Program-made: the position numbers and the translations under genes
Origin: Bacteroidia bacterium
GTDB lineage: Bacteria; Bacteroidota; Bacteroidia; B-17B0; Aurantibacillaceae
Length of the DNA: 64,000 bases
Assembly (NCBI GenBank): GCA_044344665.1
Contig: JBIJCO010000015.1
Coordinates: 812 to 64,811, forward strand
Direction: 5' to 3'
Notes under the pieces: generated by a model
Seen by the model: only the letters and a program-made list of their open reading frames with translations
Databases searched by the model: none
Told to the model about the DNA's origin: nothing
Shown here: in pieces, positions 1 through 64,000 of the stretch
Position numbering within the stretch: the stretch's first letter is position 1
Layout: each line of letters begins with the position of its first letter

Positions 1-2
1 AA

Positions 3-263
3 GCAGGTGGTAAATTAAATATTAAACTTAGAAAATTAAAGGTAAGAGGTTTAATTGCTCAATTACCTGAAAGTATTGATCTTAGTATTGATAAATTAGG
101 AATTGGTAAATCAATTTCAGTAGGTGATATTAACCTTGATGGTATTACTGTATTACATCCTAAAAATATTTCTGTAATTAGTGTTGATACAACTCGTAAT
201 GTAGTTACTGAAGAAGCGGCTGCACCAGCTGCTAAATCTGGAGCTCCGGCAGCAAAAAAATAA
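3..263 (+). CDS. rplY: 50S ribosomal protein L25/general stress protein Ctc, C-terminal part (5' truncated by window edge)
   Basis: Manual translation from nt 3: AGGKLNIKLRKLKVRGLIAQLPESIDLSIDKLGIGKSISVGDI...EEAAAPAAKSGAPAAKK*. Matches the TL5/CTC C-terminal domain pattern with an Ala/Lys-rich tail. Not in the ORF track. Confidence 0.9.
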   Translation, partial: AGGKLNIKLRKLKVRGLIAQLPESIDLSIDKLGIGKSISVGDINLDGITVLHPKNISVISVDTTRNVVTEEAAAPAAKSGAPAAKK

Positions 264-281
264 AAATCAATAAATATTCTT

Positions 282-314
282 AAAAAGTCCTTTCTTTATA
301 GAAAGGACTTTTTT
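282..314 (+). terminator. Rho-independent terminator after rplY (A/T tracts on both sides, potentially bidirectional)
   Basis: Perfect 14-bp stem AAAAAGTCCTTTCT / AGAAAGGACTTTTT, 4-nt loop, T-run after. Confidence 0.85.
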
Positions 315-407
315 GTTTAATAAACTCGTTAAAAACATTTTTTATTTAACTAGAATCTTTATTACTCAATGACTTTATTTGTAAAAATGATTTTTAAAAG
401 AAATTAT

Positions 408-686
408 ATGAAAAAAATCTTACTTAACATTTTTGTTTTTGCATTTTTGTTTTCTTGTGAAAGTCTTTTGGCTCAAAACAATGAAATGTTTAGAACTAAA
501 CGTGAATTAGTAAGGGTTTGGAGAAAGCATAACAGAAATAAAGACGCGTACAATCCTTACTTAAAAAAGAAACCTAAAGACAAACCAAGCGCGAAAATAA
601 ATAAAAGTAATAAACGCGAAGAAAGACGACAAAAACGAGACTTTAAAAAACAGCTTAAACGAAGTAAAAAAGGCTTAGGTAAATAA
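408..686 (+). CDS. Hypothetical small exported protein with very basic C-terminus
   Basis: ORF track 369..686. The in-frame ATG at 408 gives MKKILLNIFVFAFLFSCESLLAQ, a typical Bacteroidota signal peptide, so it is the more likely start. C-terminal half is Lys/Arg-rich. Confidence 0.6.
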   Translation: MKKILLNIFVFAFLFSCESLLAQNNEMFRTKRELVRVWRKHNRNKDAYNPYLKKKPKDKPSAKINKSNKREERRQKRDFKKQLKRSKKGLGK

Positions 687-691
687 AAAAA

Positions 692-1345
692 TTATTTTTT
701 CTTTTTATTACTAAATTTTCCTTTTCTCCAGGCATCAATAAATTGAGCCCAAGCAATTGGATTTAATAATGACATGCTTGGTACTTGTCCCGTAGAGTAA
801 ACTTTTGTATAATATGCCTGCATTACATATTTATAATTTTCGGAAGCACTTGCAGTTTGATTTCTTTCTAAATAAGTTAAAGCCTCGCGTTGCAAATTAT
901 TATCTGCTCTCTCCATATCTGTATCACTTAAGTCTAACGCCAAAAATGCACGTTTAAAATCTTCTTTTGATGGCCATGGATAAACATCTACTACATCTAA
1001 TTGTATGGTGTCTTTAGTTAGAATTTGGATAGCATAATAATATTTTTGTGAGAGCGTATCTGCTATTTTGTAACTTCTTAATTTATGACTAACTGAGTGA
1101 AATTCAAGTTCGTCACCAGAGTTAACTATTAAACTGAAAAAACCTGAAAAATTTGAAATGGTGCCTCTGCCTGTACCTTTAATTAATACGGAAACAAATG
1201 GGATAGGTGTAAGCGAATCTTGATCTAAAACAACACCCGAAAATTGAATTAAATTATTTGTTGGCTTTGTGGTTAGCGTTTGACCAATTGAATTTTGTGC
1301 CACGCTAAAAAAAATAATTAAACAAAATAATTTAATAAATTTCAT
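692..1345 (-). CDS. Carboxypeptidase regulatory-like (CarboxypepD_reg-like) domain protein
   Basis: Signal peptide then FSGVVLDQDSLTPIPFVSVLIKGTGRGTISNFSGFFSL...LEFHSVSHK, the usual Bacteroidota CarboxypepD_reg pattern. Confidence 0.8.
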   Translation of the reverse strand: MKFIKLFCLIIFFSVAQNSIGQTLTTKPTNNLIQFSGVVLDQDSLTPIPFVSVLIKGTGRGTISNFSGFFSLIVNSGDELEFHSVSHKLRSYKIADTLSQKYYYAIQILTKDTIQLDVVDVYPWPSKEDFKRAFLALDLSDTDMERADNNLQREALTYLERNQTASASENYKYVMQAYYTKVYSTGQVPSMSLLNPIAWAQFIDAWRKGKFSNKKKK

Positions 1346-1429
1346 TGTTCTAAATATACCATTGTTTTTGATAATTAATATTGACTTAACAAATTTTAAG
1401 TCAAGTACAGAATAATTTATTTTTTGGAT

Positions 1430-1437
1430 TAAATTTG
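1430..1437 (+). promoter_or_regulatory. Bacteroidota sigma70 -7 box (TAnnTTTG)
   Basis: TAAATTTG ending 7 nt before the ATG at 1445. Confidence 0.5.
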
Positions 1438-1444
1438 TATACTA

Positions 1445-2137
1445 ATGCATAAGGTTTTGTTGTATATTTTTATTTGTTTGGTTTTGGCTGCCAAAACGAC
1501 AGCTCAAGTAAGAGTAATTAAACCTATTAAAACTCACGTCTTATATACAAATCTGGGTGTTTCTTCAAGTTTAATTCGTAGTGTATTGTTTTTAAGCAGA
1601 AATGTTAAGCAAAATAATGATGCGTTGGGTTTTCATACGGCGGTTGTATATGGTGGAGATAAATTATTTAGAGCTAGTATAGAATATACTTCTTATAAAA
1701 AAATTAATATAGAACCAACTTGGTATAATATTAAAGCAAATACCATTGAATTTAATCTGCATGTTTTAGCGAGATTTAAAAAAACAAAGGCTTATTTTTA
1801 TCCGTTATTTGGCTTAAGCTATAATTCTTTTTCTGGCTATTTTACAGGTTTAAATGACTTTTTAAATTTAACAGAAAAGTATACTAAAAACCAAACTGCA
1901 ACAACAAACTGGGTTGGCTTAAATGTAGGTTCAGGGTATGAGCATTTTTTTAAACAATTAAGCGTTTTTGGAGAATATAAAATGCGGGTAGGTACTTCCT
2001 CAAAAAATCAGTTAAATATAATGGATGTTTGCTATAATTTTGGTTTAAGATATAATTTAATTATTCCTTCGATTTACAAATTATTTAGTGGCACAAAAAA
2101 CCGGTACTCATTAAAACCAACCAAAAATCAAAATTAA
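1445..2137 (+). CDS. Outer-membrane beta-barrel domain protein
   Basis: Signal peptide; alternating strands (YFYPLFGLSY, WVGLNVGSGYEHFF, VFGEYK, YNFGLRYNL). Confidence 0.65.
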   Translation: MHKVLLYIFICLVLAAKTTAQVRVIKPIKTHVLYTNLGVSSSLIRSVLFLSRNVKQNNDALGFHTAVVYGGDKLFRASIEYTSYKKINIEPTWYNIKANTIEFNLHVLARFKKTKAYFYPLFGLSYNSFSGYFTGLNDFLNLTEKYTKNQTATTNWVGLNVGSGYEHFFKQLSVFGEYKMRVGTSSKNQLNIMDVCYNFGLRYNLIIPSIYKLFSGTKNRYSLKPTKNQN

Positions 2138-2147
2138 ATTTATTTAA

Positions 2148-4304
2148 ATGAGTACCATACAAAATAACCTTTATTCGCTAAGCAATTTTTTTAATCAGTA
2201 TTTACCTGTAAAAAATCCGGTTTTAATACTTGCACTTACCTTATTAATTATTTTATTTTCTCCTTTATTATTCAGGTTGTTTAAAATACCCGGAATTATA
2301 GGTTTAATATTGGCAGGTGTATTAATAGGACCACATTCATTTCATATTATTGAGTCAACAAACAGTTTTGAATTGTTATCTAAAACAGGCTTGTTGTACA
2401 TAATGTTTCTTGCCGGTTTGGAGATTGATATGCAGGAATTTCAGCAAAATCGGAGTAAAAGTATTGTTTTTGGAGCCTTAACCTTTTTAGTGCCAATAAT
2501 TTTGGGATACATAGTTTGTATTTATGTTTTTCATTTTTCGTTATGGCCTTCCGTGCTGTTGGCTAGCATGTTTAGTACGCATACCTTGTTAAGTTATCCC
2601 ATTGTAAGTAACATGGGAATAGTAAAAAACAGAGCAGTGCAAATTACATTTGGTGGTACAATTATTACGGACTCTGCAGTTTTAATTTTATTAGGTATTA
2701 TAACAAATGTAGTAACCGGCGAAATGAATTCTGCTTTTTGGTTCAGAATAATTGTGTCCTTGTCTTTACTAGTGTTTTCTACCTTATATCTTTTACCAAA
2801 AGTAAGCAGATGGTTTTTTAGACATATTGAGGCTCAGGCTAGTTCGCATTATATTTATGTATTGGCAGTGGTTTTTATTTCCGGGTTTTTAAGTGAGTTG
2901 GCAGGCGTAGAACCTATTATTGGTGCTTTTTTAGCGGGTTTAGGATTAAATAAAGTTATTCCTCACAATAGTATTTTAATGAATCGAATTGTATTTATTG
3001 GTAATACGTTATTCATTCCATTTTTTTTAATAAGCGCAGGTATGCTGGTTGATCTTAAACTGTTTTTTAACGGTAGCGAAGCGCTAATTTTTGCCGGTAT
3101 TTTATGTTTGGTTGGCTTATTTACAAAATATTTTGCAGCATGGATAACCGGTTTTATATATAAATATAACAAATTTGAACGTAATATTATTTTTGGTTTA
3201 AGTGTTTCTCATGCCGCTGCAACTTTAGCAATTATTAAAGTTGGTTTTGATATTGGCTTGTTTGATCAAAACATTATTAATGCTACCATTATTTTAATTT
3301 TAATTTCTTGTTTGGTTAGTTCTTTTGCAACCGAACGGGCCGCAAGACAAATAGCAATTTTAGAAAAGGATGTAGTAAGAAAAGGAAGTGATAAAACAGA
3401 ACGGATTTTGATTCCGGTTAGTAATCCTGAAAATATTCAACGGTTAATAGATTTTGCTTTATTAATCAAAGATCAAAAATCAACAGAGGCAATTTATCCC
3501 TTATCTATTGTTGAAGATGATGCGGATGCCGACGAAAAATTAAATGTCGTGAGAAAAGTGATTGAAGGAGCTGTTGAACAAATTTCGAGCGGAGACAAAA
3601 AAGTTGAAGTTTTAAAAAAAGTAGATTTAAGTATTGTTGATGGTATTAATCGTACAGCAAAAGCCTATAGCATTAGCGATATATTAATTAGCTATAAGGC
3701 ACAGCATGGCGCTTCAAATTTGATTTTCGGAAATATTGCCGAAAATCTTTTAAGCAAATCAAAACAATCAATTATTATATCTAAAATATTACAACCAATA
3801 AATACCTATAAACGTGTAATTGTTATTTTGACTCCTAATGCAGAATTAGAGAATGGTTTTTTACGATTAGTTTCAAGGTTAAACAGTTTACTTAAACAAA
3901 TTGGTTCTGAGTCTTTCATTTACGGATTTGAAAACACAATCAATTATTTTACTAAAGAAATTGCAGACAGAAAAAAAGCATTTTTTAGTTACAAGGTTAT
4001 TAATAGTTTTGAAAATTTTGAGGATGTAAATAATCCAAAAGAAGATGATTTATTTATTTTAGTTTCTGCCAGAAAACAAACAGTTAGTTATGATTTTCAC
4101 GTAGATGAAATGGCAAAAAAACTCAACAAAAATCATGAATTTACAAGTTTTGCAGTATTTTATCCGGAAATTTCAAAGTCCTTACAAGATGGAAATATAA
4201 GTGACATGACTAGCCCTTCAATCGAACAAAATATTGAAAAAGTAAAACAGCTTACGGAAAAAATTACCGGTATTTTTAAAAAAGAAGATGATAATAATAC
4301 TTGA
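2148..4304 (+). CDS. Cation:proton antiporter (CPA2/KefB-like) with C-terminal USP-like cytoplasmic domain
   Basis: ~12 hydrophobic helices, GLLYIMFLAGLEID, GGTIITD, GAFLAGL motifs; soluble C-terminal region starting RILIPVSNP. Confidence 0.88.
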   Translation: MSTIQNNLYSLSNFFNQYLPVKNPVLILALTLLIILFSPLLFRLFKIPGIIGLILAGVLIGPHSFHIIESTNSFELLSKTGLLYIMFLAGLEIDMQEFQQNRSKSIVFGALTFLVPIILGYIVCIYVFHFSLWPSVLLASMFSTHTLLSYPIVSNMGIVKNRAVQITFGGTIITDSAVLILLGIITNVVTGEMNSAFWFRIIVSLSLLVFSTLYLLPKVSRWFFRHIEAQASSHYIYVLAVVFISGFLSELAGVEPIIGAFLAGLGLNKVIPHNSILMNRIVFIGNTLFIPFFLISAGMLVDLKLFFNGSEALIFAGILCLVGLFTKYFAAWITGFIYKYNKFERNIIFGLSVSHAAATLAIIKVGFDIGLFDQNIINATIILILISCLVSSFATERAARQIAILEKDVVRKGSDKTERILIPVSNPENIQRLIDFALLIKDQKSTEAIYPLSIVEDDADADEKLNVVRKVIEGAVEQISSGDKKVEVLKKVDLSIVDGINRTAKAYSISDILISYKAQHGASNLIFGNIAENLLSKSKQSIIISKILQPINTYKRVIVILTPNAELENGFLRLVSRLNSLLKQIGSESFIYGFENTINYFTKEIADRKKAFFSYKVINSFENFEDVNNPKEDDLFILVSARKQTVSYDFHVDEMAKKLNKNHEFTSFAVFYPEISKSLQDGNISDMTSPSIEQNIEKVKQLTEKITGIFKKEDDNNT

Positions 4305-4342
4305 TTTGAGCTATAATTTAAAAGTTTATACAGTCTATTTAA

Positions 4343-5020
4343 ATGAATTTTGATTATACATATATTACTCTGTTTGGTTTTAAAATTTTTGAACCAATGA
4401 TTATTTTAACCAATTTTCCTATCTTATTAATAGGTCTCTATTCTTTTAAAAAACTAAATATTTTTAATAATTCATATTCTAAAAATTATTCTTGGTTTGT
4501 TTTATTAGTTGGAATTAGTTCCTGCTTTGGATCATTAGCACATGCTGTACATTATCAAAACGGAAAGTTATTTTTTGATATTATATTTTATATTATGAAT
4601 GCCCTTAGTTTAGTTTCGGTATATTTTTGTTTTAAGTTTGGTTACATTTATTTTATTGGAAGTAATGTAAAACCAAATTTTTTGGTATTAACAATTTCTA
4701 AAATTTGGATTTTGACTATGTTGATTTATGCATTTTTTTATAATAATTTTTTAATGATTAAAATAAATGCTGGCATTGTTTTAATTTATTCATTTATAAT
4801 TCATTTCATAAAATATAACAAGCTTAACGATAGAGGAAGTGGTCTTGTCGTTTTTGGAATTGGCGTATCTTTTATTTCTATAATTACACACACGTTAAAA
4901 ATTTCAATTAATGAATGGTTTAATTACAAAGATATTTCTCATGTTATAATATCTATTTCCCTATTAATTATATATAAGGGTGTTAATGTTAATTCAAAAA
5001 AACTGGAAAGGGGAATTTAA
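4343..5020 (+). CDS. Hypothetical multi-pass membrane protein
   Basis: 225 aa, ~7 hydrophobic segments with conserved-looking His residues (LAHAVHY, ITHTLK, DISHVI). Confidence 0.7.
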   Translation: MNFDYTYITLFGFKIFEPMIILTNFPILLIGLYSFKKLNIFNNSYSKNYSWFVLLVGISSCFGSLAHAVHYQNGKLFFDIIFYIMNALSLVSVYFCFKFGYIYFIGSNVKPNFLVLTISKIWILTMLIYAFFYNNFLMIKINAGIVLIYSFIIHFIKYNKLNDRGSGLVVFGIGVSFISIITHTLKISINEWFNYKDISHVIISISLLIIYKGVNVNSKKLERGI

Positions 5021-5042
5021 AATAATAAGTAGACTTTATTAT

Positions 5043-8000
5043 TTAACTTTTAGTTGACGTGCTTTTTCGTTTAAATTTATCTAAATACCGTTTAAATATT
5101 TCATTTATAGTTTCAAACTCCTCTCGGTAAAAAAAACCTACACCTTGAGTGTAAGGACCGCCAGATGTAGTTATTTGCGTATTGTCGTTGCTTCTGTTAA
5201 AACCTTTGACACGATATTTTCCATCATCAGTTAATTTATACTCAACATTAACATCGCCTATTAAACCGCTTGTATTATTTGCTTGATTATTGTTTACTCC
5301 AAAATTACCATCAATTGTTATTTTGTTGTTAAAAAATTGTTTGCTCAAAGCTAAATCAACTGCTTCTGTATTGTTTTGATTTCCGGGTCTATAATTTAAA
5401 CCAAGATTTAAATCTTGCATGCCTGTTAAGTTTCCAAAATAGGAATTTAAAAATTCGCTTACGCGATTGCTTAACATTTCGCTGCCGGTTGATGCTGCGG
5501 CGTTTCCAGCAGTTACACCGCCACTGTTTGAATTGTAAATTTGAGGCGTAACAAAACTTCTAAACAATAAAAAAGAAAATACCTGACGATTAAGTTCTAC
5601 TTCGTCGCTTAACACGTTGTTAATTCTCGCTTTAGCAGTTGCATCAATGTTAGGAAAAAGAATGTCGAAATTTATTGTCGGAGAAAATAATTTATTTTTT
5701 ATCAGCAATTTACATTCTACTGGAAATCTACCTTTGTATCTCCCTGTGGTATCATTTAATAATGGCGCAACAGAAGCTCTTTGTTTGTATGTAGTAGCTA
5801 TATCTATTTCAGCGTTTAAAGGATTGCCGCTCCATAAAATAGAACTGCCGGCATCTATGTCAAATTTTTTATTGATAACATTTTCAAGTGTAAATAAATA
5901 ATCTCCATTTTTTATTTTGTATTCACCAAACATTTCAAATTTACCAAGTGTGCTTATTTTTAAATTAATATCACCGTTTCCTTGAACATTTAATACATCG
6001 CCATTTGTTTTATCTAAAACAATTTGAACTTGCAAATCAGGTGTGGCGTTAATGTTCATATCTAAATCAAAACCGGAGTGCGTATTAATTGATTTTTTTA
6101 AAATGGTATCTTTTTTAACAAAATGTATAAAATCAGATTCGGTAATTTCTGCTGGCCCATCTAGAGGAAGGATAAATTTTGAGTTTTTGTTAGTAGTGGC
6201 ATTAACACTCATGTGTAAATTATTTAAAAAGCCATAAATACCTAAATTACCTGTAGCATAGGCTTTTCCGCAAAATGTATTGTTTTGTTTTTCGTTAGTA
6301 TTTAATACTAACATATTTTTAAAAGATATGTCATAATCTAATCTCATTTTATTGAAATTATCATGAAATATATTTCCGTTTATTGTTCCTTGAGGAGTTT
6401 TTTTATTACCTACTTCTTTAATAGACAAGTCGTCAAACCTTATTTGATCTGGCATTATTTCAATGTCGCCGATAATGTTGTAGGTAACATTTGTATAGTC
6501 TATTTTAATTTCGCTATTATAGAGTTTAAACTTGCCATCAATTTTAATATTGTTTGGTGTTCCGTGAATTTTCCCGTCACCTGAAATTAATGCGTTATTA
6601 ACAGTCATTATTCCTTCAAGTAAAGGATTAAGTAATTTAAGATTTGCGGGAGAGGCTTTTATATCTATATCAATGCTTTCGTCATCTTTATTTAAATAAT
6701 AATAACCTTTAAATGAAATATTTTTCATTTCCTCTCCATTTAAAGTTGGTAATCCTAAAGAGGTATAACCGTCGGTATAAATTGTTTTTGTGGAGGCAAC
6801 ATAATTTGTTTTTACAATTAATTTACCAATAGTATTATTATTTAATTTTAAATCTGAAAAGTTAAGATTGCTACTAAAGGCAAATGCTTTAGGGTCGTGT
6901 ATGGTTACCCTTCCGTTTAATTTACCTTCCAGTTTTATTTTTGCATCTTTTAAAAGGGGGTTAAATTGTTCTAACGTTAAGTTTGAAACGGTAATGGCTA
7001 AGCTGTCGTTAGCATTGCTGGTTAGTGCACCGGCAATACCAATGTTTTGTTCGTTGTTGGTAAATTGCAAAGGGTTAATGATAATGTTGCCTCCTGTATC
7101 TATTGTAGCTGGATTGGTTGTAACTAAATTCCAAATACTGCTGTCTTTAGACGAGATAAAAAATTTATCGAAAGTTAAATTGGCAATTTGCTTACTAAAC
7201 GAAACTTTTCCTGCCACTTTACCAGCGCTATTTGAAATTCCTTTGTTATTCCATTCAAAATTATATTTGGTGTCTAAATCTTTTGAAACTAAATACATGA
7301 AATAGTTTTTCAGATAAATACTATCGGTTAATTTAATATTGCTGCCTTTAAAAACTAGATTGATTTTATTGTTTTTAGAATAAGATTCAATTACATTATT
7401 GTTGAATTTAATGTCGCCGTATTTAATTGAATCTGATTTTAGATTTACAGTAATTAAATTAGTAAATGCATTAAATTCACCTCCAATAGTTGTATTGGGG
7501 CTAATCATTAGTTCTTTTATAAAAAGTTCATTAATCAAATTAAATTTTTTTATAGTTAATTTATAGTTAAATGCATCTTTGTAAATTAATCTACTTTTGT
7601 TTTTTATGAAAAATGTGGGATAGTAGGCATTTAACACCTGATTAAATGCTAGTGGCAGATTATTAATATTAAATTTGCCATCTGCGATAAAATTAAAATA
7701 ACTAGAATTTATAATTATTTTTTTGATTTCTGTTTCCTGATCTAGTTTTAAATCGATATTATTTATTTTGAATTTTTTTTCTGCAATTTTAAAACTAGTA
7801 TTGTCAAAATTAATGTAACCGCTAAGGTTATTAATATTGTCGCCATTCAACTTTATAAGAATTTGTGTAGATAATTTTGATTCAGATTTTGAGAAATTTA
7901 ATTTTTTTAAATCAAGGTTATTAATTATTGAAATAAAATCCATTTCTGGTAATTTATTGGTAAAGTTAATTGTACCATTAAAATCAAAATCAGCATTTTC

Positions 8001-9563
8001 ATCTTTGCAATTAATTATACCATTAAATATTTTTTTTCGAATGTGGCCATTTAGGTTTATGTTTTTATACATGTATTGGTTAAAATTCAATCCTAAAATT
8101 TCACCATTTAAATCAGCATCAATTGATTTTATTGATAGACCTTTGCCTTTAATTTCGGTATTTAAACTAAGTGCATTAAAGTTTTTAATTCCTAAAAGTG
8201 TGCCTATGTCAAAATTTGTAGTTTCAATTTTTCCGTGATACGAAACATTATCTTCATTTTTTCCTGTTTTAATACTTAGTTCAGTTTTAACGCTACCTAG
8301 ATTTGTATTAAATTTTCCGTATGTGGTAAAGTCCGTGATAAAGCCGTCAAATTTTCCTTTGTAACTTATTTTGCCCAATTTTTTTAATTCAATTGGGAGC
8401 TCTATTTTTTTATTTTCTGTAAAAGGATAATTTGGAATTTGAATAATATCGTTATAGCTAGTTGCTATTTCTTTGGCGTTTATGTGTAAATAACTTGTGC
8501 TAAAATTTGGTAATCCAGTGAGGGTTAAATTACCTCTAAATTTAGTGTCATTTCCGTATGCAAAATAAAACTCTTTTAATGTTAAGTCGTTAACGTAACC
8601 ATTTACTTTTCCTGACAAATTTATTTTGGCATCTAAACCGTTTAACTCACTTGTAAATTTTGCAATATCTTGCATAGCAATATAAGTACTATCTGCTAGT
8701 GTAGATTTTATTTTTATTTTATTTACAAAATCTGAATAATCGTTCCATTCAGAATACAAAAAATTAATATCGCCTTTTATACATGTTTGTGGGGTTTTTA
8801 TGGTCAATTTACTTAATAAAAGTTCATTGTGGCTTATTTTACTTTCGGTAGAAAGTTCGTTTAGTTTAAATCCACATTGTTCATTGGTTTTTAAATGACT
8901 AAGTTTTGCAAAAATGGTGTCGTTTTTGAAATTAATCTTAGATATTTTGCCATAGGTTTTTGTTAAGTATAAATTATTAAAATTTATATTTTGGGATAAA
9001 GTAGTGTTTTTATTTTCATCTCGATAAATAAAATTTACATTATCTAAAACAACATCTCCAAACTCAACCTCCCAATTTTGTTTTGAAACAGTATCAGTTT
9101 GGTTAGTATTAAAATAATCAACTAAAAACTGAAAATTTAATTTACTGTCGTTTTTATAATTGATTAGTTTAGTCGTAGAATTTTTTATTGTTATTTTTTT
9201 GAAAGCTATTTTTTTTTGTTTGTAATCTAGTTTATTAATATCTACTAATAAATCACCTGTAAAAAGAGTGTCGTTATTTTTATCGCTAACAAAAACTCCT
9301 TCTAAATTGGCTGTTTTAAAAAATTCAATGTGAATTTTTTTTATGGTTATCTTATTATTTAGTTCGGAGCTTAAATAACTTCCTGCTTTTTGTCCAAGCC
9401 ATGTTTGAAAAACTGGAGACTGAATTGCAAAAAATAAGAATACGGCAAATAAAATTATCGATAGCGTAATTACACCAAGTGATTTAAAAAATATTCTTGT
9501 AACTTTGCTCAAATGTATGGCTTTGCTATAAAGATAAGCCAAAAATTGTTTTGAATTATCCAA
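5043..9563 (-). CDS. tamB: Translocation/assembly module TamB domain protein
   Basis: 1506 aa, N-terminal membrane anchor, long beta-rich body, C-terminal TamB region (WSGNP, QVFSFLLFRSF, GDVNVEYKLTDDGKYRVKGFN, YTQGVGFFYREEF). TTG start is uncertain. Confidence 0.88.
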   Translation of the reverse strand: MDNSKQFLAYLYSKAIHLSKVTRIFFKSLGVITLSIILFAVFLFFAIQSPVFQTWLGQKAGSYLSSELNNKITIKKIHIEFFKTANLEGVFVSDKNNDTLFTGDLLVDINKLDYKQKKIAFKKITIKNSTTKLINYKNDSKLNFQFLVDYFNTNQTDTVSKQNWEVEFGDVVLDNVNFIYRDENKNTTLSQNINFNNLYLTKTYGKISKINFKNDTIFAKLSHLKTNEQCGFKLNELSTESKISHNELLLSKLTIKTPQTCIKGDINFLYSEWNDYSDFVNKIKIKSTLADSTYIAMQDIAKFTSELNGLDAKINLSGKVNGYVNDLTLKEFYFAYGNDTKFRGNLTLTGLPNFSTSYLHINAKEIATSYNDIIQIPNYPFTENKKIELPIELKKLGKISYKGKFDGFITDFTTYGKFNTNLGSVKTELSIKTGKNEDNVSYHGKIETTNFDIGTLLGIKNFNALSLNTEIKGKGLSIKSIDADLNGEILGLNFNQYMYKNINLNGHIRKKIFNGIINCKDENADFDFNGTINFTNKLPEMDFISIINNLDLKKLNFSKSESKLSTQILIKLNGDNINNLSGYINFDNTSFKIAEKKFKINNIDLKLDQETEIKKIIINSSYFNFIADGKFNINNLPLAFNQVLNAYYPTFFIKNKSRLIYKDAFNYKLTIKKFNLINELFIKELMISPNTTIGGEFNAFTNLITVNLKSDSIKYGDIKFNNNVIESYSKNNKINLVFKGSNIKLTDSIYLKNYFMYLVSKDLDTKYNFEWNNKGISNSAGKVAGKVSFSKQIANLTFDKFFISSKDSSIWNLVTTNPATIDTGGNIIINPLQFTNNEQNIGIAGALTSNANDSLAITVSNLTLEQFNPLLKDAKIKLEGKLNGRVTIHDPKAFAFSSNLNFSDLKLNNNTIGKLIVKTNYVASTKTIYTDGYTSLGLPTLNGEEMKNISFKGYYYLNKDDESIDIDIKASPANLKLLNPLLEGIMTVNNALISGDGKIHGTPNNIKIDGKFKLYNSEIKIDYTNVTYNIIGDIEIMPDQIRFDDLSIKEVGNKKTPQGTINGNIFHDNFNKMRLDYDISFKNMLVLNTNEKQNNTFCGKAYATGNLGIYGFLNNLHMSVNATTNKNSKFILPLDGPAEITESDFIHFVKKDTILKKSINTHSGFDLDMNINATPDLQVQIVLDKTNGDVLNVQGNGDINLKISTLGKFEMFGEYKIKNGDYLFTLENVINKKFDIDAGSSILWSGNPLNAEIDIATTYKQRASVAPLLNDTTGRYKGRFPVECKLLIKNKLFSPTINFDILFPNIDATAKARINNVLSDEVELNRQVFSFLLFRSFVTPQIYNSNSGGVTAGNAAASTGSEMLSNRVSEFLNSYFGNLTGMQDLNLGLNYRPGNQNNTEAVDLALSKQFFNNKITIDGNFGVNNNQANNTSGLIGDVNVEYKLTDDGKYRVKGFNRSNDNTQITTSGGPYTQGVGFFYREEFETINEIFKRYLDKFKRKSTSTKS
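9500..9507 (+). promoter_or_regulatory. Candidate -7 box for tsaD inside the tamB 5' coding region
   Basis: TAACTTTG, 60 nt upstream of the tsaD ATG; only 4 nt separate the divergent start codons. Confidence 0.4.
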
Positions 9564-9567
9564 AAAA

Positions 9568-10593
9568 ATGCAAAAATCAGGTACTTATATATTGGCTATA
9601 GAAAGCAGTTGCGACGATACATCCTGCGCTATTTTACGTGATAATTTTGTGTTATCAAACATTACGGCAAGTCAAAAAATTCATGAGCAGTATGGAGGTG
9701 TAATTCCTGAATTAGCAAGTCGTGATCATCAAAAAAATATTGTACCTGTTTTAACTGAAGCATTAAAAGTTGCCAATATTCAATTACAAGAGCTAAGTGC
9801 CATTGCGGTTACTATTGGCCCTGGTTTAATGGGCAGTTTACTTGTAGGAATTTCTTTTGCCAAATCATTAGCCATGTCTTTAAAAATTCCTTTAATAGAA
9901 GTTAATCATATGCAAGGACATATCTTGGCACATTTTATTAAAGATTCGGATACCCAAATGCTGCCTGAATTCCCATTTTTATGTTTAACAGTTAGTGGTG
10001 GTCACACTCAGTTGGTAAAAATGACAGATTATTTATGTTTTGAATTATTAGGAGAAACCATTGACGATGCGGTTGGAGAAGCCTTTGATAAGGCAGCAAA
10101 AATTTTAGGTTTACCTTATCCTGGCGGGCCTTTAATTGATAAGTATGCTCAAGGAGGAGATAATTCAAAGTATAAATTTTCACATTCTCATGTTCCGGGA
10201 TATGATTATAGTTTTAGTGGTATAAAAACCTCCTTTTTATATTTTATTCAAAACAACATTCAAAAAAATCCAAATTTTATTGAAGAAAATTTAGCTGACA
10301 TTTGCGCTTCTTATCAAAGCCATTTAATTAATGTGCTTTTAAAAAATGTAAAAAGCCTTATAAAAGAAATTGGAATAAAACAGTTAGCTATTGCCGGTGG
10401 TGTATCGGCTAACACAGAACTCAGAAAACAAATTAAAAAATTAGAAGCCGAATTAACTATAAAAACGTTTATTCCAAAATTCGAATATTGTACAGATAAT
10501 GCCGCCATGATTGGCATTACAGGTTATTATAAATATTTGAAAAAAGAATTTGGTTCACTTAAATCTGTACCAATAACCCGAATGGAAATATAA
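9568..10593 (+). CDS. tsaD: tRNA N6-threonylcarbamoyladenosine transferase TsaD
   Basis: LAIESSCDDT, GGVIPELASRDH, HMQGH metal motif, VSGGHT, DDAVGEAFDK, FSGIKT, CTDNAAMIG. Confidence 0.97.
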   Translation: MQKSGTYILAIESSCDDTSCAILRDNFVLSNITASQKIHEQYGGVIPELASRDHQKNIVPVLTEALKVANIQLQELSAIAVTIGPGLMGSLLVGISFAKSLAMSLKIPLIEVNHMQGHILAHFIKDSDTQMLPEFPFLCLTVSGGHTQLVKMTDYLCFELLGETIDDAVGEAFDKAAKILGLPYPGGPLIDKYAQGGDNSKYKFSHSHVPGYDYSFSGIKTSFLYFIQNNIQKNPNFIEENLADICASYQSHLINVLLKNVKSLIKEIGIKQLAIAGGVSANTELRKQIKKLEAELTIKTFIPKFEYCTDNAAMIGITGYYKYLKKEFGSLKSVPITRMEI

Positions 10594-10654
10594 TTCTGTT
10601 TTTTTGATTTAGCCTAATTTTGTAGATTTATAAAAATAAAAATTACGTTTACGT

Positions 10655-12343
10655 ATGGAACAATTAATTGAATGTGTACCAAACTTTAGTGAGGGTGTTG
10701 ATTTAAATATTATTAAACAAATTACTGATGTTATTGAAAGTGTTGAGGGGGTTAAGTTATTGAATGTAGATCCTGGTAAGGCCACTAATCGCACAGTAGT
10801 TACATTTGTAGGAAATCCTAAATATGTTATTGATGCTGCGTTTCTTGCCATAAAAAAAGCAGGGGAGTTAATTGATATGAGCAAACATAAAGGTGAACAC
10901 CCACGAATGGGCGCTACAGATGTTTGCCCGTTAATTCCAATAAGTAATATAACCATGCAGGAAACCGCTGAATATGCAAAGCAATTGGGTAAACGAGTGG
11001 GCGAGGAATTGAAAATTCCGGTTTATTTGTATGAAGAAGCACAGCAAAATAAAAACCGCAGTAACCTTTCAGTTATCAGAAATGGAGAGTACGAAGGTTT
11101 TTTTAAAAAAATTAAATTACCTGAATGGAAACCTGATTTTGGTCCTGATGAATTTGATAAACATCGTGGAGGCACTGTAATTGGTGCTCGCGATTTTTTG
11201 GTTGCATATAATATTAACCTAAATACAACATCTACACGCAGGGCTAATTCTATTGCTTTTGATGTAAGAGAAGCAGGAAGGGTTGAAAGGGAAGGAAATT
11301 CATTAACCGGAAAAATTATTTTAAATGCCGATGGTTCTCCAAAATCAGTCCCTGGAACATTAAAATCGGTAAAGGCAATAGGTTGGTATATTGAAGAATA
11401 TGGCGTGTGTCAAATTTCAATGAATTTAACTAACATAAATATTACTCCTGTTCATATTGCGTTTGATGAAGTGTGTAAAAAAGCTACCGAGCGCGGGATA
11501 AGGGTTACCGGATCTGAGTTAGTTGGATTAATTCCATTAAAATCTTTGTTGGATGCCGGAGCTTATTTTTTGAAAAAACAAAACAGATCAACCGGAGTAA
11601 GTGAAAGCGAATTAATCAAGATTGCAGTTAAATCTATGGGTTTAGACGAATTATGTCCGTTTAAGCCGGAAGAAAGAATTATAGAATATTTATTAAAAGA
11701 AAAAGCCGATTCTAAATTAGTTAGCATGAATTTAGCTGCTTTTGCAGATGAAACCGCAAGCGAGAGTCCGGCACCAGGAGGAGGTTCTATTTCTGCCTAT
11801 GTTGGTAGTTTAGGAATTTCGTTAGCAACGATGGTGGCTAATTTAAGTTCTCATAAAAAAGGCTGGGATGATAGATGGGAAGAGTACAGTAATTGGGCAG
11901 AAAAAGGACAAAAAATTAAAAATGAATTGTTACGTTTGGTAGATGCCGATACTGCGGCATTTAATAAAATTATGACCGCGTTTTCTTTGCCAAAAGCTAC
12001 TGATGAAGAAAAGAAAAAAAGAACAGATGCTATACAAGAAGCCACAAAATTTGCTATTGAAGTGCCATTTAAAGTAATGCAATTAAGTTTTGAAAGTTTA
12101 GAAATAATAAAAGCAATGGCTGAAATTGGAAATCCTAATTCAGTCAGCGATGCCGGCGTAGGGGCTTTGTGTGCAAGAACAGCTGTTATGGGAGCTTTTA
12201 TGAATGTTAGAATTAATGCGAGTGGTTACAGCGACAAAAATTTTGTTAACGATATCATTGAAAAAGGTAAAGCTATGGAACAAAAAACCATAGCTGTTGA
12301 AGCTTCTATATTAAAAATTGTGGACGAAAAAATAGGGATTTAA
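10655..12343 (+). CDS. ftcD: Bifunctional glutamate formimidoyltransferase / formiminotetrahydrofolate cyclodeaminase
   Basis: N-terminal ECVPNFSEG and HPRMGATDVCP; C-terminal cyclodeaminase domain with ASESPAPGGGS and GNPNSVSDAGVG. Confidence 0.93.
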   Translation: MEQLIECVPNFSEGVDLNIIKQITDVIESVEGVKLLNVDPGKATNRTVVTFVGNPKYVIDAAFLAIKKAGELIDMSKHKGEHPRMGATDVCPLIPISNITMQETAEYAKQLGKRVGEELKIPVYLYEEAQQNKNRSNLSVIRNGEYEGFFKKIKLPEWKPDFGPDEFDKHRGGTVIGARDFLVAYNINLNTTSTRRANSIAFDVREAGRVEREGNSLTGKIILNADGSPKSVPGTLKSVKAIGWYIEEYGVCQISMNLTNINITPVHIAFDEVCKKATERGIRVTGSELVGLIPLKSLLDAGAYFLKKQNRSTGVSESELIKIAVKSMGLDELCPFKPEERIIEYLLKEKADSKLVSMNLAAFADETASESPAPGGGSISAYVGSLGISLATMVANLSSHKKGWDDRWEEYSNWAEKGQKIKNELLRLVDADTAAFNKIMTAFSLPKATDEEKKKRTDAIQEATKFAIEVPFKVMQLSFESLEIIKAMAEIGNPNSVSDAGVGALCARTAVMGAFMNVRINASGYSDKNFVNDIIEKGKAMEQKTIAVEASILKIVDEKIGI

Positions 12344-12361
12344 TATCAGTATTAAATTGCC

Positions 12362-13237
12362 CTACAAAACGTTATTGGCTTGTTCTTTAATTTTTTCCAA
12401 TTCATCTTTCATTAATACAACTAATTTTTGAATTTGAGCATCGTTGGCTTTAGAGCCTATGGTATTAATTTCTCTTCCTATTTCTTGACTAATGAAATTT
12501 AGTTTTCTTCCCGGCGACGATTCTTTGCAAGTGTCAATAAAATAATCAAGGTGCGTTTTTAAACGTACTTTCTCTTCGTTAATATCTAGTTTTTCAACAT
12601 AATAAATTAACTCTTGTTCAAATCTGTTTTCATCAATTTTTCCTTTGCCAATAACATCTATTATGTTATTTCTTATTCTATCTTTAATTGAGTTAATTCG
12701 AATAAAATCAAGCGTTTTAATCTCTTCAAGGCAAGTTTCAATTTTAGATAAACGTGTTTCAAAATCTGTTTTTAAGGAAAGACCTTCTAGTTCTCTGAAA
12801 TTATTTAATTGCAAAACGGCTTCGTTAACACATTGTTTAATTTGTTTCCATTCTAAATCGTCAGTTTCCTTCCGTTCACTTTTTAAAACATCCGGAAACT
12901 TTAAAACTTGAGTCAGCAAACCAACACCATTAGCCGGTTCATTAAGTTCGTTTGCTAATTTAACTAGTTGTTGGTAGTAGGCTTTTGCAAGTTCAATATT
13001 TATCTCAACAGGCGTTTCGGTTTTTTTTGACTCGATGTAAATGCTCAAATCAATTTTACCGCGCTCAAGTTGTTTTGAGAGTTCATTTCTAAGTTCTAAT
13101 TCATAATTTCTTAAACCCGATGAAAGTCTTAAGCTAATGTCTGCGCTTTTGCTATTTAATGAACGTATTTCAACCGTAACAGTTTTATCTTGTAATTCTA
13201 ATGTGGCTTTACCAAAGCCCGTCATTGATTTAATCAT
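12362..13237 (-). CDS. YicC/YloC family endoribonuclease
   Basis: MIKSMTGFG, EIRSLNSK, DINEEKVRL, GRKLNFISQEIGREINTIGSKAN, LEKIKEQANNVL. Confidence 0.93.
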   Translation of the reverse strand: MIKSMTGFGKATLELQDKTVTVEIRSLNSKSADISLRLSSGLRNYELELRNELSKQLERGKIDLSIYIESKKTETPVEINIELAKAYYQQLVKLANELNEPANGVGLLTQVLKFPDVLKSERKETDDLEWKQIKQCVNEAVLQLNNFRELEGLSLKTDFETRLSKIETCLEEIKTLDFIRINSIKDRIRNNIIDVIGKGKIDENRFEQELIYYVEKLDINEEKVRLKTHLDYFIDTCKESSPGRKLNFISQEIGREINTIGSKANDAQIQKLVVLMKDELEKIKEQANNVL

Positions 13238-14126
13238 AAGTAGTTTTTTTGGGTTTAAAGTTTACCAAATAAAGTCCGAAAATTATTAAAATTCCTGAAA
13301 ATATTTTTATGAGCGTTAATCTATCGTCGCCCATTAAAATGGCAAAAATACTTGCTAAAAATGGTTGTAAGTAAATATACATGCTTACTGTGCTTGAACT
13401 TAGTTCTTTTAGCCCATATAAGTTTAATAAATAAGCTAAAAATGTGGTTGCTACAACTACAAATACAATTGAGAAAATTGCATTATAGGTAAAATTATGC
13501 CAGTTAGTTAGAAGTGTATCTTCTAAGCCAATAGGTAACATGTAAATACTTCCAAATAAAAATAACCATTTCATGACTGTTATGGTATTGTATTTTTTCA
13601 TAATTGGTTTTACCGCAACAATAAATATGGCCCATGATGCTGAATTAATTAAAGTCATTAAATCTCCTGCAATTGTTTCACTTCCAAAATCAAAATTGCC
13701 TTTAAATAGTAACAATGTTAATGCACCTACTATAGCAATTGAAAGCCCACTAAATTTTAAAAAAGTGATACGTTCTTTAAATAATATTAACGTAAAAATA
13801 AAAACCATTATGGGATTGGATACCATAATAATTGCTGAGTTAATCGGATGGGTCAGGCTTAGTCCATAAATAAAAAATACTTGATTAACCACTATTCCAA
13901 AAATGGCTAATAGAAGCATTCTTAATAAATCTTTTTTTTCTACGCGTTCTGATTTTACAAAAAAAGAGAGAACCCAAAAAAGTAAGCAAGCTCCGGTTAT
14001 TCTTAAAAAAACTAACGCGAGTGGTCCAATGAAATTCGGCATTAAATTTTTAGCAATAGAATAATTTAGCGCGTAAATAACTTGTGCCGAAAATAATGCA
14101 ATATGTCCTTTTAATGCTTTTGTCAA
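13230..14126 (-). CDS. DMT/EamA family transporter
   Basis: 10 hydrophobic helices in two EamA-like repeats; overlaps the yicC start by 8 nt. Confidence 0.9.
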   Translation of the reverse strand: MTKALKGHIALFSAQVIYALNYSIAKNLMPNFIGPLALVFLRITGACLLFWVLSFFVKSERVEKKDLLRMLLLAIFGIVVNQVFFIYGLSLTHPINSAIIMVSNPIMVFIFTLILFKERITFLKFSGLSIAIVGALTLLLFKGNFDFGSETIAGDLMTLINSASWAIFIVAVKPIMKKYNTITVMKWLFLFGSIYMLPIGLEDTLLTNWHNFTYNAIFSIVFVVVATTFLAYLLNLYGLKELSSSTVSMYIYLQPFLASIFAILMGDDRLTLIKIFSGILIIFGLYLVNFKPKKTTYD

Positions 14127-14133
14127 TGCGCTG

Positions 14134-14141
14134 CAAATATA
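14134..14141 (-). promoter_or_regulatory. Bacteroidota -7 box for the EamA-yicC operon
   Basis: TATATTTG(CA) on the minus strand, 7 nt upstream of the TTG start at 14126. Confidence 0.6.
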
Positions 14142-14204
14142 CCAACACTTGGGCTATTTTTGCTATCAACAATTTTAATTATTAATGTATTTTTGTTATT
14201 AATC

Positions 14205-14990
14205 ATGTTAGTTAAAGATCAATTAGGAAATGTTTTGCAATTTTCTCAAGAGCCCAAACGCATCGTTTCTGCTGTGCCTTCGCAATCTGAGTTTTTATGG
14301 GATATTGGTTTGCAGCAAAAAATAATTGGCATTACTAAATTTTGTATTCATCCGGATAAGATGTATAAAAGTGTTGAAAGAGTAGGTGGAACAAAAAATC
14401 TAGATATTGAAAAAATAAGAAGTTTAAATCCTGATTTAATTATTGCGAATAAGGAAGAAAATGAAAAAGCAGATATTGAATTATTGCAAAAAGAATTTAA
14501 TGTTTGGATAAGTGATATAGTCTCTTTGGAGGACGCCTACAGTATGATGTTGGATTTGGGCGCTTTATTTGGTAAAGAAATTGAAACAACTAAAATTGTT
14601 AATGATATAATTAAATTGGTTGAAGAGATTAAACATATCTTCGAAAAACAAAGGGTAGCCTATTTTATTTGGGGTAAACCTTATATGTTTGCGGCTAAAA
14701 ACACATTTATTGATGTTGTAATTAATCATATTGGATTAAGTAATGTTTTATCGTACCATGAACGTTACCCTCAATTAACTATTTCGGAATTACAAAAATT
14801 TAATCCCGAATTTTGTTTTTTATCAAGTGAGCCTTTTCCGTTTAAAGCAAAGCATGTAAATGAAATAAAACAAATTTTACCTGATTCTAAAATAATTAGT
14901 GTTGATGGCGAAATGTTCAGTTGGTATGGATCACGTTTATTAAAATTAAATAGCTACATTAAAGAGTTAAAAAAACAAATTTATGCTTAG
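14205..14990 (+). CDS. Helical-backbone metal receptor (BtuF/TroA-like substrate-binding fold)
   Basis: PKRIVSAVPSQSEFL, GITKFCIHP, VGGTK, PDLIIANKEEN, LSSEPFPF, VDGEMFSWYGSR. ORF track starts at 14160 (TTG); the ATG at 14205 (MLVKDQLG) is more likely. Confidence 0.85.
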   Translation: MLVKDQLGNVLQFSQEPKRIVSAVPSQSEFLWDIGLQQKIIGITKFCIHPDKMYKSVERVGGTKNLDIEKIRSLNPDLIIANKEENEKADIELLQKEFNVWISDIVSLEDAYSMMLDLGALFGKEIETTKIVNDIIKLVEEIKHIFEKQRVAYFIWGKPYMFAAKNTFIDVVINHIGLSNVLSYHERYPQLTISELQKFNPEFCFLSSEPFPFKAKHVNEIKQILPDSKIISVDGEMFSWYGSRLLKLNSYIKELKKQIYA

Positions 14991-16257
14991 TGTTTTATTA
15001 ATAATTGTATTTGTGATTTCTTATTCACTTATTGCTTTTGAGCATAAAATAAACATCAATAAAGCTGCAATAGCCTTATTTTCAGGTGTTTTAAGCTGGA
15101 TATTTGTTATGCTTTATTCAACTAATGTTGAAATTCAGAATGAGTTGTTAATGCATCACGTTTCTGAGATTGCCGGTATATTGTTTTTTTTAATGGGTGC
15201 TATGACTATTGTTGAACTTATTGATGCGCATAACGGTTTTGATATTATCACAAGACAATTGCTTAAAGTAAAACCATTTACTTTAATATGGCTGGTTGCA
15301 ATTGTAACTTTTATATTATCTGCCGTTCTTGATAATTTAACTACTACTATTTTAATTATCTCATTGTTGCGTAAATTACTAGTTGAAGGAAAATTAAGAC
15401 TTTACCTTACCGGATTAGTAATAATTGCAGCAAATGCCGGTGGAGCCTTTAGTCCTATTGGCGATGTAACAACAACTATGTTATGGATTGGAGGGCAGGT
15501 TAGTACAGATAACATAATAACCGCTTTATTTATACCAAGTGTTATTAATTTATTGCTTCCATTAATAATAATTTATATAATTATCAAAAGACAAAAACTT
15601 TTTAATACTAATTCATTCAATAAAATTGAAAGTCTTTTTGTTAAGCAAGACAACTCTTTACTTATTTTATGTTTAGGTTTATTAATATTAATTGCTGTGC
15701 CTGTTTTTAAAGTTGTTTTTCATTTGCCACCTTTTATGGGTGTTTTATTTGGTCTTGGTTTGTTGTGGTGCATTACTGAACTTAAAAATGGTAAACGCGA
15801 AGAAGTAGATAAAAAAAATTATTCGGTAGCATTTGCTTTACGAAATATTGATACGCCAAGTATTTTATTTTTTTTGGGAATATTGTTAAGTATTTCAGCT
15901 TTGCAATCAGGTGGAGTGTTAGCATATTTAGCAGAAGTATTAAAAAATATTTTAGGGTCAGAAAAATTGATTTTACTTTTTACCGGATTTGCGAGTGCCA
16001 TTATAGATAATGTGCCTTTGGTTGCTGCATATCAAGGGATGTATCCTTTAAATGAATTTATGTTAGATAGTTCGTTTTGGCATTTATTGGCTTATTGTAG
16101 TGGTACAGGAGGCAGTATGCTAATAATTGGTTCAGCTGCAGGCGTTGTTGCCATGGGCATTGAAAAAATTAGTTTTAGCTGGTATTTAAAAAACATTTCG
16201 TGGCTTGCTTTAATTGGTTATTTAGGAGGATTTATTACATATATTATTATAAATTAA
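14983..16257 (+). CDS. nhaD: Sodium:proton antiporter, NhaD family
   Basis: FFLMGAMTIVE, SAVLDNLTT, ANAGGAFSPIGDVTT, SAIIDNVPLVAA, GTGGSMLIIGSAAGV. Confidence 0.9.
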   Translation: MLSVLLIIVFVISYSLIAFEHKININKAAIALFSGVLSWIFVMLYSTNVEIQNELLMHHVSEIAGILFFLMGAMTIVELIDAHNGFDIITRQLLKVKPFTLIWLVAIVTFILSAVLDNLTTTILIISLLRKLLVEGKLRLYLTGLVIIAANAGGAFSPIGDVTTTMLWIGGQVSTDNIITALFIPSVINLLLPLIIIYIIIKRQKLFNTNSFNKIESLFVKQDNSLLILCLGLLILIAVPVFKVVFHLPPFMGVLFGLGLLWCITELKNGKREEVDKKNYSVAFALRNIDTPSILFFLGILLSISALQSGGVLAYLAEVLKNILGSEKLILLFTGFASAIIDNVPLVAAYQGMYPLNEFMLDSSFWHLLAYCSGTGGSMLIIGSAAGVVAMGIEKISFSWYLKNISWLALIGYLGGFITYIIIN

Positions 16258-16268
16258 AAAAATAAGTT

Positions 16269-16745
16269 ATGATTGCTGAACAAATTATAAAAAATTTAAA
16301 GTTATTACCTCATCCTGAAGGAGGTTATTATAAAGAAATGTATCGCTCTAAACAAAAAGTTAATTTAGATTCGGGTAAGTCAAGAAATGTAAGTACATCC
16401 ATTTATTATTTATTAGAAAATGAGGATAAATCTCGCTTTCATAGAATTGAATCTGATGAATTGTGGTTTTTTCATCAGGGGAATCCACTTGAAATTGTTT
16501 CAATACAAAACGGCTTATTAATAAAAACTATTTTAGGAAATAATTTTGAAAATGGCGAAGTGCTGCAAGCTGTTATTCCTGCGCATACATGGTTTGCTTC
16601 AAGAGTTAAAAATAATATAGGATATGCTTTGGTAAGTTGTACCGTTGCTCCGGGTTTTGATTTTGACGATTTTGAATTAGCTAATAAAGAAGAATTATTA
16701 AAAGATTTTCCTGACCTTATAGAATATATAGAGCAATTTACTTAG
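16269..16745 (+). CDS. Cupin domain protein (Cupin_5/DUF985 family)
   Basis: LLPHPEGGYY, TSIYYLL, HRIESDELWFFH, SCTVAPGFDF. Confidence 0.9.
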   Translation: MIAEQIIKNLKLLPHPEGGYYKEMYRSKQKVNLDSGKSRNVSTSIYYLLENEDKSRFHRIESDELWFFHQGNPLEIVSIQNGLLIKTILGNNFENGEVLQAVIPAHTWFASRVKNNIGYALVSCTVAPGFDFDDFELANKEELLKDFPDLIEYIEQFT

Positions 16746-16761
16746 CCAGATAATAAAAAAT

Positions 16762-16792
16762 AAAAAAGTCCTCACGAAAGAGAGGACTTTTT
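16762..16792. terminator. Bidirectional Rho-independent terminator between the cupin gene and fumC
   Basis: 11-bp stem AAAAAGTCCTC / GAGGACTTTTT with 8-nt loop between convergent genes. Confidence 0.85.
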
Positions 16793-16810
16793 ATAATAGT
16801 TTTATTTCAT

Positions 16811-18208
16811 TTATTTTAAACTTCCAACCATGTCTTCGGGTTTTACCCATTGGTCAAATTGTTCGTTAGTCAGGTAACCTAATTCTATAGCTGCTTCGCG
16901 CAATGTTTTATTTTCTTTGTGCGCTGTTTTTGCAATTTTAGCAGCTTTTTCATAACCAATGTGAGTATTTAAAGCTGTAACTAGCATTAATGAATTTTCT
17001 AAATGTTGTTTAATTACCGGTAAATTTGGTTCAATACCAACTGCACATTTATCATTAAAACTAACGCAGGCATCTCCAATTAGTCTGGCACTTTGTAAAA
17101 CGTTAGCAGCAATTAACGGTTTAAATACGTTTAGTTCAAAATGTCCATTCATGCCTCCAACAGATACAGCAACATCATTTCCTATTACCTGCGCGCAAAC
17201 CATTGTCATAGCTTCAGGTTGTGTTGGATTTACTTTGCCAGGCATAATAGAACTCCCTGGCTCATTATCAGGAATAATTAATTCGCCAATTCCGCAACGA
17301 GGTCCAGAAGATAACATGCGCACATCGTTTGCAATTTTCATTAAAGCAATTGCAGTACGTTTTAATGCCCCACTTAATTCTACCATTGCATCGTGAGCAG
17401 CTAATGCTTCAAATTTGTTTGGAGCGGTTACAAAAGGCAATTTGGTTAATTCAGCAATTTTTTTGGCAACTAAAACGTCATAACCTTTAGGCGTATTAAG
17501 ACCTGTACCTACGGCGGTTCCTCCTAAAGCTAATTCACTAACAGCTTCTAAAGCATTTTTTAACGCTCGAATGCTCATGTTTAATTGTTGCACATATCCG
17601 CTAAATTCTTGACCCAAGGTTAGAGGAGTGGCATCCATAAAATGTGTACGGCCTGTTTTGGTAATGGTTGCAAAATCTTTCGATTTGTGTTCTAAAGTGG
17701 ATTTTAATTTCTCTAATCCAGGTATTGTAATTTCTACTACCTGCTTATATGCTGCAATGTGCATAGCAGTTGGATAAGTATCGTTACTTGATTGTGATTT
17801 ATTTACATCATCATTAGGATGTAAAATTTTAGGTTCATCTTCTAATTTTCCGCCATTCATTACATGGGCGCGGTAGGCAATAACTTCATTACTATTCATG
17901 TTGCTTTGTGTACCTGAACCAGTTTGCCAAATAACAAGAGGGAACTGATCGTCAAGTTTTCCTGCAATTATTTCATCGCAGGCTTTACAAATCAAATCGC
18001 ATTTTTCTTTGCTTAAAACTCCAAGTTCGTTGTTGGCAATTGCAGCAGCTTTTTTTAAATAACCAAAAGCGTAAATTACTTCTTTTGGCATGCTGGCTTC
18101 TGGACCAATTTTAAAATTATTTCGGCTACGTTCTGTTTGTGCTCCCCAGTAAACGTTCGCAGGTACCTTTACCTCGCCCATTGTGTCTTTTTCAATTCTG
18201 TAATCCAT
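16811..18208 (-). CDS. fumC: Class II fumarate hydratase
   Basis: [55 protein letters not shown] signature. Confidence 0.98.
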
Positions 18209-18342
18209 AATTTATGTGTTTTTTTAGCTTTATTAAAGTGATTTTAAAGCGGTAAATTTAGGATTAATAAAGGTTTTTACAAATTAATAAACTCTGTAAG
18301 ATTTGGTTTTTAATTGATTAAAGTAAATTCCTTTGATGCGAA

Positions 18343-19428
18343 TTAATTAACAATTACTTTAAATGAATGTGTTGTGTTCTCTACTAAAATAGTACATGAA
18401 TATTCTCCGCATTGCAGATTTGAGTTGCTTTTAAAAATAGTATTTTTAGTAGTATCTAATTTTAAAAAATTTTCTGAAAAAATTAATCTTCCGCTTTTAT
18501 CAGTTAGTAAAATAATAATTTTTTCGTTGTTGTATATACCTGATATTTCAGCATTAAAATTACCATTGCTAGGGTTTGGATAAATAATAAAACTTAAATT
18601 TTTTTCTTTTATGTAATTTACAGATATCAGTTTACTCATTGAAAATTTACCATCAATATCAACATGTTTTAATCTGTAGTAAGTTGTATTTTCCTTTATG
18701 CTGCCATCTATGGCAGAATAATTTAATTGTGTTGTGCTATTTCCGTTTGATGATTTTGAAGGTATTGTAAATAAGTATTCAAAATGGCTGCCGTCAGTAC
18801 TTTTTTCAATGTCAAAATAGTTTGATTTACTTTCTGTTGCAGTGTTCCAGGATAATTCAACTGCATCATCAATTATTTTACCAGAAAAAGAAATTAACTC
18901 AATTGGTAAAACTGTACTAAAACATGGTAAACAATTTGGACCAGAGAATATTCCCATTCCTGAACTCCAAACTACTGTGTTGCAAATATCTATCAGATTT
19001 GAGTTACCGCTGCCTCCGCTACCAGGAATAATATATCCACCTGCATACACTGTTATTTGAGAATTACAAGGCAAGGTTAACTTATTTCCGGTAATGAATT
19101 TTAAGTTACCGTATATTAAAATTTGAATTGGAGAAACACAAGTATAGTTTTGTTGCGTAGAAACTGTAATAGTTTTTCCTGCAGGTATAATAATGGAGTC
19201 GCCACAAGTTGGAACTGATCCACATGACCATGAACTTGAATTCGACCAATTTCCGTTTGTAATAGCAATGCATTTATTTGCATGAACACTTGTAATGTTT
19301 GTTGTAATTAACACAATTGGTATTAATAAAAGTTTCAATTTTCTATTACAATCACTTTTATTAATTAAATCTGAGAAGGTTTTGAATAGAAATTCCTTTA
19401 AATATTTTACAAAAGTTTCCATAATCAA
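18343..19428 (-). CDS. T9SS-secreted protein (Cys-rich G8-like N-terminal region, LPIEL-type domain, type A C-terminal sorting domain)
   Basis: NGNWSNSSSWSCG, VLPIELISFSG...WNTATE...F.IEKS.DG, IYPNPSNG C-terminal domain. Confidence 0.8.
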   Translation of the reverse strand: MIMETFVKYLKEFLFKTFSDLINKSDCNRKLKLLLIPIVLITTNITSVHANKCIAITNGNWSNSSSWSCGSVPTCGDSIIIPAGKTITVSTQQNYTCVSPIQILIYGNLKFITGNKLTLPCNSQITVYAGGYIIPGSGGSGNSNLIDICNTVVWSSGMGIFSGPNCLPCFSTVLPIELISFSGKIIDDAVELSWNTATESKSNYFDIEKSTDGSHFEYLFTIPSKSSNGNSTTQLNYSAIDGSIKENTTYYRLKHVDIDGKFSMSKLISVNYIKEKNLSFIIYPNPSNGNFNAEISGIYNNEKIIILLTDKSGRLIFSENFLKLDTTKNTIFKSNSNLQCGEYSCTILVENTTHSFKVIVN

Positions 19429-19536
19429 AAATAAAGCATCCGATATTTTTGATAAATGAAATTAACTTCCAAATATCATGTTATTAATCACTAAAATGGT
19501 TCTGAAAAAAAACTCGTTAGGAATTGAAAATTCAGA

Positions 19537-20280
19537 TTAATTATCTGCGATTTTTTCTAAGTCATAATCGTTATTTTCTACGATTAAGTTTAGGCTTTGA
19601 ATTAGTGTTTGTTTTTCGTCTGTCCATAAGACACTGTGTTTGTTGAATTCTTTGAGTGTACATGCACTTGCTGAAAATTTACTTTTAATTAAACTATTAT
19701 CTTTAGCAATCAATGCATAAACAGGGAGGTATTCTGTTTTGTCGTATTCGTATAATTTATATTTTTCAATTAATTTAATTAAACCCTCATGGTAAACAGG
19801 ATTAGTTGCATAGCCGCAGTTTTTTAAACCAATTGACCAACTTTTATAGTCTGTAATAGAAAGTGTAAATAGGTTTTTGTAACGAGGTCTCGAAGTTAAA
19901 AAATGACTATGGTCAGCATACGATTCTCTTGCGTTTTTATAACTTCTGAAACATTCATTTAAACTGTCATCGCTTTTTCTAATTGTGTCTCCAAACCATT
20001 CTAAGTGACATTTTATTCCAAAATGATTATTGCCTCTTTTAGCAAGTACACTTTTTCCGCCTCCGCTTTCAAAAATTGCCTGAGCTAGAGTAATGCTTGC
20101 TGGAATTTTATATTCAATCATTTGATTGATGGCCTCGGGAGCAAATGCTTTGATGTAAGTTTTAATTAAAGAATCTGATAACTGAGCCTTTAAATTAAAT
20201 GGAATAATACTTAAAATAATTAAACAACTTAACAATTTGTTTTTATTAAATCCGCCTATTGAAATAATTACTTTAATCAT
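19537..20280 (-). CDS. Glucosaminidase domain (GH73/FlgJ-like) peptidoglycan hydrolase
   Basis: IPASITLAQAIFESG, NNHFGIKCH, CFRSY, GYATNPVY, LIEKYKLYEYD. Confidence 0.9.
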   Translation of the reverse strand: MIKVIISIGGFNKNKLLSCLIILSIIPFNLKAQLSDSLIKTYIKAFAPEAINQMIEYKIPASITLAQAIFESGGGKSVLAKRGNNHFGIKCHLEWFGDTIRKSDDSLNECFRSYKNARESYADHSHFLTSRPRYKNLFTLSITDYKSWSIGLKNCGYATNPVYHEGLIKLIEKYKLYEYDKTEYLPVYALIAKDNSLIKSKFSASACTLKEFNKHSVLWTDEKQTLIQSLNLIVENNDYDLEKIADN

Positions 20281-20289
20281 CTATATTTA

Positions 20290-20297
20290 CAAATATA
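20290..20297 (-). promoter_or_regulatory. Bacteroidota -7 box
   Basis: TATATTTG on the minus strand, 9 nt upstream of the ATG at 20280. Confidence 0.55.
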
Positions 20298-20358
20298 GAA
20301 GGTCAATAATAAGCTTATTTAGACTGCAATTTTAGATATTAACATCCTGTTTTTAATA

Positions 20359-22458
20359 ATGAAAAATATCCAATATATAACAATTTCGGTTTTTATAACC
20401 GCCTACTGCGTAGCTCAAAATAAAATTAGTTATCCGGTTACTGATAAATCCAATCAAATAGATAATTATTTCGGCACTAATATTGAAGATACATATAGAT
20501 GGCTTGAAGATGATCGTTCAGAAAAAACCGAGAAATGGGTAAGCAACCAAAATGAAGTGACAGAAAATTATTTTAATAGTATACAAAACAGAAGTAAAAT
20601 AAAGAATCGTTTAACAGAATTGTGGAATTTTAATAAAGAGTCCGCACCTTTTAAAAAAGGTAATTATTTTTTTTGTTATAAAAATAACGGACTTCAAAAT
20701 CAAAATGTGTTGTACATTAAAAATAATTTGACTGAGGAAGGTGAAGTCTTGTTAGACCCTAATACACTGTCAAACGACGGAACAATTTCTTTAAGCACTA
20801 TTGCTTTTTCAAAAGATGCAACATTATTAGCCTATGGTTTGTCAAAAGCCGGTAGCGATTGGATAGAAATTCATTTTAAAAACGTAATTACAAAAGAAGA
20901 TTTACCCGACGTCATAAAATGGGTAAAGTTTAGCAGCATTAGCTGGAAAGGCAATGGTATATTTTACAGTAGATACGATGAACCGAAAGAACGCGTATTT
21001 GTCCAAAAAAATCAGTTTCATAAGGTTTATTTTCATCATTTGGGTTCCAATCAGGAAAGAGATAGTTTAGTTTTTAATGATTTATCTAATCCTGATTATA
21101 ATTTTAGTGCTAATGTCACAGATGATGAAAATTATCTGATTATTTCTGCGAGCGAAAGCACCAGTGGAAATAAACTAATGATTAAAGATTTGCGAAACCC
21201 CAATTCTGAATTTATAACCATTGCAAACAATTTTGACTTTGAAAATGATATTGTAGAAAATATTGGAAATACATTTTATATGTTAACCAATAATAATGCT
21301 CCAAAATATAAGTTAATCTCATTTATAATAAATGAACGAAACGATTTAAAGTGGAAAACAATTCTTCCTGAGTCAATTAATTTATTAGAAAGTGTTAGAT
21401 TTTGTAATCATAAAATTATAGCTACTTATTTAAATAATGCATGTTCCAAATTAAATTGTTATAATTTGAATGGGGCTTTAGAAAATGTGATTGAACTTCC
21501 GGGAGTTTGTAAAATAAATTCGTTTTCTAGTAATAATAATGATGACTTTGCCACTTATAGTATAGTTCAATATTCAGCACCAGAACAAACTTATTATTTG
21601 GATGCAAAAACATGGCAAAGTAAATTAATGTTTAAACCAAATTGTAATTTCGATTCACAAAATTACACTACAAAACAAGTTTTTTATAAAAGTAAAGATG
21701 GTACAAACATTTCGATGTTTATTACGCATAAAAAAAATTTAGTCATTAATTCAACTACACCTTGTTTTGTGTTTGGTTATGGTGGTTTTAATATTTCCAT
21801 GTCTCCTGAATTTAGAATAGACAGAGCTGTTTTTTTAGAAGCGGGAGGTATTTATTGTGTTCCTAATTTAAGGGGTGGAGGAGAGTATGGTGAGGAATGG
21901 CATAAAGCAGGAACCAAATGCAACAAACAAAATGTATTTGACGATTTTATTTCAGCCTGCGATTATTTGGTTAAGAATAAGTATACTTCTTATCAAAAAA
22001 TTGCAATTCATGGCAGAAGTAATGGGGGATTATTAATTGGAGCAGTGCTTACTCAGCGTCCAGATATTTGTAAGGTGGCTTTACCTACAGTTGGTGTTTT
22101 AGATATGCTAAGATTTCATTTGTTTACAATTGGCAGAGCATGGACGGTAGATTATGGATGCAGTGAAAACCAAAATGATTTTAATTGTTTAATAAAATAT
22201 TCTCCGTTACACAATATAAAATCAATAAATTATCCTGCTACTCTAATATTAACCGGCGACCATGATGATAGGGTAGTGCCTGCTCATTCATTTAAGTTTG
22301 CTGCAACTTTGCAGGAAAAAAATACAAGCACTTATCCTACGTTAATTAGAGTTGATGTAAACGCAGGGCATGGGGCAGGTAAACCAGTATCTAAACAAAT
22401 AAATGAATTTGGTGATATGTGGAGTTTTGTTTTTCAAAATTTAGAAATGAACTATTAA
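20359..22458 (+). CDS. Prolyl oligopeptidase (S9A family serine peptidase)
   Basis: DTYRWLED, NLRGGGEYGEEWH, GRSNGG nucleophile, GDHDDRV, AGHGAG catalytic triad motifs; N-terminal signal. Confidence 0.95.
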   Translation: MKNIQYITISVFITAYCVAQNKISYPVTDKSNQIDNYFGTNIEDTYRWLEDDRSEKTEKWVSNQNEVTENYFNSIQNRSKIKNRLTELWNFNKESAPFKKGNYFFCYKNNGLQNQNVLYIKNNLTEEGEVLLDPNTLSNDGTISLSTIAFSKDATLLAYGLSKAGSDWIEIHFKNVITKEDLPDVIKWVKFSSISWKGNGIFYSRYDEPKERVFVQKNQFHKVYFHHLGSNQERDSLVFNDLSNPDYNFSANVTDDENYLIISASESTSGNKLMIKDLRNPNSEFITIANNFDFENDIVENIGNTFYMLTNNNAPKYKLISFIINERNDLKWKTILPESINLLESVRFCNHKIIATYLNNACSKLNCYNLNGALENVIELPGVCKINSFSSNNNDDFATYSIVQYSAPEQTYYLDAKTWQSKLMFKPNCNFDSQNYTTKQVFYKSKDGTNISMFITHKKNLVINSTTPCFVFGYGGFNISMSPEFRIDRAVFLEAGGIYCVPNLRGGGEYGEEWHKAGTKCNKQNVFDDFISACDYLVKNKYTSYQKIAIHGRSNGGLLIGAVLTQRPDICKVALPTVGVLDMLRFHLFTIGRAWTVDYGCSENQNDFNCLIKYSPLHNIKSINYPATLILTGDHDDRVVPAHSFKFAATLQEKNTSTYPTLIRVDVNAGHGAGKPVSKQINEFGDMWSFVFQNLEMNY

Positions 22459-22480
22459 AATATAATTTAGGTAATTCTAT

Positions 22481-24475
22481 TTATTTAATAATTTCTCTTC
22501 CTAATAATTTATTGACTCTTATTTTTAAAGAGTCAAGGTGTTTTAGGTGCTCTAAAACAATTAACGATTCCTCAAATGAAATTGTTTTAAGGCTTTCTCG
22601 TAATTGTACTATTTGTGAGTTTAGTTTTCTGCTTTTAAAACTGTATAAAGTTTTTTCCGCATCTTTCTTTGCCATTTCAATTTCGCTCGGAACAATTACG
22701 CCGTAATTAATCCATTTCTGACTTAATTCATTTTTATTAATTACATGGTTTATGGCAAAGCTGTTTATTATAGGGTCAGGTGAATATAAAAAATGATTTA
22801 TGTTTGGTAATTTATTATCCTTTAACTGATCAATGTAATCGTCTAAAACAGTTTTATGTAAAGGATTTTCAAAATTGATGTTATCTCGCCACAATTCAAA
22901 AATTATAAATTCACCTAAGGTAATTTCAATTTCCTGTTCAACATTGTTTTCATCTTCGGCTTGAACAGTAATTAATAAATTCCCATACTTTATTAAGGTA
23001 ACAAGTAAATTTTTTTCCTCTGCATCAAAATTAAATAGTTCGGTTTCATGTTTTACAGTTGTAATTAATTCGGGTTCAGAGTTTGATATTGTTAATTCCT
23101 TAGTATTATCCTCCGGTTTAATATTACCTGCTTTTTTTTCAGCACTTTTTCTACGAATTTTATTTACTTCCTGTTGAAGAATGGACTCTTCAATTTCCAT
23201 AATATTAGAACATTCTTTAATGTAAATGCTTCTAATAATATTATCAGGTATTAAAGCAATGCTATCAACAATATCTTTAATAACACCAGCGCGTTTAATA
23301 GGATCGTTTTGGGTTTGAGAGCTTAATTTTTTTGCTTTAAAATATAAAAAGTCTTGTGTGTTGTTGTCGAGATAATTTTTAAACTCATCGGCACTTACTT
23401 TTCTGCTAAACGAATCCGGGTCATCATTGTCAGGAAACATTAACAGTTTTACATTCATCCCTTCTTCCAAAATTAATGGTATAGCACGGTTGCTTGCTTT
23501 TTGTCCGGCTTCATCGCCATCATACAAAACAATAATGTTTTTTGTAAACCGATGAATTGATTTTATTTGTTCTACAGTTAATGATGTTCCGCTTGATGCC
23601 ACCACATTTTCGATGCCAGCCTGATGCATGGCAATAACATCCATGTAGCCTTCAACCAAATAACAACAATCGTTTTGCTGAATGGATTTTTTACCCATCC
23701 ACAAACCGTACAAGATCTTGCTTTTGTTGTATATCTCTGTTTCTGGACTATTAATGTATTTTGCAGTTTTTTTGTCGTTGCTTAATGTTCTTCCCCCAAA
23801 TGCAACTACACGGCCACCGTCATCATGTATCGGAAACATAACCCTTCCGGCGTAGCGGTCAAACAAGTCTGACTGAGTAATTTCGGTACCTTCCACATGG
23901 CGGTTACTCAAAATACACATGCCTGTTTTCGCCAAATATTTTGGTTGATAACCATTTTTTATGGCTTCAGCTGTAAATGCGTTTTTTTCTTCTAAACTAT
24001 AACCAAGTTGAAATTTTGAAATAATATCAGGTCTTAATTGTCTCTCAATAAAATACCCCAAACCTATAGACTTGCCTTCATCGGTATTAAACATGGTTTC
24101 GGTAAAATAACGCTGGGCATATTGCATAACAATGAGCATACTTTCGCGCTCTGTTTGCAGTTCTTTTTCCTGAGGCGTTATTTCGCGCTCTAAAATCTCT
24201 ATGTTGTATTTTTTTGCAAGCCACTTTAATGCTTCGGGGTAAGTGAGTTGCAAATGATCCATTATAAAATTTACAGAATTCCCCGATTTTCCGCAGCCAA
24301 AACATTTATAAATACCTTTTACAGGCGATACCGTAAATGAAGGTGTTTTTTCGCCATGAAATGGACATAAACCAAGCAAATTAGCACCGCGTTTTTTTAA
24401 GGTGATAAATTCTCCCAAAACATCTTCTACATGTGAAGCTTCTACTATTTTATCAATCGTTTCTCTGGGTATCAC
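22481..24475 (-). CDS. dnaG: DNA primase
   Basis: CPFHGEKTPSF...CFGC zinc-binding domain, KYINSPET, VEGYMDV and YDGD Toprim motifs, DPDS. GTG start. Confidence 0.97.
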   Translation of the reverse strand: MIPRETIDKIVEASHVEDVLGEFITLKKRGANLLGLCPFHGEKTPSFTVSPVKGIYKCFGCGKSGNSVNFIMDHLQLTYPEALKWLAKKYNIEILEREITPQEKELQTERESMLIVMQYAQRYFTETMFNTDEGKSIGLGYFIERQLRPDIISKFQLGYSLEEKNAFTAEAIKNGYQPKYLAKTGMCILSNRHVEGTEITQSDLFDRYAGRVMFPIHDDGGRVVAFGGRTLSNDKKTAKYINSPETEIYNKSKILYGLWMGKKSIQQNDCCYLVEGYMDVIAMHQAGIENVVASSGTSLTVEQIKSIHRFTKNIIVLYDGDEAGQKASNRAIPLILEEGMNVKLLMFPDNDDPDSFSRKVSADEFKNYLDNNTQDFLYFKAKKLSSQTQNDPIKRAGVIKDIVDSIALIPDNIIRSIYIKECSNIMEIEESILQQEVNKIRRKSAEKKAGNIKPEDNTKELTISNSEPELITTVKHETELFNFDAEEKNLLVTLIKYGNLLITVQAEDENNVEQEIEITLGEFIIFELWRDNINFENPLHKTVLDDYIDQLKDNKLPNINHFLYSPDPIINSFAINHVINKNELSQKWINYGVIVPSEIEMAKKDAEKTLYSFKSRKLNSQIVQLRESLKTISFEESLIVLEHLKHLDSLKIRVNKLLGREIIK

Positions 24476-24483
24476 TTTAATGG

Positions 24484-24491
24484 TAAATTTG
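24484..24491 (+). promoter_or_regulatory. Candidate -7 box in the 43-bp divergent dnaG/hydrolase gap
   Basis: TAAATTTG, 27 nt upstream of the ATG at 24519. Confidence 0.45.
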
Positions 24492-24518
24492 AGCTAAATA
24501 AATATACAATTTAAACGG

Positions 24519-25853
24519 ATGATAAAATTACGATATTCTTTGCAATTTTTTTTGGCGCTGTTAACTAGCAACATCATGTTAGCGCAAGACGATGTTAATC
24601 CTTATAAAAAGTTATCCAAGTCATTTTTTGGTGCCGTAAAACGCGATATTCCAAACAGAAATGATAAATTTTTTGATTCTACAGTGTACGGAAAAATAAT
24701 CTCAGCACAAGCTGACCGTTCAATAAATAATTTTATAAAAACAAACGGCAAAATTGTTGCTATTGAAAAAACAGAGGTTGATACACAAGGGTGCAAAATG
24801 GTTACGGTTACCTCTATAAAAACAAATAATGGGAAATTTTTGTGGTATTTATATTTTGACCAAGCCCAGTATATAGAGCGTTTAGAAATAGATACGTTTT
24901 CTGACCAATGGTTTTATAAACCAAAAACAACGGTTACTTCTAATTACTCAAGAAAAGAAATAGTAGTCGAATCTAATCCTTTTATTAAATTGCCCGGCAG
25001 TTTGTTTTTACCTAATAATTTAAAAAAATCACCGGCTGTTATTTTGGTTCATGGCAGTGGACCTCATGATAGAAATCAAAGTATAGGAAAAAATAAAATT
25101 TTTTTAGACATTGCTTTAGATTTAGTTCAAAAAGGAATTGCCGTTTTAATTTATGATAAACGGACTTATGTTTATCAATTTAACAATCCTTTTTCAATGG
25201 ATAGTATGGACTACCAGACTGAAACAGTTGAGGATGCTGTAGCTGCTTTTAATTTTCTAAAAAAGCAAACAGGAGTTGATACCAATTCTATTTTTATTGC
25301 AGGGCATAGTCAAGGTGCATTATGCGCGCCACTAATTGCGAAGGGCTGTAAAAATTTAAAGGGTTTAATTTTGCTTGCAGCTCCTGCCAGAAGTTTGTTA
25401 GAAATTTTACCCGAACAGCTTGATTATATTGCAAGTTTGAAGAAAAACATATCGGAAACAGAAGAAGCAAACTTTAATGCTTTAAAATGGCAAGTTAAAA
25501 ATGCGTTAAAACCTGATTTAAATTTAAAAAGTAAAGTTAGTTTGCCATTTAATGCCAAACCAAAATATTGGTTGTTTGACAGAAATTACAAGGTGTTGGA
25601 TGAAGCCAAAAAATTAGGTATGCCTATGCTGTTATTGCAGGGTGGGAGAGATTATAATGTTGTGAAAAAAGATTACGATTTATGGCTATTGGCTATGTCT
25701 GATAAATCTAATTTTAAATCGGTTTTTTACGACGATTTAGATCATTTATTTTTCGAGGGTAAGGGGATGGCAAAGCCAGAAGATGTTTTAAAACCAAATC
25801 ATGTTTCTCCAAAAATAACAGAAAAAATAGCTGAATTTGTTCTGGGTAAATAA
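24519..25853 (+). CDS. Exported alpha/beta-hydrolase (esterase/peptidase-like)
   Basis: Signal peptide; LVHGSGPHDRN, YDKR, GHSQG nucleophile, QGGRDYNV, DLDHLF. Confidence 0.85.
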   Translation: MIKLRYSLQFFLALLTSNIMLAQDDVNPYKKLSKSFFGAVKRDIPNRNDKFFDSTVYGKIISAQADRSINNFIKTNGKIVAIEKTEVDTQGCKMVTVTSIKTNNGKFLWYLYFDQAQYIERLEIDTFSDQWFYKPKTTVTSNYSRKEIVVESNPFIKLPGSLFLPNNLKKSPAVILVHGSGPHDRNQSIGKNKIFLDIALDLVQKGIAVLIYDKRTYVYQFNNPFSMDSMDYQTETVEDAVAAFNFLKKQTGVDTNSIFIAGHSQGALCAPLIAKGCKNLKGLILLAAPARSLLEILPEQLDYIASLKKNISETEEANFNALKWQVKNALKPDLNLKSKVSLPFNAKPKYWLFDRNYKVLDEAKKLGMPMLLLQGGRDYNVVKKDYDLWLLAMSDKSNFKSVFYDDLDHLFFEGKGMAKPEDVLKPNHVSPKITEKIAEFVLGK

Positions 25854-25903
25854 AGTAGATTTCAAATTTTAAATACTAAACAAGAGTTTAAAAAAATGTT
25901 AGA

Positions 25904-26530
25904 TTAAACAATAGTTCTGAAAGTTAAATTAATTCTTGGTGTTATTTTTTTTGAAGTTTTTGGAATTTGATGTTCCCAATAATGTTGTGTTGTACCTTTC
26001 ATTAATAAGAACGAACCATTTGATAGTTTGATGTTTACTTTTTTAAGGTCTTTACGTTTTAAATGTCTTAGCTGAAATAATCTTGTTTCGCCAAAACTAA
26101 TAGAACCTATCACTGGATTTTGACCAAGTTCTTTTTCGTCATCAGAGTGCCAGCCCATGCTATCTGTTCCGTTTCTATAGTAATTTAATAACACACTCGA
26201 AAAATTAATCTGGGCTATTTTTGTAATTCTTGATTTTATAAAAAGTAAATCTTCTGTCCATGGTTTTGGCGTTAGTTTTATACCCGAGTAGGCATAAGGT
26301 TTGTTTTCTTCACCATAAAATGCGGTAAGCCTTGGTTGATTTAAAATTTTACCAAACATTTTTATAGTGTATTGTTGCCAATTAATTTTTTCGCTTAGGT
26401 TTTTAAATAATTTTTCGCATTCGGTTTTTGTGAAAAACTCATGAAATAAAACTATGTCAGCGTCAGGTAAATTAAATTTAGTTTTAGTTAGCTCTAGCGA
26501 AGAATCTGAATTTTCATGAAATAAATCCAT
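25904..26530 (-). CDS. alkB: Alpha-ketoglutarate-dependent dioxygenase AlkB (ALKBH2/3-like)
   Basis: QPRLTAFYG, YAYSG, LLNYYRNGTDSMGWHSDDE (HxD), HYWEHQIPK, RINLTFR. Confidence 0.92.
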   Translation of the reverse strand: MDLFHENSDSSLELTKTKFNLPDADIVLFHEFFTKTECEKLFKNLSEKINWQQYTIKMFGKILNQPRLTAFYGEENKPYAYSGIKLTPKPWTEDLLFIKSRITKIAQINFSSVLLNYYRNGTDSMGWHSDDEKELGQNPVIGSISFGETRLFQLRHLKRKDLKKVNIKLSNGSFLLMKGTTQHYWEHQIPKTSKKITPRINLTFRTIV

Positions 26531-26536
26531 TTTAAA

Positions 26537-27841
26537 TTAGGAATTAGGTTTGTTTTTTAGCCATAAGTTTCTGTATGCTTTATCACCATCATAGTCGTTG
26601 GCTTGTTTTTCTATATTAAAGACTCGGTTTTCTCTGGGGTCATTTCCCACACCTGCAATGTAAGCCCAGTTGCCCCAGTTACTGCAAGCGTCGTAATCTA
26701 TAAGTTGTTCTTCAAAGTAAGCGGCACCGTATCGCCAATCTAATTTCAAATTATGGCACAAATAACTTGCCACATTTTGTCGGCCTCTGTTACTCATGAA
26801 TCCTGTAAGTTTAAGTTCAATCATGTTTGCATTAATAAAATCGCTATCCGTTTCTCCGTTTTTCCATTTTTCAAATAAGTTAGAATTGTGAAGTTGTTTT
26901 TCTGTTTCTTTATTTTTAATGCCATTTAACATGAAGAATTTGTCAGGATATTTTTTCATCATAAATCTAAAATAATCTCTCCAGAGTAATTCAAATTCTA
27001 ACCAATAGGTAGATTCATTTGCCGAATACTGGGCTTCATATTTTTTTAATTCATAGTAAATTTCCCTTGGAGATAAGCATCCTAATGCTAACCAAGCTGA
27101 AAATTTTGTAGAGTAATTTTCTCCTATCATTCCATTTCGGGTTTGCTTATAGGTTGATATGGACTTGGTACCAAATAAATAAACGTTTAAACGTTTACAC
27201 CCCTCGGTTTCACCTCCAATAAAATTGATTGCTGCACGATTATCTGTTGTAATAATATCAAGGCCGAGCTTTTTTAAATCAGGTAAACAAATTTTTTCAA
27301 TTGATGGTGATTTTATGGTATTGGGTTTTAAGAATAATTTTCTTATTGATGATTCTTTTTCAATACGTTTTCTGAAATTGGTGAAAATATCAGGAATATC
27401 TTTTAAGGCAAATGGTAAATCTTGCGCGTGATACAAGGTACTGGTGCTATAAGACTCAAGTTCGCATTTAGCTTTCCAAAGTTCTTTTTCAACGAGCAGT
27501 TGAGTTTGCTTTTCTTCAAACGATACTTCTTTCTTGCAATAAACTTTTTGAACTTTATATTTTTGAGTTAATTTTAATAGCTCTTGTTCAGGCTTTCCTG
27601 TTACAATAATTAATCCTGAGCCAAGCTTTCTTAGGTTGTTATCTAAATCAGCTAATGATTCCAATAAAAATTTAGCTCTGAAGTTCCCGGTTTTGCGATG
27701 TCCGAATTCTGTTATTTTAAAATGAGCTTCATCAAAACAGTATACAGGAATAATTTCATCACATTGTTCAATTGCTCTTACCAGGGTTTCGTTATCATGC
27801 AAACGCAAATCTGTTTTAAACCATATTATGCCTCTAATCAT
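26537..27841 (-). CDS. DASH-family cryptochrome
   Basis: WFKTDLRLHDN, GGETEG, YKQTRNGM, STKFSAWLALGCLSPR, FELLWRDYF, GFMSNRGRQN, LIDYDACSNWGNW, GVGNDPR. Confidence 0.93.
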   Translation of the reverse strand: MIRGIIWFKTDLRLHDNETLVRAIEQCDEIIPVYCFDEAHFKITEFGHRKTGNFRAKFLLESLADLDNNLRKLGSGLIIVTGKPEQELLKLTQKYKVQKVYCKKEVSFEEKQTQLLVEKELWKAKCELESYSTSTLYHAQDLPFALKDIPDIFTNFRKRIEKESSIRKLFLKPNTIKSPSIEKICLPDLKKLGLDIITTDNRAAINFIGGETEGCKRLNVYLFGTKSISTYKQTRNGMIGENYSTKFSAWLALGCLSPREIYYELKKYEAQYSANESTYWLEFELLWRDYFRFMMKKYPDKFFMLNGIKNKETEKQLHNSNLFEKWKNGETDSDFINANMIELKLTGFMSNRGRQNVASYLCHNLKLDWRYGAAYFEEQLIDYDACSNWGNWAYIAGVGNDPRENRVFNIEKQANDYDGDKAYRNLWLKNKPNS

Positions 27842-29392
27842 TTACAGTTCGTTTAAATGATTTAAATAATAATTAGCTTGTTCTAAAATTTCTGCTTTTA
27901 CGTCAGGTTTCATTTTATTCCAAACATTGTACATCATACCTATCCGCGGATTATTTGCCAGTTTATTTTCGTGCCTATTATAAAAATTCCAATATAAACT
28001 ATTAAATGGACATGATTTAGGACCTGTTTTTTTTGTTTTGTCATAAAAACATCCGTTACAATAACTGCTCATTTTGTTGATGTAACTTGCTGAGCTAACA
28101 TATGGTTTTGTTCCAACAATCCCCCCATCGGCAAACTGGCTCATGCCTCTTGTATTAGTGATTTCAACCCATTCAATAGCGTCTATATAAATACCTAAAT
28201 ACCAAGCGTCTGTTTCATCTGGGTGAACTCCTGCCAATAAAGCAAAATTTCCTGTAATCATTAAACGTTGTATATGATGTGCATAAGCAAAGTTGAGCGA
28301 TTGATTAATTGCATTTTTCATACAATTCATTTTAGTTTTACCTGTCCAGAACCATTGTGGCAATAATTCGGTATGTTCAAAGTAATTTAGTTTACTGTAT
28401 TGTGGCATTTTTGACCAATAAATTCCGCGCATGTATTCACGCCAACCTATAATTTGTCTTACAAAACCTTCTAATTGGTGATAGGCAATTTTATCCGGAT
28501 TTTTTATATAAGCTTCTATGGCTTTGTTAACCACTTCCTGCGGAGAAATTAATTTTACATTAAGTGAAAATGATAAACGTGAGTGGTAAACAGACCACTC
28601 GTTTGGAGCCATGGCATCTTGGTAGGTGCCAAAAAGGTGTAAACAATGTTCTATAAAAAAATCAAGTAATTCTAAAGATTGAGTTCTGCTTATGGGCCAT
28701 AAAAAGTTTCTACTGTTTACAAAGCCAATTGTTTTTATGGTGGATTTTAATAGTTCATTTTCAATGTTGCAGACGTTATTGTTAAATATAAAAGGAAATA
28801 TAGGTTTATGGTCTTTGGGTAATTTTTTTCGGTTGTCTTCATCAAAATTCCATTTATCGTGTAAAGGTTTATTATCATTTGTAATTAAAACTTTATGTTT
28901 TTTACGCATGTGACGGTAAAATGTTTCCATCAGGTACATTTTTTTACCTTCAAATAAATCTTGTAACTCATGCCGAGTACTGTAAAAATGTTCTGTGTCA
29001 ATAGTATCAGAGGCTATTTTTAAAGTAGCTGTAAATTGTTTTAAATACTCGTCTACTCTATATTCGTCTGGTAATTGGTATTCAAATTTTGTGAATTTAT
29101 ATTGGTCAATTAATTGAGCGCAGTTTAAATCAAAACGCTGTAAATTAGTTTTATCATTTAAATAAATATAAATTACCTGATGTTTTTTTTCTTGAAGTTC
29201 TTTTGCGAAATTTTGCATACTGGCAAAAAAACCAATTACTTTTTGAATGTGGTGTTTAGCATAATCGGTTTCAGTGCGTACTTCCATCAAAACGTAGGTT
29301 ACACTATTGTCAACGACTTTAAACCATGAATGATTTATGTTGAGTTGATCTCCTAAAATTAACCGAAGCGTTTTTTGTTTATCGTCCTTCAT
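27842..29392 (-). CDS. FeS-BCP type photolyase/cryptochrome (PhrB/CryB-like, probable (6-4) photolyase)
   Basis: LILGDQL, HHIQK, HSRLSFSLN, RQIIGWREY, HHIQRLM, KPYVSSASYINKMS; four putative [4Fe-4S] Cys (KMNC and YCNGC...SCPF). Confidence 0.92.
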   Translation of the reverse strand: MKDDKQKTLRLILGDQLNINHSWFKVVDNSVTYVLMEVRTETDYAKHHIQKVIGFFASMQNFAKELQEKKHQVIYIYLNDKTNLQRFDLNCAQLIDQYKFTKFEYQLPDEYRVDEYLKQFTATLKIASDTIDTEHFYSTRHELQDLFEGKKMYLMETFYRHMRKKHKVLITNDNKPLHDKWNFDEDNRKKLPKDHKPIFPFIFNNNVCNIENELLKSTIKTIGFVNSRNFLWPISRTQSLELLDFFIEHCLHLFGTYQDAMAPNEWSVYHSRLSFSLNVKLISPQEVVNKAIEAYIKNPDKIAYHQLEGFVRQIIGWREYMRGIYWSKMPQYSKLNYFEHTELLPQWFWTGKTKMNCMKNAINQSLNFAYAHHIQRLMITGNFALLAGVHPDETDAWYLGIYIDAIEWVEITNTRGMSQFADGGIVGTKPYVSSASYINKMSSYCNGCFYDKTKKTGPKSCPFNSLYWNFYNRHENKLANNPRIGMMYNVWNKMKPDVKAEILEQANYYLNHLNEL

Positions 29393-29394
29393 TA

Positions 29395-29532
29395 TTATTT
29401 TTTGTTTCTACATCTATCACTACAATACTTAACTTCCGCCCAGTTTTTTTCCCATTTTTTTCGCCACGCAAAAGGTTTATTGCAAGAAATACAAATTTTT
29501 GATGGTAAATTTTGTTTTTTCACTCCTCTCAT
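29395..29532 (-). CDS. DUF2256 family small 4-Cys protein (not in ORF track)
   Basis: Manual translation: [45 protein letters not shown] (45 aa). Stop is 2 nt from the photolyase ATG. Confidence 0.9.
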
Positions 29533-29610
29533 TAATTAAAAACAATTATAAGATTTAAAAGTTTAGTGGTTATTTTTTGAAATGATGCTATTTAAACAAA
29601 TAGTGTCAAA

Positions 29611-30546
29611 ATGTGTTTACAAAAAGGTTTGGAGAATAAAGTAAAAATTGTAGAAGTAAAAAATCTTGTAAAAAATTACGGCAGTTTCTGCGCTGTAAAA
29701 GATGTTAGCTTTGATGTATACGAAAACGATGTTTTTGGTTTTTTAGGGCCTAACGGAGCAGGAAAAAGTACAACTATTAGAACGATCTTGTCATTAATAA
29801 AACCTACAAGTGGTGCTATTAATTTGTTTGGGAAACCATTAAAGGATAATAGAAATTACATACTTTCCAAAGTTGGTTGTATTGTTGAAAAACCAGATTT
29901 TTATAAATATTTATCTGCTCAAAAAAATTTAGAGTTGTTTGCTCGTATTTCGGGTAATCCTATAAACAAATCAAAAATTAGTGAGTTGATTGAATTTGTT
30001 GGATTAAAAGGTAGAGAGAAAGACAAATTTAGTGGCTTTTCTCATGGTATGAAACAACGGTTGGGTATTGCTCAAACCCTTCTTCACAATCCGGATTTAA
30101 TTATTTTAGATGAACCTACAACGGGTTTAGATCCTCAAGGTATTATTGATATTAGAAATTTAATATTGCAATTAAAAAATGAAAAAAATAAAACTGTTAT
30201 CATTTCATCTCATATCTTATCAGAAATTGAACTTATAGCTAACAGAATGATAATAATTAATAATGGCAAAACTCTTGTTCAAGGAGGGGTATCAGAATTA
30301 TTAAATAGTCAAGAAATTATTGTTTCATTTAAATTAAACGTTATTGATAAAGCACTCTATTTATTAAAACAATCTCCTTTTGCAAATTGTGAAACAGCTG
30401 TAAACGATTCAATTCTTTCAATACATACCGATGCAGATTCTATTCCATTAATTAATAAACTATTTTGTGATAATGGTATTTATGTGAGTTCAATTGAAAC
30501 CAAAAGAAAATTAGAAGATTATTTTTTAAGATTAATTAATAACTAA
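29611..30546 (+). CDS. ABC transporter ATP-binding protein (CcmA/BcrA-like)
   Basis: GPNGAGKST, FSHGMKQRLG, LDEPTTGLD, ISSH. Start could instead be the TTG at 29629. Confidence 0.93.
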   Translation: MCLQKGLENKVKIVEVKNLVKNYGSFCAVKDVSFDVYENDVFGFLGPNGAGKSTTIRTILSLIKPTSGAINLFGKPLKDNRNYILSKVGCIVEKPDFYKYLSAQKNLELFARISGNPINKSKISELIEFVGLKGREKDKFSGFSHGMKQRLGIAQTLLHNPDLIILDEPTTGLDPQGIIDIRNLILQLKNEKNKTVIISSHILSEIELIANRMIIINNGKTLVQGGVSELLNSQEIIVSFKLNVIDKALYLLKQSPFANCETAVNDSILSIHTDADSIPLINKLFCDNGIYVSSIETKRKLEDYFLRLINN

Positions 30547-31388
30547 TGATATTTAAAAGTACCTATAACGAATTATTAAAAATTGCTTATAAACCACGCA
30601 GCTATATTGGCATTGCCGGCATTATTCTTATAATCGCTATTATTCTGTTTGCGTTGAAAATGGATGGTAATTTTTATATTTCTTTAATTACCGGGCAGTT
30701 TGAGCAATCGTTGTTATTTGAGGGAACGATTTTAAATGGGAATTTAATAGCTTTTATTATTATTCAAATGCTAATTATACATGTTCCTTTATTAATTGCA
30801 TTTGTTACAGGAGATTTAATTTCAGGAGAGTCTGCAATGGGAACTATCAGGTTGTTATTAACTAAGCCTGTATCACGAAGTACAATTTTATTGTCAAAAT
30901 TTTTTGCCAGCTGTATATATACTTTAATTGTTATTTTATGTTTAGCTTTTATGTCTTTTGTTTTGGGTAAATTGTTTTTTGGCGTTGGCGATTTGATAGT
31001 TTTGAAGTCCGATGGCTTAATTGTTTTTCAGGAGAATGATGTTGATTGGAGATTTTTATATGGATTTACAATTGCTTTTCTTTCATTAGTAACAGTTGCC
31101 ACTCTGGCCTTAACATTATCTTGTTTTTCAGAAAACTCTATTGGACCAATTGTTACCACTATGGGTATTATTTTATTATTTACCATTATAGGTTCTATGG
31201 ATGTACCTATTTTTGATACTATTAGGCCATTTTTGTTTACAACCCATATGGCTGCTTGGCGTTATTTTTTTGATGATCCTTTAAACACAACTAATATATT
31301 ATATTCTGCGGCAATTTTGGTTTTACATATTGTCGTATTGTTATTAATTGCTTTTTATAAATTTACTAGAAAGGATATTTTATCTTAA
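30546..31388 (+). CDS. ABC transporter permease (ABC-2 type)
   Basis: Six hydrophobic helices, GDLISGESAMGTIRLLLTKPVSR...LSKF, FTRKDILS end; TAATG overlap with the ATPase. Confidence 0.9.
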   Translation: MIFKSTYNELLKIAYKPRSYIGIAGIILIIAIILFALKMDGNFYISLITGQFEQSLLFEGTILNGNLIAFIIIQMLIIHVPLLIAFVTGDLISGESAMGTIRLLLTKPVSRSTILLSKFFASCIYTLIVILCLAFMSFVLGKLFFGVGDLIVLKSDGLIVFQENDVDWRFLYGFTIAFLSLVTVATLALTLSCFSENSIGPIVTTMGIILLFTIIGSMDVPIFDTIRPFLFTTHMAAWRYFFDDPLNTTNILYSAAILVLHIVVLLLIAFYKFTRKDILS

Positions 31389-32080
31389 TGCACAACCATA
31401 AACCAATATTTTTTTCGTTAGTGATAATACTTTTAAGTGTTCATTTAATAGCACAAAATCCACGTTCTATATTAAACAACGTTCAATATCGATTAAGTAG
31501 GGCAAATAATTATAGTGCAGATATAACTATTAAAGTTGACTTACCCTATATTACCTTAAAGCCAATAAATTCTAAATTATATTTTAAACAAAAAGATAAA
31601 TTTAAAATTGATACTAAGCGTATTGCAATTTTGCCTAAACAAGGTTTTTTACAGTTTAATATGTTGATAAACGATACTGTAAATTATACTGCAATAATAC
31701 AGACAACCGAAATAATTAATAAAATAAAAACAAGTTTGATAAATTTAATTCCTAATAATGATACAAGTGATGTTGTTTTGGCAAAGTTATGGGTAGATGA
31801 AATTAATCAGGTTATAATTAAATCTCAAGTAACTACAAAATCAAGCGGGACTATTAAAACAGAATATACCTATGGCTCGCAAGTTTTATATGGACTGCCT
31901 GACGATATTAAATTTATAGTTGATGTTAAAAAGTTTAAAATACCCAAAGCTTTATCGGCTGATATAAATATATCAAAAACGGCTAAAGTTGAAAAAAAGG
32001 TCGGGATCATAAGTGTGAGTTTAAATAATTATACAATTAACAAAGGTGTTGACGATAAAATTTTTAATAATACAAAATAA
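31388..32080 (+). CDS. Periplasmic LolA-like/lipoprotein-sorting-type protein
   Basis: Signal peptide, beta-rich, KLWVD motif, ends NKGVDDKIF; coupled to the permease. Fold call is by resemblance only. Confidence 0.55.
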   Translation: MHNHKPIFFSLVIILLSVHLIAQNPRSILNNVQYRLSRANNYSADITIKVDLPYITLKPINSKLYFKQKDKFKIDTKRIAILPKQGFLQFNMLINDTVNYTAIIQTTEIINKIKTSLINLIPNNDTSDVVLAKLWVDEINQVIIKSQVTTKSSGTIKTEYTYGSQVLYGLPDDIKFIVDVKKFKIPKALSADINISKTAKVEKKVGIISVSLNNYTINKGVDDKIFNNTK

Positions 32081-32081
32081 T

Positions 32082-32795
32082 TTAAAATCTACTTCGTTTC
32101 CAGTCAATACTTATTTCAGAACCCTCTGCCAGCATAACAGAATTGGGAATTGCTGAATTTAGAACAGAAAAATTTTCACCGTAAAAAGACGTAAAATCAC
32201 AGTTTATTTTGTAATCTTTAATTTCATTTATAAGCCAGCTAGGGTGATTTACTTTATACTCTATGCTTTGAGTATTATTTAACCTGGTATAACCAAAATA
32301 GTGTTCAAAAATAAATTCTTCAATACTGTCATTTTTCATTTTTATGGCCTCTGAGTTAGCCATTACTTTTATGAAATTCCATTCTTTGTTAACTAACCAT
32401 TTATATTCAATTTCTTTATTACTATTGTCAATTTTCCAATTGTGTTTAGTTGCAATAGATGTATAATGTTCTTTATAGAGTTTATTTGCAACCCAGGCAA
32501 CAGTTTTATTTGGGACAGTTTCATTGATAAATACAACTCCGCGTTTAAATTCATTTCCTATTTTTCTTTTAACGTAAAAACGTAAATTAATTTCTTCAAA
32601 GGTTCCAAAAATCGGTATCGGTATTTTAAATAAACACGAATCTTTAAATAAAAATCCCACTAAGCTTATGTATGTTTTATCATTATAAAAATCTAAATCA
32701 ACACCTGTTGGTAAATAAGGTGCCAGGTAGGTTGGATCAATTTCATAATTTATCATTATTAAATTCTGCCATTTGGCTGTTAAAAATGTTTTCAT
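32082..32795 (-). CDS. DUF2071/YqjF family protein
   Basis: FLTAKWQNLIMINY, ISLVGFLF, FEEINLRFYV, GVVFINE, EHYFGY, HPSW, LAEGS. Confidence 0.88.
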   Translation of the reverse strand: MKTFLTAKWQNLIMINYEIDPTYLAPYLPTGVDLDFYNDKTYISLVGFLFKDSCLFKIPIPIFGTFEEINLRFYVKRKIGNEFKRGVVFINETVPNKTVAWVANKLYKEHYTSIATKHNWKIDNSNKEIEYKWLVNKEWNFIKVMANSEAIKMKNDSIEEFIFEHYFGYTRLNNTQSIEYKVNHPSWLINEIKDYKINCDFTSFYGENFSVLNSAIPNSVMLAEGSEISIDWKRSRF

Positions 32796-32908
32796 TTTAT
32801 TTTTTTAGCCCTCTTTTTGTATATTAAATTCAGAATTGTATTTACTATGTTTTGAGTTAAAACTGGCCGATTATTGTTTAATCCTATTTTGGGTCTTGTA
32901 ATTTTTAG

Positions 32909-34381
32909 TTATATGCGATTGGGATTATTAACATGTTTATTTAAAATTCGTTTTCCTTCTGTTTTTACGGCATCATTTTTTCTGAAACTCCAAACAATAC
33001 TACTTGCATTTTTTCTTGTCTCTTCTACATCAACAATAGGTAATGGATAATCTATTCCAATCCTGCAATTGTATAACTCTTGCTCAATGGCAGTTAGTTT
33101 ATGAGGTTCATGAATTAAATTTGAAGGAATGTTTTTTAATTCTGGAATCCACTGTTTAATAAACAATCCTTCGGGGTCATGTTCTTCCGAATTTTTTATT
33201 GGATTGTAAATTCGAATAGTGTTTATACCTGTTGTGCCACTTTGCATTTGTAATTGCGGATAGTGAATGCCTGGTTCGTAATCTAAAAATTGTTGAGCTA
33301 AAAAATGCAACTCTCGCCAGTCTTGCCAAAGATTAAAAACAAAAAAGGAAACTACCAAGGCCCGCATTCTAAAATTGATGTATCCTGTTTTAACCACACA
33401 TCGCATGCATGCATCTACAATAGGTATACCTGTTTTACCTGATTGCCATGCTTTAATATAATTATTGTTTTTAGGTTTTATTAATGTGTTGTATGCTCGG
33501 TTTATATTTTCAAATTCATATCTGCATTCGTCTTCAAACTTCTGAATAAAATGGCAATGCCAGTGTAAGCGGGAAACAAAGTTAGATAAGGCTCTTTTAT
33601 TTAGTGCGGTATTATAATTTTGGCGGGTATACTGATAAACCATACGCATACTTATGTTTCCGTAAGTTATATAAGGAGATAAGCGGCTACAACCTTTACG
33701 GCTTAATAATGGTTTACTAATGTGTTTACTGTAATTAACATGGCGCTCTTTTATAAAACCATTTAAGTATCGCCATGCAAAAGATTCACCTCCTTGCTGG
33801 AAATCTTTATGGTGAACAATAATGTCGTTGCTTAAATTCTGACCTTTAATTTGATTATAAATTTTCTCGTTTAATGTAAAGAGATTTAAATTTTCTTCAT
33901 CAATAAATTTAGGATGTTCGGTCATTTTTGTCTCCCATCGTTTTTCCCATTCTTGGCGCGATTTTAATCTGCGAATGATGCCGTTTGTTTGATACTCGTT
34001 CCAAGTAATATTGTTATTGGCGAATAAAATTTTCATGGCTTTATCGCGTTCATAGGTTAAATTATTTCCTATTTCTTCAGAAGAAAAAACGCTGTTAACG
34101 GCATATGATTTTATGAGGGTTTCAAAAACGGTTGCCGCTTCGTTATGAAACAAAAATAATTGAGCATTTATATGTTTTAATTTTTCATTCATTTCTTGCA
34201 GCGATTCATAAATAAAACGCCAATGTCTGGTATCGCTGTCAAGATAAGACATTACAGATGGTTCAAATATATATAGTAGTAGAATAGGAAGCCCGTTTTT
34301 TTGTGCAAAATAAAGAGGTTCGTGATCTGTAAATCGTAAATCGCGTTTAAACCAAACAATATTTATTTCTTGCTTTTGCAT
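32909..34381 (-). CDS. Deoxyribodipyrimidine photolyase/cryptochrome family protein (third family member; subclass not resolved)
   Basis: [81 protein letters not shown]. Confidence 0.9.
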
Positions 34382-34720
34382 TTTGATTTACAATTAATTT
34401 TTGCTTTTTATAGATCTAGACTATACCTTATTTTCTAACAAATTTGACTGTAATTTGTTTTCTTAGTTGGTTGTTTAATTTATTTACCTAATTAATTTAT
34501 GTTTAAAAGTTTTCGAAGGTTTTCAATATTGTCATTTTACATTAATTTTGGACATACCGTTTTACAATTTGATTGATTTTATAAGTAGATTAAGAAAGTT
34601 CATCGCATATTATTTTACGCATGCTTAAACTGTTATACAGAAAATGTTATATTTATTATTTCTAAATCATTGCAAAACAAATAACAATTAAAAAGTATTA
34701 ATAGGATAAACTAAAAATTA

Positions 34721-37700
34721 ATGGCTAAACGTTTTTGGAAAAAATTTATACTCTGGTTAATTGGTGTTCCTTTATTGATATTATCAATTGTTATTTCAAT
34801 TGTTTATATAAAGCAAGATGCTATCGTTCAGGAAATGCTAAAAACCGCCAACGAAGATTTTAAAGGGAAAATTGAAATAAAAGAAAGCCATATTTCACCA
34901 TTTGCAAATTTTCCATATATCTCTATTGATCTTGAGCAGCTTAACGTTTATGAGGATAAATCGGACACAGCAAAAGCTATTATTGATGTTAACGATCTTT
35001 ACATTGGGTTTGATTTATTTACCCTTCTCTCAGGTAAAATGGACATCAAACTTATAAAATTAAGTAATGGCAAAATACACATTGTACAAAATAAGAAAGG
35101 TGAATTTAATATTGTTGCAGCCTTTGCCACCCAAAAGCCTGTTGAAAATGCAGAAGAGGAGTTTCATCTTAACTTAAATTCAATTCAGCTTGAAAATATT
35201 GATATTACCAAAATCAATCAAGAGAATTTGATTACAATAGAACTTTTTATTAATAAAGCAAAATCACTATTTAAAACAAATAATGACCACCTCAGTGTAA
35301 AACTCGACTCTAAATTTGTAGTAAACATAATTAAAGATAGAGATACAACTTTTTTTAAACACAAACATGTAACATTTAAAACGGGACTTGATCTTGATAA
35401 AAAACAAAATAAGCTGGTTATTCAACCATCCGATTTTGATTTGGAGCATGCTTTGTTCGACTTCCAAGGAAGTATAGATTTTGAAAATGAAGTGAATCTT
35501 AATTTACTAGTTAGCGGTCATAAACCCAATTTTGATATTTTTATGGCTTTAGCACCTGAAGAACTTTTGCCTACTTTGAGCAAATATGATAACAGTGGTA
35601 AAATATATTTTGATGCGCGTATTAAAGGGCCTGTTGCAAACGGAAAAATGCCAAGGGTTGATGTAAAATTTAGATGTGAAAATGCTATGTTGCATAATAT
35701 AGAATCGGATAAAAAACTCGATAAGCTAAATTTTAAAGCCTTCTTTACAACTGGCGAATCGGGCAAACCCGAAACAATGAAATTTTCATTAACAGATTTC
35801 ACCTCAAGGCCTGAGGCGGGTATTTTTAGCGGCCATCTAATTGTTAAAAATTTTGCTGCCCCTGAAATTGATACCCGCATTGTATCTGACTTTGATCTTG
35901 ACTTTCTTTCTAAATTTTTAAATGTAAAAAATCTTAAGGATTTAAAAGGAAAGGTTAAACTCACTATGAATTTCAAAGATATAATTGATCTCAATCATCC
36001 AGAGAAAGCTATCGAAAAACTGAATGAGTCATATTTTACTGAATTAAAAGTAACAGATCTTGGTTTTAGCTCAAAGGATTTTCATTTGCCGATTACTAAA
36101 GTAAATATTAACGCTACAGTTGAGGGGCATATTGCTAAAATAAAACGATTCGATTTAAAGATTGGAAAATCTGATATTTCTATTGATGGCAGTATTAATG
36201 ATCTTCCTGCTATAATTCATCATACACAAGAAAAAATTATCGCCTCACTTAATATTCGATCAAACTTTTTGGATATAGAAGAACTTACTTCGGGAGATAA
36301 GAAAAAAAGCGCGCCCGTTGATGAGCAGGTAGAAAAACTAAGCTTAAAATTTACCTTTAAAAGTTCTGCCCGCGCATTTACCGAATCGCCTAATCTTCCT
36401 ATTGGAGAATTTTATATCGATGATCTTTATGCCAAGTTAAAACATTATCCACATTTACTTCATGATTTTCATGCAGATATTCTTATTGATTCATCCGATC
36501 TAAAGATTTTAGATTTTAAGGGAATGATTGACAAAAGTGATCTTCATTTAAATGGAAAATTGAACAACTATAACTTATGGTTTATGGATATTCCTAAAGG
36601 CGACACAAAAGTTGAGTTTGATCTAACTTCAGATTTACTAAAACTTGAAGATATTTTTTCTTATAAGGGAGAAAATTATGTGCCACAAGACTATAGACAT
36701 GAAGAGTTTAAATGGATGAAACTTCATGGTAATGCAGCACTGCATTATAACAGAGGATTACAATCAACCGATCTTTACTTAAGTCAATTTACGGCACAAA
36801 TGAAAATGCATAAATATAAGTTTGAGAAGTTTAAAGGTAATATCCATTTTGAAAATGAACATTTAATGATAAAAGAATTATCAGGTAAGCTAGGAAAAAG
36901 CTCTTTTAATATAGATCTTAATTATTATTTAGGAAAAGATAAGAGTATTAAAAAAAGAGATAATCATTTTGGCATAACCTCTAATCATTTGGATTTTGAT
37001 GAGCTATTTGCTTTTACTGAATCAACAACTACAAAAACAACAACGCCATCCGACCACGAAAAAGGTTTTAATATTTATGAGTTGCCGTTTACAGATATGA
37101 CATTTGATCTTAATATCGCTCATCTTAATTACCACCGTTACCTTATCAATAACATTAAAGGTAAGTTGCGAACCACCGAAAATCATTTTCTTTATATTGA
37201 CACACTTTCTTTATTAGCAGCAGAAGGAAAATTTAATATGAATGGCTATTTTAACGGTTCGGATAAAGATAAAATATACTTTAGTCCAAACTTAAAAATA
37301 GATAAAGTAGATCTTGATAAGCTTTTAATTAAATTCGAAAATTTTGGTCAGGACCATATGGTATCTGAAAATGTTCACGGAAAGTTAACAGGTGTTATTA
37401 CCGGAAAACTCAGAATGCATCGCGATCTAGTTCCAATAATTGATAAATCAGAATTGCACCTTGATATGGAAGTAACAGAAGGAAAGCTCGAAAAATATGC
37501 TCCTATTACCGCCATGGCGGATTATTTTAAAGATAAGAATGTTGCAAAGGTTTTATTTGACACTTTAAAAAATCATATTGATATGAATAAAGGAGTTATG
37601 TCTTTTCCGAAAATGACAATAAACTCAACACTTGGGTTTATAGAAGTATCAGGTATGCAAGACATGAATTTGAATATGGAATACTACATAAAAGTCCCTA

Positions 37701-37897
37701 TGAAACTTGTAACTGGAGTTGCTAAACAAAAACTATTTGGTTCAAATAAAGAACAAGAAATAGATCCGGAAAAAGAAGATGAGATTATTTACAAGGACGA
37801 ATCAAAAAAGATTCGATATGTAAATCTTAAGCTTACCGGTAATTCAGAAAATTTCAAAATTAGTTTGGCAAAAGAAGAAAAACAAAAAGAAAAATGA
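34721..37897 (+). CDS. AsmA-like protein
   Basis: 1058 aa, N-terminal membrane anchor, repetitive beta-rich body, AsmA-like C-terminal region (FDTLKNHIDMNKGVMSFPKMTINSTLG). Confidence 0.8.
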   Translation: MAKRFWKKFILWLIGVPLLILSIVISIVYIKQDAIVQEMLKTANEDFKGKIEIKESHISPFANFPYISIDLEQLNVYEDKSDTAKAIIDVNDLYIGFDLFTLLSGKMDIKLIKLSNGKIHIVQNKKGEFNIVAAFATQKPVENAEEEFHLNLNSIQLENIDITKINQENLITIELFINKAKSLFKTNNDHLSVKLDSKFVVNIIKDRDTTFFKHKHVTFKTGLDLDKKQNKLVIQPSDFDLEHALFDFQGSIDFENEVNLNLLVSGHKPNFDIFMALAPEELLPTLSKYDNSGKIYFDARIKGPVANGKMPRVDVKFRCENAMLHNIESDKKLDKLNFKAFFTTGESGKPETMKFSLTDFTSRPEAGIFSGHLIVKNFAAPEIDTRIVSDFDLDFLSKFLNVKNLKDLKGKVKLTMNFKDIIDLNHPEKAIEKLNESYFTELKVTDLGFSSKDFHLPITKVNINATVEGHIAKIKRFDLKIGKSDISIDGSINDLPAIIHHTQEKIIASLNIRSNFLDIEELTSGDKKKSAPVDEQVEKLSLKFTFKSSARAFTESPNLPIGEFYIDDLYAKLKHYPHLLHDFHADILIDSSDLKILDFKGMIDKSDLHLNGKLNNYNLWFMDIPKGDTKVEFDLTSDLLKLEDIFSYKGENYVPQDYRHEEFKWMKLHGNAALHYNRGLQSTDLYLSQFTAQMKMHKYKFEKFKGNIHFENEHLMIKELSGKLGKSSFNIDLNYYLGKDKSIKKRDNHFGITSNHLDFDELFAFTESTTTKTTTPSDHEKGFNIYELPFTDMTFDLNIAHLNYHRYLINNIKGKLRTTENHFLYIDTLSLLAAEGKFNMNGYFNGSDKDKIYFSPNLKIDKVDLDKLLIKFENFGQDHMVSENVHGKLTGVITGKLRMHRDLVPIIDKSELHLDMEVTEGKLEKYAPITAMADYFKDKNVAKVLFDTLKNHIDMNKGVMSFPKMTINSTLGFIEVSGMQDMNLNMEYYIKVPMKLVTGVAKQKLFGSNKEQEIDPEKEDEIIYKDESKKIRYVNLKLTGNSENFKISLAKEEKQKEK

Positions 37898-37920
37898 ATT
37901 TTCGTAAAGAATTAACAGTA

Positions 37921-37935
37921 CTACTTTCCGATACA
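37921..37935. repeat. att site, left copy (displaced duplicate of the mnmE 3' end)
   Basis: CTACTTTCCGATACA; minus strand reads TGT ATC GGA AAG TAG = C-I-G-K-stop. 13/15 identical to the right copy. Confidence 0.85.
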
Positions 37936-37996
37936 TAAAGTAACTAATTGACTTAAACATTTTATTTACAATGCTTTAAAAAAACAAAACACTTTT

Positions 37997-38018
37997 AAGG
38001 TACAAATAAGGTACAAAT
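37997..38018 (+). repeat. Tandem arm-type integrase-binding repeats, left end
   Basis: AAGGTACAAAT x2, 11-bp period, ~60 bp inside the left att core. Confidence 0.7.
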
Positions 38019-38076
38019 AAGAGTAAAAGTATTTTATTAAATGAGTTTTATCAATTTATTATTTATCAAAAATTAT

Positions 38077-38084
38077 TAGTTTTG
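38077..38084 (+). promoter_or_regulatory. Candidate -7 box for the cargo gene
   Basis: TAGTTTTG, 16 nt upstream of the ATG at 38101. Confidence 0.45.
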
Positions 38085-38100
38085 GTTTAAATATCAGATT

Positions 38101-38556
38101 ATGAAAAATAAATTATCGTTACTATTAATATTATTTGGCTTTTTATTTTTTTCAACAAATTCTATTAATGCACAAACAATAACTGAAAAACCCATTTATA
38201 AAGGAATTAATGGGCTTACAATTAGGGAATTAAAAAGTGGAGGTATCTATTTTAGCTACCAAAATCCTGAATATACAACAATAGTAGATATTGTTTCTTT
38301 TAATACTAGTTCGAAATTAAACGCTATTCAGCTTTTTGAAAAAGCAATAACCATTTTAGGAATGGAAAAAACAGATAAAGAACAACATATTATTGATAAT
38401 TTTGAAGGTGTTGAATTGGCTCGGTATGGGTTTTCACAAAAGCAAATTTCTTTATCAAATGGTAAAAATCGAGGTATTTATTTGACGTTAAAAGATTGTA
38501 ATAAAATAAAAGACGCTTTATCAGAATATCAATATATTCACCAATCTGATAATTAA
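38101..38556 (+). CDS. Hypothetical exported protein (element cargo)
   Basis: MKNKLSLLLILFGFLFFSTNSINAQ signal peptide; no family recognised; only element gene on the plus strand. Confidence 0.75.
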   Translation: MKNKLSLLLILFGFLFFSTNSINAQTITEKPIYKGINGLTIRELKSGGIYFSYQNPEYTTIVDIVSFNTSSKLNAIQLFEKAITILGMEKTDKEQHIIDNFEGVELARYGFSQKQISLSNGKNRGIYLTLKDCNKIKDALSEYQYIHQSDN

Positions 38557-38624
38557 AAACTTTTAAAGAAATTTCTTTGGTTGTTTTCGTTATTAAATAG
38601 TTTTGGGAATAAGAAACTTTATTT

Positions 38625-39320
38625 TCAAAATTTAAACTTATCAATTTCTAAAACTTCTGGCTGTGGTAAGGCTGTTTTTAAAATAGTTTCAATAGTATTC
38701 AGTTGTTCGGGGTTGAGGCGTTTTATTGTTTCCTGACTTAATACAGTCCCGTTTATTTGAATGTAGTTATTTTGGTTTTGTATCAAAGTATTTTTAGGGG
38801 CTTGCCCGTTATTCATAAAACCCATTACATTGAAATAAAGTTTGGCTGCTCCCGTGTCCCCATTTACGGCAAACTGAAATACCTTTGCCAAAACTTTAGA
38901 GGTCATAAACCTGAACTGTTCTATTTGTCCCAAATATTGAGGGGTGCTCGCATATTCCTTGAGGTGTTTATGTACTGTTTGTCGGCTCAACTCTGTTTTA
39001 TTAGCTATTTCCGTTTTGGTTGGCATACGTCCGTATTCCTTCATTAAAGTTGAAATTGCCCACGTTATTTGAATATGGTTACTTTCCCAAAGTTGGTTTT
39101 TAGTGGTGTCGCTTGTAATCGGTTCAATTTTTTTATAAAACTTATCCCTTTCTGTTCCTTTCAGCTTATTAAATCTTTCTGTAAGTATTTCCATTAAACG
39201 AGTGCTTTCTAATTCGCTTAATGGTTCTAGGTCGCTGGGTGTAATTTGTTCAAGTGAAAGTACTTTATTTATTTTAGTTTCGGTTTCTGTAAACTTTTGT
39301 AAACTCTTTTTGGTTATCAT
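38625..39320 (-). CDS. HTH protein, candidate small terminase subunit (TerS-like)
   Basis: HTH (PTKTEIANKTELSRQTVHKHL), then helical KVLAKVFQFAVNGDTGAAKLYF and a QNQNNYIQING tail, resembling phage small-terminase architecture. Starts 1 nt after the primase stop. CDS is secure; function is inferred. Confidence 0.5.
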   Translation of the reverse strand: MITKKSLQKFTETETKINKVLSLEQITPSDLEPLSELESTRLMEILTERFNKLKGTERDKFYKKIEPITSDTTKNQLWESNHIQITWAISTLMKEYGRMPTKTEIANKTELSRQTVHKHLKEYASTPQYLGQIEQFRFMTSKVLAKVFQFAVNGDTGAAKLYFNVMGFMNNGQAPKNTLIQNQNNYIQINGTVLSQETIKRLNPEQLNTIETILKTALPQPEVLEIDKFKF

Positions 39321-39321
39321 A

Positions 39322-40590
39322 TTAATTCAAATTTGTGGTTAATACTTGTTTCAATTTCTGTAATCGGTTGAGGTATGGTAAAAAGGTTCGTTTACCGTTG
39401 TTCGCTTTCAAGGTGGCAAGGTGGTTTTCAATGAATATGGAACAGTTAAATATTATTTCGGCTTGTTTGAGTTTCACGGGCTGGTTTGGTAATGTAATAC
39501 CTGTAAAATAGTTTTCAAGTTCGGTAATATCCTTTTCCCAGCTTTCAAGTTTTGGTTTTTCGGGTTTACTGAAATAGTAAACAGGTTCGGGTTGCTCAAA
39601 TGGTTTCACCTCAACCAATGGTCTAGCGTCTGGGGGTGTTTCGGTGGTTTCAGGTAGTGCAAACGCTTTGTAATCGTATTTTATTAAATAGTCGGCAAGG
39701 TCAAACCCTTGTTTCTTTTCGGCTTCGGTGGCTTTACGTTCCAGTAAATCGGAAACGGTAAAATTTGCAAGGTGTGAAAGTTCCTTTGCCTTGCTGTTCC
39801 ATTTATCAAACCCGTTGAGGTCGGGAAATAGCGTAATAGTTCGCCCTTTAAGTATACTGCACTTTTCAGCGTTTAGGTTAGTAAGACTGCCAACGGCAAC
39901 CCAAATAAACTGTGGTAAATAAACGCTGGCAATCACAGCCGTTTTTTCGCTTTCAACTATTGCAACGGGTTTTGTTTTATTAATTAGTAAGTGTTCACCA
40001 AACAAACATTGCCTTAACTCAAATTCAGGCTGTTTAATAGCTTTATGAACCCAGTTAATGTAATTGTATGGTTCTTTAACTCTTTTACCTGTGACGGGAC
40101 TGTAAAGCATTATTTTACCCGTTCTAACTTTACCCTGTGTATCTATTTGCCAAAATACCGTTGCCCCGTTCCAATACTTTGAGGCGGCAATAAAATAACG
40201 GCTTACTAGTTGGCTGGCAACCTCAACCTTGAATAGGTTAATAAGGAACTGTACAAAGCAGTTCGTTTCGTGTGCTTTCAGGCTGGCTTTAAATACCTCA
40301 ACGGGAATAAAAGAAACAGGCTTTGGTTGAGGTTTAACAGGTAGGGGCTTATAAGCTTTAGGTTGGGGTATATCAAATGAAATATTGTTATCCTGAAAAT
40401 ATTGTTTAGGGGTGTAATGGTTTCCACAATTACTTTCACGGTTGCACCTGCCAACGGTTGGGTGTATATGTTCGCCTGTTTCTTTATCAATGTAAAGTGA
40501 AAAGGTTTTATCCCTTTGCTGGCAAATGGGGCAACGGTAACGGGTATTTATTCCCTTGTATGGTTCTAATATGTATCTGTGTTCATTCAT
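39322..40590 (-). CDS. Toprim-type primase-like protein (DUF6371-like) with N-terminal zinc ribbon
   Basis: YRCPIC...GRCNRESNCG zinc-binding region; VFWQID...GKIMLY; LFGEHL; Toprim-like AIVESEKTA, LFPD, DLAD. Confidence 0.8.
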   Translation of the reverse strand: MNEHRYILEPYKGINTRYRCPICQQRDKTFSLYIDKETGEHIHPTVGRCNRESNCGNHYTPKQYFQDNNISFDIPQPKAYKPLPVKPQPKPVSFIPVEVFKASLKAHETNCFVQFLINLFKVEVASQLVSRYFIAASKYWNGATVFWQIDTQGKVRTGKIMLYSPVTGKRVKEPYNYINWVHKAIKQPEFELRQCLFGEHLLINKTKPVAIVESEKTAVIASVYLPQFIWVAVGSLTNLNAEKCSILKGRTITLFPDLNGFDKWNSKAKELSHLANFTVSDLLERKATEAEKKQGFDLADYLIKYDYKAFALPETTETPPDARPLVEVKPFEQPEPVYYFSKPEKPKLESWEKDITELENYFTGITLPNQPVKLKQAEIIFNCSIFIENHLATLKANNGKRTFLPYLNRLQKLKQVLTTNLN

Positions 40591-40603
40591 TTTTACCTCT
40601 TTA

Positions 40604-40658
40604 GTGTAACAGGTGTAACGTTTGTAACAGGGTGTTACAAGTGTTACAGGTGTTACAA
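40604..40658. repeat. Palindromic iteron-like array (putative replication origin)
   Basis: Six 9-bp units: GTGTAACAG, GTGTAACGT, TTGTAACAG, (G), GTGTTACAA, GTGTTACAG, GTGTTACAA. The halves form a 25-bp inverted repeat (21/25 match) around GGG and fill most of the helicase-primase gap. Confidence 0.8.
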
Positions 40659-41783
40659 TTTGTTTTGTTTATCTAAAATTCGTTTCGCTTGTTGGTGAGA
40701 AATACCCAGTTCAACCCCTATTTCTCGAAGGCTTCGCCCTTGCTGTTTTAGTTCGCTTACCTTTTCGTTTAGGTTTTCTTTATCCTTTTCGGTGTGCTGT
40801 TTCAGGTGTTCCCATTCCTTACCGAAATTCACAAACTCAAACATTAAGAAATTAAGAGGCTTATCAATTTGACAAACACAAACATTTTCAGCATCGTAAA
40901 TTTGTTCGGTGTTCCGTTGCTTAATTTGTTTCAGGTAGCGTAAATTTTTGTCGCTGTGGCTTTCACCTATTGAAAAGGAACTATCACAAAAGTTTATTAG
41001 CATCTTACTGCCTTGTAAATCATTTCGGGTAATTGGTTTTGATAAGTCCCTTTTTGGTGTGTGTGCAAGTGCCAAAATAGAAAGCCCGTATTTGTTTTTT
41101 AATGCTTTCAAATGTTTCATTAAAGGCAAAGCATCTTTAGCCTTTTCAGTTTCATTTTTGAGGTAAGTAAGGTTATCAATGATTAAAACTTTTGCCCCTG
41201 TTTCGGTAATGCTTCGTTCCAATGAATGGTTGAGGTAATCCTCAAAGGTTTGGGCTTCAGGTATGTTGGCATCGGGGTTTATTTCAACCCGAATAAAGTT
41301 GTTATCAAAGTTGTAATGCTGTTCAAACTTTATTGAATATCGGTTTTCAAATTGTTTGTCGCTTAACTCAAAATCAAAATACAAAATCGGTTGCTTTGGT
41401 GTTTCCAATTTAAAGCCCCGTATCTGTTCGCCCTTGCTTATACTGTTACCAATTTGCACGGCTAAAATTGACTTACCTAAATTGGTGTCGGCAAACAAAA
41501 TACATAGTTCACCCTCAAACCAAAATTCACCAAAAAGCATTTGCGGAATAGGTCGGGTTTTCGCCTGTTCAATCCAACGGCTGGCTGTTTTTACTGTGAA
41601 CAGTCCTTTACTTTCTTTGGCTTCATTGCCTTGCTTTAAAAGTTGTTCAGCTTCGGTTTTAATATCCTCAACTCCGATATTGTATTTATCCAATTCAAAC
41701 ACAGGGGTAATGGTGTTTAAATTTGTATCTTTGTTCCCGTCTTTAGTGCTTAACTTATTAGGGGTGTTGTTATGTTCCTGCAT
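40653..41783 (-). CDS. AAA_25/RecA-fold ATPase (putative replicative helicase) with C-terminal HTH
   Basis: Walker A variant FADTNLGKS, Walker B LIIDN, LAHTPK, DLQGSK, YLKQIKQRN; C-terminal GRSLREIGVELGISHQQAKRIL. Confidence 0.85.
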   Translation of the reverse strand: MQEHNNTPNKLSTKDGNKDTNLNTITPVFELDKYNIGVEDIKTEAEQLLKQGNEAKESKGLFTVKTASRWIEQAKTRPIPQMLFGEFWFEGELCILFADTNLGKSILAVQIGNSISKGEQIRGFKLETPKQPILYFDFELSDKQFENRYSIKFEQHYNFDNNFIRVEINPDANIPEAQTFEDYLNHSLERSITETGAKVLIIDNLTYLKNETEKAKDALPLMKHLKALKNKYGLSILALAHTPKRDLSKPITRNDLQGSKMLINFCDSSFSIGESHSDKNLRYLKQIKQRNTEQIYDAENVCVCQIDKPLNFLMFEFVNFGKEWEHLKQHTEKDKENLNEKVSELKQQGRSLREIGVELGISHQQAKRILDKQNKL

Positions 41784-41786
41784 AGC

Positions 41787-42113
41787 TTACCCCTTTTTAG
41801 TTTTACAATATTGTTCGGCTTCGCTGTCTGTTTCTGCCAACGTCCTTTTTCTGCCTTGCTTCAAATAATTGATTAACTCAACTTTTGAAAAGTAACAACG
41901 CTTTGAACGCTTCATTACTGGCAATTCGCCTTTACTTATTAAAGTGTAAACGGTGGGAACTGAAAGGCTCAAAAATTTAGCCGTGTCCTGAACTGTTAAA
42001 AGTTCGTCTGTTTCGAGTTGTTCGCCCTGCTCTTTAGATGTGTGTTTGAGGTCGAGCAATAAGGTTTCAATATTGTTTAACCTTGCCTCAATTAATTCAA
42101 ATGGATTATTCAT
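41787..42113 (-). CDS. Excisionase-like helix-turn-helix (HTH_17) protein
   Basis: ELLTVQDTAKFLSLSVPTVYTLISKGELP...RCYFSKVELINYL. ORF track starts at 42140 (TTG); the ATG at 42113 (MNNPFE) is more likely. Confidence 0.88.
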   Translation of the reverse strand: MNNPFELIEARLNNIETLLLDLKHTSKEQGEQLETDELLTVQDTAKFLSLSVPTVYTLISKGELPVMKRSKRCYFSKVELINYLKQGRKRTLAETDSEAEQYCKTKKG

Positions 42114-42163
42114 TTTGTACAAGTTTTTAATTACTTGCACAAATATTGGTTGGCTTAAAAGTG

Positions 42164-42190
42164 GGTAACTGGTTACAACTGGTTACAATC
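42164..42190. promoter_or_regulatory. GTTAC-core repeat cluster upstream of the xis-helicase-primase-TerS-like operon
   Basis: GGTAAC TG GTTAC palindrome plus tandem CTGGTTACAA x2 (10-bp period); same GTTACA core as the 40604-40658 array. Confidence 0.55.
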
Positions 42191-42191
42191 T

Positions 42192-42965
42192 TTATTGATA
42201 TTCATTTTCAAATAAGGTTTTCAATATTCTTATTTCATCAATAGCCCTTTGTTTGTTGTTATCTGACAAATGACTAATAACGCTTTCAAACAGTTTAATT
42301 TTATTCTTTAGCTTTTTAGGTGTACAATGTGTCGGCTTTCCTTTCCTGTTTGCTGTACTGGAATAGTATGAATAATCCTGAAACAATCCCTCACCTGAAT
42401 TTTTAGACGTGTACCCGTGTTTAGCTGCAATTTCCTTAGCGTTTCCCCTTGTTATTTGTAAACCTTCGTAAAAGTGAATAAGTGCAATTTGAGAAACTTT
42501 AAGTTTATCCGTTTTCGTTTCAGATTGTTGAGTTGTTAAGGCTTCGGGGTTGGTATTGTAGTATAAATAATCAATAGGTTGTTTATTAAATATTTCAATC
42601 CATTCAATTAATGTTTTTTCAAGCGTTGCTCTTAGTTCTGCTTTATAGTTTTGTGGGTTTAAATTTATACTTTCAAAAGTAGCTTTTAACCAATCTAAAG
42701 GGTTTCCGCCTGACTGCCTGTAATTATCAAATAATTCCCGTAAATATGAAACAACAGTTTCGTGGGTAAAATAATTATTTTTTAATTCTGTTTGTAAACT
42801 TGCTAAATCAAAATAATAAAGCTGCTCAATATGAATATCAGTTAATTCAAAATCGGGGTAATTATCAAACATTTCATTTACAGTTATTGGTTTTCCTTCA
42901 ATTCCTGTTTGATATTCAAAATTAAAAAGTAGCCCGTAAAAAGGTATATATTCTGAAACTTTCAT
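42192..42965 (-). CDS. Hypothetical protein between integrase and excisionase
   Basis: 257-aa ORF co-oriented with element genes; no family recognised. Confidence 0.75.
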   Translation of the reverse strand: MKVSEYIPFYGLLFNFEYQTGIEGKPITVNEMFDNYPDFELTDIHIEQLYYFDLASLQTELKNNYFTHETVVSYLRELFDNYRQSGGNPLDWLKATFESINLNPQNYKAELRATLEKTLIEWIEIFNKQPIDYLYYNTNPEALTTQQSETKTDKLKVSQIALIHFYEGLQITRGNAKEIAAKHGYTSKNSGEGLFQDYSYYSSTANRKGKPTHCTPKKLKNKIKLFESVISHLSDNNKQRAIDEIRILKTLFENEYQ

Positions 42966-42986
42966 TTATCTTTTATGCTTAGTAGG

Positions 42987-44129
42987 TTAAAAATCTAATT
43001 GTATTTTGTTGGCTGCTTCACGTTTGGTTTGGTCTATAATCTTTGCGTAAATCTGTGTGGTTTTTAGTTCACGGTGCCCCAGCATTTTAGAAACAGTATA
43101 AATATCCGTTCCCTTTGATAGTTGCAAGGTTGCGAAAGTGTGGCGGAAACAATGAAAGGTTATATCCTTTTCAATACCTGCAAGCCCTATCCATTTAGCA
43201 AGATGTTTATTTTCGTATGCTGAATAAGTAAGCCCCTCAAATACTTTGTCGCTGGGTTCTTTACGTTCACCCAATAAGCTAAAAGCTTGTTCAGAAATTG
43301 GCATCATTTCAACCCCTTTTGTTTTTTGTTGTTTAAACTGGATAAAATACCCGTTGCCTTCAATGTATTCCAATTCGCCCCAAACAAGATTTTTAATATC
43401 TGAAAACCTCAACCCTGTGAGGGCTGAAAATAGGGCTGCACGTTTCAATAAAGGGTTGTTACATTCAGTTTTTACAAGGCTGTTAAGTTCCTCAATAGTT
43501 AAAAAGTTTCTTTGTGTTTCTGCCTGTTTAATTGGTTGTATTTTACCATTCAGGTCGTTGGGTAAATACCCGTCTTTATAGGCTTGTTTTAAAGTTGCTT
43601 TCAGTTTATTGAAATAGGAAACGGCTGAATTTTGGGCAAGGGTTACTTTATTGCTCTTATTGCTTTTGGTAGTGAGTAAATACTCTTTGAACTCATTACA
43701 AAACTTTTCGTTGAGGTCGGCAAACTTTAAATTTCCATTTGTGAATGTTTCTAGGTAATTGTGTGCTGAAACCCAGTTATCGTGGTTACTTGCTTTACGT
43801 TTGTCAGCAAGGCTTTTAAAGTAGGTAACAAAATTTTGTTCGCCTAGCTCTTTAATCTTTAATTGTTCCTTTTCGTACCCTGTGTAAATTTCAGGTTTGT
43901 TTAAATGGTTTTCACGTTTCTGCCTTATTTGTTCAGCAAGTTGCAAAGTTTCTTTATTGCCTTGCTTATCAATAGGGTTCTTTGCCTTGTTAAAAAGGTA
44001 CAACCCTAAAAATTCCCTTCGGGTTGGTTCACCAGTTTTGGGGTGTGGAATAGGTGGGTAAAAATCTAAATACAAGCTTTGCCTGTTACCTGAAATTTCC
44101 TTTTGTCTTAACTTAACTTTTATTGCCAT
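42987..44129 (-). CDS. int: Tyrosine recombinase/site-specific integrase (Bacteroidota type with N-terminal arm-binding domain)
   Basis: N-terminal SLYLDFYPP...RREFLGLYL; catalytic R (LTGLRFSDI), HCFRH, LGH and TTQIY all intact. Confidence 0.96.
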   Translation of the reverse strand: MAIKVKLRQKEISGNRQSLYLDFYPPIPHPKTGEPTRREFLGLYLFNKAKNPIDKQGNKETLQLAEQIRQKRENHLNKPEIYTGYEKEQLKIKELGEQNFVTYFKSLADKRKASNHDNWVSAHNYLETFTNGNLKFADLNEKFCNEFKEYLLTTKSNKSNKVTLAQNSAVSYFNKLKATLKQAYKDGYLPNDLNGKIQPIKQAETQRNFLTIEELNSLVKTECNNPLLKRAALFSALTGLRFSDIKNLVWGELEYIEGNGYFIQFKQQKTKGVEMMPISEQAFSLLGERKEPSDKVFEGLTYSAYENKHLAKWIGLAGIEKDITFHCFRHTFATLQLSKGTDIYTVSKMLGHRELKTTQIYAKIIDQTKREAANKIQLDF

Positions 44130-44149
44130 TATCTTTTATGTTTTAGTAT

Positions 44150-44713
44150 TTAACTAAATAGTTTATCTATAAACGTTTTAGGAACGTATGCAAACCAGCC
44201 TTTTTTTATTTTAGGTATGCTGTTTCGTTTTATAAGGTTTTGTAAGGTTGTTTCTGAAATACCGTATTTGCTTTTTACTTCTGTAAAGTTGTAACAGTCT
44301 GCAATATCAAACTGCTTTTGTTCAGGTTGCTTTTCGGGTTGAGGTGTTCGGTTGGTTGGCTCTATAAATAGTTTGTCAAGGTCTGAACGCTTTACAATAG
44401 TTTTCTTTAATAAAATGTTTGTCGCTTTCAGCTTACCCGTATTGATAAGGTTGTAAACATTTTGTCGGGAACAGCCTATTAATTTTGAAACCTGTGTAAC
44501 GCTTAAAAATTCCTTTGCTTTTAGTTCCTCAATAGGTTGTTTTTTTATACGCTGTGTTTCTTTATTGCTTTGCTCAACCTTACCAGCCCTTAATCTTGCC
44601 TTGTAAGCCTTTTTACTGCAAGTATCACTACAATACTGGGTTACTGTGGTTCTTGCTGTGAACTCATTACCACAATGCTGGCAAATACGTTGTATCTTAA
44701 TATTTGAACTCAT
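44150..44713 (-). CDS. Zinc-finger + tandem excisionase-like HTH protein
   Basis: CQHCG...YCSDTC; first [24 protein letters not shown]; second [24 protein letters not shown]. Confidence 0.85.
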
Positions 44714-44775
44714 TTCGTGCTATTCTGTATTAAATTGTTTAAAAGTGTAAAATTTGTAAACTTAAAAAATGGGTT

Positions 44776-44827
44776 GAGGTACAAATTTGCCTTTCAACCC
44801 ATAGTAAGGTACAATAAAGGTACAAAT
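44776..44827 (+). repeat. Arm-type integrase-binding repeats, right end
   Basis: GAGGTACAAAT (44776), AAGGTACAATA (44806), AAGGTACAAAT (44817); same motif, orientation and 11-bp tandem period as the left-end pair. Confidence 0.7.
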
Positions 44828-44880
44828 ATTCAATAAAAAAACAACTATTAAAACAAAATAAACCTATCAGTTAAGGTATT

Positions 44881-44905
44881 AAAAAAGCCCTTAAATAGAG
44901 GGCTT
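44881..44905 (-). terminator. Element-supplied terminator just downstream of mnmE
   Basis: Minus strand AAGCCCT-CTATTTA-AGGGCTT followed by TTTT, 45 nt after the mnmE stop. Confidence 0.65.
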
Positions 44906-44950
44906 ATTATAGGTTTAGTATGGTTTTTGTGTTTGTTTGTTTTGTGGTGG

Positions 44951-44965
44951 TTATTTTCCGATACA
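44951..44965. repeat. att site, right copy (within mnmE last codons)
   Basis: TTATTTTCCGATACA; minus strand TGT ATC GGA AAA TAA = C-I-G-K-stop. Confidence 0.85.
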
Positions 44966-46345
44966 AAACTTAGAAAAAATATTACTTAGTAGGTCATCGG
45001 TGGTAACTTCACCGGTAATAAGCCCAATTTCTTCAAGGGCGTAGCGTATATCTAAGGCTAGTATATCGGTAACAATGTTTTGGTTTAATCCTTCTAACAC
45101 TTTGTTGAGTGCCGCATTTACATTTTTTAGCGAGTTGGCATGCCTTGCATTAGTTACAATAGTATCGGTTGCAGTTATCGAAGTTGAGTCGTATAAGCCA
45201 AGCAGTTTTTGTTTTAGCTCACTAATTTGCAAGTGTGTTTTTGCTGAAATAAACAGTATATCTTTAAAATCAGAAAACTCAGTTGTTAACTCAGAGCTAT
45301 TTTTTGAATCAATTTTATTGCCAACTAAAAGCAGTTGCGAGGTGCCAATATGTTCTTTTAATAATTCAATTTCATTTTTTAAATCGCCACTGCTTAGCTC
45401 GTTTACATCAAATAAATAAATAATAACTGCCGATTTTTTAATGGCTTCAAAGGCTTTATTTACACCAATTTGTTCAATAACATCGTTAGTGGTTCGTATG
45501 CCGGCAGTATCTATAAATCTAAACAATACGCCATCAATTGTAATTTCATCTTCAATGGTATCTCTGGTAGTACCGGCAATTTCACTAACGATTGCGCGCT
45601 CATCGTTTAATAGGGTATTAAGTAGCGTTGATTTTCCTGCATTTGGTTTTCCAATAATTGCAACCGGAATGCCATTTTTTATTACGTTACCTAATTCAAA
45701 GCTGCTAAGCAGATTTAAAACAATGGTATTAATTGAATGAACTAAATTTTTAAGTTCGTTTCTGTTTGCAAATTCAACATCTTCCTCACTAAAATCCAAT
45801 TCTAGTTCAATTAATGAAGCAAAATTAATTAGCTTTTCACGCAGTAGTTTTATTTTGTTACTGAAACCTCCCCGCATTTGTTTCATGGCTATTTCATGCG
45901 ATAGAGCAGAATTACTAGCAATTAAATCAGCAACGGCTTCGGCCTGACTTAAATCGAACTTGCCATTTAAAAAAGCGCGTAAGGTAAACTCTCCAGGTTC
46001 TGCCAGGCGTGCCCCCGAATTTAAAAACAACTGTAATAATTGTTGGATGATGTATGGAGAACCATGACACGATACCTCTGCGCAATCTTGTCCGGTAAAC
46101 GAATTTGGATTTTTAAAAATGCTTACTAAAACTTCGTCAATAATAATTTCTTTATTAATAATTAAACCAAAATGTAGGGTATGCGTTAAGCTATTTTTAA
46201 GTTTCTTTTTTTGAAGTGATTTTGAATAAAAATAAGTTTCAATTATTGTAAAGGCTTCAGGGCCGCTCAAACGAATAACTGCAATTGCCGAACTTCCATG
46301 CGCCGTTGCTAATGCAACAATGGTATCGTTGGTTTCAAATTTCAT
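44951..46345 (-). CDS. mnmE: tRNA uridine-5-carboxymethylaminomethyl(34) synthesis GTPase MnmE (TrmE)
   Basis: DTIVALAT, EPGEFTLRAFLNGK, GKPNAGKST, GTTRD, DTAG, NKID, terminal FSKFCIGK. Confidence 0.98.
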   Translation of the reverse strand: MKFETNDTIVALATAHGSSAIAVIRLSGPEAFTIIETYFYSKSLQKKKLKNSLTHTLHFGLIINKEIIIDEVLVSIFKNPNSFTGQDCAEVSCHGSPYIIQQLLQLFLNSGARLAEPGEFTLRAFLNGKFDLSQAEAVADLIASNSALSHEIAMKQMRGGFSNKIKLLREKLINFASLIELELDFSEEDVEFANRNELKNLVHSINTIVLNLLSSFELGNVIKNGIPVAIIGKPNAGKSTLLNTLLNDERAIVSEIAGTTRDTIEDEITIDGVLFRFIDTAGIRTTNDVIEQIGVNKAFEAIKKSAVIIYLFDVNELSSGDLKNEIELLKEHIGTSQLLLVGNKIDSKNSSELTTEFSDFKDILFISAKTHLQISELKQKLLGLYDSTSITATDTIVTNARHANSLKNVNAALNKVLEGLNQNIVTDILALDIRYALEEIGLITGEVTTDDLLSNIFSKFCIGK

Positions 46346-46360
46346 TTTAAATTAAAAGTT

Positions 46361-46368
46361 CAAAATTA
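46361..46368 (-). promoter_or_regulatory. Candidate -7 box for mnmE
   Basis: TAATTTTG on the minus strand, 15 nt upstream of the ATG at 46345. Confidence 0.45.
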
Positions 46369-46380
46369 TTAAAATAACAA

Positions 46381-47574
46381 TTATATTTTTAAAGGTTTTA
46401 CTTTATTAAATAGCAACAACGCCATAACAGAAAAAAAAACCGCCAAATAACCAAGGTAAGTGTAGTTTTGTAATTGATGATTTGCAGATTGAACTACAAT
46501 AAAGCCACCAATTAAAGATGTTATGGAAGTACCGAATTGCTGAACAGATGAATTTATAATTAAAAAAGCGCCTCTGATATTTGGTTGTGCGGTAGAAGTT
46601 ACATGTGCCATCGAAATAATCATGCGAGAACCACTGAATACAAAAAAACTTGCTGTAAAACAAAGTAACACTAATTTACTTTGTGTGTGTAAATTTGGTA
46701 TGCCCAATAAAGGAATTAATGATAGTATTGACAAGGCAAGAAGCACTTTAAATCTGCCTATTTTATCGCTTAATTTACCAATTAGGGGTGAGGAAAATGC
46801 TGTAATGATACCGCCAACAATATAAATTAAAGGTACAGTGCTTGAGTAATCAAATCCTAAATTATAGGTAAAAAAATCAGATAAAAACGGAATAATAAAA
46901 AAATGCGCCGGCATAATCATTAAGGTAAGTAACAAGGCCCATCTGCGATTGGCATCGGATAAAACACTTTTCGTTACGCCAAAAAAACTTTGTTGCTGAT
47001 ATGTTTTTAAATGTATGGTAAAAGAAGGCACTACAAATAAAATACCAATAAAAACCAAAGCGCACAATCCGCCTAATACTAAAAACGGCGTATACCAATG
47101 GTTATGAGCTGCTAGGTATAAGCCTCCCGGCACGCCAACAATACTTGCCAATGCAAATCCCATCATTAAAATACCCATGGCTTGCCCTCTTTTGTGAGCA
47201 GGTATCGCATCTCCAACAATTGATTGAATAATTGAACCAGATACACCACCAAACAATCCTGTAATAAAGCGGGCCAAAACTAACATTAAATAGCTGTTTG
47301 CAAATCCGCAAAAAAATGTACCAAGCGTAAAGCCGGCATAAATAAACACTAATACTTTTTTTCTGTCGTATTTATCTACTTTATTTACACATATTAATGA
47401 GGATATAAAAGCCCCAAAGCCGTATGCAAACACAGCAATTCCAAATTGTTTAGGGTTAATGCCCCATAGTTCTGTTAACTTCGGTTTTAGTGGCATTAAC
47501 ACCATAAAATCTACAATGCCTGTGAATTGAACAAACGCTAATATGAGAAGTAAAATTATTTCGGGACGTTTCAT
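46381..47574 (-). CDS. MFS transporter
   Basis: 12 hydrophobic helices; DKYDRKK motif A variant, ARFITGLFGG, GKLSDKIGR. Confidence 0.9.
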   Translation of the reverse strand: MKRPEIILLLILAFVQFTGIVDFMVLMPLKPKLTELWGINPKQFGIAVFAYGFGAFISSLICVNKVDKYDRKKVLVFIYAGFTLGTFFCGFANSYLMLVLARFITGLFGGVSGSIIQSIVGDAIPAHKRGQAMGILMMGFALASIVGVPGGLYLAAHNHWYTPFLVLGGLCALVFIGILFVVPSFTIHLKTYQQQSFFGVTKSVLSDANRRWALLLTLMIMPAHFFIIPFLSDFFTYNLGFDYSSTVPLIYIVGGIITAFSSPLIGKLSDKIGRFKVLLALSILSLIPLLGIPNLHTQSKLVLLCFTASFFVFSGSRMIISMAHVTSTAQPNIRGAFLIINSSVQQFGTSITSLIGGFIVVQSANHQLQNYTYLGYLAVFFSVMALLLFNKVKPLKI

Positions 47575-47759
47575 GATAATTAAAGTTAATAAGCTGTCTA
47601 AATTAGTTTAAAATTAGCCCTAAATATTATTTTTAATTAAGTTATTATTTGTTATAAATAAAGATCTTCTTACAAAAGTTTTTTTAATGAATTTTTATAG
47701 CACTAAAAAAATGATAAAAGTTTAGTCAATTTTTGTATCTTAGAAATCAATAATTATTT

Positions 47760-48248
47760 ATGAGATTTATTTTTACAATTTTCGTTTTTTTATTTCTAGC
47801 TGTCCAAGCGCATGCCCAATTAAGCAATGGTTTTGTTTTTATAAAAGATACTTTACGTTTACCTGAAGTTAATAATGTTCTGGAGGGTGAATCTGTTTCA
47901 GCTATATTAAAAAAAGGTTCATCTTTTAAGTTGTTTAAAACATCAAATAATAAGTATTATTTTAAAATAATTGTTTCTGAAAATTTATATTTCAATAAAA
48001 AGGATGCCCTGGAAATTCTTTCAGGAACCAAAAGTATTTATTTTAAAGATGCTGTTAATTATGAATTAGATGACCACACGGGTTTTTACCTGGTTGAAGT
48101 TCTTAAAAATTATGTTGGCACTTTAAAAGACGAAGGGGTAACTAGTATTGTGTTTAATAATACAGAAACAACTTACACCAAAAAAGAATGTAATCAAGTT
48201 AAACAAATGGCAAAATACTTTTACGAGAGTATTTCTGCTAAAAAATAA
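47760..48248 (+). CDS. Hypothetical exported protein
   Basis: Signal peptide ending AQAHA-Q; 8 nt upstream of the next gene. Confidence 0.7.
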   Translation: MRFIFTIFVFLFLAVQAHAQLSNGFVFIKDTLRLPEVNNVLEGESVSAILKKGSSFKLFKTSNNKYYFKIIVSENLYFNKKDALEILSGTKSIYFKDAVNYELDDHTGFYLVEVLKNYVGTLKDEGVTSIVFNNTETTYTKKECNQVKQMAKYFYESISAKK

Positions 48249-48256
48249 AAACACAC

Positions 48257-51200
48257 ATGAGTGAACGAATACTTAGGGCCTTAATGCAAATGTTTGCAAT
48301 TATTGCAAAGGTTGATGGCATTAATAACACAGGCAGACAAATTGTACAGTCTTTTTTAAAAGGTCAATTAAATACCGAACAGGTAGAAACTTATTTAAAT
48401 ATTTTTGACGATTACCTTGAGGCGCATCATAATTTAAGTAAGAAAAAGGAAGGCGCAGCAAAAAGAACTTCATTAAACTCGGTAAAAATTTTAAGAATTT
48501 GTACGCAAATTAATCAGGAGCTTGAACAAACGCAAAAGGTTATTGTGTTGATTCGTTTATTAGAATTTATTCATTCAAGCAATGAAATAAGTGACCAAGA
48601 GCATGAATTTGTTTTAACAGTGGCTGATACGTTTAATATACCAATGAACGAGTTTAATTTATTAACTTCTTTTGTTGTTGATGGTCTAGACGTTATTCCA
48701 AACAATCACAACATTTTAATTATAAATAATAATACAGAAGGCACGCAAAATCAAACCAAACATATTTATTGCGAAACATTGCCTCAAGATATAAGAGTAC
48801 TTCAAATTGAAAGTGTGTCAATGTACGCACTAAGAATGTATGGTAATCATGAATTGCAATTAAACGGACAAAGTATTACCAAAGAACGCGTTCATATTTT
48901 TACTCCGGGTTCTTCTATTCGTTCACGAAAAGTAAAACCAATTTATTATAGTGATGTTATTGGCCGTTTTTTAAGTGACGAAACTCAAGCTAGAATTACG
49001 TTTGAAGTTAAAAATCTAGAATACAAATTTAAAAGCGGCAAACTTGGTTTACGCGATATAAACATTAATGAAGAAAGCGGTAAATTAATTGGCATTATGG
49101 GCGGTTCAGGTGCCGGTAAATCTACTTTACTTAATGTATTAAATAGTATTGAAACTCCAAGTTCGGGCAGCGTAAATATAAACGGAAAAAATATTCATAC
49201 CGAAAAAAATGCCATAGAAGGAGTTATAGGTCACGTAAGTCAAGACGATTTGTTAATTGAAGAGTTAACCGTTTACGAAAATCTTTTTTATAACGCAAAA
49301 TTATGTTTTGGAAATTTAGAAGATAACGTTATAGCCGATAAGTGTAATGTGTTATTGGCTAATTTAGGCTTAAACGAAACTAAAAACTTAAAGGTTGGTT
49401 CGCCTCTTGAAAAAACCATTTCGGGAGGGCAACGTAAACGATTAAATATTGCCTTAGAATTAATTCGAGAACCAAGTGTATTATTTGTTGATGAACCAAC
49501 ATCAGGTTTATCTTCAAGGGATTCTGAAAATATTATGGACCTATTAAAAGAATTGGCCTTAAAAGGAAAATTAATTTTTGTAGTAATCCATCAGCCATCA
49601 TCAGAAATTTATAAGATGTTTGATAAATTAATGATTCTTGATGTTGGCGGTTACCCTATTTATTACGGCAATCCAGTTGAAGCGGTGAGTTATTTTAAAG
49701 GGTTGGTAAATCATGTTAATGCCGATGAATCTGAATGCTGGCATTGCGGTAATGTAAATCCGGAACAAATATTTAATATCATTGAAAGTAAGGTTTTAGA
49801 TGAATATGGCAACTTAACGTTTAATAGAAAAGTTAGTCCTCAGGAGTGGAATGTGCATTATAAGGAAAAAATTGAGAGTAACATTCATTCTGAAAAAAAG
49901 CATACCGAAATTCCGGGAAGTATTTTTAAAATTCCAAACATATTAAAGCAGTTTAAAGTTTTTATAACACGCGATGTTAAAAGTAAATTAACTAATACAC
50001 AGTATCTATTAATTAATTTTTTAGAAGCGCCTTTACTAGCTTTTATTCTAGCTTATTTGGTTAGGTTTTTTAATGTTGATGTAGAGTCAGGAAAAGGTTA
50101 TGTATTTAACGAAAATGAAAATATACCAGCTTACATGTTTATGTCGGTAGTAGTTGCGTTGTTTATTGGATTAACTGTAAGTGCCGAGGAAATAATACGT
50201 GACAGAAAAATTCGTAAACGCGAATCTTTTTTAAATCTTAGTAAGGGAAGTTATTTGTGGAGCAAAATTATTATAATGTTTTTTTTATCAGCTATACAAA
50301 CATTTACGTTTGTTTTAGTTGGCAATTCTGTTTTAGGAATAAGCGGGATGTACTCAGACTATTGGATGGTATTGTTTTCCGTTTCGTGTTTTGCCAATAT
50401 TTTAGGATTAAATATTTCTTCGGCTTTTAACAGTGCAGTTACTATTTACATTTTAATTCCGTTTTTAATTATACCACAATTGTTATTGGCAGGTGTTGTT
50501 GTTAAATTTGATAAGCTTAATCCAACACTTTCTAAACAAGGTAGCGTGCCTATTAGCGGCGAAATAATGGCAAGCAGATGGGCATTTGAAGCGCTTGCAG
50601 TTAATCAGTTTAAAGACAATAAATACGAAAAGAATTTTTACAAATTTAATAAGCGCATGAGCGTGGCTCAATACAAGAAAGATTACTGGATGCCAAAGCT
50701 CGAAAATAAAATAACCAAAATACAAGAGGAATTAAAAAACGGTAAAAAATTAAGTGATGTTAAGCAAGATATTGTTTTGTTGTATAACGAAATAAAAAAA
50801 GAAACTAGCTTAAATAAAAAATATAAATGTGAGGTGTTAAATCAAATTAATGATAAAGATTATTCTGAAAATATTTCCTCGCAAATAAAACTATACTTAG
50901 AAAATTTAAAACAGTATTATATCAATATGTATAATACGGCAAATAAAAATTTAGACGATGTAAAAGTTTCTATGCAAAAATCACCAGAAGCCAAAGAGAA
51001 GTTTCTCGAATTGCAAGCAAATTACGATAATGAAAATTTAAATAATCTAGTTAAAAATGCTAATGAGTTAAACCGCTGCATCGAAAAAGACGGAAAATTG
51101 ATTCAACAGATTGATCCGGTTTTTCAAGACCCAGTTGATTCAAAATTTGGAAGAGCACATTTTTTTGCACCAAGAAAAAATATTATGGGGTCCTATTTTC

Positions 51201-51328
51201 CTACTTATTGGTTTAATGTTTGTGTCATTTGGATTATGAGTATAATTTTAATGATTACGCTCTATTTTGATACATTTAAAAAAGTGCTTGATATGTTAGG
51301 AAATATTAAACTTGCGAAGAAAAAATAA
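48257..51328 (+). CDS. ABC transporter, ABCG/White-like NBD-TMD fusion with N-terminal TerB-like domain
   Basis: Helical N-terminus (ILRALMQMFAIIA...); GGSGAGKST, ISGGQRKR, FVDEPTSGL, VIHQPS; ABC-2-type TMD with a long extracytoplasmic insert before the last helix. Confidence 0.85.
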   Translation: MSERILRALMQMFAIIAKVDGINNTGRQIVQSFLKGQLNTEQVETYLNIFDDYLEAHHNLSKKKEGAAKRTSLNSVKILRICTQINQELEQTQKVIVLIRLLEFIHSSNEISDQEHEFVLTVADTFNIPMNEFNLLTSFVVDGLDVIPNNHNILIINNNTEGTQNQTKHIYCETLPQDIRVLQIESVSMYALRMYGNHELQLNGQSITKERVHIFTPGSSIRSRKVKPIYYSDVIGRFLSDETQARITFEVKNLEYKFKSGKLGLRDININEESGKLIGIMGGSGAGKSTLLNVLNSIETPSSGSVNINGKNIHTEKNAIEGVIGHVSQDDLLIEELTVYENLFYNAKLCFGNLEDNVIADKCNVLLANLGLNETKNLKVGSPLEKTISGGQRKRLNIALELIREPSVLFVDEPTSGLSSRDSENIMDLLKELALKGKLIFVVIHQPSSEIYKMFDKLMILDVGGYPIYYGNPVEAVSYFKGLVNHVNADESECWHCGNVNPEQIFNIIESKVLDEYGNLTFNRKVSPQEWNVHYKEKIESNIHSEKKHTEIPGSIFKIPNILKQFKVFITRDVKSKLTNTQYLLINFLEAPLLAFILAYLVRFFNVDVESGKGYVFNENENIPAYMFMSVVVALFIGLTVSAEEIIRDRKIRKRESFLNLSKGSYLWSKIIIMFFLSAIQTFTFVLVGNSVLGISGMYSDYWMVLFSVSCFANILGLNISSAFNSAVTIYILIPFLIIPQLLLAGVVVKFDKLNPTLSKQGSVPISGEIMASRWAFEALAVNQFKDNKYEKNFYKFNKRMSVAQYKKDYWMPKLENKITKIQEELKNGKKLSDVKQDIVLLYNEIKKETSLNKKYKCEVLNQINDKDYSENISSQIKLYLENLKQYYINMYNTANKNLDDVKVSMQKSPEAKEKFLELQANYDNENLNNLVKNANELNRCIEKDGKLIQQIDPVFQDPVDSKFGRAHFFAPRKNIMGSYFPTYWFNVCVIWIMSIILMITLYFDTFKKVLDMLGNIKLAKKK

Positions 51329-51515
51329 GTTTCTTGGATTTTAACTAAGTTAATTAATCAAGCAATGTTGTTTACCAAAAGTTTTATTAAGGTGATTTAA
51401 AATTTCTTGTAAAAACATTATTTATAAGCATAAATTTTGACAATTTAACCAATTTCAAATAATAGCTTCAATTTAATAGTTATACCAATTTTGTGTTTTG
51501 TGAATAATATTATTG

Positions 51516-54338
51516 TTAAAGTTTTTGATCCAGATATTTAGAGGTGTATCCTTTTTTGGTTTTTACCAATCCCTCCGGTGTTCCTTCAAATACAAGGTTG
51601 CCTCCGTTTTCGCCACCTTCCGGGCCAATATCTATTATCCAGTCGGCACATTTTATGACATCTAAATTATGTTCAATCACAACAATAGAATGTCCTTTAT
51701 TTAATAAGGCGTCAAATGATTTTAGAAGTTTATTTACATCGTGAAAATGTAATCCGGTAGTTGGTTCGTCAAAAACAAAAAGGGTAGGAGAGGTGTTGTT
51801 AATGGCAATTAAAAAACTTGCTAATTTAATACGTTGTGCTTCGCCACCGCTTAATGTGCTGCTGCTTTGGCCAAGTGTAACATAGCCTAAACCAACGGCC
51901 TGTAGGGCACTTAATTTTTCTACAATTTTTTTGCAGGTTTTATGTTTTAAATCAGCCTCAAAAAAACTAACGGCATCGTCAACAGTCAAATTTAAAATAT
52001 CTGCAATAGATTTGCTTTGATACTGTATTTCTAACGTTTCAGATTTATATCGCTTTCCTTTACAGCCCTCACAAATTAATTGTATGTCGGCCATAAATTG
52101 CATTTCAACAGTAATTAGGCCTTCGCCTTGACAAGTTTCACATCTTCCGCCTTCTACATTAAAGCTGAAGTATCCTGGTTTGTAGCCTCTTGTAATTGCA
52201 AGACCTTGTTCAGAAAATAGATTTCTTATTTCGTCAAAGGCTTTAACATAGGTAACCGGATTACTTCGAGATGATTTACCTATAGGGTTTTGATCAACAA
52301 ACTCTAATTGTTTAATTTGATTTAAACTACCACCAATAATGTGCTCTGCATTTACATTATCATAATATCCATCCAAATACCTTTGTAAGTATGGAATTAG
52401 GCCGTTACGAATAATAGTAGATTTACCCGAACCGCTAACACCGGTTAAACAGGTTAATACATTTAAGGGAAATTTTACAGTAATTTTTTTTAAGTTGTTT
52501 TCGGTCAGGTTTCTTATTTCAATAAATTCTTTCCATTTCCGACGTGATTTTGGAACTTCAATTTTTAAACTATTATTTAAGTATTTAGTTGTATAACCTT
52601 CTTTACTTTTTAATAATTCTTTGTGTGTACCTTGAAAAACCAAATTTCCACCATGTGTTCCGGCTTCCGGTCCTATATCAATTAATTCATCGGCCTCACG
52701 CATAATTTCTTCATCGTGCTCAACAATAATTACTGTATTGCCTTGTTGCTGAAGCGATCTTAATACTTTTATTAAACGTTCGGTGTCTCTGGGGTGCAAA
52801 CCAATACTGGGTTCGTCTAAAATATATAAACTACCAACCAAGGTGCTGCCTAATTGCGTAGCCAAATTAATGCGCTGACTCTCGCCACCACTTAATGTGT
52901 TGGCAACCCGGTTTAAAGTTAAATACCCTAAACCCACATCTAACAAATATTGTAGACGGTTTGTAATTTCAATTAATAAACGCTTTGCAATTTTTGAGTC
53001 GTGGTCGTTAAGTTTCAGATTTTTAAAAAACTGATGAAGATTTTCTACTGTTGTTAAAACTAAATCTGTAATACATTTACCTGAAACTTTTACATTATTA
53101 GCATCTTTTCTTAATCGTGAACCGAGGCAGTCTGGACAGGTTGTTTTTCCTCTGTATCTTGCCAGCATAACTCGGTATTGAATTTTGTAGGTTTCTTTTT
53201 CAAGCATTTTAAAAAAAGAATTTAACCCTTCAAAATAGTCATTGCCTGTCCATAATAATTGATAATCTTCTTTAGATAAATCAATAATTGGTTTATGAAC
53301 AGGAAAATTAAATTTGTGTGCGTTTTTAATTAATTGATTTTTATAGCTACTCATTACTTCGCCATTCCAACAAACAATTGCATTTTGAAATACCGATAAA
53401 CTTTTGTTGGGTATAACTAAATCAGGGTCTATTCCAATAATACTTCCAAAACCTTCGCAGGTTTTACAAGCTCCAATAGGATTGTTAAACGTAAAAAAAT
53501 TAACATCAGGCTCCTCAAACGCTATGCCGTCGAGTTCAAACAAATTGCTGAACACATGTTTTTCATAGGCACCTTTGTTATTATCTATCCAGATTAAGCT
53601 TTCGCCATTGCCTTCTGAAAAAGCAGTTTGAACACTGTCTGCAACTCTATTCAAAAAATCTTCATCGTTGTTATTAGTAAATAATCTGTCAATTAATAAA
53701 TAAACTTCATGATTTTTTTTTATGGTTTTAAAATCAACTTCATTTATTTTAATTATTTGTTCGTTAATAACTGCTCTAGAAAAACCTTGTTGTGACAATA
53801 ATTCCAGCTGTTTTTGAAATGATCGGTCTTTTGATTCGGTTATTTTTGATAAAATTAAAATTTTAGTTTCTGATTTTAATTCAGAGATAAAATTAACAAC
53901 ATCGCTAACGGTTTCTCGCTTTACCTGTTTTCCGCTGATAGGGCTGTATGTTTTTCCAATTCGCGCAAACAATAACTTTAAGTAATCGTAAATTTCGGTT
54001 GTAGTTCCAACGGTACTTCGTGGATTGCGCGAAATAACTTTTTGTTCGATAGCAATAGCAGGAGAAATTCCTTTAATATAATCTACCAGTGGTTTTTCAA
54101 GCCTTCCCATAAACTGTCGTGCGTATGCAGATAAACTTTCTACATAGCGTCTTTGACCTTCGGCATAGAGCGTGTCAAAAGCTAAAGAAGATTTGCCGGA
54201 ACCTGAAAGACCGGTAATTACAATCATTTTGTTACGGGGTAAAGCGACATCTACATTTTTTAAATTATGTTGCTTTGCGCCTTTAATTATGATATAATCT
54301 TTTGGGCTTAGTTTGGTTATATCTTTTTTAGTGTTCAT
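51516..54338 (-). CDS. uvrA: Excinuclease ABC subunit A
   Basis: Two NBDs (GLSGSGKSS, GVSGSGKST; LSGGESQR, LSGGEAQR), CxxC zinc fingers, EGQRRYVESLSAYARQF. Confidence 0.97.
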   Translation of the reverse strand: MNTKKDITKLSPKDYIIIKGAKQHNLKNVDVALPRNKMIVITGLSGSGKSSLAFDTLYAEGQRRYVESLSAYARQFMGRLEKPLVDYIKGISPAIAIEQKVISRNPRSTVGTTTEIYDYLKLLFARIGKTYSPISGKQVKRETVSDVVNFISELKSETKILILSKITESKDRSFQKQLELLSQQGFSRAVINEQIIKINEVDFKTIKKNHEVYLLIDRLFTNNNDEDFLNRVADSVQTAFSEGNGESLIWIDNNKGAYEKHVFSNLFELDGIAFEEPDVNFFTFNNPIGACKTCEGFGSIIGIDPDLVIPNKSLSVFQNAIVCWNGEVMSSYKNQLIKNAHKFNFPVHKPIIDLSKEDYQLLWTGNDYFEGLNSFFKMLEKETYKIQYRVMLARYRGKTTCPDCLGSRLRKDANNVKVSGKCITDLVLTTVENLHQFFKNLKLNDHDSKIAKRLLIEITNRLQYLLDVGLGYLTLNRVANTLSGGESQRINLATQLGSTLVGSLYILDEPSIGLHPRDTERLIKVLRSLQQQGNTVIIVEHDEEIMREADELIDIGPEAGTHGGNLVFQGTHKELLKSKEGYTTKYLNNSLKIEVPKSRRKWKEFIEIRNLTENNLKKITVKFPLNVLTCLTGVSGSGKSTIIRNGLIPYLQRYLDGYYDNVNAEHIIGGSLNQIKQLEFVDQNPIGKSSRSNPVTYVKAFDEIRNLFSEQGLAITRGYKPGYFSFNVEGGRCETCQGEGLITVEMQFMADIQLICEGCKGKRYKSETLEIQYQSKSIADILNLTVDDAVSFFEADLKHKTCKKIVEKLSALQAVGLGYVTLGQSSSTLSGGEAQRIKLASFLIAINNTSPTLFVFDEPTTGLHFHDVNKLLKSFDALLNKGHSIVVIEHNLDVIKCADWIIDIGPEGGENGGNLVFEGTPEGLVKTKKGYTSKYLDQKL

Positions 54339-54387
54339 TTATTAAGTAAGTCAGATAGGATAAATTAAATACGTTTAAAAGGAAATA

Positions 54388-54879
54388 TTATTCCATTAAT
54401 TTTTTTAAGTGTTCTGCTGCAGAAGGGTCTTTCCAATCCAGATAACCAACGGTTTCTTTTTTTACTTCCAAATTTGTGTTAAGTATATAAGATGTAGGAA
54501 TAGAAAAAATACCAATCTGATTAAATGATTGCTTAAGTTTTAAAAATGTAAACGGGTAATTGGTTTTTTCTTTAAACGATGTTATTTTTTCAATTGGCTC
54601 ATCGCTTATTACTATAACTTCAACATCGTTTAAGTTAATGGGTTTTATAGTATTTAATTCTTTTAATTCGACTAAACAATTAGGGCACCAAGATGCGCTG
54701 AAGCACACCACAAGCTTTTTTCCTTTAAATAGGTTAAAATTTACGGGTTGCTCGTTTAAATCGGTAAGGTTTAATTTATTAAAATCTATGCTTGGCGCAA
54801 CATTGTATTTGTTATAAAAATAAAAAATAACAAAAAAGGTTATAAGTATAAAAATTAAAGTGGTAATTTTTTTGTTCAT
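54388..54879 (-). CDS. TlpA/redoxin family thiol-disulfide oxidoreductase
   Basis: N-terminal anchor, FSASWCPNC, IPTSYIL. Confidence 0.88.
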   Translation of the reverse strand: MNKKITTLIFILITFFVIFYFYNKYNVAPSIDFNKLNLTDLNEQPVNFNLFKGKKLVVCFSASWCPNCLVELKELNTIKPINLNDVEVIVISDEPIEKITSFKEKTNYPFTFLKLKQSFNQIGIFSIPTSYILNTNLEVKKETVGYLDWKDPSAAEHLKKLME

Positions 54880-54943
54880 TTTAATTAAAAATCTATGGTT
54901 AATTTATTTACAATTTTTGTGCTATAAAGTTTAAAAATACGAA

Positions 54944-54951
54944 TAGATTTG
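54944..54951 (+). promoter_or_regulatory. Candidate -7 box for the mtgA operon
   Basis: TAGATTTG(C), 11 nt upstream of 54963. Confidence 0.5.
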
Positions 54952-54962
54952 CCAGATAAATT

Positions 54963-55730
54963 TTGTTTTTGTTAACTAAAATATTTAAGTGGATATTAAA
55001 AATTGTTATACTTTTTATAATAATTTCGGCTGGTTCTGTGTTAGTATTTAAATGGGTACCGGTTCCAATTACGCCGTTAATGATTATTAGATGTGCTCAA
55101 CAGTTTAGCAGCGGAGAAACTATGAGTTTGAAACACGACTGGGTTAATTTAGATGACATTTCACCTAAATTACAATTGGCAGTTGTTTGCAGCGAGGATC
55201 AAAATTATTTAAAACATTTTGGTTTTGATTGGGGAGCAATTGAAAAAGCCTTAAAGGCCAATGAATCAGGCAAGCGCATAAGGGGAGGAAGCACTATTTC
55301 GCAGCAAACTGCAAAAAATGTTTTTTTGTGGCCGGGCAGAAGCTATGTTAGAAAAGGTTTTGAAGCTTATTTTACATTATTAATTGAAGTTTTTTGGAGC
55401 AAGGAACGAATTATGGAAGTTTACCTTAACAGTATTGAAATGGGTAATGGGGTTTATGGAGCAGAAGCCGCTGCGAATTATTGGTTTAAAAAATCGGCGG
55501 CCCAGTTAACAAAAGATGAAAGTTCGGCAATTGCGGCTATTTTGCCTAATCCATTAAAATATACAGCAAATCCGCCTAGTGCATATATCTCTAAACGCAA
55601 GGCGTGGATAAAACAACAAATGAGTTTTTGGGGTAATAAATTAGATTATGATAAGTATAATGATGATTCAGATGAATTGAACAAAAAAAAGAAGATTTTA
55701 AAGACTAAAACAAAAACAAATAAAAAATGA
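54963..55730 (+). CDS. mtgA: Monofunctional biosynthetic peptidoglycan transglycosylase
   Basis: SEDQNY...HFGFD, RGGSTISQQTAKNVFLW, RKGFE, EVYLNSIEMG, ILPNP. Confidence 0.95.
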   Translation: MFLLTKIFKWILKIVILFIIISAGSVLVFKWVPVPITPLMIIRCAQQFSSGETMSLKHDWVNLDDISPKLQLAVVCSEDQNYLKHFGFDWGAIEKALKANESGKRIRGGSTISQQTAKNVFLWPGRSYVRKGFEAYFTLLIEVFWSKERIMEVYLNSIEMGNGVYGAEAAANYWFKKSAAQLTKDESSAIAAILPNPLKYTANPPSAYISKRKAWIKQQMSFWGNKLDYDKYNDDSDELNKKKKILKTKTKTNKK

Positions 55731-56905
55731 ATAAATTTTATGTACTTGTTGTTTTTTGTGTGACAATTTTTAGTTGCGGTGACTCTGGCCTACCAAGTAA
55801 TAAAGCAAAAACTAATCCTATAAAACCATACGTTTCCTCTAATACCGAAACTGTAAAACACTTAAGTCATAAAGATAAAATTATTGCCGAAAAATTAGAT
55901 GACTTATTTACACAACAATACAAATCGGGACTTTTTAACGGGAGTGTTTTAGTTGCAAAAGCTGATAGGGTATTGTTTAAAAAATCGTTTGGTTTACAAA
56001 ATAAATCTTCCCGTTTTTTTTTAACAGATTCTTCAATGTTTCAATTAGCATCAGTTTCAAAAATTATGACTTCAACGGCTATTCTATTGCTGCATGAAAG
56101 AAATTTAATTGATTTGAATAAAAACTTTAAATTTTATTTTCCGGATTTTCCTTACGCTAACATCAGCATCAAAAATTTATTATGTCATCGTTCAGGCTTG
56201 GCTAATTACATTTATGTTTTAAATAAGGAGCTGTATTTACCTGATTATAAAATGAGTAACCTTGACATGTATAATTTCTTTGTATCAAAAAAACCCGAAC
56301 CTTATTTAAAGCCTGATAAACGATTTAATTATTGTAATACTAATTATGCTTTGCTAGCATTATTAGTAGAAAAAATAACAAAAAATACTTTTTCTAATTT
56401 TTTACAGAAAGAATTTTTTAAACCATTAGGTATGAAACATACCGCTACAATAAATGAAATTGATTTAAATGGTAAAAACATTACTAAACCTTATGACGGC
56501 CGATGGCGTTCAATTGATTTTGATGCAAGCGATTACGTTTTGGGAGATAAGAGTATTTATTCTACACCTTACGATATGTACCTTTTTAGTAAGGCTTTGT
56601 ATGAGAATAAATTAATTAATTCCGAAAGTCAAGAATTGGCTTATACAGCATACAGTAAAGAGAGGAAAATAAATAATTATGGTTTTGGATGGCGGATAAA
56701 AAATTTTAAAGATTCCCTAAAAAAAGAAGTTTATCATAATGGATGGTGGCATGGTTATAGGTCATCTTTTCATAGAAGACTCAGAGATACCTTAACTGTT
56801 GTAATTTTTAGCAATCAGTTAAATTATTCAGCTTACCATACAAATAAAGTTTACGCGATAATTGATAACGAAATTATTACCGATACGGTTGAAGAACTTG
56901 AATAA
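55727..56905 (+). CDS. Serine hydrolase, beta-lactamase/class C-like (lipoprotein)
   Basis: Lipobox IFSC; ASVSK (SxxK), LLCHRSGL, YCN (YxN), HNGWWHG. Confidence 0.88.
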   Translation: MNKFYVLVVFCVTIFSCGDSGLPSNKAKTNPIKPYVSSNTETVKHLSHKDKIIAEKLDDLFTQQYKSGLFNGSVLVAKADRVLFKKSFGLQNKSSRFFLTDSSMFQLASVSKIMTSTAILLLHERNLIDLNKNFKFYFPDFPYANISIKNLLCHRSGLANYIYVLNKELYLPDYKMSNLDMYNFFVSKKPEPYLKPDKRFNYCNTNYALLALLVEKITKNTFSNFLQKEFFKPLGMKHTATINEIDLNGKNITKPYDGRWRSIDFDASDYVLGDKSIYSTPYDMYLFSKALYENKLINSESQELAYTAYSKERKINNYGFGWRIKNFKDSLKKEVYHNGWWHGYRSSFHRRLRDTLTVVIFSNQLNYSAYHTNKVYAIIDNEIITDTVEELE

Positions 56906-56934
56906 CGAATATATAATATGTATTTTTACCACTT

Positions 56935-57675
56935 ATGAAAACGCTGTATTTAAAAGAGATTAAGAGTTTTTTAAGCTCGCTCATAGGTTATATAGCCATT
57001 GCCGTGTTTATATCATTAATTGGTGTTTTTATGTGGGTAATTCCTACAGAAAGCGGAGGTTCAAACGTGTTAGACAATGGTTTTTCTAATATTGACCCTT
57101 TATTTTTTATTGCACCATGGGTTTATTTGTTTTTAATTCCTGCTATTACTATGAGATCTTTTTCTGAAGAAAAAAAAACCGGAACTATTGAATTATTGTT
57201 AACCAGACCTTTAACAGAATTGCAATTAGTTTTAGCCAAGTATCTGGCTGGTGTAACTTTAGTGTTGGTGTCATTATTGCCTACATTAATTTATTATTAT
57301 AGCGTTCATGTGCTTGGCGCGCCAAAAGGAAATATTGATACAGGCGGTATGTGGGGGTCATATATAGGTTTATTATGTTTAGGAGCAGGTTTTGTTTCTA
57401 TAGGTGTTTTTGCATCAGCAATTTCCGAAAATCAGGTGATTGCCTTTATTATTGCGCTACTATTATGTTTTTTCTGTTACATAGGTTTTGAGTTTATTGC
57501 TTTAAGTGGGTTGTTTGGTAAATACGACGCTTTTTTTAAATCACTCGGTTTAAACGATCATTATGTAAGTATGAGTCGTGGGGTAATTGATACACGCGAT
57601 GTGATTTATTTTATCAGCGTAATTGCGTTATTTAATTTGTTAACCAAACTTGTTTTAGAAAGTAGAAAATGGTAA
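56935..57675 (+). CDS. gldF: Gliding motility-associated ABC transporter permease GldF
   Basis: APWVYLFLIPAITMRSFSEEKKTGTIELLLTRP, GVIDTRDVIYF, LESRKW end; directly upstream of gldG. Confidence 0.93.
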   Translation: MKTLYLKEIKSFLSSLIGYIAIAVFISLIGVFMWVIPTESGGSNVLDNGFSNIDPLFFIAPWVYLFLIPAITMRSFSEEKKTGTIELLLTRPLTELQLVLAKYLAGVTLVLVSLLPTLIYYYSVHVLGAPKGNIDTGGMWGSYIGLLCLGAGFVSIGVFASAISENQVIAFIIALLLCFFCYIGFEFIALSGLFGKYDAFFKSLGLNDHYVSMSRGVIDTRDVIYFISVIALFNLLTKLVLESRKW

Positions 57676-59390
57676 CAAAAAGTAAACATACATCTTCAAA
57701 AAATAAGCAACGAGATATTTTGTCGTTAGTAATCTTAATTGGGATAGTTATCTTAATTAATTTTATTGGTTCGTTCTATTTTAAACGTTTCGATTTAACT
57801 TCAGAAAAACGTTATACATTGGCTGAATCAACAAAAGCATTATTAAAAAATCTTGATGATGAAGTTTATTTTAAAGTTTATTTTGATGGAAATTTTAATC
57901 CGAGTTTTACGAGATTAAGAAATGAAGCAAAAGAAATTTTAGATGAGTTTAGGGCATATTCAGGAAATCAAATTCAATATGAATTTATTGTCCCTGGTGA
58001 TGGTTTGAGCAACGATGAAAAAGTAAATGTTGAGAGGCAACTTTACGAAAAAGGATTAGTGCCTGAGCAGGTTTATGAAAAGAATAAAGATAAAACATCA
58101 CAGACATTAATCTGGCCAGGCGCGATTGTAAGCCATAAGGGGAGAGAAGCTGTTTGGAAAATATTTAACAGGCAAGATAACACAGATTATGAAGTTTCAA
58201 TAAATAATAGTGTTAAGGAGTTAGAATATAGTTTAACCAATACCATAAGAAAACTTCAGCGTAACAAAAAACAAGAAGTAACATTTATTGAGGGGCATTA
58301 TGAGTCCGATACTTTGCATATTATGGAATTTGCCAGAGCGCTGTCTGAATATTATGATGTAAACAGAACGCCAATATTAGGCAAGCTTGGCGCACTTGAT
58401 AATAGTGATGCTATTATTATTTCAGGACCTGATAGCGCATTTAGCTCAGCCGATCAATATATTATTGATCAGTACATCATGAAGGGAGGAAAAGTTCTTT
58501 GGTTGGTTGATCCGGTTGGCATTAACAGAGATACGTTATTAATGAAAGGATTTTCAATTGGTTTAACAAGGCCTTTAAATATTGAAAACATGTTATTCAA
58601 ATATGGGGTTCGTTTAAATAATGTGTTGTTGCAGGATTTTCAATGCTCCGTAATTCCAATGAATGTAGGCTTTAAAAAAGGTCGACCTAATTTTAAATTA
58701 TTTCCGTGGCCATTTTCACCTTTGGTATTACCTGATGTCGACCACCCCATAGTTAAAAATCTTGATTTGATTAAGTTTGATTATGTAAGTTCTATAGATA
58801 CTATATCTGCAAAAGGAATTAAAAAAACAATTTTGTTAAGTACATCTCGTTACACAAAAGTTATACCAACACCGGCAAGAATTTTTTATAGCAGTGTTCA
58901 AATCCCACCAAAAGAATCTCAGTTTGTAAGTTCGTATGTTCCAGTAGCATGTTTATTAGAAGGCGAGTTTAATAGTTTTGTAGAATACCGTTTACCAACT
59001 ATTTTTTTTACTGACTCTGCTTTTAACGCAAAACATAAATACATTGATAAAGGGAAGAAAACAAAAATGATAGTTGTTGCGGATGGGGATATTGCCAAAA
59101 ATGATTATAATCGTTCTTCTAGAATGCCGTATCCTTTGGGATACGATAAATTTACCAATCAGCAATATGCCAATAAAAATTTCTTATTAAACTGCGTAAA
59201 TTATTTATTGGATGACGAGGGTATGTTGCAGTTGCGTTCAAGAGAAGTTACATTAAGATTGTTAGACAAGAAAAAAATTAGTTTGCAAAGAGGCAAATGG
59301 CAAATTATTAATGTAATGATGCCTTTAATGTTACTGATTAGCTTTGGATTGGTTCAATTCTATTTCCGAAAAAGAAAATTCACAAAATAG
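57669..59390 (+). CDS. gldG: Gliding motility-associated ABC transporter substrate-binding protein GldG
   Basis: RFDLTSEKRYTL, DQYIMKGGKVLW, YANKNFLLNCVNYL, LQLRSREVTLRLLD, C-terminal TM helix. Confidence 0.93.
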   Translation: MVTKSKHTSSKNKQRDILSLVILIGIVILINFIGSFYFKRFDLTSEKRYTLAESTKALLKNLDDEVYFKVYFDGNFNPSFTRLRNEAKEILDEFRAYSGNQIQYEFIVPGDGLSNDEKVNVERQLYEKGLVPEQVYEKNKDKTSQTLIWPGAIVSHKGREAVWKIFNRQDNTDYEVSINNSVKELEYSLTNTIRKLQRNKKQEVTFIEGHYESDTLHIMEFARALSEYYDVNRTPILGKLGALDNSDAIIISGPDSAFSSADQYIIDQYIMKGGKVLWLVDPVGINRDTLLMKGFSIGLTRPLNIENMLFKYGVRLNNVLLQDFQCSVIPMNVGFKKGRPNFKLFPWPFSPLVLPDVDHPIVKNLDLIKFDYVSSIDTISAKGIKKTILLSTSRYTKVIPTPARIFYSSVQIPPKESQFVSSYVPVACLLEGEFNSFVEYRLPTIFFTDSAFNAKHKYIDKGKKTKMIVVADGDIAKNDYNRSSRMPYPLGYDKFTNQQYANKNFLLNCVNYLLDDEGMLQLRSREVTLRLLDKKKISLQRGKWQIINVMMPLMLLISFGLVQFYFRKRKFTK

Positions 59391-59448
59391 AAACTTATTT
59401 ATTTAGGTGCTTTAAAAATAAATGTTGATTTGTTAGTTAAATCAATAT

Positions 59449-60123
59449 TTATTCAAAAAGGTTAAAATTGGTAGTTAACAGTTGATTTTTTACAGCAAAC
59501 ATTACAACTCCAGCGGTATTGTTAACGCCCAATTTGCTCATAATGTTTTTACGATGTGTGTTTACGGTGTGAGGGCTTAATTTGTGTTTATCAGCAATTA
59601 ATTTATTTGATAATCCTTCGGCAATTCCTCTTATGATATCAAGTTCTCTTTCTGTAACAGAGATACCATCACAGGAAAGTGATTTAATAAATGAGTTGTT
59701 GGTAATTATTTCTTTTTCGGCGGTAAGGAATGAAACAATTTTTCCGCAAATAAATTTATGACCGTTTATTGTTGAGTTAATGGCTTCTAAAATTTCTGAC
59801 TTATCGCAATCTTTTAATAAAAAACTTGTAATGCCAGTTTTTAAAATGCTGTTAAATTCATTTTTAGTTAGCATTTCAGTAATCACTAAAAATTTTACTT
59901 TCGGAAATTTATTTATAATTGATTTTAGCTCATTTATATTAATTCCCAAGGAATAGGAATCTGTGATTAATAAATTTGGTTTTGATAGTTTTAATTGACT
60001 GATTAAAGCATGTTTATCTCCACAAACAGTTGGCGCTAAGTCAAAGCCATTAAGCTCCCCAACCAAAAGTTCTAAACCAACTCTTGAAAGAAAATTTTTA
60101 TCGGCAATTAATACTTTAATCAT
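59449..60123 (-). CDS. NarL/LuxR family response regulator
   Basis: Receiver domain (LLITD, FLLK) plus LuxR HTH (TERELDII...GLSNKLIADKHKLSPHTVNTHRKNI). Confidence 0.9.
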   Translation of the reverse strand: MIKVLIADKNFLSRVGLELLVGELNGFDLAPTVCGDKHALISQLKLSKPNLLITDSYSLGININELKSIINKFPKVKFLVITEMLTKNEFNSILKTGITSFLLKDCDKSEILEAINSTINGHKFICGKIVSFLTAEKEIITNNSFIKSLSCDGISVTERELDIIRGIAEGLSNKLIADKHKLSPHTVNTHRKNIMSKLGVNNTAGVVMFAVKNQLLTTNFNLFE

Positions 60124-60134
60124 AAATCAGAATA

Positions 60135-60142
60135 CAAATATA
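60135..60142 (-). promoter_or_regulatory. Bacteroidota -7 box
   Basis: TATATTTG on the minus strand, 11 nt upstream of the ATG at 60123. Confidence 0.55.
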
Positions 60143-60166
60143 ATCATGTAATTTGAGAAATTAATG

Positions 60167-61087
60167 TTAAATACTTATTCTTTTACCGTCTGTTGCCAAT
60201 ACACAATTATCGAATAATGGTTTTGCTTCAAGTATAAATTGTTCCAAATTACCATATCTTGCTGAAAAATGCCCTAGCAATAATTGTTTTACATTAGCCA
60301 AACTCGCAATTTTAGCCGCTTGCTCGGCTGTAGAATGAAAAGTCATTTCGGCTCTTTCTTTTTTATCGTTTAAAAAAGTGCTTTCGTGATATAACAAATC
60401 AACATTATTTATGTAATTAGTAAGTTCTTTATGAAATATTGTATCGCTGCAATAGCCGTAACTTCTTGGTTTTCTTGAATCGAATGTTATAAACTCATTT
60501 TTTATAAACTCCCCATCCTTGTTTATTACGTCATTACCTTTTTTAAGTAACATAATATCCGCGTTTGAGATGTTGTATTTTTCTAGTTTGTACTTATCAA
60601 TTTTTTTTAGAAGTGGTTTTTCTTTGAATAAAAAGCCGGTACAAAAAATTCTGTGCTTTAATGGGAATGAATAGACTTCAACTTTATCATCTTCAAAAAT
60701 TAAATTAAACCCATCGTCATTTGTAAAAATCCAGTTTACTTTATAATTAAATCGAGTATCCGAAAATTTATTTATTAAATCAATAATATCTTTTAATTCC
60801 TTTGGGCAGTAAATGTTTATGTCTTGTTTTCTGCCTAGTAAGTGCATGCTGCTTAATAAACCAGGTAAACCAAAAAAATGATCACCATGTAAATGGGAAA
60901 TAAAAATATGGTCAATGGATTGAAATTTAGCTTTAAATTTTCTTAATTGAATTTGAGTGGCTTCTCCGCAGTCGATTAAAAAAAAACGCTCAGCTATATT
61001 TAACAACTGAGCGCTTGGATTTCTTTCTGATGTGGGGCTGGCAGATGATGAGCCTAAAATTAATAATTCAAAAGTTTGACTACTCAT
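60167..61087 (-). CDS. rnz: Ribonuclease Z
   Basis: LIDCGEATQ, SHLHGDH, YCSDT, LLYHESTF, HSTA, GHFSARY. Confidence 0.96.
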   Translation of the reverse strand: MSSQTFELLILGSSSASPTSERNPSAQLLNIAERFFLIDCGEATQIQLRKFKAKFQSIDHIFISHLHGDHFFGLPGLLSSMHLLGRKQDINIYCPKELKDIIDLINKFSDTRFNYKVNWIFTNDDGFNLIFEDDKVEVYSFPLKHRIFCTGFLFKEKPLLKKIDKYKLEKYNISNADIMLLKKGNDVINKDGEFIKNEFITFDSRKPRSYGYCSDTIFHKELTNYINNVDLLYHESTFLNDKKERAEMTFHSTAEQAAKIASLANVKQLLLGHFSARYGNLEQFILEAKPLFDNCVLATDGKRISI

Positions 61088-61917
61088 TAACGATTACCTG
61101 CTAAAACCATTCGTTTAGTTTCAGTATAATTTTTGTATTGAATAGTGTACAAATAAATACCATTTGTCCAATTTGTACCATCTAATTCATAAGAATTGTC
61201 GCCATAACTGGTTTTAATATTATCAGTAAATATTTTTTCGCCTAACAAATTATATACACAAATTTTGGCTATTGACTCGTCTTTTACATAAAACTTTAAG
61301 GTTGTTTTTCCGGTAAATGGATTGGGTACATTTGTAAGATTTAATGATTTTGAATTAACATCTTCTTTTAAACCAACCGTATTTGGGTTAATTTGAATAA
61401 TATAGTATTTTACGATGGTTGGAGCAGTTACCGAACCAGATCCGGCCGCATAATTAGGTGTATTAGAACATGGCAATAAAGCCGGAGTTACAAATGGTTG
61501 TACTTTAAATTGAAGGGTGTATGTTCCTGCCACAGTAGGAGTTCCGGATATTATACTGCAACTTACAGCGTTACCTCTATATTTGTAGGTTCCGGCAGTA
61601 TTGGTAACTGTTGGTCCGGCTAAAAAGTTTAGTCCTGGAGGCAGGTTAAAATTGGTATAACCTGTGGGCGTTGATAATTCAATTCTGTTAAAACAAAACG
61701 TAAGTGGGCTTTGCACTGTATCTTTGGGCACTCTAACTGTTATATTTTGACCATATGGTACGCCAACCATACCTTGAACAAAATTTGTAGCGCTATCTGG
61801 CCAAATACCCGGTTTGTTTAATGACACAAAAACTGCATCATTTGAACATGTGGTAGGTGCTTGAGAAAAAGCTATAAAAGCTTGTGCAATAAATAAAATC
61901 GAAAGTAGTTTTTTCAT
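61087..61917 (-). CDS. T9SS type A sorting domain protein
   Basis: Signal peptide, single Ig-like region, C-terminal NVPNPF...YNLLGE...GIYLYTI...TKRMV. Confidence 0.82.
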   Translation of the reverse strand: MKKLLSILFIAQAFIAFSQAPTTCSNDAVFVSLNKPGIWPDSATNFVQGMVGVPYGQNITVRVPKDTVQSPLTFCFNRIELSTPTGYTNFNLPPGLNFLAGPTVTNTAGTYKYRGNAVSCSIISGTPTVAGTYTLQFKVQPFVTPALLPCSNTPNYAAGSGSVTAPTIVKYYIIQINPNTVGLKEDVNSKSLNLTNVPNPFTGKTTLKFYVKDESIAKICVYNLLGEKIFTDNIKTSYGDNSYELDGTNWTNGIYLYTIQYKNYTETKRMVLAGNR

Positions 61918-62009
61918 AGTTTTTGATTTTTGATTGATACAATATTAAAGAAAAAAAACAAAAACTAAAAAAATGATTGTTTCGTAATGTTTTAAAATTC
62001 TAAAAACTG

Positions 62010-62017
62010 TATATTTG
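62010..62017 (+). promoter_or_regulatory. Bacteroidota -7 box for ndk
   Basis: TATATTTG(C), 20 nt upstream of the ATG at 62038. Confidence 0.6.
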
Positions 62018-62037
62018 CGCCCTTAAAAATTTAAAAA

Positions 62038-62457
62038 ATGGTAGGTAAAATAACTTTCACAATGATTAAGCCGGATGCTGTTGAAGCCAACAACATAGGC
62101 CCAATTTTAGCAATGATTAATAAGGCCGGATTTAAAATATTGGCAATGAAATACATGCGTTTAACTAAAGAACAAGCTGGTAATTTTTATGCCGTGCATA
62201 AAGAAAGGCCATTTTATGCTGAACTAACTGAATATATGAGCGGTGGTCCAATTGTTGCAGCAATATTATCAAAGGATAATGCTGTTTCTGATTACAGAAA
62301 ATTGATTGGAGCTACGGATCCTACAAAAGCTGAAGATGGCACCATTAGAAAACTGTTTGCAAAATCAATTGCAGCTAATGCTGTTCACGGTAGTGATAGT
62401 GACGAAAATGCTGAAATTGAATCTAATTTTTTCTTTTCTCACTTAGAAAGATTTTAA
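62038..62457 (+). CDS. ndk: Nucleoside-diphosphate kinase
   Basis: [34 protein letters not shown]. Confidence 0.98.
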
Positions 62458-62480
62458 AATTTATTCTAAAACCGAATTTT

Positions 62481-62518
62481 AAAAGTCTCGTATTTTTTAA
62501 ATACGGGGCTTTTTTTTT
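62481..62518 (+). terminator. Rho-independent terminator after ndk
   Basis: AAAAGTCTCGTATTT / AAATACGGGGCTTTT stem (with G-U pairs) followed by a long T-run. Confidence 0.8.
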
Positions 62519-62646
62519 AATTTTATTGACCTTATAAATTTTAAATAATGTTTTTTTTAAAAAAGTAATAAACATTGTTTTGATTTATGAGAAAAATTAA
62601 ACAATTTTGTTAAAATATATTAATTATATAAAAAAACCTTTTTGGT

Positions 62647-64000
62647 ATGATAAAATATCTCTCTAAAAAATTAGTAAAGGCAGCTATTGCGGTTGCTTTA
62701 GTTGGAGTTACATCAATTGTTGACGCTCAAACGTTTAATTGGTCTCAAGCAGGGCCTATTTACAATGCAGGAAGATCAAGGAACATGATTGTTGATAAAA
62801 ATGACCCTACAGGAAATACGCTCTATGTAGGTAGTGCATCTAGCGGTGTATTTATGTCAACTGACGGTGGTATTAATTGGAGTGCATTAGCATTAAGTAA
62901 TAATAAATTGAATGTAAGTTATATAGCACAAGCTATCGACGGAACAATATATGTTGCAACAGGTGAAGGCTTTTTGAGAGCTGGACAAAAATTAAAGGCG
63001 CAGCAAGGGACTGGATTATACAAAATTTCAGGTTCATCTTTAGTTTCAGTTGCCACAAGTTCTCAAGTTGGATCTGTAATTAATAGAATTGCATGCAGTC
63101 CTACCAGCCCAAATAAAATTGCATTAGCTACTAATTATGGTATTATGGTAACTACTGATGGTAGCAACTTTGCAATGGCAAGTGGTATACCGACTAATAG
63201 TACCACATTAGTTGGTTTAGATGTTAAGTTTGATAGTAATGGTATTTTATATTGCTCAGCTGGTAACGAATCCTCGGCTTCTCCTGCTTTAGCAGCTGAA
63301 GTATCTAAAGTTTACAAATCATCTGACAACAATTTTACGACTTTTAATGCTGTTACAACGATGACTTCATCCTTATTGCTAAACGATAATTATGGTCGTA
63401 TCGAATTGGCGATTGCACCTTCAAATAATAATGTAATTTATGCCTCTTGTTCTTCTAAATACGGCGGAACGGGTAGTCCAGCTTCTTCAAATTTAAAAGG
63501 TCTTTTTGTTTCTTACGATGCCGGAGCTACTTGGGGTTTAATTCTTCAAGGTTCTCCTCAACTAGATCCACTGGGTAATGGCGGAAGTTTGACTTCAGGA
63601 GATTATGCTCATGTAATTACTGTAGATCCGTTTAATTCTGATCAAATATTTTTAGGAAGTTATCAATTTTACTATTGGACACGTACCGGTGGAAGTAATT
63701 CAAACCCTATTGGAACATGGGTAAAAAAAGGTAATAGTGCATTTACTAATTCTCAATTTTATCTTGCTCAAAACATTCATGATATAAAATTAATTACCTC
63801 AGGAAATACAATTTCTAAATTCTTTTTTGTTACAGACGCAGGTATTTATCGTTCAATTGATGTGTTAACGGGTTTATTTGGTCTAACTAGCTTTCAGCCT
63901 TTTTATAAAGGGTTAATTACAGGTCAATTTAATTCGGTAAGTATTGAACGTTATCCTTTATCAAATGTACCATCTTCTAACAGTTCCTCTGTAACTCCAT
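62647..64000 (+). CDS. Large exported BNR/Asp-box repeat beta-propeller protein (3' truncated by window edge)
   Basis: Manual translation from 62647: MIKYLSKKLVKAAIAVALVGVTSIVDAQTFNWSQAGP..., with LYVGSASSGVFMSTDGGINW, TTDGSNF and SYDAGATW Asp-box-like repeats. No stop seen before the window end. Confidence 0.8.
   Translation, partial: MIKYLSKKLVKAAIAVALVGVTSIVDAQTFNWSQAGPIYNAGRSRNMIVDKNDPTGNTLYVGSASSGVFMSTDGGINWSALALSNNKLNVSYIAQAIDGTIYVATGEGFLRAGQKLKAQQGTGLYKISGSSLVSVATSSQVGSVINRIACSPTSPNKIALATNYGIMVTTDGSNFAMASGIPTNSTTLVGLDVKFDSNGILYCSAGNESSASPALAAEVSKVYKSSDNNFTTFNAVTTMTSSLLLNDNYGRIELAIAPSNNNVIYASCSSKYGGTGSPASSNLKGLFVSYDAGATWGLILQGSPQLDPLGNGGSLTSGDYAHVITVDPFNSDQIFLGSYQFYYWTRTGGSNSNPIGTWVKKGNSAFTNSQFYLAQNIHDIKLITSGNTISKFFFVTDAGIYRSIDVLTGLFGLTSFQPFYKGLITGQFNSVSIERYPLSNVPSSNSSSVTP

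Follow-up and report, generated by a model that had tools for sequence, protein, structure and literature searches.

A 7,030-bp integrative element at the 3′ end of mnmE represents a Bacteroidota-wide family with a TerS-like protein and is a candidate phage satellite

Introduction

How might a genetic element of only seven kilobases, with no recognisable transfer genes, come to be integrated at the same site in distantly related bacteria? The question is raised by a locus in a 64,000-nucleotide stretch of a contig from a Bacteroidia bacterium (JBIJCO010000015.1), and we refer to this whole stretch as the window. The original prediction made for the locus was that of a minimal, replication-competent satellite that hijacks phages rather than being mobilised by a relaxase. 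The account that we tentatively prefer, at slightly less than even confidence, is that the locus is a site-specific integrative element of a family found throughout Bacteroidota, whose TerS-like protein, here called P7, marks the element DNA for a helper that is likeliest to be a phage terminase.

An intact element at the end of mnmE

Two exact copies of the 11-nt core TTTCCGATACA (37925–37935 and 44955–44965) bound an intact element of 7,030 bp, whereas only 0.07 copies of this sequence would be expected by chance in the 64-kb window. This spacing is as originally predicted, although the left core had been placed at 37921 and begins at 37925. The right core (attR) lies inside the final codons of the target gene mnmE, which codes for a tRNA modification GTPase (44951–46345, minus strand). 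It reads TGT ATC GGA AAA TAA, encoding CIGK and a stop, and the element therefore restores mnmE by rebuilding its 3′ end. The left core (attL) and its flanking bases read TGT ATC GGA AAG TAG on the minus strand, which is the displaced original end of mnmE (again CIGK and a stop) and matches the attP junction of a circular relative, L001. The mnmE ending is thus kept at both junctions. The same gene adjoins the relatives in eight other loci, and the insertion target is the conserved, near-universal CIGK-coding 3′ end of mnmE.

Internal to the cores are 2.4 copies of the left arm repeat TAAGGTACAAA (37996–38021, plus strand), presumed to be integrase arm-type sites, and, on the right, three copies of AGGTACAAW located by motif search (44777–44828, plus strand). 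The 64-kb window has six copies of AGGTACAAW, of which five fall in these two arms and share one orientation (37998, 38009, 44777, 44807 and 44818). Downstream of mnmE, the element supplies a terminator-like hairpin with a T-run (44885–44905, minus strand) that is conserved in relatives. The GC content of the element core is 0.36–0.41, against 0.28–0.33 in the flanks.

All eight open reading frames of the element are intact, and the core genes all lie on the minus strand. The one nearest mnmE encodes a 187-aa protein with a Zn-ribbon and two HTH_17 domains (44150–44713), homologous to the HTH protein that precedes int in a Tn4555-like element. It is followed by a 380-aa tyrosine integrase with Arm-DNA-bind_5, Phage_int_SAM_5 and Phage_integrase domains (42987–44129), and then by a 257-aa protein of unassigned function, X257 (42192–42965), in a hypervariable slot that holds unrelated proteins of 193–599 aa in relatives. 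A gap with 2.2 tandem copies of AACTGGTTAC (42167–42188), possibly an operator, precedes a string of four genes. These encode an excisionase-family HTH_17 protein of 117 aa recognised by its domain matches (41787–42140), a 376-aa AAA_25/DnaB_C-like helicase with a Walker A GKS motif and a C-terminal HTH that we propose as an initiator-helicase (40653–41783), a 422-aa primase-like protein with Zn_ribbon_16, DUF6371 and DUF6965 domains (39322–40590), and P7, a 231-aa helical, winged-HTH, TerS-like protein (38625–39320). P7 is the last core gene and starts 1 nt after the stop of the primase-like gene.

A single cargo gene on the opposite, plus strand (38101–38556) encodes a 151-aa protein with an N-terminal signal-like sequence, predicted to be of secreted type. 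It has no family match in Pfam, PHROGs or NCBIfam, and a copy that is 86% identical is present in L001. Domain matches thus agree with the gene list first read from the locus, which comprised an intact integrase, two xis-like HTH genes, a helicase, a coupled HTH gene and one opposite-strand cargo gene. Equally in line with that reading, the element has no family match to relaxase, T4SS, capsid, tail or lysis proteins in the same three databases.

Excision, replication and spread

Close relatives have been assembled as circles of 7.1–7.25 kb with the predicted attP junction, and close relatives also occur in integrated form, at mnmE, in hosts that are only distantly related. In L001, a circular contig whose P7 is 93% identical to that of the window, the junction joins the right end of the window element to the core and the left end. 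The same 7,189-bp circle was recovered from two samples, with terminal overlaps of 127 and 55 nt; a circle of 7,106 bp is represented by two contigs, a fourth contig, 7,097 bp long, shows circular permutation, and another relative, L009, also carries an attP junction. The element almost certainly integrates and excises, and excision would be carried out by the integrase together with the HTH_17 proteins.

The architecture recurs widely. About 990 clusters make up the P7 family, which spans more than 100 species of Bacteroidota and occurs in metagenome-assembled genomes from lakes, wastewater, soil and gut. Its carriers include such genomes and isolates of several classes, among them cultured Pontibacter, Chryseobacterium, Elizabethkingia, Mucilaginibacter and Segetibacter. 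This large family is apparently undescribed. Cargo in relatives includes an MmeI-type RM system, PRTase-CE/NADAR and a Piwi-domain protein.

One might nevertheless suppose that the locus is what is left of a Tn4555-like mobilizable transposon after it lost mob, decayed and became immobile. The absence of a relaxase would fit, as would the depth of the element in the source samples, which equals that of its flanks. However, eight intact reading frames, identical att cores, the recurrence of the P7 architecture on the scale just given and the circular relatives with attP make this explanation highly improbable.

Between the helicase and primase-like genes lies the palindromic iteron array that had been noticed originally (40604–40657), which consists of three TGTAACA units followed by three TGTTACA units with a 9-nt period. 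A TGTAACA array is confined to members whose helicase shares 72% identity or more with that of the window, regardless of the identity of P7 or the primase, and at this site other helicase types have arrays of GTTTGCAA or of CCTTTTCGT/AAGGACAAT. Since each helicase type has its own array in the same place, helicase and iterons form one exchangeable module, and we propose that the iterons are the helicase's cognate origin. The neighbouring gene had been taken for a Toprim primase. Its product matches no Toprim model in Pfam but DUF6371 instead, and we retain the primase-like assignment because of the Zn-ribbon, the conserved acidic motifs VESEKTA, FPD and GxDLAD, and a similarity of 32% identity to the ‘DNA primase/helicase’ of a crAss-like phage. 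The helicase, through its HTH, would bind the iterons and, with the primase-like protein, replicate the excised circle. It is very likely that the element replicates itself.

A relative of Tn4555-type mobilizable transposons

Transfer is a different matter. With no transfer machinery in its gene set, the element would need a helper, and we judge that it is probably helper-dependent. We examined its ancestry by comparison with a Tn4555-type element, the 10,057-bp cfxA-bearing circle CP103138.1. Both have a circular intermediate, and both have the order HTH protein (29.5% identity), tyrosine integrase (35%), variable gene, excisionase (27%), AAA ATPase (43%) and DUF6371 protein (40.6%). On this gene order and similarity, the P7 family and the Tn4555-type mobilizable transposons are sisters, and the backbone of the element derives from a conjugatively mobilized lineage. 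NBU1-type elements, which integrate in the 3′ end of tRNA-Leu and encode IntN1, Orf2/2x/3, PrmN1 and MobN1, would resemble it in integrase family and in having a primase-like gene, which NBU1 needs for excision.

Two features set the P7 family apart from Tn4555. Directly after the DUF6371 gene, CP103138.1 encodes a 467-aa Mob relaxase and a second Tn4555-type branch encodes a Mob_Pre relaxase, whereas the P7 family has P7 in that slot; and where CP103138.1 has a 3-nt gap between helicase and primase, the P7 family has its iteron array. Tn4555-type elements, which a conjugative transposon mobilises, are also defined by a Mob relaxase of their own with an adjacent oriT, a combination that we did not find here. 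Furthermore, integration of the present element is highly specific for the mnmE 3′ end, in contrast to the low specificity of Tn4555 (PMC5704250). The original prediction had held that mob or relaxase genes in relatives would count against a satellite, and in part they do, since the nearest characterised relatives, of Tn4555 type, have Mob in the P7 slot. There is no relaxase among the called genes of the P7-bearing relatives and none that recurs among the 131 open reading frames downstream of P7 in about 75 loci.

This ancestry invites the proposal that the element hitches on conjugation without a relaxase of its own (‘iOriT’-type), such that, once it has excised, its oriT is acted on by the relaxase and T4SS of a helper, namely a conjugative element or IME resident in the same Bacteroidota cell. 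P7 would then be an oriT-binding relaxosome accessory or an unrecognised relaxase that has replaced Mob. A category of integrative elements with just an oriT is recognised (PMC11389934), the syntenic, homologous backbone places P7 exactly where Mob stands, and in one subclade a conserved non-coding motif, AAAGTTTCTTATT, directly follows P7 (38608–38620, minus strand, just past the P7 stop). It is kept there in six independent relatives, and seven of its eight occurrences in 2.9 Mb sit just downstream of P7, although it is not universal in the P7 family. The pattern of spread points the same way. Element modules are 75–95% identical between hosts whose MnmE proteins are only 49–64% identical and which belong to several Bacteroidota classes, a breadth that is typical of conjugation and unusual for phage-borne transfer, and that fits conjugation at least as well as transfer by phages. 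Against the proposal, P7 has no HUH, Mob_Pre or other relaxase signature or family match in Pfam, PHROGs or NCBIfam, and TerS is the one annotated similarity that it shows consistently. In the two Mob-bearing relatives the region that precedes mob has no similarity to the element, and we found no T4SS or conjugative-element gene within the 64-kb window. We regard conjugative hitching as a serious alternative, less likely than the preferred reading and clearly likelier than decay.

P7 as a TerS-like protein

The preferred reading, in which P7 marks DNA for a phage terminase, depends on what kind of protein P7 is. Among 125 diverse family members, 67 match the TerS family phrog_24579 (best E 5.6e-9; the P7 of the window itself, E 8.5e-4), and further TerS families are matched as well (phrog_2538, phrog_141 and phrog_606). 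A model from a deep alignment (pLDDT 89.7) has an HTH (residues 102–125) followed by long helices (127–166) and a short beta hairpin (strands 187–194), with an extra N-terminal helical domain of 95 aa. A small terminase subunit is expected to have a DNA-binding HTH, N-terminal or central, then a helical region for oligomerisation and a beta segment at the C terminus. In a Foldseek search of BFVD its top match is a ‘DNA-packaging protein small subunit’ (E 5.6e-5), with TM-scores to TerS models that are low (0.28–0.35), and many of the lower named matches are TerS; a search of the PDB with the first model returned nothing significant. P7 is thus moderately TerS-like. The suggestion of a TerS-like last core gene has stood in this respect. 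Against packaging by phages stand the lesser matches to initiator families described below and tblastn searches with P7 and two divergent homologues, which found no homologue in 50,697 phage genomes. P7 is also absent from long IMG/VR contigs with related primases, and the four IMG/VR entries found, L009 among them, are marker-based listings rather than evidence of virions. The preferred reading is further weakened by the source samples, where element and flanks have equal depth and neither an attP nor an attB contig turned up.

A further alternative is that the element is an integrative, plasmid-like episome without dedicated transfer, which switches between integrated and circular states and spreads rarely through vesicles, transformation or generalised transduction, with P7 as a winged-HTH protein for replication, helicase loading or regulation. 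P7 always lies directly 3′ of the primase gene, whether of DUF6371 or BT4734_N/PriCT_2 type; P7 and the iterons are precisely what separates the family from Tn4555; and P7 is highly conserved across different helicase modules, as would be expected of a protein whose partner belongs to the host's own conserved replication machinery. In addition, circles dominate several assemblies, and phage replication-initiator (O-like, Rep) or DnaD-like families are matched by 7–19 of the 125 P7 members. These matches, however, are weaker and far less frequent than those to TerS, no initiator is among the top 50 structural matches of P7 in BFVD, and the iterons track the helicase rather than P7. The wide and recent spread across classes also requires an efficient transfer route. 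We consider such an episome a serious alternative too, a little less probable than conjugative hitching.

Because a TerS-like protein is found where the cousins of the element carry a relaxase, the element may be a phage satellite. Under the preferred reading, the winged-helix protein P7 would mark element DNA for the DNA-translocating machine of a helper. The likeliest such machine is a phage terminase, and it would package the DNA as concatemers, in the manner of minimal satellites. Packaging through P7 is plausible, but we hold it tentatively and below even confidence. What has stood of the original prediction is a minimal, intact element without a relaxase, competent for excision and replication as judged by the attP circles of relatives and the helicase-cognate iterons; its phage-hijacking component is a tentative proposal.

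Comparison with known phage satellites

The element resembles PICIs/SaPIs in its integrase gene and xis-type HTH gene, and in a replication module that pairs an exchangeable initiator-helicase with its cognate iteron origin. The core likewise closes with a terS-like gene, after which accessory or defence cargo follows. As in those islands, integration is site-specific and the target is restored; the integrase, att sites and excised circles are all found, the circles in relatives, and the primase/helicase and iteron origin correspond in gene and iteron content, with a function that is predicted. In contrast to PICIs/SaPIs, the element is half their size and known here from sequence alone, and its integrase, primase and helicase families are of Bacteroidota/Tn4555 type. 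Among its genes, of which X257 is unassigned, we found no cI/Stl-like master repressor or divergent regulatory switch, and none is recognisable as serving capsid redirection, capsid size or packaging interference.

PICMIs, the minimalist satellites of Vibrionaceae that are packaged as concatemers (PMC10803314), are likewise very small and free of capsid-remodelling genes, with a core of integrase, AlpA/excisionase-type HTH and primase. A DNA motif seems to be all that they require for mobilization (PMC11389934). The resemblance is architectural only, since PICMIs adjoin fis in Vibrionaceae and have an int–alpA–primase core, whereas the present element is integrated in the mnmE 3′ end of a Bacteroidota chromosome and its family has a separate helicase, iterons and P7 gene. 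VEIMEs and tycheposons are marine virion-encapsidated or integrase–primase elements (PMC9618062, PMC11876622). Compared by description only, they are similar as small integrase–primase/helicase elements with variable cargo that form concatemers or circles, and some have terS homologues or occur in Flavobacteria. VEIMEs, however, are defined by recovery from virus particles, and P7-family elements are known here as sequences.

Significance

It is possible, though we would not yet call it probable, that this element is the founding example of a Bacteroidota-wide family of phage satellites, descended from conjugatively mobilized transposons by exchanging Mob for a TerS-like protein and adding a helicase–iteron replicon. 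To our knowledge, no satellite has been characterised in Bacteroidota. If the P7 family is packaged by phages, this phylum would gain its first defined satellite family. The family would also offer a clean case in which a single-gene exchange changed the type of helper, with a TerS-like gene in place of Mob and the integrase–xis–helicase–primase backbone conserved. Such an origin, if true, would document a hitcher's switch from conjugative to viral helpers and open satellite biology in Bacteroidota. Several cultured strains carry members of the P7 family, and therefore the identity of the mobilising helper is directly testable. Even without phage packaging, the family is abundant, targets a near-universal gene end and carries defence-type cargo in relatives, and it offers a compact, broad-host-range toolkit of integrase/attP and replicon for Bacteroidota genetics.

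An integrative element at the 3' end of mnmE

The element is bounded by an exact 11-nt direct repeat, TTTCCGATACA, whose two copies (37925-37935 and 44955-44965) lie 7,030 bp apart and for which the chance expectation is 0.07 copies per window. The right copy falls within the final codons of mnmE (minus strand, 44951-46345), whose end reads TGT ATC GGA AAA TAA. On the same strand, the left copy gives TGT ATC GGA AAG TAG, such that CIGK-stop is encoded at both. Such a pair of ends marks an element that has integrated into the 3' end of a gene and brings a substitute for the end it displaces. Five of the six copies of AGGTACAAW in the 64-kb window sit inside the element ends, all in the same orientation. 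A terminator-like hairpin (AAGCCC...GGGCTTTTTT; 44885-44905, minus strand) lies just downstream of the rebuilt mnmE stop, and the element thus gives its target both a new stop codon and a putative terminator. The hairpin is kept beside the core in relatives, including loci L001, L005 and L009, which suggests that integration swaps the 3' end and the terminator of the target gene.

GC content is 0.36-0.41 within the element versus 0.28-0.33 outside, and the flanks carry ordinary chromosomal genes (TamB, an AsmA-like protein, DnaG, UvrA, photolyases and an MFS transporter). Neither Rfam nor a tRNA scan revealed any RNA gene in the window. A third exact copy of the core lies within the host dnaG gene (23826-23836, minus strand); it is probably there by chance, although it could serve as a secondary site.

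A backbone shared with Tn4555-type elements

Counted from mnmE on the minus strand, the first gene encodes a 187-aa protein with a Zn-ribbon and two HTH_17 domains. Next come the genes for a tyrosine integrase (380 aa; Arm-DNA-bind_5, SAM_5 and catalytic domains), X257 (257 aa, no family match), an excisionase-family HTH_17 protein (117 aa), an AAA_25/DnaB_C-like ATPase with an HTH at its C terminus (376 aa) and a protein that combines Zn_ribbon_16, DUF6371 and DUF6965 domains (422 aa). The gene for P7, a helical HTH protein of 231 aa, starts 1 nt past the stop of the last of these. A 62-nt gap after the ATPase gene holds three copies of TGTAACA and then three of TGTTACA at 9-nt spacing. The sole gene on the opposite strand encodes a 151-aa secreted-type cargo protein.

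This gene content is as originally predicted, and no relaxase, T4SS, capsid, tail or lysis family was matched in the element. The label 'Toprim primase' alone needs qualifying: no Toprim model matched the 422-aa protein, whereas the host DnaG in the same window does match one. Its Zn-ribbon, conserved acidic motifs and 32% identity to a crAss-like phage 'DNA primase/helicase' suggest that the DUF6371 protein is primase-like. Searches of PDB sequences by phmmer with the primase-like, helicase and X257 proteins found nothing, and PADLOC gave only generic HTH matches for six element proteins. The 51-nt gap between the X257 and xis-like genes contains a perfect tandem repeat, AACTGGTTAC x2.2 (42167-42188), which also scores as a hairpin and could serve as operator or promoter element for the string of xis, helicase, primase and P7 genes.

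The nearest characterised relatives are Tn4555-type elements. CP103138.1, a 10,057-bp circular molecule of this type from Bacteroides fragilis, carries in order an AAA ATPase, a DUF6371 protein, a mobilization protein, cfxA, an HTH protein, an integrase, a 'transposase' and an excisionase. Five of its proteins are homologous and syntenic to those of the window (HTH protein 29.5%, integrase 35%, excisionase 27%, AAA ATPase 43% and DUF6371 protein 40.6% identity). However, its Mob gene lies at the exact position of P7, and it has no iteron gap. Similarly, in L113, a locus from another branch, the gene after DUF6371 encodes a Mob_Pre relaxase. Given this synteny and the occupation of the Mob slot by P7, we place the family alongside Tn4555-type IMEs as a sister group that has P7 in exchange for Mob and, in addition, a helicase-iteron unit. 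At about 75 loci, the 6 kb downstream of P7 contain 131 ORFs, among which no relaxase family is recurrent, and no relaxase was found in the called genes of the relatives.

Five 'Bacteriophage sp.' GenBank records of 6-13 kb from human faeces (MT837912.1, MT836643.1, MT836828.1, MT839118.1 and MT836838.1) encode DUF6371 proteins 39-45% identical to that of the window and lack P7; possibly they are Tn4555-like elements that were submitted as phages.

An exchangeable helicase-array unit

The TGTAACA/TGTTACA array is confined to, and present in all of, the loci with a helicase at least 72% identical to that of the window; in these, P7 identity is 50-77% and primase identity 49-86%. It is missing from loci whose P7 is 83-92% identical but whose helicase differs. 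At the equivalent place, elements with a 401-423-aa helicase carry GTTTGCAA repeats, and those with a DUF3987 helicase carry CCTTTTCGT/AAGGACAAT repeats. Because array type tracks helicase type, the helicase, which has an HTH of its own, and the array form one exchangeable unit, in parallel with the rep-ori modules of SaPIs. This pattern argues for the array as a putative origin or as the operator of the helicase. It also argues against P7 as an iteron-binding initiator, a reading that we reject since the iterons follow the helicase type.

P7 and its resemblance to small terminase subunits

The original prediction called the last core gene TerS-like. Alone, the P7 of the window gives a weak TerS signal (phrog_24579, E 8.5e-4). 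Among 125 diverse members of its family, 67 match this TerS family (best E 5.6e-9), and other small-terminase PHROGs are matched by 18 (phrog_2538), 11 (phrog_141) and three (phrog_606). A family of unannotated function, phrog_3502, is matched by 100 of the 125, and phage replication-initiator or DnaD-like families by 7-19. A deep-alignment model (pLDDT 89.7) predicts a 95-aa helical N-domain, an HTH at residues 102-125, long helices up to residue 166, a short beta hairpin and a terminal helix. The best BFVD match of this model is a 'DNA-packaging protein small subunit' (E 5.6e-5, probability 1.0, 151 columns), with low TM-scores of 0.28-0.35; many of the lower named matches are TerS proteins, and none of the top 50 is an initiator. 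A first, shallow model gave nothing below E 0.27 with Foldseek against the PDB, and the family profile found only generic HTH matches among PDB sequences.

We give a TerS-like fold or ancestry of P7 slightly better than even odds. That P7 acts in phage packaging is a more tentative proposal, which we place somewhat short of an even chance. By tblastn, neither P7 nor its divergent homologues P0269 and P0255, the latter two at E up to 1, matched any of 50,697 phage records or 72,556 plasmids. A scan of IMG/VR with the single P7 protein found nothing and one with the P7 alignment found one locus; none of the long IMG/VR contigs with related primases encodes P7.

In some homologues (P0132, P0145 and P0178), the whole TerS-like unit is tandemly duplicated within a polypeptide of 309-370 aa. 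Distant homologues (43-50% identity) at Mucilaginibacter loci, including L062, L070 and L043, lie beside housekeeping genes (aminotransferase, histidine kinase and ABC permease), and the integrase-helicase-primase backbone is missing upstream. They might represent remnants, domesticated copies or parts of an element with another gene order.

Six independent elements, which between them have three helicase types, contain the motif AAAGTTTCYTATT (often GGAAAGTTTCCTATTTCCCGA) 5-120 nt past the stop of P7 (window 38608-38620; L001 4640, L002 7077, L003 10743, L009 4088 and L012 10701). Seven of the eight occurrences of this motif in 2.9 Mb sit just after P7, and it remains there where cargo separates it from the arm sites. 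We consider it a candidate cis site (pac, oriT or terminator), although not one universal in the family. At 84 loci, a search by k-mers for a motif common to all regions downstream of P7 returned AT-rich words only, and words shared between the upstream-of-mob regions of two Mob-bearing relatives and six P7-type elements were at chance level.

A large and mobile family

P7 has 759 close homologues, and about 990 clusters (50% identity) emerge from a sensitive search. Among GTDB species representatives, 105 P7 loci were located in MAGs and isolates, with carriers in Saprospiraceae, Cyclobacteriaceae, Bacteroidales, Chitinophagaceae, Pontibacter, Mucilaginibacter, Chryseobacterium, Elizabethkingia, Epilithonimonas and Segetibacter; eight more distinct loci adjoin mnmE. 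Cultured carriers include Pontibacter burrus BT327, Pontibacter sp. HSC-36F09, Chryseobacterium sp. SIMBA_029 and SW-1, Elizabethkingia sp. YR214, Segetibacter aerophilus NBRC 106135 and several type strains of Mucilaginibacter. Literature searches turned up no description of this large family, which is apparently undescribed. The '10K genomic island' of Riemerella anatipestifer was dismissed as a member on its Fic and AntA/AntB content and tRNA-Arg site, and the 'Charybdis' elements are archaeal and unrelated.

Several relatives were assembled as circles. Contig L001 (P7 93% and cargo gene 86% identical) is circularly permuted, its split integrase ORF joins in frame, and its junction consists of the right end of the window element, the core and the left end, as predicted for attP. 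An attP junction is likewise present in L009, from IMG/VR. A 7,189-bp circle was recovered from two samples (L092 and L093; terminal overlaps of 127 and 55 nt), L094 and L095 represent a 7,106-bp circle, and a 7,097-bp JGI contig is also circularly permuted. At the level of assembled sequence, these relatives prove that the family is mobile, and the window element is a real, intact and very probably active member. In its source samples, element depth equals flank depth and no attP or attB contig was found, which marks it as quiescent there.

The attP region of L094 (2008-2490) and L095, members of a sister lineage with a 417-aa integrase and a DUF3987 helicase, holds a tRNA 3' fragment, which suggests that, besides mnmE, the family also targets a tRNA gene and so has two target types or more. 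In sequencing run X3, a low-depth contig joins position 44968 (right end and core) to 37998 (left arm repeats) via 38 unmatched letters; this joint is arranged as an attP junction from a related element would be. In runs X1 and X2, the source lake metagenomes, the N-terminal region of the primase gene (40174-40507) has 2.5-fold the depth of the rest, and a contig variant in which 11 nt replace 44142-44364 encodes a one-HTH version of the 187-aa protein, like those of L012, L031 and L050. It follows that several related elements co-exist in the same community.

Cargo on the P7 side of relatives (L007/L008 11286-17516, L035 3787-5847 and L003 11166-12333) appears to be defence-related and comprises a 1,066-aa MmeI-type RM enzyme, PRTase-CE and NADAR, a Piwi-domain (pAgo-like) protein and three tandem GIY-YIG genes.

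Route of transfer

The original prediction, a minimal phage-hijacking satellite, is borne out in part. A TerS-like gene occupies the slot of the transfer-specificity gene, the element is probably a self-amplifying replicon and has no relaxase, and relatives carry defence-type cargo (MmeI-type RM, PRTase-CE/NADAR and a Piwi protein). In size and in its circular or concatemer-compatible assemblies, the family resembles PICMIs and VEIMEs (PMC10803314, PMC9618062). However, the ancestry is conjugative, there is no Stl-type regulator and the IMG/VR entries are marker-based calls rather than evidence of virions. Furthermore, modules 75-95% identical are shared between hosts whose MnmE proteins are 49-64% identical, a breadth closer to the broad range of conjugation than to typical phage ranges. 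Mobilization in trans by conjugation is a serious rival, since integrative elements relying on oriT alone are a recognised class (PMC11389934). Mob genes in relatives, which the original prediction had set against a satellite, are present in the nearest characterised relatives but in no P7-bearing member. As a third reading, the element might be an integrative plasmid with P7 serving the replicon, given the constant position of P7 after the primase gene in elements of any primase type.

Life as a phage satellite is, in our view, the single most likely mode of transfer, albeit with less than half of the probability behind it. The element represents either an offshoot of Tn4555-type IMEs that is replicative and has no relaxase or, if packaging were shown, a new satellite family.

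Follow-up and report, generated by a model that had tools for sequence, protein, structure and literature searches.

An inverted iteron array between helicase-like and primase-like genes as a candidate replication origin of small integrated elements in Bacteroidota

A six-unit inverted array in a 7-kb integrated element

Direct reading of the window, the whole 64,000-nucleotide (64-kb) stretch of DNA analyzed here, placed a six-unit repeat array of 53 bp (40605-40657) between a helicase-like ATPase gene and a primase-like gene. The array is present in relatives across the Bacteroidota, where its position, unit number and spacing are conserved and its sequence co-varies with a helix-turn-helix (HTH) domain at the C terminus of the ATPase, and circular forms of relatives exist. 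We modestly favor the interpretation that the units are six cognate iterons for the ATPase HTH, each with a 7-bp core, and that together they most likely serve the excised 7-kb circle as its vegetative origin.

The array is built of two opposed arms. Arm 1 (40605..40629), the one nearer the primase start, carries on the plus strand TGTAACA (40605-40611), TGTAACG (40614-40620) and TGTAACA (40623-40629), separated by gg and tt, which on the coding (minus) strand are three (T/C)GTTACA units. Arm 2 (40633..40657) carries TGTTACA on the plus strand at 40633-40639, 40642-40648 and 40651-40657, separated by ag and gg; read on the coding strand, these are three TGTAACA units. The center of symmetry is GGG (40630..40632; CCC on the coding strand), with no AT-rich spacer, and units start 9 bp apart inside each arm and 10 bp apart across the center. 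The original prediction had described three units facing three others at strict 9-bp spacing around GGG, and this was borne out by direct reading, as was the 25-nt inverted repeat, which an inverted-repeat search recovered with its arms 3 nt apart and 21/25 positions (84%) complementary. These 21 positions are in essence the three 7-nt cores; of the four spacer positions, only one pairs. The stop codon of the helicase-like gene lies, as had been claimed, inside the outermost unit (TAA, 40655-40653, in the end unit of arm 2), and the distance to the ATG of the primase-like gene is 14 nt from the last core base, or the predicted 13 nt if counted from the earlier limit of 40604. Both flanking genes are on the minus strand, and the array is inside their transcription unit.

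Exact copies of TGTAACA or TGTTACA number 16 in the 64-kb window, and five of them fall inside the 53-bp array, against about 0.013 expected in 53 bp at the window-wide density. The two-unit pattern TGTAACANNTGTAACA, with up to two mismatches, matched seven times in the window compared with 1.3 expected; six of the seven matches were in the array, and none of 100 shuffles reached seven. Core density and shuffles thus reject a chance origin. Searches with the exact core and with the two-unit pattern found no second TGTAACA pair elsewhere in the element, promoter regions included.

The element is integrated at the 3' end of mnmE between 17-bp core repeats, the left att core at 37922..37938 (TACTTTCCGATACATAA) and the right at 44952..44968 (TATTTTCCGATACAAAA), the latter coinciding with the last codons of mnmE (…CIGK and stop); the positions of the cores, at 37922 and 44952, give an element size of about 7.03 kb. 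To the right of the array, on the minus strand, are genes for a 187-aa excisionase-like protein with a Zn-finger and a double HTH_17 (44150..44713), a tyrosine integrase with Arm-DNA-bind_5, SAM_5 and catalytic domains (42987..44129), a 257-aa protein without a family match (42192..42965) and a 117-aa HTH_17 excisionase-family protein (41787..42140), which lies upstream of the ATPase in the same gene string. On the other side of the array, 3' of the primase-like gene, are a 231-aa HTH protein without a relaxase signature (38625..39320, minus strand) and a probable cargo protein of 151 aa (38101..38556, plus strand), which has a hydrophobic, signal-like stretch at its N terminus and matched no family. 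Arm-type repeats at the left (37996..38030, AAGGTACAAAT) and right (44805..44828, AAGGTACAA(T/A)A) ends are presumably integrase arm sites; those at the left end are unlike the iterons. With other repeats occupying the element ends, a role of the array as integrase arm sites was ruled out. No relaxase or Mob protein was found in Pfam or NCBIfam for the main ORFs, nor in PHROGs for six ORFs, and close relatives (L093) also have no relaxase. The single PADLOC match, a weak Csa3 hit, fell on the 231-aa HTH protein and was discounted as a sign of a defense system.

The putative helicase-initiator (40653..41783, minus strand) is a 376-aa AAA_25 protein of the RecA type, resembling DnaB and T7 gp4. 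Its Walker A (ADTNLGKS) and Walker B (LIIDN) motifs, together with the invariant GKS (103-105) and D203 block, indicate a RecA-type core. Pfam assigned it to AAA_25 (E 2.7e-19), with a weak match to DnaB_C, and its PHROG matches were to families of DnaB-like helicases and of primase/helicases (E about 1e-14). A profile search of the PDB gave a weak match to T7 gp4 (E 0.08), and no significant relative was found there by sequence search. An AF2 model, built from homologues that were all at least 87% identical, had a mean pLDDT of 42.5, too low to define the ATPase fold, so the term helicase is used on the strength of the profile matches. The one confident part of the model was the C-terminal HTH (40656..40772, minus strand; about residues 338-376), which has helices at 352-359 and 363-375 (pLDDT 79-90) and the recognition helix SHQQAKRIL. 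This domain matched HTH_28 weakly in Pfam and PHROG 686, "HTH DNA binding" (E 5e-4), and its profile matched GerE/NarL/resolvase-type HTHs in the PDB. Related ATPase clusters numbered more than 7,000 in a first search, hundreds of them more than 90% identical, and some homologues carry the NCBI name "LuxR family transcriptional regulator".

The neighboring gene (39322..40590, minus strand; ATG 40590-40588) encodes a putative primase of 422 aa composed of a Zn-ribbon, a Toprim-like DUF6371 domain and DUF6965. It belongs to the homologue class of "primase family" proteins in Bacteroides mobilizable transposons. The Zn_ribbon_16 match was strong (E 2.5e-25) and the Toprim ExE, PD and DxxD motifs are invariant, with conserved residues C20, C23, C49, C55, H58, E213, E215, D257, D297 and D300; the protein sequence thus bears the DnaG/Toprim-type signature of an N-terminal zinc ribbon and a Toprim acidic triad. 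Sequence searches of the PDB found no relative.

Conservation of the array and co-variation with the HTH

Relatives were collected at 81 loci, 80 of them from GTDB species genomes across the Bacteroidota and one the Tn4555 circle. An inverted array was found 3' of the ATPase stop in all 81, within 25 nt of the stop in 73. The make-up was 3+3 in 43 loci, with 2-5 units per arm in most of the others, and the spacing was exactly 9 bp for 258 of 315 pairs of neighboring units, independent of core sequence; array centers were 0-3 nt long. On the other side, the distance to the primase start was 40 nt or less in 58 of 72 loci and 41-289 nt in 14, and in nine further loci the array, which still stood at the ATPase stop, was not followed by a recognizable primase start. 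The array keeps a closer link with the 3' end of the ATPase gene than with the start of the primase gene. The Tn4555 circle has an equivalent 3+3 array of GTCCCA/TGGGAC at the ATPase 3' end, in this case inside the ATPase ORF.

Arm-to-arm complementarity was 96% in the cores and 37% in the spacers, a statistic limited to the 37 cleanly centered loci (arrays with 10-bp first-unit spacing were mis-centered) and computed with a choice of phase that slightly favors cores. Spacers that are not complementary imply selection of binding sites rather than of a hairpin or stem. The original prediction had also proposed that the inverted repeat could form a cruciform; the repeat itself stands, but a cruciform is not favored given the non-complementary spacers of relatives.

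Seven repeat cores occur among the relatives, each with its own HTH recognition helix in a one-to-one correspondence. TGTAACA goes with SHMKVSRIL (SHQQAKRIL in the window), AGTAAC with FKVKVSRIV, GTTCAC with SLGAVNKYL, (T/G)CGTAC with SEGAIRKWI, GTTTCAC with SYSKAHRLL and, in Tn4555, GTCCCA with KSTVNRII. When ATPases with 90-100% identical cores were compared, HTH identity was 0.91 within a repeat class and 0.34 between classes, while the upstream flank (ATPase residues 285-330; 0.94 versus 0.88) and the downstream flank (primase residues 1-70; 0.76 versus 0.81) were unchanged. An example is the pair L027 and L001, which are 94% identical in the ATPase core, 91% in the upstream flank and 84% in the primase N terminus, but 32% in the HTH. 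A comparison of iterons and HTHs in related elements, suggested at the outset as a check, was in this way strongly positive. Repeat class changed about 23 times on the ATPase-core tree, where the minimum possible is six. Some co-inheritance of HTH and array is expected because they are adjacent in the DNA, but the sharp breakpoints on both sides of the cassette argue against linkage alone, and we argue from these sequence comparisons that the match between HTH and repeat is not merely phylogeny or linkage. The co-variation strongly suggests that the initiator C-terminal domain is specific for its cognate iterons and, in the window, that the HTH binds the array.

Circular forms of relatives

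Terminal overlaps of 96-127 bp were found in five of eight whole IMG/VR contigs of relatives, and in three relatives (L082, L084 and L085) the ends matching window positions 37922 and 44968 were joined through the 17-bp core. Tandem copies are another possible source of such contigs. Among 13 whole GTDB contigs there were no terminal overlaps, circularity being confined to the IMG/VR contigs. Circles of the Tn4555 type, 10-15.7 kb in size, have been deposited as plasmids, and beyond the ATPase/Toprim-type module no replication gene is annotated on them in the PLSDB gene tables, which are incomplete. In Logan contigs from four lake metagenomes, element depth equaled flank depth; any extra depth was due to related elements, and a circle joint was absent. 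Two runs of an isolate with a relative (L047) placed the element in one 59-kb contig, and their contigs held no circle joint. Because these comparisons used contigs rather than reads, they are uninformative rather than negative.

A model for initiation at the array

By analogy with the Rep/ori systems of Staphylococcus aureus pathogenicity islands (SaPIs), it seems likely that the array is the origin of the element. Once the element has excised at the mnmE att core, protomers of the ATPase would dock through their tethered HTHs on both opposed triplets, and docking would nucleate ring assembly in two orientations, one on either side of the center. The AT-rich flanks would then melt, and the Zn-ribbon/Toprim-like protein, encoded just downstream, would prime synthesis. 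We infer, in this scheme, helicase activity for the ATPase, primase activity for its neighbor and initiation at the array. As a secondary effect, bound protein may dampen read-through into the primase gene because the array is inside the transcription unit. Several considerations count against an origin: the flat contig depth and the lack of an AT-rich center of the SaPI kind do so, its position within an operon, 14 nt before the next start codon, would be unusual, and the classical relatives, whose ATPase and primase proteins are linked to excision in the literature searched, are named "non-replicating Bacteroides units". A broader proposal, which we advance tentatively and rate as possible rather than probable, is that Tn4555- and NBU1-type transposons and their relaxase-less 6-10-kb relatives are autonomous replicons once excised, driven by RecA-type helicase-initiators of a class not recognized before, which would load themselves at a 3+3 inverted iteron origin recognized by the HTH at their C terminus.

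Other functions for the array

The position of the array within the transcription unit, 14 nt before the primase-like start and, as noted, at a similarly short distance in most relatives, is also what would be expected of an operator or roadblock at which the HTH sets the ATPase:primase ratio or autoregulates the operon, with no role in replication. The naming of some homologues as LuxR family regulators and the resemblance of the HTH to GerE/NarL-type regulators point the same way. We nonetheless think a purely regulatory role unlikely. The gap between array and start codon is too short to hold a promoter, and iterons are absent from the promoter regions upstream; the array stays at the ATPase stop in the 14 loci with a distant primase start and the nine without one, and in Tn4555 it lies within the ATPase gene itself. 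Six sites in opposed triplets with a fixed 9-bp period, read by a DnaB/gp4-like motor, go beyond what an operator needs. A dual role as operator and origin is possible, and so is the control of primase expression that the original prediction had raised. Pairing of the arms could instead be the selected property, as an mRNA hairpin acting in processing, stability or attenuation or as a DNA cruciform: the coding-strand RNA is predicted to fold into an interrupted hairpin of 21 pairs (-20.9 kcal/mol, z = -3.9), and the single-stranded DNA reaches -15.5 kcal/mol (z = -5.4). The chance of this appears very small, since pairing is not what is conserved in the 37 arrays (spacers against cores), a stem needs no three identical units per arm, and arm numbers are often unequal, as in 3+4 or 4+3. 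An intrinsic terminator was ruled out, there being no U-run after the hairpin and no terminator call, and Rfam contained no match for the array.

Another use for an assembly of ATPase and primase on the array, in place of replicating the circle, would be to promote or couple excision or integration, with the array as an accessory site. The backbone of the element is that of NBU1 and Tn4555 (integrase, HTH_17, AAA ATPase and Toprim-type protein), and Shoemaker et al., writing in 2000 in J Bacteriol, reportedly found that homologues of the ATPase and primase are needed for excision of NBU1, which deletions of orf3 and prmN1 abolished. In review literature, NBU1 is described as requiring for its excision a large region in addition to int and the RDF, and Tn4555 as requiring an extra protein (PMC5704250). 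However, the left att core lies about 2.7 kb from the array and the right one about 4.3 kb, the array is unlike the arm-type repeats at both element ends, and a motor ATPase with a Toprim protein amounts to replication machinery; an apparent need for these proteins in excision could reflect replication of the circle before it becomes detectable. An excision site in this sense thus seems improbable to us. Inverted repeats are also frequent in oriTs, and the relatives Tn4555 and NBU1 are mobilizable, but a mobilization nicking site is about the least credible of the functions we weighed, and we give it hardly any weight: the window element has no relaxase match, in the Tn4555 circle the mobilization gene is 1.4 kb further downstream and is preceded by an intergenic region of its own (283 bp), and it is the ATPase HTH, rather than a Mob protein, with which the array co-varies.

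Comparison with known replicons

If the array is an origin, its closest parallel is in the SaPIs, whose origins consist of two opposed sets of iterons, 6-12 in all, that directly follow the rep ORF and are read by the C-terminal domain of a self-loading Rep (PMC9371898). Like the window element, SaPIs are integrated elements with a tyrosine integrase. Their initiator is itself a ring ATPase with a C-terminal sequence-specific domain, as is proposed for the ATPase here; at least six short (5-7 bp) iterons and an adjacent primase gene (in the window, a putative one) accompany the rep ORF, and specificity differs between elements (PMC9371898). The original analogy with SaPIs holds for the opposed iteron sets after the initiator ORF and, as judged from co-variation, for the C-terminal reader; it fails for the AT-rich center and for the SF3/MCM motor. 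The SaPI Rep is AAA+ SF3 or MCM-like and the SaPI reader domain a winged helix, whereas here the motor is a RecA-type AAA_25 protein and the reader a simple HTH; the SaPI origin has a central AT-rich region in place of a 3-nt G/C center, and the SaPI gene order is pri-rep-ori rather than rep-ori-pri in one operon. Strict 9-bp spacing and a host in the phylum Bacteroidota further set the present element apart.

Other replicons share some of these features. Ziegelin et al. are said to have described, in EMBO J in 1993, binding of the C-terminal domain of the P4 alpha primase-helicase to short repeated octamers, direct and inverted, at the origin. P4 is an integrative satellite replicon in which a C-terminal domain reads repeated origin sites, as is proposed here, but alpha is a fused primase/SF3-helicase/DNA-binding polypeptide where the window encodes two proteins with a RecA-type motor, and P4 needs two separated cis regions (ori and crr) where here there is one compact array. 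In SV40 and polyomavirus (large T antigen) and papillomaviruses (E1), inverted penta- or hexanucleotide sites nucleate two opposed helicase hexamers and AT-rich flanks melt; these are eukaryotic viral SF3 proteins with a dedicated origin-binding domain, unrelated in sequence and different in site number and spacing. Iteron plasmids (Rep_3/RepA) have direct repeats of 17-22 bp, about one helical turn apart, and a non-motor winged-helix initiator that recruits host DnaB. As in the element described here, their initiator sites are repeated beside the rep gene, and specificity defines compatibility, but the array differs in its 7-bp cores, 9-bp period and inverted triplets, and in a predicted reader that is the motor protein itself.

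The Bacteroides mobilizable transposons (IMEs) NBU1, NBU2 and Tn4555 have the same string of integrase, HTH_17 excisionase-like protein, AAA ATPase and DUF6371/Toprim "primase family" protein; the string also occurs in MTnBf8, and the Tn4555 primase-like protein is annotated as "DUF6371". These elements excise to a circle, and Tn4555 has the equivalent 3+3 array. Unlike them, the window element carries neither a relaxase or mob gene nor resistance cargo, and its ATPase shares only 43% identity with the Tn4555 protein. No description of such an array was found in the part of the literature on these Bacteroides elements that was searched.

Implications for Bacteroidota mobile elements

An origin function for the array would give a defined, testable replication module to a mobile-element family that is very abundant in the Bacteroidota and includes the cfxA carrier Tn4555. 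The "non-replicating" label would then be revised, a reason would be offered for the need for primase and ATPase in NBU1 excision, and a RecA-type motor would join the self-loading helicase-initiators, which so far are SF3 or MCM proteins of SaPIs, P4 and eukaryotic DNA viruses. Should the elements prove to be autonomous replicons, the reported requirement for ATPase and primase in excision would reflect replication of the circle, and a cassette of HTH and iterons, roughly 150-200 bp long, would have been swapped between backbones, creating new specificity (incompatibility) groups. Relaxase-less relatives are ubiquitous in environmental Bacteroidota, and it is possible that such members are disseminated as phage satellites. 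The seven HTH/iteron pairs found in nature provide a ready-made specificity code with which protein-DNA recognition and the incompatibility of elements could be studied, and they could be used to build orthogonal small replicons for genetically difficult Bacteroidota.

The array in the window

On the plus strand, positions 40605-40657 read TGTAACA gg TGTAACG tt TGTAACA ggg TGTTACA ag TGTTACA gg TGTTACA, with a 9-bp step inside each arm, and a repeat search returned the same feature as two 25-nt arms, 84% (21/25) complementary and separated by 3 nt. This bears out the original prediction of a 3+3 inverted iteron array at 9-bp spacing. Five of the 16 exact TGTAACA/TGTTACA matches in the 64-kb window fall inside the 53-bp array, as do six of seven matches to a two-unit pattern (≤2 mismatches), for which 1.3 were expected and no shuffle reached seven; by these counts the array is a real feature, far above chance. 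Both flanking genes are on the minus strand. The TAA stop of the 376-aa ORF at 40653-41783, which encodes the ATPase, falls within the outermost array unit, and the ATG of the 422-aa ORF at 39322-40590, which encodes the primase-like protein, lies 14 nt past the last core base, both much as had been proposed. The window and L084, an IMG/VR contig, carry a minority ATPase tail variant (…SHQQAKRILDKQNKL*), in which only a single unit overlaps coding sequence and every spacing is 9 bp; in the common variant (…SHMKVSRILKDCNTL*; comparison of loci L001-L026) the last residues are encoded by two iteron units, GAC TGT AAC ACC CTG TAA, and the first array spacing is 10 bp.

The ATPase is a P-loop protein (Pfam AAA_25, E 2.7e-19; the DnaB_C match is weak) that also matches PHROG families annotated as DnaB-like helicase and primase/helicase (E about 1e-14). 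Its Walker A (GKS) and Walker B motifs are invariant among relatives, and a profile of 14 relatives matched T7 gp4 in PDB weakly (E 0.08). The last ~40 residues are a helix-turn-helix (HTH), the sole confident segment of the AF2 model (pLDDT 79-90 for residues 340-376; mean 42.5), with weak matches to HTH_28 and PHROG "HTH DNA binding" and profile matches to GerE/NarL/resolvase-type HTHs in PDB. The primase-like protein comprises an N-terminal Zn_ribbon_16 (E 2.5e-25), DUF6371 (E 3.5e-64) and DUF6965 (Pfam), and its invariant residues (CxxC…C…C..H, ExE, PD and DxxD) fit a Toprim-type primase; a sequence search of PDB found no solved relative. "Helicase" and "primase" are thus used as putative labels, reasonable but unproven. 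A weak Rfam match to CRISPR-DR2 inside the primase-like gene (39348-39385, plus strand; 25 bits, E 0.29) is sub-threshold and most likely due to chance.

The host element and its relatives

The array lies in an element of about 7.03 kb integrated at the 3' end of mnmE and bracketed by a 17-bp direct repeat (37922-37938 and 44952-44968), the core repeats. The right copy forms the final mnmE codons, and the element restores the CIGK* end of the gene. Just inside both ends are arm-type repeats AAGGTACAAAT (37996-38030 and 44805-44828), which differ in sequence from the iterons, and a terminator-like hairpin for mnmE is found inside the element (44905-44885, minus strand). The genes, nearly all on the minus strand, encode a Zn-finger/double-HTH_17 protein, a tyrosine integrase, a 257-aa protein without family assignment, an HTH_17 excisionase-family protein and, as the core, the ATPase, the array and the primase-like protein, followed by a 231-aa HTH protein (38625-39320, minus strand) with only weak matches (sigma-70 region 3; small terminase phrog_24579, E 8.5e-4; Csa3, E 5.7e-5); a 151-aa protein with a signal-like N-terminus is on the plus strand. 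No relaxase or Mob was found among the element's genes, yet ATPases >90% identical occur in several Bacteroidota orders and habitats, and a satellite-like lifestyle is conceivable.

More than 7,000 ATPase-related clusters were present in the protein collection, hundreds of them >90% identical and many on 5-8-kb contigs. A scan of species-representative genomes gave 80 loci at 60-95% identity from many Bacteroidota lineages, including isolates of Flavobacterium, Agriterribacter, Emticicia, Pontibacter, Chryseobacterium, Salegentibacter and Spirosoma. In PLSDB the ATPase is 43% identical to the "AAA family ATPase" of Tn4555-type cfxA elements, deposited as circular "plasmids" of 10-15.7 kb, whose gene string matches that of the window element (excisionase, AAA ATPase, DUF6371 protein) with a mobilization protein in addition; the PLSDB gene tables, which are incomplete, annotate no replication gene in these circles beyond the ATPase/Toprim-type module. 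The recently described MTnBf8 has the same module adjoining a mobN1 homologue, and its description recalls NBU as non-replicating Bacteroides unit. The shared gene string and module place the window element, on gene content, in the NBU1/Tn4555 backbone family, without the Mob/oriT part. Two further loci differ: the 38.5-kb viral contig L092 (~10945-11130) has an ATPase 49% identical with a GTTCAC-like HTH (SVGSVNRML), and dispersed CGAGTA/TACTCG motifs after the ATPase stop without a 9-bp array, while L099, a second mobilizable element (NZ_OY725959.1, 9383-9546), has a more distant AAA ATPase/toprim pair, its ATPase lacking the C-terminal HTH, with two copies of GGGTGTATATA and the inverted pair GTTTAGTCCG/CGGACTAAAC in place of the 3+3 array.

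Among 11 relatives from an IMG/VR scan were 8 whole contigs (5.9-9.7 kb), and all of these contigs carry the array. Five of the eight (L082, L083, L084, L089 and L091) have terminal direct overlaps of 96-127 bp, the usual signature of circular assembly, and in L082, L084 and L085 the 17-bp core connects window positions 37922 and 44968, giving the attP junction that the window sequence predicts. Together with the deposited Tn4555-type circles, these contigs show that circular (or tandem) forms occur often enough to turn up in assemblies. This does not prove replication, and contig depth in metagenomes and one isolate, taken from contigs rather than reads, gave no sign of amplification. The 6-10-kb circles L082-L091 are filed as viral genomes; none of their genes is virion-like, and they resemble integrative elements that have excised and been misclassified as viral.

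Conservation of the array

An inverted array follows the ATPase stop in nearly all loci examined, starting within 25 nt of it in 73 of 81 (the 80 genome loci and a Tn4555-type circle). Arms are 3+3 in 43/81 and otherwise of 2-5 units each, with unequal arms such as 3+4 or 4+3 frequent, and neighbouring units are spaced by 9 bp in 258 of 315 cases, 10 bp in 43 and 8 bp in 9, independent of the core. Seven core classes were found: TGTAACA (38 loci, window included), GTTCAC (19), TCGTAC (11), A/GGTAAC (8), GCGTAC (3), GTTTCAC (1) and GTCCCA (Tn4555). The primase start lies ≤40 nt after the array in 58 of 72 loci and 41-289 nt after it in 14; none was found in nine. Judged by position, the array is tied to the ATPase gene rather than the primase gene. 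In the Tn4555-type circle CP103138.1 (1006-1070) a 3+3 array of GTCCCA and TGGGAC lies within the annotated ATPase ORF; with no stop codon in this core, the ORF continues for ~30 codons past the array. Between the two genes of L060 (~2400-2560), GCGTAC palindromes form three separate clusters (1+1, 3+2, 1+1), and L065 has a ~170-nt insertion between ATPase stop and array (~7200), with an array class that still matches its HTH.

The array can fold, as coding-strand RNA into a hairpin of 21 pairs with interruptions (-20.9 kcal/mol, z -3.9) and as a DNA strand (-15.5 kcal/mol, z -5.4). The cruciform noted originally is possible, but selection does not act on it. Across 37 well-centred arrays, between-arm complementarity was 96% in cores and only 37% in spacers, a figure slightly inflated by 7-nt cores and phase choice, and in the window array one of the four spacer positions pairs. 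Neither a U-run after the window hairpin nor a terminator call or Rfam match on the array was found. With non-complementary spacers and unequal arms, these results point to oriented, predicted protein-binding sites as the conserved feature rather than a stem, and make function as RNA structure or cruciform unlikely.

Co-variation of HTH and iterons

Each repeat class is accompanied by its own recognition helix: SHMKVSRIL for TGTAACA (SHQQAKRIL in the window and L084), FKVKVSRIV for A/GGTAAC, SLGAVNKYL for GTTCAC, SEGAIRKWI for T/GCGTAC, SYSKAHRLL for GTTTCAC and KSTVNRII for GTCCCA. On a neighbour-joining tree of ATPase cores the class changes ~23 times (minimum possible 6, random labelling 39), and 29 pairs differ in class despite >90% core identity, which argues that the relation is no by-product of phylogeny. 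Since HTH and array are adjacent and linkage could co-transfer both, both flanks of the cassette were compared in pairs binned by ATPase-core identity. At 90-100% core identity, HTH residues 345-372 were 0.91 identical within a class and 0.34 between classes, against 0.94 and 0.88 for ATPase residues 285-330 and 0.76 and 0.81 for primase residues 1-70; lower bins gave the same pattern. L027 and L001, for example, share 94% of the core, 91% of the upstream flank and 84% of the primase N-terminus but 32% of the HTH, and for L029 and L010 the values for core, upstream flank, HTH and primase N-terminus are 91/87/54/90. The collapse of HTH identity between unchanged flanks indicates that HTH and array were swapped as a discrete ~150-200-bp cassette, with breakpoints on both sides, several independent times, as would be expected if function requires a matching pair. 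The suggested comparison of iteron and HTH in related elements thus gave strong co-variation. In L043 two complete tandem arrays follow the ATPase stop (~7050-7230), a proximal CGTAAC/GTTAC 3+4 array that agrees with its own HTH and, ~40 nt further, a TCGTAC/GTACGA 3+4 array of another class, probably a scar of specificity-cassette exchange.

Proposed function

The array is very probably bound by the ATPase HTH as its cognate site, as predicted from co-variation, and we lean towards a role as replication origin. The array might act solely in regulation, as an operator or roadblock, but this is disfavoured: a window-wide search for the core and the two-unit pattern found no promoter-proximal core site, the array keeps its place at the ATPase stop, and its 3+3 architecture, fused to a motor, is elaborate. 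Involvement in excision would agree with NBU1 genetics and review statements, but 2.7-4.3 kb separate the array from the att cores, its repeats are not those of the arm type, and replication could itself account for the excision requirement that has been reported. That the array is an oriT is unlikely, as the Tn4555 mob gene lies 1.4 kb downstream of its array.

In the reading with the best support, one HTH of the ATPase would read each 7-bp core and the opposed triplets would nucleate motor assembly in two orientations, so that the array would be an origin of the self-loading helicase-initiator type. The analysis shows that the array exists, that it is conserved and regularly spaced, that it co-varies with the HTH and that relatives form circles; we infer binding, helicase and primase activities and initiation at the array. 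As speculation, the 9-bp step corresponds to ~-51 degrees on B-DNA, near the 60-degree step of hexamer subunits. P4 alpha/ori and the SV40 and papillomavirus origins share the helicase-initiator/iteron principle. The closest described system is the SaPI replicon, in which Rep helicases recognise 6-12 penta- or hexanucleotide iterons directly downstream of rep, at least two per side and pointing opposite ways, through a C-terminal domain and without need of a separate loader (PMC9371898). The SaPI-like reading of the original prediction holds for the opposed iterons after an initiator gene and the HTH co-variation, but not for the motor, which is RecA-type here and AAA+ SF3/MCM in SaPI, or for the central AT-rich spacer, which the window array lacks; the simple HTH reader and the position inside the operon are further differences. 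The array and DUF6371 function were undescribed in the literature searched, although an older mention in the primary NBU1/Tn4555 papers is possible. The principle of iterons read by a helicase-initiator and adjoining its gene is known; what is new is the family of the protein, the compact 3+3/9-bp geometry, the location within the operon, the seven natural HTH/iteron specificities and the family of host elements.
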